NCBI RefSeq assembly: GCF_003334315.1
Contig: NZ_QOWR01000129.1
Direction: 5' to 3' (one strand)
DNA from: Escherichia coli
GTDB lineage: Bacteria; Pseudomonadota; Gammaproteobacteria; Enterobacterales; Enterobacteriaceae
Length of the DNA: 801 nt
Part shown: positions 1 to 801 of the stretch, one piece after another
Layout: the number at the start of each line of letters is the position of its first letter
How positions within the stretch are numbered: position 1 is the first letter of the stretch
Translations under genes and position numbers: made by a program
The notes under the pieces: model-generated
Seen by the model: only the letters and a program-made list of their open reading frames with translations
Database searches by the model: none
What the model was told of the DNA's origin: nothing

Positions 1-149
1 GGTTGAGAAGCGGTGTAAGTGAACTGCAGTTGCCATGTTTTACGGCAGTGAGAGCAGAGATAGCGCTGATGTCCGGCAGTACTTTTACCGTTACGCACCA
101 CCCCGTCAGTAGCTGAACAGGAGGGACAGCTGATATAAACAGAAGCCAC
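1..149 (-). CDS. insA: InsA (IS1 transposition regulator / N-terminal part of the InsAB' transposase), 5' partial: first 49 codons, continues off-window
   Basis: GTG start at 149..147 on the minus strand. Translation is (M)[48 protein letters not shown], open to the window edge. It contains the CxxC...CxxC zinc-finger pattern typical of InsA. The six-frame track misses it because the start is GTG and the ORF runs off the window. Confidence 0.9.
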
Positions 150-156
150 TGGAGCA

Positions 157-160
157 CCTC
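157..160 (-). promoter_or_regulatory. Shine-Dalgarno-like GAGG for insA
   Basis: GAGG on the minus strand, 7 nt upstream of the GTG start codon at 149..147. Confidence 0.5.
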
Positions 161-169
161 AAAAACACC

Positions 170-197
170 ATCATACACTAAATCAGTAAGTTGGCAG
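170..197 (-). promoter_or_regulatory. Putative insA promoter embedded in IRL (-35-like CTGCCA, -10 TATGAT)
   Basis: On the minus strand, TATGAT lies at 175..170 and a weak -35-like hexamer CTGCCA at 197..192, 16 bp apart. This is about 20 bp upstream of the insA GTG start. The insA promoter is known to sit partly inside IRL; exact hexamer assignment here is my inference. Confidence 0.4.
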
Positions 198-204
198 CAT
201 CACC
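182..204 (-). repeat. IS1 left terminal inverted repeat (IRL), about 23 bp
   Basis: Reverse complement of 182..204 is ggtgatgctgccaacttactgat. It is an imperfect inverted match to 349..371 (ggtaatgactccaacttattgat), as expected for the IRL/IRR pair of IS1. Confidence 0.9.
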
Positions 205-348
205 CGCCGTCTCAATAGCCCGGTTGTTGTATTTAATCAATACAGCCTGAAGACGTTCTGAATATTTCCTCTCCTGCACTACATTGTTTTTTGTACGGGA
301 CTGGATACCGTCATTAATCAGTTTTTCCAGCAGCTCTACCGCCAGATT
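205..348 (-). pseudogene. 144-bp internal gene fragment, in frame with no start or stop; tentatively a type I restriction enzyme R-subunit (HsdR) C-terminal remnant, truncated on both sides by IS1
   Basis: Minus-strand translation from 348 to 205 is NLAVELLEKLINDGIQSRTKNNVVQERKYSERLQAVLIKYNNRAIETA (48 codons, no stop). The ...SERLQ...KYNNR.I... pattern matches my recollection of the conserved C-terminal region of HsdR proteins. The HsdR assignment is from memory, not a search. Confidence 0.45.
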
Positions 349-371
349 GGTAATGACTCCAACTTATTGAT
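349..371 (-). repeat. IS1 right terminal inverted repeat (IRR), about 23 bp
   Basis: ggtaatgactccaacttattgat at 349..371 is the imperfect inverted partner of the IRL at 182..204. The insB stop codon (366..364) lies inside it. Confidence 0.9.
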
Positions 372-801
372 AGTGTTTTATGTTCAGATAATGCCCGATG
401 ACTTTGTCATGCAGCTCCACCGATTTTGAGAACGACAGCGACTTCCGTCCCAGCCGTGCCAGGTGCTGCCTCAGATTCAGGTTATGCCGCTCAATTCGCT
501 GCGTATATCGCTTGCTGATTACGTGCAGCTTTCCCTTCAGGCGGGATTCATACAGCGGCCAGCCATCCGTCATCCATATCACCACGTCAAAGGGTGACAG
601 CAGGCTCATAAGACGCCCCAGCGTCGCCATAGTGCGTTCACCGAATACGTGCGCAACAACCGTCTTCCGGAGCCTGTCATACGCGTAAAACAGCCAGCGC
701 TGGCGCGATTTAGCCCCGACGTATCCCCACTGTTCGTCCATTTCCGCGCAGACGATGACGTCACTGCCCGGCTGTATGCGCGAGGTTACCGACTGCGGCC
801 T
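364..801 (-). CDS. insB: InsB (C-terminal catalytic part of the IS1 InsAB' transposase), 5' partial: reading frame open to the window edge, stop at 366..364
   Basis: The track ORF 364..741 ([16 protein letters not shown]...[15 protein letters not shown]) matches IS1 InsB. The same frame stays open upstream of that Met to position 801 ([25 protein letters not shown]...), as expected because InsB is expressed as a frameshift fusion to InsA and not from this ATG. Acidic residues in DEQWGYV, MTDGW and RIERH are consistent with a DDE-type catalytic triad (exact residue assignment inferred). Confidence 0.93.
786..801 (-). CDS. insA: 3' end of insA of copy B (last 5 codons plus stop), overlapping the insB frame
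   Basis: Minus strand from 800 reads ggc cgc agt cgg taa = GRSR-stop, the InsA C-terminus (...LKNSGRSR). The TAA stop is at 788..786, in the 0 frame relative to the -1 insB frame. The fragment is very short, so confidence is moderate. Confidence 0.6.

Follow-up and report, generated by a model that had tools for sequence, protein, structure and literature searches.

The 801-nt stretch of Escherichia coli DNA analysed in this study (the window) consists of the facing ends of two IS1 copies in direct orientation, the left end of one and the right end of the other, with a 144-bp fragment of hsdR, a type I restriction gene, enclosed between them. The history considered most likely, with a probability of about 0.6, is that two independent insertions of IS1 in the same orientation occurred in hsdR. 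The window represents an IS1-disrupted gene of the ordinary kind that is built from known sequences, and the phenomenon itself is already known.

Alignment to annotated copies of IS1, which is among the first insertion sequences ever described, showed that window positions 1–204 are the reverse complement of IS1 nt 1–204 and that positions 349–801 are the reverse complement of IS1 nt 316–768. Both segments lie on the minus strand. The former, hereafter copy B, was 100% identical to nt 1–204 of the IS1 in locus L002; the latter, copy A, was 100% identical to the common IS1B-type sequence in locus L003. When the two arms were re-joined in IS1 order and compared with 5,426 complete E. coli genomes, 100% coverage was obtained on single annotated IS1 copies spanning exactly 768 bp. 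An imperfect inverted repeat of 23 nt was found at 182–204 and 349–371 (78% complementary, arms 144 nt apart), and alignment identity with the ends of annotated IS1 copies identified both arms of this repeat as IS1 termini. Positions 182–204 (minus strand), the IRL of copy B, match in reverse complement the 23 nt with which annotated IS1 copies begin (GGTGATGCTGCCAACTTACTGAT), while positions 349–371 (minus strand), the IRR of copy A, read GGTAATGACTCCAACTTATTGAT and match in reverse complement the 23 nt with which the IS1B copy L003 ends. Each of these two repeats abuts the hsdR fragment.

The coding content of the arms was also that of IS1. Copy B contributes its IRL and, along with the promoter region of insA, the initial 49 codons of that gene, which run from a GTG start at window position 149 down to position 1. 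Copy A contributes the C-terminal 145 codons of the insB frame, which terminates with a stop codon at 364–366, together with the IRR; the InsB C-terminal ORF extends over 364–741(-), and the insB frame stays open up to position 801. The sole promoter-like match in the window, 197->170(-), falls inside the IRL, where the insA promoter of IS1 is known to lie. In summary features, the window resembles IS1 of the IS1B/IS1R type from Enterobacteriaceae in its 100% identity, its 23-bp imperfect inverted repeats, and in having the insA N-terminus and the insB C-terminus on the minus strand at the expected positions and in the expected order. At the sequence level there is no difference from IS1; the window shows only part of each copy, with nt 205–315, including the programmed -1 frameshift site between insA and insB, and the other end of each copy located beyond it, and the left arm belongs to a minority isoform.

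The hsdR host sequence departs from the window exactly at 204/205 and 348/349, which are the terminal nucleotides of IS1. Because both breaks fall exactly at these nucleotides, both are genuine transposition junctions. With 100% identity over 204, 144, and 453 nt, the three-segment structure cannot, as judged from the alignments, be a product of chance. Only the inner flank of each IS1 copy is contained in the window, and the outer ends and the target duplications lie beyond it. The BLAST alignment of hsdR extended 6 nt into IS1, because the host sequence just past the 204/205 junction (CAATCACCTG, L001 5993–6000, corresponding to window 199–204) resembles the tip of the IRL (GCATCACC). This likeness, as well as the CGCC with which both of the candidate target duplications given below begin, is probably due to chance.

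The spacer between the IS1 ends (205–348, minus strand) comprises 48 codons without a stop, translated as NLAVELLEKLINDGIQSRTKNNVVQERKYSERLQAVLIKYNNRAIETA, and was 100% identical to chromosomal hsdR. It corresponds to L001 6001–6144 in strain SA186, that is, to hsdR nt 2635–2778 and amino acids 879–926 of the 1044-aa protein WP_001531245.1, and it is internal to the C-terminal domain T1RH-like_C (Pfam PF11867), which covers HsdR aa 712–1040. Identity and collinearity, the HSDR_N / SWI2_SNF2 / T1RH-like_C architecture of the encoded protein, and the hsdM-hsdS-hsdR operon all indicate that the spacer is a fragment of hsdR. Of the 5,426 complete E. coli genomes, 61 matched the spacer, each at a single chromosomal site that lies within an intact hsdR. 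Identity was at least 99% in 59 of these 61 genomes; the 40 records listed were all 100% identical and all annotated as type I restriction endonuclease subunit R. No match to the spacer was found among PLSDB plasmids, and no spacer-containing match was found among phage records. An exact search with the intact HsdR protein WP_001531245.1 returned 3,301 index blocks, which makes this protein very widespread among public assemblies. The spacer is thus an exact piece of an HsdR subunit of the HSDR_N / SWI2-SNF2 motor / T1RH-like_C type; in contrast to the full protein, however, only 48 of the 1044 codons are left between the IS copies, a non-functional remnant from which no functional protein is possible.

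These results can be compared with an earlier note on this DNA, in which the window was described as IS1 positions of about 316–768 followed by positions 1–204, contributed by two direct copies rather than one, both on the minus strand and separated by a 144-bp in-frame fragment of non-IS host coding DNA. The positions agree exactly with the coordinates obtained by alignment to the 768-bp copies, and the strand agrees with that of the InsB ORF (364–741) and of InsA (149 down to 1); the 48 open codons, with their 100% identity to hsdR, bear out the description of the intervening DNA, and the reading of two copies rather than one is supported as well. Identification of the host gene as hsdR, and the predicted functional consequence, go beyond that note. 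That the segment 205–348 might itself be derived from IS1 had been named there as one of the observations that would overturn this description. Such an origin was ruled out by the 100% identity to hsdR and by the lack of meaningful similarity to IS1, the local alignment score against the IS1-containing locus L019 being 13.

In the intact loci, a tRNA-Leu/integrase genomic island contains an hsdM-hsdS-DUF4268-hsdR operon, which ends with hsdR and in which the DUF4268 gene is inserted between hsdS and hsdR. The island at tRNA-Leu also carries a tyrosine integrase and a phosphorothioate-dependent SBD-HNH endonuclease. The latter, a phosphorothioated-DNA-binding endonuclease with a ScoMcrA-like SBD and an HNH domain, is encoded beside the type I system at L001 3521–4399 and L016 7380–8258. 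As this endonuclease gene adjoins the type I system, the region at tRNA-Leu can be regarded as a multi-defence island.

The two IS1 arms were of different isoforms. The left arm, identical to L002, had 3 mismatches to the common IS1B sequence of L003 (A69, T118, and T124), and its isoform is in the minority, with only 296 of approximately 9,400 matching records being at least 99% identical to it. The right arm was of the common IS1B sequence. The two arms cover non-overlapping parts of IS1 and hence allow no direct comparison between them; the comparison was therefore with other IS1 copies, and no single copy with both arms perfect was found among the 5,426 E. coli genomes and the 5,000 best-scoring plasmid records, the best being 99.4% identical in both. 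Since no such copy was found in these collections, the two copies in the window are probably non-identical elements, and the isoforms are modest evidence that separate donors gave rise to two insertions, rather than that a single element was recently duplicated. Both arms may also derive from gene conversion or from a hybrid isoform of low frequency, as the IS1 in L002 shows that hybrids exist. This element (L002 31–798, E. coli ECCWS199) is 768 bp long and combines the minority left arm (A69/T118/T124) with a right arm that, over the regions compared (IS1 nt 1–204 and 316–768), is of the IS1B type except for a variant IRR at nt 759–761. Its sequence suggests gene conversion between an old variant copy and IS1B.

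The minority left arm is typified by an old IS1 of 735 bp, with a 33-bp internal deletion, which occupies a conserved chromosomal site in E. coli 042 and other strains. In WCHEC035148 and 042 (L019/L020 370–1104; chromosome near 1.17 Mb / 2.77 Mb), this copy lies downstream of another type I hsdR gene, the one encoding WP_001096907.1, at a distance of approximately 30 nt. Its left arm was 100% identical to that of the window, its right arm showed 13 differences, and it has a variant IRR, GGTAATGGTCCC. The conserved 735-bp copy near 1.17 Mb was considered as the identity of copy B and ruled out, as other DNA lies beyond the IRL of that copy. In E. coli ST101, a conserved IS1R is found beside the type I R-M locus RD12 (10.1101/2020.06.07.138552), and the 735-bp IS1 next to the WP_001096907.1 gene may be this same element.

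If two simple insertions took place, both IS1 copies would lie in the gene's own orientation in the 3′ third of hsdR, and the window would be composed of the right end of the upstream copy, 144 bp of hsdR, and the left end of the downstream copy. The second insertion would have entered a gene already inactivated by the first, and the two would have come from non-identical donor copies. Both copies would be full length, with hsdR collinear beyond them and with target duplications of 9 bp (8–10 bp). The candidate duplications, given on the plus strand of the window, are 205–213 (CGCCGTCTC) and 340–348 (CGCCAGATT). Read on the hsdR sense strand, AATCTGGCG is predicted just outside the IRL of the upstream copy and GAGACGGCG just outside the IRR of the downstream copy. 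To the right of position 801, the sequence is predicted to continue with IS1 nt 315–1, then CGCCAGATT, and then TCGATATGGCATATCG (hsdR as in L001 6145 onward); to the left of position 1, IS1 nt 205–768 is predicted, preceded by CAATCACCTGCGCCGTCTC (L001 up to 6009).

Pairs of IS1 copies at this distance are not out of the ordinary. The number of IS1 places per E. coli genome had a median of 11 and reached 68. By our own arithmetic, which assumes uniform random placement, a genome with 30 copies would have a chance of approximately 1–3% of containing some IS1 pair within 150 bp; with thousands of genomes available, close pairs are therefore expected. Direct repeats of 768 bp separated by 144 bp would in turn be a substrate, and a hotspot, for RecA-mediated recombination that deletes one copy together with the 144 bp (912 bp in all), and would be a likely cause of assembly breaks or collapses. 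Because such repeats should recombine readily, the IS1-144 bp-IS1 arrangement is probably evolutionarily young.

Searches for the junctions in other sequences gave the following results. With a junction-spanning query, neither junction was found in the complete E. coli genomes, the best coverage being 59%, which represented the spacer alone, and none reaching 80%. Exact 24-nt junction strings had zero matches in species-representative genomes, metagenome contigs, and viral contigs, and the junctions were absent from PLSDB plasmids and phage records. The complete E. coli genomes likewise included no intermediate in which a single insertion is present. Megablast of the whole window returned apparent two-piece matches of 84–89% in E. 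coli genomes and plasmids; these were discarded, as they represented single IS1 copies matched by both arms. Protein products were looked up in an index of 153 billion genes, in which only an exact sequence is recognized and the same null result is obtained if the source is absent. In this index, exact look-up yielded no record for the fusions of HsdR aa 1–878 to NLAGDAANLLI, NLAVMLPTY, or NLAG, predicted for target duplications of 9, 8, and 10 bp, respectively, none for HsdR 1–926 followed by GDAANLLI (a single insertion or a tandem duplication), and none for the 33-aa ORF crossing the hsdR/IRL junction. Look-ups of C-terminal fragments of 110 and 117 aa did match, and these matches were set aside because they represented an IS1-free hsdR remnant of 117 aa or contig breaks. 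Since only identical sequences are recognized and the index may lack the source, the unrecorded fusion proteins are weak evidence against two simple insertions. The lack of a single-insertion intermediate among the complete E. coli genomes also counts against this history.

As the outer ends of both copies are unseen, the choice among two simple insertions, a rearranged remnant, and a duplicated unit rests on prior expectation and on the isoform evidence. An IS1-bounded remnant, in which at least one copy has lost its original outer flank through IS1-mediated adjacent deletion or through homologous recombination with another IS1, is possible, although we regard it as rather unlikely. Either route, with the recombination taking the form of a deletion, inversion, or translocation, would reduce the 144 bp to a scar cut off from the rest of hsdR and bordered by unrelated DNA past one or both copies, much as small pieces of genes are caught between IS elements in mosaic resistance regions. 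The many IS1 copies per genome would offer ample recombination partners, IS1-associated deletions at hsd loci have been documented, and many genomes carry the 3′ part of hsdR on its own, as a remnant of 117 aa, so that the locus appears rearrangement-prone. The lack of a record for any of the predicted collinear fusion products points in the same direction, but with little force, as it comes from exact-match look-up. No direct evidence indicates foreign flanks, however, and the restriction of the spacer to intact chromosomal hsdR in complete genomes, together with its absence from PLSDB plasmids, argues against such a remnant.

A repeated or circular unit of 912 bp, made up of IS1 plus the 144 bp, would give exactly the observed pattern of IRR, 144 bp, and IRL, and the 801-bp window is shorter than one such unit. 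Such a unit could be a tandem duplication (144-IS1-144-IS1) that arose through unequal crossing-over or when IS1 transposed replicatively from one sister chromosome to the other; alternatively, it could be a circle, released either by recombination or by replicative transposition within one molecule. A recent duplication, however, predicts a single isoform, and the two arms match different ones; a rare hybrid could reconcile the two, as the arms do not overlap. In addition, the product predicted for the duplication, HsdR(1–926) followed by GDAANLLI, is without record, and a circle of this size lacks an origin of replication and would not be expected in an assembly. On these grounds, a repeated or circular unit is considered extremely unlikely. 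Misassembly, in which the contig was mis-joined through collapsed IS1 repeats and one IS1 or none is present at the locus, was judged only slightly more probable. As a repeat present in many copies, IS1 is a classic source of such errors, and neither junction was found in any other public sequence searched. On the other hand, a chimeric join would not place both junctions exactly at the terminal nucleotides of the IRL and IRR, so that each junction must be present in the DNA; the junctions are 144 bp apart and can be spanned by a single 150-bp read or a read pair; and the left arm carries copy-specific minority SNPs (IS1 nt 69, 118, and 124) and not the common-isoform consensus, which argues against a collapsed consensus. 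Two simple insertions into hsdR remain the favoured history.

It had also been proposed in the earlier note that the outer ends could move the whole unit, of approximately 1.68 kb, as a tiny composite element. The idea is legitimate mechanistically, because the direct IS1 repeats of Tn9, which flank cat, can mobilise the DNA between them, and it found no support in the present analysis. Two IS copies do bracket a segment, in the order IS1 right end, 144 bp, IS1 left end and in direct orientation. The junctions, however, were found in no second context among genomes, plasmids, phages, metagenome contigs, and viral contigs, and so gave no sign of movement as a unit; nor is there a functional passenger gene, the segment being 48 internal codons of a 1044-codon gene. 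The likeness to Tn9, Tn1681, Tn6601, and Tn6602 consists in two IS1 copies bracketing a segment, with the direct geometry seen in Tn9. This is different from composites of the Tn9 type in that the bracketed DNA is a 144-bp non-functional gene fragment and not a selectable gene. In E. coli ST101, the IS1-flanked composites Tn6601 and Tn6602 truncate or carry hsd genes, the IS1R-flanked Tn6601 truncating hsdS (10.1101/2020.06.07.138552). The present case resembles RD12/Tn6601 of ST101 in that IS1-type elements disrupt an island-borne, chromosomal type I R-M locus with a predicted loss of activity; it differs in that the target is hsdR instead of hsdS, and in that two IS1 copies lie 144 bp apart with no cargo-carrying transposon visible.

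Insertion of the upstream copy would truncate HsdR at approximately residue 881, with the loss of about 160 C-terminal residues. In EcoKI and EcoR124I, the C-terminal region of HsdR is required for docking onto the methyltransferase core. Because the operon ends with hsdR, no effect on hsdM and hsdS is expected, and the strain should be restriction-deficient and modification-proficient (r- m+). If the flanks are as predicted, the locus would consist of an hsdR pseudogene beside intact hsdM and hsdS, with one restriction barrier lost and self-methylation kept. Such a loss of restriction would bear on plasmid and phage uptake in the source lineage. Beyond annotation at the strain level, the arrangement has little significance, and it adds nothing new to the biology of IS1 or of R-M systems.

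A further breakpoint was found close to the IS1 junctions. The IS1-free 117-aa C-terminal remnant of hsdR is present in the tRNA-Leu island of many E. coli assemblies (142 index blocks), and all of the loci sampled shared a breakpoint at hsdR nt 2758, which is 21 nt from the 204/205 junction. It lies at L008 916–940, at approximately 5977–6001 in L010–L014, and at approximately 2197–2221 in L015, all of these corresponding to window 205–225. There is no IS1 at this breakpoint, and the DNA upstream is unrelated, with GTPase, DUF932, and AlpA genes. L015 (GCA_017594025.1, JADIDS010000003.1) begins at a contig end approximately 2.2 kb upstream of the hsdR remnant, and 1 of 6 IS1 probe sequences matched within this locus.

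With the two IS1 junctions and nt 2758, three independent breakpoints fall within 165 bp of the 3′ part of hsdR. The position of nt 2758 near an IS1 junction may be a coincidence or may mark a rearrangement-prone spot, and the clustering as a whole could be coincidental or could reflect recurrent selection against restriction. It is doubtful that the 3′ end of hsdR is a recurrent, selected target of inactivating rearrangements, or else that the IS1 plus 144-bp unit is a tandem duplication formed by replicative transposition between sister chromatids. If the former were true, the cause could be that variants deficient in restriction but proficient in modification are selected because foreign DNA enters them more easily.

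One internal repeat was also observed in the window. A 25-nt direct repeat, D1, at 317–341 and 398–422 (76% identical), links the hsdR fragment with the insB region of IS1; being a short match in two copies, it is most likely due to chance.

What the first reader, a model, noticed from the sequence alone, without database searches (positions are those of the whole stretch)
1..801. Direct-repeat IS1 pair is recombinationally unstable, so its presence may mark a recent or heterogeneous event
Homologous recombination between the two about 768-bp direct repeats would delete the 144-bp segment and one IS1 copy, leaving a single IS1. Finding the two-copy form suggests a recent event, a mixed population, or a mis-join.
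Basis: inference. Interest (0 to 1): 0.3.

Follow-up and report, generated by a model that had tools for sequence, protein, structure and literature searches.

The report
Two IS1 copies splitting an hsdR gene
The window is the gap between two IS1 insertion sequences sitting 144 bp apart, in the same orientation, inside a restriction-enzyme gene; this is a common and well-understood arrangement, and its presence does not by itself point to a recent event, a mixed culture or an assembly error.

Summary
The window holds 204 bp of one IS1 (left end, bases 1-204), exactly 144 bp of a type I restriction R-subunit gene (hsdR codons 879-926, bases 205-348), and 453 bp of another IS1 (right end, bases 349-801). 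Everything lies on the minus strand, so the two IS1 ends are in direct orientation. The two IS1 pieces do not overlap, so the window contains no repeat. "Two 768-bp repeats" is therefore an extrapolation. I could not find the source record, so the outer flanks remain unseen.

A comparable IS1 pair in escU occurs in two-copy form in 3 complete E. coli genomes and as the exact one-copy product in 2.

The inference "therefore recent, mixed or mis-joined" is not supported. About 10% of 5,426 complete E. coli genomes gave a hit for same-strand IS1 ends within 560 bp. All six that I fetched were full-length pairs, with spacers of 27-462 bp. The escU pair is shared by isolates from three countries. 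Published data found no detectable loss of adjacent 787-bp chromosomal repeats in wild-type cells over about 30 generations.

The two ends best match different IS1 variants, which favours two separate insertions. Verdict: ordinary, already known.

The parts
1..204 (-). Left (IRL) end of IS1 copy A: IS1 nt 1-204. It carries the start of insA (GTG at window 149-147; the product begins [11 protein letters not shown]...). The copy continues beyond the left edge of the window.
   Evidence: 204/204 identical to IS1 copies in L002 and L003. The insA part is open. Four diagnostic bases (IS1 nt 69, 118, 124, 127) mark a minority variant.
182..204 (-). 23-bp terminal inverted repeat IRL of copy A (GGTGATGCTGCCAACTTACTGAT), ending exactly at the junction with hsdR.
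   Evidence: Read directly from the sequence. The boundary was confirmed by alignment to intact hsdR and to IS1 copies.
205..348 (-). 144-bp in-frame fragment of a type I restriction endonuclease R-subunit gene (hsdR codons 879-926, NLAVELLEKL...NNRAIETA).
   Evidence: 144/144 identical to WP_001531245.1's gene in E. coli SA186 and to the same gene in about 59 complete genomes. The region falls in the PF11867 T1RH-like_C / DUF3387 domain.
205..213 (.). Presumed 9-bp target site of copy A (CGCCGTCTC). It would be duplicated on the far side of copy A if that copy is a simple insertion.
   Evidence: Inference from the usual 8-9-bp IS1 target duplication (seen in comparators). The second copy of the duplication lies outside the window and is untested.
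340..348 (.). Presumed 9-bp target site of copy B (CGCCAGATT).
   Evidence: Inference as above. The far side of copy B lies outside the window.
349..801 (-). Right (IRR) end of IS1 copy B: IS1 nt 316-768. It carries the 3' part of insB (stop codon at 366-364). The copy continues beyond the right edge of the window.
   Evidence: 453/453 identical to IS1B-type copies in L021. The insB frame is open from 801 down to the stop.
349..371 (-). 23-bp terminal inverted repeat IRR of copy B (GGTAATGACTCCAACTTATTGAT), starting exactly at the junction with hsdR.

Best explanation
The window is the interval between two separate IS1 elements. They are inserted 144 bp apart, in the same orientation, in the 3' part of an hsdR gene that belongs to an integrase-associated defence island of E. 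coli type. The gene is knocked out. The upstream fragment would end in the read-through tail ...GDAANLLI*.

The two visible ends belong most probably to two slightly different IS1 variants. The pair therefore most likely arose from two independent transposition events, not from copying one element. A second hit in a gene that is already dead costs nothing.

If both copies are complete, RecA-dependent recombination, or replication template switching, between them can delete 912 bp and leave one IS1. That happens at a low rate per generation. The two-copy state can be inherited for long periods and says little about age, heterogeneity or assembly quality.

Shown here: the anatomy of the window, the identity of each part, the direct orientation, how common and persistent such pairs are elsewhere, and the existence of a collapse product for an analogue. 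Inferred: that both copies are complete, that the outer flanks are the rest of hsdR with 9-bp duplications, and that there were two events.
For: Exact IS1 termini abut colinear, in-frame hsdR sequence that is 100% identical to the intact gene, at both junctions. Both IS1 pieces are on the same strand.

End B is 453/453 identical to IS1B-type copies, and those copies differ from end A at 3-4 of 204 positions. End A is 204/204 identical to a different copy, which differs from end B at 3 positions in the IRR. I built a synthetic IS1 that joins end B, a borrowed middle and end A. No IS1 among about 75,000 places in 5,426 genomes matches it better than 99.6%, that is 3 mismatches.

Most IS1 places are near full length: 9,050 of 9,599 records have a place covering at least 80% of the element.

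Same-orientation close pairs are common and heritable. A one-copy product exists for the escU analogue. Deletion between adjacent 787-bp chromosomal repeats is rare in wild-type cells (PMC7145654). Tn9 is the classical direct-repeat IS1 pair, and recombination between IS1 direct repeats has been described (PMC12065110, which cites Braedt 1985).
Against: The outer flanks, the missing IS1 nt 205-315 and the far ends of both copies are not in the window, and the source was not found. Completeness, target duplications and the two-event history are therefore untested.

The predicted truncated HsdR products for simple 9-bp-duplication insertions (889 aa and 934 aa) are not on record. None of the 61 complete genomes with this hsdR allele shows either single insertion.

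In four of the six comparator loci the second copy, or both copies, lack a target duplication. Pairs therefore often involve rearrangements rather than two clean insertions. The source genome could also carry a chimeric IS1 variant that is absent from the collection.
Confidence: 0.72

Rival explanations
1. Mixed population or assembly mis-join. The sample holds cells with IS1 at site A and other cells with IS1 at site B (or an unresolved repeat graph), and the assembler threaded them into one two-copy path.
For: Neither junction occurs in any searched collection: complete E. coli genomes, plasmids, phages, IMG/VR, GTDB representative genomes and JGI metagenomes. IS1 is a classic cause of repeat-induced assembly errors (general knowledge).
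Against: Both inner junctions lie only 144 bp apart and outside the repeated IS1 body, so even short paired reads or single 250-bp reads can link them. Genuine pairs of exactly this architecture are frequent in finished genomes. There is no positive sign of chimerism in the sequence.
Confidence: 0.08
2. Single-event origin or tandem array. One IS1 next to the 144-bp segment transposed replicatively into the sister chromosome, or unequal crossing-over occurred. Either would give hsdR-144-IS1-144-IS1 or a longer (IS1+144)n array with a 912-bp unit.
For: The window (204+144+453 bp) is compatible with a walk through a 912-bp repeating unit. IS1 can form cointegrates (general knowledge).
Against: The two ends match different IS1 variants, and no known IS1 combines them. 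Copies made in a single event should be identical. In the four comparator pairs checked, the spacer is not repeated in the flanks.
Confidence: 0.06
3. At least one of the two IS1 elements is a truncated remnant, so there is no pair of ~768-bp repeats and little or no substrate for the proposed deletion.
For: Truncated or internally deleted IS1 copies exist. One is the remnant next to another hsdR in L003. Others are the single-IS1 hits spanning about 677 bp. The window itself shows only 204 bp and 453 bp, which do not overlap.
Against: Most IS1 places are near full length. All 12 copies in the six fetched pairs span 768-786 bp, that is both ends are present. The coding parts visible in the window are intact.
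Confidence: 0.1

Closest known systems
Tn9 and the IS1-flanked r-determinant of R100/NR1 (direct-repeat IS1 pairs)
   Same: Two IS1 elements in direct orientation bracket a DNA segment. Recombination between them excises the segment and leaves one IS1. (Tn9 as a classical IS1 pair: PMC12065110. The rest is textbook knowledge.)
   Different: Here the bracketed DNA is a 144-bp fragment of a gene, with no cargo and no selectable function. Mobility as a unit, outer target duplications and completeness of the copies are all unseen.
Natural close IS1 pairs in complete E. coli genomes, e.g. the escU (ETT2) pair of strains ECCWS199, JSMCR1 and LR-27
   Same: The same architecture was verified here: full-length IS1, then a short fragment of the disrupted gene, then full-length IS1, all on one strand. 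The copies are 0-3 nt apart. A matching one-copy collapse product is found in other genomes.
   Different: A different gene and different spacer lengths (27-462 bp against 144 bp). Several of those copies lack target duplications. For the window, that feature cannot be examined.
Engineered 787-bp direct-repeat deletion reporters in E. coli (tetA duplications; Lovett-type assays)
   Same: The repeat length is almost identical to IS1 and the repeats are adjacent.
   Different: The repeats are artificial, perfectly identical and have no spacer. The IS1 pair may differ at a few bases, and IS1 transposase can add recA-independent events (Braedt 1985, as cited in PMC12065110).
IS-inactivated restriction genes (r- m+ variants)
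   Same: An IS inside hsdR abolishes restriction and leaves the hsdM and hsdS genes untouched, which is a safe way to lose restriction (general knowledge). hsdS and a DUF4268 gene lie upstream in the intact island.
   Different: The phenotype was not tested. The state of hsdM and hsdS in the source is unknown.

Membership tests
IS1 (IS1-family insertion sequence) | Characteristic 23-bp imperfect terminal inverted repeats at the element tips | tested here: met
   IRL GGTGATGCTGCCAACTTACTGAT at 204-182 and IRR GGTAATGACTCCAACTTATTGAT at 349-371, each ending exactly where hsdR sequence begins.
IS1 (IS1-family insertion sequence) | Near-identity to reference IS1 copies over the element body | tested here: met
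   204/204 and 453/453 identity to annotated IS1 copies.
IS1 (IS1-family insertion sequence) | Complete 768-bp element with insA, the A6C -1 frameshift site and insB | not testable with these tools
   The window shows IS1 nt 1-204 of one copy and nt 316-768 of the other. The frameshift region (about nt 300-315) and the remainder of each copy lie outside it, and the source was not found. The visible insA and insB parts are open.
IS1 (IS1-family insertion sequence) | 8-9-bp target-site duplication flanking each inserted copy | not testable with these tools
   Only one side of each copy is in the window. Comparator copies show 9-bp and 8-bp duplications, or none.
Direct-repeat IS pair able to collapse by homologous recombination | Two copies in the same orientation | tested here: met
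   Both pieces align to the same strand of single IS1 copies.
Direct-repeat IS pair able to collapse by homologous recombination | Long stretch of shared sequence between the two copies | tested here: inconclusive
   There is no overlapping IS1 positions in the window. The ends match variants that differ by only 3-7 nt over 768, so high homology is expected if both copies are complete.
Direct-repeat IS pair able to collapse by homologous recombination | One-copy product or heterogeneity present in the sample | not testable with these tools
   No reads are available. No genome with this hsdR allele shows a product or an intermediate.
Composite transposon (Tn9-like) | Target duplication flanking the whole IS-segment-IS unit, and evidence of movement as a unit | not testable with these tools
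   The outer flanks are unseen. The 144-bp segment occurs only inside hsdR in 5,426 genomes and nowhere on plasmids or phages, which argues against spread as a unit.
Type I restriction endonuclease R subunit (HsdR) | Sequence identity to an annotated hsdR and location in its C-terminal T1RH-like_C/DUF3387 domain | tested here: met
   144/144 nt identical to the gene of WP_001531245.1, codons 879-926. The flanking C-terminal part hits PF11867. It is only a fragment, so it is not a functional member.

The most novel reading that the evidence does not exclude
The IRR-144 bp-IRL junction is not a passive by-product of two insertions. It is part of an actively generated structure: a (IS1+144 bp) tandem unit made in one step by IS1 transposition between sister chromosomes. 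This would fit a general tendency of IS1 to create close same-orientation pairs, which appear several-fold more frequent in complete E. coli genomes than random placement predicts, and many of the checked copies lack target duplications.
Probability: 0.05. Interest if true: 0.3.

Novelty: already known. Interest (0 to 1): 0.08.

Why it matters
It matters little beyond annotation. The window documents an hsdR gene knocked out by two IS1 elements, which probably gives a restriction-minus host. The practical lesson for the scan is that a close same-orientation IS1 pair should not be flagged as a sign of a recent event, a mixed culture or a mis-assembly. Such pairs gave hits in about a tenth of finished E. 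coli genomes, and some are inherited across continents.

Tried and rejected
1. Looked for the source or any sibling that carries either junction. Searched complete E. coli genomes, plasmids and phages. Ran exact-pattern scans of IMG/VR, GTDB representative genomes with both junctions and JGI metagenomes with both junctions. All were empty.

2. Looked up predicted gene products by exact sequence: the 33-aa junction ORF, HsdR 1-881 + GDAANLLI and HsdR 1-926 + GDAANLLI. None is on record. A protein search with the junction peptide found only ordinary HsdR fragments.

3. Followed the 117-aa HsdR C-terminal remnant, which is on record in many assemblies. It turned out to be a different, 96%-identical allele, truncated 21 bp inside the 144-bp segment with no IS1 at the joint. 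It is not the source.

4. Checked why some IS1 hits covered 86-89% of the window, more than the 82% that a single IS1 can explain. The extra match is chance extension of the alignment into unrelated flanks.

5. Considered a single IS1 with a 144-bp target duplication. Rejected, because that structure contains no linear IRL-144-IRR stretch.

6. Tried to read Braedt 1985 (PMC218880). It is not held.

Full report
ANATOMY. The 801-bp window has three parts.

Bases 1-204 are the left end of IS1 read on the minus strand (IS1 nt 204 down to 1). This part ends exactly at the tip of the left terminal inverted repeat (window 182-204, GGTGATGCTGCCAACTTACTGAT). It is 204/204 identical to IS1 copies in E. 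coli ECCWS199 and WCHEC020031. It carries the start of insA, which is open.

Bases 349-801 are the right end of IS1, also on the minus strand (IS1 nt 768 down to 316). This part starts exactly at the tip of the right inverted repeat (349-371, GGTAATGACTCCAACTTATTGAT). It is 453/453 identical to IS1B-type copies. The insB frame is open down to its stop codon at 366-364.

The 144 bp in between (205-348) are 100% identical to an internal, in-frame piece (codons 879-926) of an intact type I restriction R-subunit gene. That gene, encoding WP_001531245.1, is found in about 59 complete E. coli genomes. In strain SA186 it sits in a defence island. On one side lie a small hypothetical gene, a phosphorothioated-DNA-binding restriction endonuclease and a tyrosine integrase. 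On the other side lie a DUF4268 gene and hsdS.

THE OBSERVATION. Both IS1 pieces align to the same strand of single IS1 copies. However, the window does not contain a repeat. The two pieces cover non-overlapping parts of IS1, nt 205-315 are absent, and the repeat finder returns nothing. "Two about 768-bp direct repeats" is therefore an extrapolation from knowing what IS1 is. Whether either copy is complete cannot be seen.

SEARCH FOR CONTEXT. Neither junction occurs in 5,426 complete E. coli genomes, PLSDB plasmids, phage records, IMG/VR, GTDB representative genomes or JGI metagenomes. Products predicted for simple insertions are not on record: the 33-aa junction ORF, HsdR 1-881 + GDAANLLI and HsdR 1-926 + GDAANLLI. 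A protein search found no IS1-tailed HsdR. All 61 complete genomes that carry this hsdR allele have it uninterrupted across both sites. No single-insertion intermediate and no one-copy product is therefore known for this locus.

ONE OR TWO IS1 VARIANTS. End B is identical to IS1B-type copies, and those copies differ from end A at 3-4 of 204 positions. End A carries four diagnostic bases (IS1 nt 69, 118, 124, 127). These match a minority variant whose right inverted repeat differs from end B at three positions. I built a synthetic full-length IS1 that joins end B, a borrowed middle and end A. No IS1 among about 75,000 places in the complete genomes matches it better than 99.6%, that is three mismatches. 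The simplest reading is that the two ends belong to two slightly different elements. That favours two separate insertions over a one-step duplication. The evidence is suggestive, not conclusive, because the unknown source genome could carry a chimeric variant.

TESTING THE INTERPRETATION ON NATURAL ANALOGUES. I queried the complete genomes with only the two inner ends abutted (60 nt of the IRL end plus 60 nt of the IRR end). The two ends of a single intact IS1 are too far apart to be joined into one place. Full coverage therefore marks an IS1-short spacer-IS1 arrangement on one strand.

569 records in 527 of 5,426 genomes qualify. About ten of the 60 best rows are single, internally deleted elements (span about 677 bp, or one annotated transposase). 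The other rows show two or more IS1 transposase annotations under the match. All six loci I fetched are pairs in which both copies have both ends (768-786 bp) and lie in the same orientation. Their spacers are 27, 95, 129 and 462 bp, and the copies differ by 0-3 nt where they could be compared.

The 462-bp pair in the ETT2 gene escU is present in isolates from China (chicken), South Korea (chicken) and Ecuador (human). Its copies have diverged slightly, and one isolate has a rearranged outer flank. This pair has been inherited through substantial clonal spread. For the same locus, the exact one-copy product (flank-IS1-flank, 1,568 bp) exists in 2 genomes. The two-copy form exists in 3, and copy-1-only forms also occur.

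RATES. A chromosomal reporter with directly adjacent 787-bp repeats gave no detectable deletions in wild-type E. coli over about 30 generations. It gave 0.0024% per generation only when uup and radD were both deleted (PMC7145654). A recent IS1 evolution study treats Tn9 as the classical IS1 pair and cites recA-independent recombination between IS1 direct repeats (PMC12065110). Without selection for the product, such rates leave a two-copy allele essentially fixed on the time scale of a culture or an outbreak.

CHANCE EXPECTATION (rough). With random placement in a 4.9-Mb genome, a strain with 10-40 IS1 copies is expected to have 0.005-0.09 same-orientation pairs within 560 bp. The observed share of genomes with at least one candidate is about 10%, and the median copy number is about 11. 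Close pairs therefore look enriched rather than depleted. This comparison is crude, because it includes plasmids, false positives and clonal relatedness.

CONCLUSION. The window shows an hsdR gene interrupted by two IS1 elements 144 bp apart in direct orientation, most likely from two insertion events. This is an ordinary, long-known kind of structure: Tn9, the R100 r-determinant and many chromosomal pairs. The inference that the structure marks a recent, heterogeneous or mis-assembled state is not supported by the comparative and published evidence, and it cannot be tested on this sample without reads.

The remaining rivals are an assembly or mixed-population artefact, a tandem (IS1+144) array, and truncation of one copy. 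Each has a low probability, and all would be settled by about 1 kb more sequence on each side or by long reads.

Noticed in passing
L004 9933-10028 (also L005-L011, L014); corresponds to window ~205-225: A different allele of the same hsdR (96% identical) is truncated in many assemblies: its 117-aa C-terminal remnant is listed in 142 index blocks. Homology to intact hsdR starts 21 bp inside the 144-bp segment, 12 bp from the presumed IS1-A target site. There is no IS1 at the joint and the DNA upstream is unrelated. Two independent breaks within about 20 bp of each other in this gene are unexplained.
   Followed up: partly
window 195-213 vs L001 3999-4017: The hsdR sequence just outside the IS1-A site reads CAATCACCTG|CGCC. 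This resembles the IS1 tip plus flank, GCATCACC|CGCC, which is why BLAST extended the hsdR match 6 bp into IS1. Both presumed 9-bp targets also begin with CGCC (CGCCGTCTC and CGCCAGATT). This may be target-end homology or coincidence.
   Followed up: no
L021-L026: Among six verified close IS1 pairs, only copy 1 of the escU pair (9 bp, CTCATACTG; seen in L021 and L023) and copy 1 of the A23 pair (8 bp) show a target duplication. All second copies, and both copies in two pairs, have none. There is also no duplication across the outer or inner flanks. Many close pairs therefore seem to involve adjacent deletions or recombination rather than two clean insertions.
   Followed up: partly
(E. coli genomes survey): About 10% of complete E. 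coli genomes have a candidate same-strand IS1 pair within 560 bp. Random placement predicts roughly 0.5-9% for 10-40 copies. This hints at clustering of IS1 insertions (local hopping, hot regions, plasmids, or tolerance in genes that are already dead). The estimate is crude.
   Followed up: no
L003 968-1704 (E. coli WCHEC020031; same site in other strains): A truncated, more divergent IS1 lies about 45 bp downstream of a different type I hsdR gene (WP_001096907.1). It carries the same minority left-end variant as window 1-204 (204/204), but has 13 mismatches to end B. Many of the best hits appear to be this remnant.
   Followed up: no
window 136-138 (insA codon 5); L002 937-948: IS1 copy A encodes InsA with Tyr instead of Ser at residue 5 (VASVYIS... 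instead of the usual ...SVSIS...; the usual form is recalled from memory). The only fetched full-length copy with this left end (L002) has an unusual right inverted repeat, GGTAATGGTCCC instead of GGTAATGACTCC.
   Followed up: no
L008, L009, L010, L011 contig ends: Several draft assemblies that carry the truncated hsdR island end in IS1 termini at different positions within a few kb of the remnant (equivalent to L004 positions 5703, 7896 and 9761, plus one downstream at the end of L010). This island is a frequent IS1 target in some lineages.
   Followed up: no

Follow-up and report, generated by a model that had tools for sequence, protein, structure and literature searches.

An 801-nucleotide stretch of Escherichia coli DNA (hereafter the window) raises the question of whether the small differences between its two partial IS1 copies and the reference IS1 sequences mark a divergent isoform, as an initial annotation made from the sequence alone had proposed, and how two copies of the element came to lie side by side. 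IS1 is among the best-studied bacterial insertion sequences, and the differences can be set against a well-described background.

The window consists of the ends of two ordinary IS1 copies around a 144-base piece of an hsdR gene. Its features are collected in Table 1. The copies have the same orientation and are 144 bases apart, and the limits of the spacer between them coincide exactly with the IS1 termini. Because copy A is visible from IS1 position 1 to 204 and copy B from 316 to 768, the two parts have no position in common, as the initial annotation had pointed out; positions 205 to 315, which contain the frameshift region, fall outside the window in both copies, and both are read from partial sequence. 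Two weak repeats link the spacer to copy B, one direct (317-341 / 398-422, 25 nt, 76%) and one inverted (236-252 / 535-551, 17 nt, 82%), and both are of chance-level size and identity.

Table 1. Features of the 801-nt window, with the corresponding IS1 positions where these apply.
Feature	Window coordinates	Strand	Remarks
IS1 copy A, left part	1..204	-	IS1 positions 204 to 1; runs past the left edge of the window
Spacer, internal fragment of hsdR	205..348	-	non-IS1, 144 bases
IS1 copy B, right part	349..801	-	IS1 positions 768 to 316; runs past the right edge
IRL of copy A	182..204	-	inverted-repeat pair 182-204 / 349-371, 23 nt, 78% complementary
IRR of copy B	349..371	+	same repeat pair; identical to IRR of IS1A-E
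insA 5′ part, codons 1-49	3..149	-	GTG start at 149-147; includes the zinc-ribbon domain
insA codon 5, TAT (Tyr)	135..137	-	IS1 position 69 A = window 136
insA codons 21-24, GGT AAA AGT ACT	78..89	-	IS1 118, 124, 127 = window 87, 81, 78
insB 3′ part, DDE catalytic domain of InsAB′	364..801	-	stop TAA at 366-364
insB codon AGG (Arg) in YAYDRLRK	672..674	-	IS1 position 444 G = window 673

Members of the IS1 family are about 768 bp long, have imperfect terminal inverted repeats of about 23 bp, carry an A6C motif for the -1 frameshift that joins insA and insB′ into InsAB′, and produce a target-site duplication of 8-9 bp. The inverted-repeat feature is present here as IRL GGTGATGCTGCCAACTTACTGAT and IRR GGTAATGACTCCAACTTATTGAT, both of which are identical to the ends of IS1A-E of E. 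coli K-12 MG1655. Positions 1-49 of copy A are the same as in IS1A-E and in the IS1 of plasmid R100, and within positions 1-55 IS1D alone deviates, at position 50. The zinc-ribbon feature is present in the insA fragment of copy A (window 3-149, minus strand; Pfam Zn_ribbon_InsA, E = 3.2e-21), and the insB part of copy B contains a 125-aa orf (364-741, minus strand) that aligns with positions 7-131 of the 131-position Pfam model DDE_Tnp_IS1 (E = 3.2e-74). InsA is a repressor and InsAB′, made by -1 frameshifting, carries out transposition; insertion of IS1 leaves duplications of 8-9 bp, and the element can also cause adjacent deletions (PMC12428005, PMC10569738).

Both parts were compared with the six annotated IS1 copies of MG1655 (IS1A-F) and with both IS1 of R100 (NC_002134). 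Copy B, over its visible 453 bases, is a canonical, widespread IS1 of the R100 or 'IS1B family' type. It has no difference from either R100 IS1 over IS1 316-768, that is, from the classical source of IS1R (annotated by PGAP as 'IS1-like element IS1B family transposase', WP_095033700.1), and none from a common chromosomal copy (locus L019) whose transposase has the same accession. Matches of at least 99% to copy B were found in 7,589 E. coli records. Among the K-12 elements, copy B differs from IS1B/C at one position (704, where IS1B/C have A, encoding Gln, and copy B has T, encoding Leu in SVELHD), from IS1D also at one (631), and from IS1A/E at three (393, 396 and 444; 99.3% identity). The last of these is the residue to which the initial annotation had drawn attention: the motif YAYDRLRK is indeed encoded in copy B, and the YAYDSLRK against which it was contrasted is correct for IS1A and IS1E, in which position 444 is T (AGT, Ser), but not for IS1B, IS1C, IS1D or either R100 IS1, which have G and YAYDRLRK as copy B does. 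The serine is therefore specific to IS1A/E and not a general feature of InsB.

Copy A, in contrast, failed the same test of exact identity to R100 IS1. The readings TAT (Tyr) at insA codon 5 and GGT AAA AGT ACT at codons 21-24 were accurate, and the TCT and GGC AAA AGC ACC given for comparison are correct for MG1655 IS1A/IS1E and for both R100 IS1. In an ungapped comparison over 204 bases, copy A differs from IS1B/C at three positions (69, 118 and 124), from IS1A/E and R100 IS1 at four (the same three and 127), and from IS1D at four (the same three and 50). Thus R100 IS1, with C at 69, 118, 124 and 127 where copy A has A69 (Tyr5), T118, T124 and T127, shares with it the IRL and all of positions 1-204 save four bases. 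The only amino-acid change is caused by C69A, which replaces Ser5 of InsA by Tyr, three residues ahead of the first zinc-ribbon cysteine; position 69 is C in IS1A-F and R100 IS1 alike. The changes at 118 and 124 are silent, and T127 is common to IS1B/C/D. No exact match to copy A was found among IS1A-F and the two R100 IS1; copy A could still correspond to another curated ISfinder type, such as IS1G, IS1H, IS1N, IS1S, IS1SD or IS1X1-X5. Recombination with IS1F was considered as a source of the copy A changes and ruled out, as IS1F has C at 69, 118 and 124.

Beyond the named references, the 204-base string of copy A is present without a difference in independent complete E. coli chromosomes. 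Identity is 100% in the 25 genomes listed and at least 99% in 296 records, and the exact matches include two Tyr5 elements at other chromosomal sites, L002 (NZ_CP032237 1113707-1114474) and L001 (NZ_CP033401). Copy A belongs to a rare IS1 sub-lineage, defined by C69A and two silent changes, that already exists in sequenced E. coli chromosomes. Its rarity is apparent from the InsA protein: the Tyr5 form (P0002; NCBI accessions from several species) was found on 58 contigs, in multiple sub-variants and contexts, and the Ser5 form on at least 1000. The exact string was absent from the best 5,000 plasmid records, the top match being 99.0% identical. The recurrence of an identical 204-base string in independent genomes indicates that the differences of copy A are not sequencing noise. 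Errors of sequencing or assembly in a standard IS1 have nothing specific in their favour beyond the general difficulty of insertion sequences in short-read assembly, and the probability of this explanation is practically negligible, given that all three changes occur together in complete genomes (L001 and L002) and that the same Tyr5 protein has been deposited from several species; the exact matches effectively refute it.

The proposed divergence has to be judged against the variation that is usual in IS1. Of 768 positions, IS1A of K-12 differs from IS1B/C at 9, from IS1D at 9 and from IS1F at 73, and the same numbers of pairwise differences among IS1A-F have been published (PMC12428005). IS1 copies of clinical E. 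coli with 96-100% identity to the ISfinder reference are still reported under its name (PMC10569738). Over the visible parts, identity to IS1A-E and R100 IS1 is 98.0-98.5% for copy A and 99.3-100% for copy B. By the ISfinder convention, an isoform is assigned to a named reference at a nucleotide identity above about 95%; the visible parts of both copies pass this threshold for the IS1A/B/R group. The nearest named K-12 type to both parts is IS1B/C, with three differences from copy A and one from copy B, and it resembles the window copies in having Arg in YAYDRLRK and ACT at insA codon 24. IS1A/IS1E are the same element with the same ends, at 98.0% identity to copy A (four bases) and 99.3% to copy B (three bases, including the Ser to Arg difference at IS1 444). 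The divergent iso-IS1 of K-12, IS1F, has the same family features and organisation but differs at 23 of 204 positions from copy A and at 42 of 453 from copy B.

Given the internal variation of K-12 and the clinical range of 96-100%, the term 'divergent isoform' overstates the case. For copy B it does not apply, as exact identity to a known isoform, which the initial annotation had named as grounds for abandoning the idea, was found with R100 IS1 and the common 'IS1B family' copies. Copy A is unmatched among IS1A-F and R100, yet is a minor variant. The differences in the window thus suggest a divergent isoform only weakly, and we infer from the comparisons that they represent normal IS1 microheterogeneity, produced by point substitutions and by recombination between copies, rather than a divergent or new isoform.

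R100 IS1 (L020 21225-21992) and K-12 IS1B (L005 364-1131) differ by two bases, at 127 and at 704 (Gln to Leu in InsB), and both have Phe at InsA residue 81. IS1B, IS1C and IS1D of K-12 are reported to transpose hardly at all, for which the L81F change in InsA is suspected (PMC12428005). Yet in the collections searched no other IS1 is as widespread as that of the R100 type, its Phe81 notwithstanding.

Whether copies A and B are the same variant was approached with a chimeric query, in which copy A, the middle of IS1B (205-315) and copy B were joined and searched against 5,426 complete E. coli genomes. No full-length IS1 matching both parts was found in these genomes, the best being 99.6% identical, with three mismatches. 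From the absence of such an element in the collections searched, the copies are probably different variants, and on the simplest reading copy B would belong to the common type and copy A to the rare Tyr5 lineage. It could be proposed instead that both are copies of one unrecorded IS1 isoform with a Tyr5 left part and an R100-type right part, which transposed twice into hsdR. Nothing inside the window contradicts this, the visible parts being non-overlapping, and the known Tyr5 element at L002 is only three bases away, differing from copy B solely at positions 759-761 in the IRR. Still, it is unlikely, for such a 768-base element is what the complete genomes failed to yield, the exact copy A string is missing from the best-matching plasmid records, and the Tyr5 lineage seems hardly to move, with the L002 type found at much the same place on the map in about seven genomes.

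The spacer identifies the site of the insertions. It corresponds to codons 879-926 of the 1044-codon hsdR gene that encodes WP_001531245.1 ('type I restriction endonuclease subunit R' in the PGAP annotation), with the reading frame kept, and its translation, NLAVELLEKLINDGIQSRTKNNVVQERKYSERLQAVLIKYNNRAIETA, begins at residue 879 of HsdR. The full 144-base spacer is present exactly in the hsdR gene at L003 (4001). This hsdR gene was found in 61 of the 5,426 complete E. coli genomes; over window positions 205-346, identity is 100% in the 25 genomes listed and at least 99% in 59 of these 61, and no plasmid match to these positions was found. The fragment has the orientation of both IS1 copies. 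An in-frame piece of hsdR flanked by two direct IS1 elements implies that the gene is broken by both, and it is highly probable that the window derives from a chromosomal hsdR gene cut by two IS1 facing the same way, of which copy B is R100-type and copy A is of the rare Tyr5 type. This arrangement could be the product of two separate insertions of IS1 into hsdR, or of a single insertion and a subsequent IS1-mediated rearrangement. The target-site duplications predicted for the two elements are CGCCGTCTC for copy A and CGCCAGATT for copy B.

The double-IS1 arrangement was absent when the whole window was searched against complete E. coli genomes and PLSDB, where the top matches stitch the two IS1 parts of the window onto a single IS1. 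Neither junction was found as an exact pattern in species-representative genomes or metagenome contigs, nor was the one junction that was looked for in viral contigs; a 256-base junction-spanning query detected neither junction in complete E. coli genomes (best coverage 59%, from intact hsdR only), the 33-aa junction orf had no exact match in a protein look-up, and none of ten places encoding Tyr5 InsA that were examined is the window locus. This failure to find either junction in any collection searched might be taken to mean that the succession of IS1, 144 bases and IS1 is an assembly artefact, in which a short unique hsdR piece was given IS1 sequence, collapsed or in consensus form, on both sides, so that the apparent copies are mixtures of several genomic IS1; assembly often goes wrong where a short unique segment lies between repeats. 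However, the two parts are each identical to real elements from end to end and contain no mixed or ambiguous positions; the spacer ends exactly where the IS1 termini begin, as in real insertions; and a consensus of collapsed copies should carry the common state at positions 69, 118 and 124, at which copy A has the rare one. An artefact is very improbable on these grounds, and a genuine double interruption of hsdR is the preferred reading.

L002 is a full-length, 768-base Tyr5 IS1 (annotated by PGAP as 'IS1B family'), and L001 is a degenerate one of 735 bases with a 33-base internal deletion. The exact form of L002 was found in two genomes only, and five others have near-identical copies at a similar map position (1.10-1.23 Mb). 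At 3759-3761 of L002 (IS1 759-761) there is a 3-base variant of the IRR, GGGACC in place of GGAGTC, and the same variant is found in the IS1F-like copy of L010 and L016 and in L001 and L013; this sharing suggests that the full-length Tyr5 element of L002 is itself a mosaic. L010 (2946-3713 and 5362-6131) and L016 (2946-3713 and 5368-6137) each carry two IS1, one Tyr5 and one IS1F-like, about 1.65 kb apart, and L001 (3001-3737) and L013 (2946-3714) each carry a single hybrid IS1 whose outer flanks are those of L010 and L016. The relationship looks like the outcome of recombination between the members of a direct IS1 pair, which may serve as a precedent for the pair in the window. In L009, an IS1F-like copy (2169-2938) and a Tyr5 copy (2946-3699) lie head to tail with seven bases (GGGCATC) from IRR to IRL, a near-abutted tandem.

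Three type I hsdR genes that are unrelated to one another have a Tyr5-type IS1 adjoining them or close by, and they make up three of the about five distinct contexts seen. The first is that of the window (1-348); the second is represented by L001 (3001-3800) and L013 (2946-3775) together with L010 and L016, with 47% amino-acid identity to the HsdR of the window; and the third by the Klebsiella-type loci L011-L018 (2756-2946), with 35% identity to it. That these are remnants of a single locus was ruled out by the identities of 47% and 35% and by the differing positions and orientations. A change near the first zinc-ribbon cysteine of InsA could in principle affect recognition of DNA or of a partner, but there is only a slim chance that the Tyr5 lineage has an altered target preference. 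The coincidence with hsdR is much more likely to be due to chance, to a few old insertions having been passed on vertically, and to insertions being tolerated or selected in restriction genes that are dispensable and were acquired horizontally.

For the IS1 family, the window offers nothing new in kind, and variation by a few bases among IS1 copies is routine; the Tyr5 sub-lineage to which copy A belongs could be of use for marking strains or lineages. For the strain, disruption of hsdR would be expected to inactivate restriction, and the direct IS1 pair could recombine, with loss of one copy and of the 144-base scrap of the gene. The loss of restriction through double interruption of hsdR by IS1 may raise the receptiveness of the strain to foreign DNA.

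Follow-up and report, generated by a model that had tools for sequence, protein, structure and literature searches.

What history placed the ends of two IS1 elements on either side of 144 bp in the 801-base window analysed here (the window being the whole stretch of DNA, at its full length)? The original prediction offered two answers. Two independent hits in one gene would be recognized by target-site duplications, the bases next to each IS1 end being repeated at the far end of the same copy, and by a host gene that continues colinearly on both outer sides. If either repeat were missing, one junction would have been created by deletion or inversion.

Two IS1 copies in direct orientation

The window has three parts: the left end of one IS1 (copy A), a 144-bp spacer, and the right end of a second IS1 (copy B). 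The features are as follows, with strands given relative to the window.

1..204, minus strand: left-end portion of IS1 copy A (IS1 nt 1-204), 100% identical to annotated IS1 copies
158..3, minus strand: start of insA in copy A, from the window's reading frames
182..204, minus strand: IRL of copy A, outermost base 204, identical to the annotated IS1 end
205..348, minus strand: internal hsdR fragment of 144 nt, in frame, codons 879-926 (NLAVELLEKLINDGIQSRTKNNVVQERKYSERLQAVLIKYNNRAIETA), an exact match to 6001-6144 of the reference locus L001
205..213: candidate target-site duplication of copy A, cgccgtctc (8-bp form, 205-212)
340..348: candidate target-site duplication of copy B, cgccagatt (8-bp form, 341-348)
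349..371, minus strand: IRR of copy B, outermost base 349, identical to the annotated IS1 end
349..801, minus strand: right-end portion of IS1 copy B (IS1 nt 316-768), 100% identical to annotated IS1A/IS1B copies
801..367, minus strand: 3' part of insB in copy B, encoding the InsB C-terminus, with its stop at 364-366

Copy A contributes 204 bp to the window and continues beyond its left edge; copy B contributes 453 bp and continues beyond its right edge. The IRL at 182-204 reads ATCAGTAAGTTGGCAGCATCACC (the reverse complement of GGTGATGCTGCCAACTTACTGAT) and the IRR at 349-371 reads GGTAATGACTCCAACTTATTGAT. They agree at 18 of 23 positions and so have the form of the imperfect terminal inverted repeats of about 23 bp that characterize IS1. 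Judged by sequence, the two arms are true IS1 ends and a chance inverted repeat is excluded, because positions 1-204 and 349-801 are 100% identical to annotated IS1. The window's remaining repeats (D1-D3 and I2-I6), all short and imperfect, were treated as chance.

That the two arms come from different IS1 copies, as had been proposed, is confirmed by alignment to a full-length annotated IS1 (L015): positions 1-204 align to its transposase-start end (the IRL side) and positions 349-801 to its transposase-stop end (the IRR side). The window's reading frames concur, with the InsA N-terminus in copy A and the InsB C-terminus in copy B. A point that the original prediction did not contain is that both copies are on the minus strand and are therefore direct repeats, with a start-to-start distance of 912 bp and 144 bp between the two ends. 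IS1 makes InsAB' by programmed frameshift, with insA beside the IRL and insB beside the IRR. The frameshift region (about IS1 nt 205-315) falls outside the window for both copies; matching E. coli copies carry the annotation 'programmed frameshift'. Full-length reference elements measure 768 bp (L015, L018) and 735 bp (L014).

The spacer is a piece of hsdR

IS1 swamps BLAST searches made with the whole window or with a junction plus IS1, and the spacer alone was used as the query for identification. All 144 of its nucleotides are identical to a type I restriction R-subunit gene (hsdR) present in 61 of the 5,426 complete E. coli genomes. The gene is chromosomal, and the spacer is colinear with its intact allele. 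No match to the spacer was found in 72,556 PLSDB plasmids or among phage records. The reference allele (NZ_CP022730.1 3184629-3187763, locus L001) has 3,135 nt and 1,044 codons and is invariant, with 0 of 3,135 nt differing between two unrelated genomes. The intact reference product, of which the window holds only codons 879-926, has the domains PF04313, PF18766/PF04851, PF22679 and PF11867, and hsdM and hsdS adjoin its gene, as befits a type I R subunit, which is marked by an HSDR_N nuclease, a SWI2/SNF2-ResIII motor and C-terminal helical domains. The spacer falls within the T1RH-like_C domain (PF11867, residues 712-1040), and both insertion points are in that domain.

Across the two sites the intact gene reads ...caatcacctg/cgccgtctc... 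and ...ctaccgccagatt/tcgatatggc... (the slash marks the position of the IS1 end in the window). Since the intact gene runs on where the window shows IS1 ends, the boundaries between IS1 and host DNA are unambiguous, at 204/205 and 348/349. The idea that a single host gene was interrupted thus holds for the DNA at hand: 205-348 is an exact, colinear piece of hsdR.

The hsdR locus and its island

In the reference locus the gene order is hsdM-hsdS-DUF4268-hsdR, with hsdR last and all genes of the cluster on one strand; hsdR corresponds to the minus strand of the window. The cluster is in an integrase-bearing island that adjoins a tRNA-Leu gene. This island (L001 1752-12144; L016 1-21194) is packed with defence genes, among them a phosphorothioated-DNA-binding (ScoMcrA-like) HNH endonuclease, a TIR-domain gene and a dynamin-like GTPase pair, and its type I restriction-modification system contains an embedded DUF4268 gene. 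The DUF4268 gene proved too common to serve as an anchor (3,745 blocks, of which 24 were read).

The island varies in several ways. A look-up with a C-terminal HsdR fragment returned many contigs, and these carry a different, common deletion allele that has no IS1 at its junction. In the assembly collection, 142 blocks carry this truncated form of the island. It results from a deletion of about 9.5 kb that fuses a 227-aa gene (beside the dynamin-like GTPase) to hsdR at ...ccagccagtaa/ccgggctattgagacggcg and removes the TIR gene, hsdM, hsdS, DUF4268 and about 920 codons of hsdR. There is no IS1 end at the junction, which shows imperfect microhomology (aaGCGGG versus aaCCGGG). The coordinates, L002 9960-10010 and L009 290-330 in comparison with L016 5290-5330 and 13950-13990, correspond to about 205-226 of the window, and the hsdR breakpoint is only about 5-15 bp from the target of copy A. 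The proximity of the two sites could perhaps be a sign that loss of restriction was selected repeatedly in the lineage. We think it very unlikely, however, that the 3' stretch of hsdR is a recurrent hotspot for breaks and insertions, or that the window shows a mobile composite of IS1, hsdR fragment and IS1 outside hsdR.

One contig with the deletion allele (L009) begins inside an IS1 (1-77) whose IRL abuts ...ctgagccggaatgattcc. This point falls in what is left of the 227-aa gene, and the truncated hsdR fragment follows about 240 bp downstream; being at another site, this IS1 is an independent hit on the island. In CP163792.1 (L017 8591-10014), where hsdR is intact, the gene calls split hsdS into ORFs of 158 and 292 aa, against a single gene of 474 aa, and the TIR gene encodes 300 aa against 325 aa. 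These differences suggest that further parts of this defence island have decayed independently. IS1 adjoins a type I restriction gene in a second case also, NZ_CP033401.1 (L014 970-1704). There the element lies some 30 bp downstream of a different hsdR, which is intact (WP_001096907.1); it is a 735-bp variant that has lost 33 bp internally and lacks a target duplication.

Candidate target-site duplications

The bases beside the IRL of copy A and the IRR of copy B had been said to differ, and they do: cgccgtctc (205-213) and cgccagatt (340-348) are different 9-mers, each of which occurs once in the window. The former is unique also in the 12-kb reference locus. IS1 target duplications are of 8 or 9 bp, and IS1 is reported to favour AT-rich targets (PMC5009759). 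Neither target here is AT-rich, the GC content within 30 bp on each side being 0.46-0.48.

How reliable is a duplication as a mark of simple insertion? Ordinary IS movements leave one, as was found for 69 of 69 in an analysis of the LTEE, and a missing duplication points to recombination between IS elements or to an adjacent deletion, such loss being frequent (PMC11708052). To this extent the duplication logic of the original prediction fits the literature. Its choice between two mechanisms is nevertheless incomplete, because recombination with a distant IS1 and movement of a Tn9-like unit could also have operated. Three full-length E. coli IS1 copies were inspected as controls; one (L018) has an 8-bp duplication and two (L014 and L015) have none. 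Natural IS1 copies without duplications are accordingly not rare. The L018 element (3039-3806, NZ_CM166349.1) is a full-length IS1 with the exact 8-bp duplication GGCGTCAC on both sides, and a retron Ec67-family reverse transcriptase/endonuclease gene follows about 70 bp downstream of it. Because IS1 duplications are of 8 or 9 bp, and that of L018 is of 8 bp, the 8-mers at 205-212 and 341-348 must be compared with the outer flanks besides the 9-mers. The outer junctions of both copies are beyond the window.

IS1 abundance and isoforms

The IS1 parts of the window are of a very common kind. Each has annotated copies with 100% identity and occurs in more than 4,950 of the 5,426 complete E. coli genomes; positions 1-204, for example, are matched over at least 80% of their length in 4,961 of them. 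The number of places occupied by IS1 in an E. coli genome has a median of 10-11 and a maximum of 68. The two ends differ in the frequency of their isoforms. The left end of copy A is a minority isoform, since of the 9,412 E. coli records that match it only 296 do so at 99% identity or more, whereas the right end of copy B is a common one (at least 99% identity in 7,605 of 9,484 records).

Copy A's left end has silent changes (GGT AAA AGT ACT), and its InsA start reads MASVYISCP. The canonical InsA start of IS1 is MASVSISCP. There are also two variants of the IRR, GGTAATGACTCCAAC in copy B (window 349-371) and GGTAATGGTCCCAAC at L015 937-959 and L014 970-992, the latter being carried by E. coli elements that have the left-end isoform of copy A. 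If copy A has this GTC form of the IRR, copies A and B would be different isoforms and not donor and product. Isoform typing was considered as proof that the copies are different element types and was set aside: one full-length E. coli IS1 matches the left end of copy A exactly and is 3 nt off copy B, with all three differences in the IRR. The typing is indecisive because this one element joins the left end of copy A to a right part close to that of copy B. Overlapping parts of A and B are not both in the window, and the comparison between them is accordingly indirect.

Search for the double-insertion allele

Neither inner junction was found in any of the 5,426 complete E. coli genomes, where the best coverage, 60%, was that of the intact gene. 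As exact sequences, the left junction was absent from GTDB representative genomes, IMG/VR and JGI metagenome contigs, and the right junction from GTDB representative genomes and JGI metagenome contigs. A synthetic query with both predicted outer junctions, which could also have revealed a collapsed derivative with a single IS1, had no counterpart in complete E. coli genomes; the one odd row that it returned (H151) lies next to an unrelated IS1 and is an extension by chance.

The predicted protein products gave a similar picture. Exact look-ups put neither the predicted 33-aa middle ORF on record nor the read-through of HsdR 1-881 into the IRL for either duplication length (9 or 8 bp), and when an HsdR cluster of about 885 aa ending in an IS1-derived tail was sought by homology, only clusters of short fragments came up. 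This absence of chimeric products is weakly negative for simple insertion, and is explained equally well if the source assembly is missing from the collection. What is unrecorded in the collections searched is only this double-insertion allele of hsdR; its components and configuration are already known.

Origin of the IS1 pair

We favour two simple insertions in separate events, each with its own duplication and the second probably by a short-range hop, and regard this history as about evenly poised between right and wrong. Under it, a first IS1 would have entered the 3' part of hsdR and a second would have landed about 135 bp away, probably by local hopping. The order along hsdR would be 5' part, copy B, codons 879-926, copy A and 3' part; both copies point in one direction, which is also that of hsdR. 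Each copy would bear its own duplication of 8-9 bp: cgccgtctc would be found again outside the IRR of copy A, and cgccagatt again just outside the IRL of copy B.

In the orientation of the window, the predicted outer left junction is ...caatcacctgCGCCGTCTC/GGTAATG..., or in longer form ...ctcttcaatcacctgCGCCGTCTC/GGTAATG(ACT or GTC)CCAAC..., and the predicted outer right junction is ...GCATCACC/CGCCAGATTtcgatatggc..., which can also be written ...TTGGCAGCATCACC/CGCCAGATTtcgatatggcatatcg... (the slash again marks the junction). The adjoining hsdR sequence expected on the outer flanks is ...ctcttcaatcacctg on the left and tcgatatggcat... on the right. With both elements taken out and each duplication reduced to a single copy, the intact gene of 1,044 codons should be regained.

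At each inner junction an IS1 terminus meets hsdR precisely, and the spacer is 100% identical to that gene and colinear with it, as two insertions into one gene predict. With the inner 144 bp intact and colinear, no deletion or inversion took place between copies A and B. By the standard model of replicative transposition, a single intramolecular event yields either a deletion, after which one IS remains, or an inversion with inverted copies at its ends. Because the pair is in direct orientation, copy B did not come from copy A in one intramolecular replicative step. Must the closeness of the two insertions then be put down to coincidence? The expected number of chance pairs of IS1 within 150 bp is 0.03 per genome for 30 copies and 1.2 for 200 copies. 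Local (short-range) hopping is documented for IS1, however, and most IS-caused deletions stem from one existing and one new nearby insertion (PMC5009759), so no coincidence is needed to account for two copies 144 bp apart. The two-insertion history is weakened by how common natural IS1 copies without duplications are, by targets that are not AT-rich, and by junctions that occur in no searched collection.

Loss of an original outer flank would leave the same inner picture. Here one or both copies would have lost, or would never have had, their original outer flank, either because an IS1 first located elsewhere promoted an adjacent deletion that ran into hsdR and so made an inner junction, or because homologous recombination (deletion or inversion) with a distant IS1 exchanged an outer flank; part of hsdR would be missing or relocated and at least one copy would lack a matching duplication. 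We think this main rival possible, though on the doubtful side. Duplications are often lost in just these ways, through IS-IS recombination and adjacent deletion (PMC11708052), the former being common in E. coli, with a rate per genome and generation of 4.5e-5 (PMC5009759); two of our three control copies lack one. The chimeric proteins that simple insertion predicts were not on record in exact look-ups, and the island undergoes large internal deletions that end in the same part of hsdR. Against this, the endpoint of a deletion would have had to fall, by accident, no more than 144 bp from another IS1 end, on the correct strand and in the same gene, and local hopping is a simpler route to what is seen.

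The direct orientation of the IS1 repeats around a segment, observed here, is also the layout of Tn9, and the junctions are in none of the E. coli chromosomes with this hsdR allele. Both facts would suit a Tn9-like composite of IS1, 144 bp and IS1 that arose in hsdR and was then transferred whole to a site such as a plasmid or another chromosomal locus, where the hsdR fragment would be a passenger and the outer flanks, unrelated to hsdR, would share one duplication of 8-9 bp. The spacer is absent, however, from the PLSDB plasmids and phage records, a 144-bp gene fragment confers no selectable trait, and nothing in the window indicates a new location; we consider such a transfer very unlikely. 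An assembly artefact, whether a mis-join or a collapsed repeat in an IS1-rich genome, would mean that a single IS1 or some other arrangement is the real one. Genomes with IS1 at 10-11 places in the median and at up to 68 are hard to assemble, and the structure is in no other assembly searched. The base-precise IS1 termini on exact hsdR sequence nevertheless speak for a real structure, as a repeat mis-join would not make two such junctions 144 bp apart, and the copies may differ in isoform frequency (A minority, B common). We accordingly give an artefact very little weight.

Comparison with known systems and consequences

Set beside the simple gene-disrupting insertions of IS1A/IS1B type in Escherichia and Shigella, the two copies have the same ends, inverted repeats, insA start and insB end, and the same precise joins to the target; nothing about them is different in kind from ordinary IS1 insertions. 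The local-hopping intermediates described by Lee et al. 2016 (PMC5009759) likewise have two direct IS1 copies well within 1 kb, and a direct nearby pair of this kind was inferred there to be the precursor of most short IS-caused deletions. Those intermediates come from mutation-accumulation lines, whereas the present case is a standing structure in a natural or unknown genome.

Tn9 consists of direct IS1 copies flanking a passenger segment. The window resembles it in having two IS1 copies as direct repeats around a short segment, of 144 bp; it differs in that the passenger is an in-frame gene fragment of 144 bp without a function of its own, and in that the spacer is absent from plasmids. The insertions also recall type I systems of the r- m+ kind, in which HsdR is lost and the M2S1 methyltransferase is kept, since here too only hsdR is hit, in its C-terminal domain; in the present case, by contrast, the phenotype is deduced from the cluster order of the reference.

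HsdR would be cut off at about residue 881, within the T1RH-like_C domain. Methylation would be unaffected, because hsdR is the last gene and hsdM and hsdS are upstream, and the strain should accordingly be restriction-minus and modification-plus. The importance of the structure beyond annotation is small: it is textbook IS biology and an ordinary gene disruption that will not surprise a specialist. For annotation, hsdR should be described as a pseudogene that two IS1 elements have disrupted. With 912 bp from start to start, the direct repeats should be unstable and prone to recombine with loss of one IS1 and of the 144 bp. Such recombination would leave a single IS1 between two different 9-mers, an example of how copies without a duplication arise. 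The strain itself, predicted to be deficient in restriction and still methylating, could take up foreign DNA more easily.

Follow-up and report, generated by a model that had tools for sequence, protein, structure and literature searches.

An internal remnant of the type I restriction gene hsdR between two same-orientation IS1 copies in Escherichia coli

The DNA analysed here, referred to throughout as the window, is a stretch of 801 nucleotides from Escherichia coli (assembly GCF_003334315.1, contig NZ_QOWR01000129.1) that consists of a 144-bp gene piece bounded by parts of two copies of the insertion sequence IS1. The left 204 bp of IS1 copy #1 occupy positions 1-204 on the minus strand and leave the window at position 1; insA begins within them, and they match IS1 copies of E. 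coli at 100% identity over all 204 bp. The right 453 bp of IS1 copy #2 (349-801, minus strand) hold the 3' part of insB, match IS1A/IS1B copies at 100% identity over all 453 bp, and leave the window at position 801. The two copies form a direct-orientation pair, both of them and the gene piece being on the minus strand, and the window ends inside each copy. The left inverted repeat (IRL) of copy #1 (182-204, minus strand) and the right inverted repeat (IRR) of copy #2 (349-371, minus strand) both abut the gene piece; the identity of the piece to hsdR stops at 205 on one side, and the hsdR alignment diverges at 349 on the other, where the terminus is shared with the IS1 copies L025 and L026. 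Paired with each other, 182-204 and 349-371 form a 23-nt imperfect inverted repeat, 78% complementary and with 144 nt between its arms, which are drawn from two different IS1 copies. The insA gene of copy #1 starts with a GTG at 149 and reads down to 3, and the translation from 149 to 3, the N-terminus of InsA, matches the NCBIfam IS1/IS1595 zinc-binding domain (E = 5.5e-11) and also transpos_IS1. In copy #2, the ORF at 364-741, stop codon included, is the C-terminal part of InsB, and its translation from 741 to 367 matches NCBIfam NF033558 (transpos_IS1) with 127.9 bits, above the cut-off of 100. The marks of the IS1 family, imperfect inverted repeats of about 23 bp at the termini and the transposase genes insA/insB, are thus both present, and the IS1 parts of the window are ordinary IS1. 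The median E. coli genome has the element at about 11 places, and 7605 records are at least 99% identical to the right piece of copy #2.

Between the two elements, positions 205-348 contain a stop-free minus-strand frame of 48 codons with the translation NLAVELLEKLINDGIQSRTKNNVVQERKYSERLQAVLIKYNNRAIETA, while the remaining five frames contain one to four stops apiece. The chance of 48 codons free of stops is (61/64)^48, or about 0.10 per frame by our own arithmetic, so the frame alone is weak evidence. At the nucleotide level, 144 of 144 positions match a gene annotated as 'type I restriction endonuclease subunit R' (E = 1e-68), and at the protein level the translation matches PF11867 (T1RH-like_C), the type I restriction enzyme R subunit-like C-terminal domain, with E = 3.2e-15 over model positions 167-214 of 329. 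These two E values rule out a chance similarity to hsdR. A search of NCBIfam with the 48 amino acids of 205-348 alone gave no match, as expected, because TIGR00348 spans only residues 10-713 of the parent protein. The piece corresponds to codons 879-926 of the 1044 codons of the parent, a part of the T1RH-like C-terminal domain that amounts to 4.6% of the gene, and all 48 amino acids are identical. An hsdR gene identical to 205-348 over this region is carried by 59 of 5426 complete E. coli genomes, as a single chromosomal copy in each, and in the 59 complete chromosomes the coding sequence over the matching 144 nt is a full-length R subunit.

The earlier note, made from the letters of the window, had described an uninterrupted 48-codon minus-strand frame at 205-348, oriented like the IS elements, and had recognized in one of its motifs the conserved C-terminal region of HsdR. 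Translation reproduces the coordinates, the frame and the strand, the IS1 genes and the hsdR piece all lie on the minus strand, and the motif was correctly read; the HMM comparison of 205..348 (minus strand) with HsdR C-terminal models, which the note had proposed as a check, yields the significant PF11867 match given above. A significant match to an HsdR-specific domain is therefore present, whereas a PD-(D/E)xK nuclease joined in one frame to an SF2 (ResIII/SWI2-SNF2) motor is not found in the window, which holds codons 879-926 only. The start, the stop, the nuclease domain and the motor domain are all absent from the piece between the IS1 copies. The segment 205-348 is a remnant of a member of the HsdR family, without functional membership in it.

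The parent protein, WP_001531245.1, consists of 1044 amino acids and is encoded in strain SA186 at NZ_CP022730.1 3184629-3187763. It scores 621.8 bits against TIGR00348 (hsdR; cut-off 284.55) and 1210 bits over its full length against the PADLOC model REase_I, and its Pfam domains are HSDR_N, ResIII, SWI2_SNF2, T1R_D3-like and T1RH-like_C. Judged by these matches, the parent is a standard, bona fide HsdR. In the intact genomes examined, the gene is part of an integrase island adjoining tRNA-Leu, with the order hsdM, hsdS, DUF4268, hsdR, and its association with hsdM and hsdS is found there. The island of the SA186 type comprises, in order, an integrase gene, a phosphorothioate-dependent HNH endonuclease gene, a gene for a 165-aa hypothetical protein, hsdR, the DUF4268 gene, hsdS, hsdM, a TIR-domain gene and a WYL-type gene. 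The DUF4268 gene (L001 11794-12987) lies within the type I operon, where it separates hsdS from hsdR and its start overlaps the end of hsdS; it matches PDC-S11, a candidate defence family of PADLOC (E = 8.5e-178). Both neighbours of hsdR, the DUF4268 gene and the 165-aa downstream gene, led to intact loci only when they were looked up. The 600 members of the 90%-identity cluster of the parent HsdR carry names from E. coli, Klebsiella and Enterobacter species, and at least 1000 contigs encode the exact E. coli protein, so that the system is common and has already been annotated.

In a pairwise alignment with the intact hsdR of SA186, identity begins at 205 and stops at 348, and the sequence outside these limits is IS1. 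The gene is interrupted between codons 878 and 879 and between codons 926 and 927, and both points coincide with IS1 termini, at the window boundaries 204/205 and 348/349; the proposal that the gene for the R subunit was broken by IS1 is thereby supported. The copy of hsdR in the window is certainly disrupted, and it is non-functional because the IS1 ends cut the fragment from the rest of the gene on both sides. We hold with high confidence that 205-348 is a non-functional internal remnant of hsdR, interrupted by two IS1 copies in the same orientation. Since this hsdR sequence is single copy wherever it is found, the strain is very probably without a functional R subunit for this system. The 144-bp fragment itself does nothing and is debris. 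A mechanical ORF list also contains a chimeric ORF of 33 codons with a GTG start (178-279, minus strand), which is a by-product of the junction and not a gene: 25 hsdR codons (902-926) run into the IRL, ending ..ETA|GDAANLLI*. The same GDAANLLI* read-through tail would end any gene entered by IS1 in the same frame.

The simplest history to account for the arrangement would be that IS1 entered the 3' part of hsdR in two separate insertions, at sites 144 bp from each other. Under such a history, the plus strand beyond the IRL of copy #2 would read CGCCAGATT, then TCGATATGGCATATCGCGGAC, and the sequence before the IRR of copy #1 would end ..CAATCACCTG CGCCGTCTC, or in its longer form ...CTCTTCAATCACCTG CGCCGTCTC. 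The best possible product would be an HsdR protein that ends near residue 881, inside the C-terminal domain, and that would retain the nuclease and SF2 motor domains while missing the last ~160 residues. In EcoR124I, the C-terminal region of HsdR is implicated in binding the HsdM2-HsdS methyltransferase core (PMC2878639). Restriction would be expected to be lost, because the truncated protein misses the distal C-terminal region implicated in HsdS-HsdM docking, and modification would be kept if hsdM and hsdS are intact.

The predicted products and junctions were sought in several collections. IS1 duplicates a target site of about 9 bp. Exact look-ups of the proteins expected from simple insertions, HsdR 1-881 followed by GDAANLLI (9-bp duplication) and HsdR 1-881 followed by VMLPTY (8-bp duplication), found neither on record, and an exact look-up of the 33-aa product of the chimeric ORF showed that it is not recorded as a called gene. 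The missing products constitute weak evidence against simple insertions, because the source genome seems to lie outside the collection. A junction-spanning query returned no match at 80% coverage or more among the 5426 complete E. coli genomes, the exact patterns of the left and right junctions are absent from GTDB species genomes, metagenome contigs and viral contigs, and fragment 205-348 is absent from plasmid and phage collections. A protein search with the fragment plus its read-through returned unrelated short HsdR pieces only. The absence of the junctions from complete E. coli genomes and the identity of the piece to intact alleles would fit recent, lineage-private insertions, where 'recent' is read from 144 bases only.

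The two IS1 copies can be compared with known isoforms of the element. The left piece of copy #1 matches a rarer isoform (L025) at 100% identity and finds identity of at least 99% in only 296 records; at its right end, L025 departs from the right piece of the window at 13 of 455 positions. The common IS1B (L026) matches the right piece of copy #2 at 100% identity, and 8 positions and a gap separate its left end from the left piece of the window. A further isoform, L027, matches the right piece in full and the left piece except at window positions 81, 87 and 136, the last of which is the site of a Ser5Tyr change in the InsA of copy #1. On this evidence the two copies may stem from different donor IS1s, a difference that falls short of demonstration because L027 differs from the combined pieces at only these three positions. 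The best-listed E. coli match to the left end is a 735-bp IS1 copy in strain WCHEC020031 (NZ_CP033401.1, L025 1-1404), which is ~33 bp shorter in mid-element than the standard 768 bp and is located 30 bp downstream of the stop codon of another type I hsdR (WP_001096907.1). Its position beside a type I hsdR is probably a coincidence.

The same island has decayed in another lineage by a different lesion. A 117-aa HsdR C-terminal product, MIEELIQ..., which starts from the GTG of V928, is recorded in 142 contig blocks, and all of the contexts read (e.g. GCA_958334935.1, L008 9300-10400; also L009-L021) show an IS-free deletion. The deletion joins the WYL-type gene to codon ~920 of hsdR, the two sides overlapping by 7 bases where they meet. 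Lost with it are the TIR gene, hsdM, hsdS, the DUF4268 gene and most of hsdR; the 117-aa ORF that it leaves is called as a gene. Islands with this remnant have ~93-94% DNA identity to the SA186 type. As in the window, the same gene of the same island is reduced to a remnant of its C-terminal domain, and the end point of the deletion is only ~7 codons from the insertion site of IS1 copy #1. Unlike the window piece, the 117-aa remnant covers codons ~920-1044, is free of IS elements, and overlaps the piece by only ~21 bases (205-225). The 117-aa product was also considered as a route to the locus of the window, and was set aside since the contexts read show a different lesion in a diverged island. 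From the IS-free deletion in this other lineage it follows that the hsd module of the island has been lost repeatedly and by different routes. In E. coli GCA_045041875.1 (L024 4591-6014), an otherwise intact island has hsdS split into ORFs of 158 and 292 aa and a TIR gene shortened to 300 aa from 325 aa, a further sign of ongoing decay of the defence island.

Other histories can be proposed for the window, and the one that deserves most weight concerns the rest of the gene. An IS1-mediated adjacent deletion, an inversion or recombination between IS1 copies may have removed or relocated the remainder of hsdR, and perhaps hsdM/hsdS with it, leaving the fragment as an orphan; we regard this as a real possibility, at somewhat below even chances. 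IS1 termini face the fragment on both sides, a geometry that permits such events, and the look-ups did not find the proteins that simple insertions would yield, although their absence is uninformative if the collection does not include the source genome. The island of the other lineage, where a clean deletion took hsdM, hsdS, the DUF4268 gene and most of hsdR and left the 117-aa C-terminal remnant, shows that the locus does decay by large deletions, but that deletion has no IS1 at its junction and a different end point. If the fragment were such an orphan, at least one outer flank would be expected to consist of unrelated DNA, and r- m- would replace r- m+ as the predicted phenotype of the strain for this system; what the fragment is, and that hsdR is dead, would be unaffected.

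Two IS1 copies in direct orientation that bracket a segment are the architecture of Tn9, and the window could, on the strength of its direct pair around a short segment, be read as a composite in which IS1-144 bp-IS1 moved as a unit and carried the hsdR piece as a passenger away from the hsd locus. The best matches to the two IS1 pieces, the left one of copy #1 and the right one of copy #2, are different common isoforms, which is in keeping with this account. We nevertheless judge it very improbable: each complete genome with the fragment has it only once, it was not found on plasmid or phage records, a 144-bp passenger with no selectable function gives an element no cause to spread, and a second occurrence of either junction was not found in the complete E. 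coli, GTDB species, metagenome or viral collections. Were it correct, an intact or differently broken hsdR might exist elsewhere. Highly repeated elements are also a classic source of misassembly, and IS1, with its numerous places in E. coli genomes, is such an element, so repeats may in principle have been collapsed or mis-joined through IS1 copies into an arrangement absent from the cell. This is the least credible of the accounts, as hsdR meets an exact IS1 terminus, resolved to the base, at each of the two junctions, which is how real insertions look, and a mis-join normally falls inside a repeat and does not create new junctions between an IS end and a target.

For the preferred history of two separate insertions, a selective interpretation can also be considered, in which loss of the R subunit through paired IS1, with hsdM/hsdS kept, represents a selected r- m+ state in a lineage where IS1 is expanding. 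We consider this unlikely. If true, the barrier to foreign DNA would be lowered while the methylation pattern was kept, and the IS1 pair would be a substrate for recombination that might later delete the piece or rearrange the island.

Among characterized systems, the HsdR of EcoR124I (type IC; PDB 2W00 and related structures) is similar in length to the parent, 1038 against 1044 aa, and aligns with it over the nuclease/motor region, at residues 104-488 and 631-714, with E values of 3e-29 to 3.5e-28. The relationship is only distant, and phmmer gives no alignment over the C-terminal region that holds the fragment. The structural role given to residues 879-926 is therefore an inferred one. With IS1 insertional inactivation and Tn9-type pairs, the window shares the 23-nt inverted repeats, insA/insB and two direct copies around a short segment; it differs from Tn9-type pairs in its passenger, here a functionless 144-bp piece of a gene. 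The window presents an IS-generated pseudogene remnant of a known kind, in a well-annotated type I restriction gene, and is not novel. IS disruption of restriction genes is routine genome decay, and for that reason no open question is made testable by this case. Its significance is local: the strain appears to have lost the restriction activity of one type I system. In annotation, the region can be marked as a pseudogene fragment and not as a gene, and the finding may further be of use in predicting transformability or phage sensitivity.
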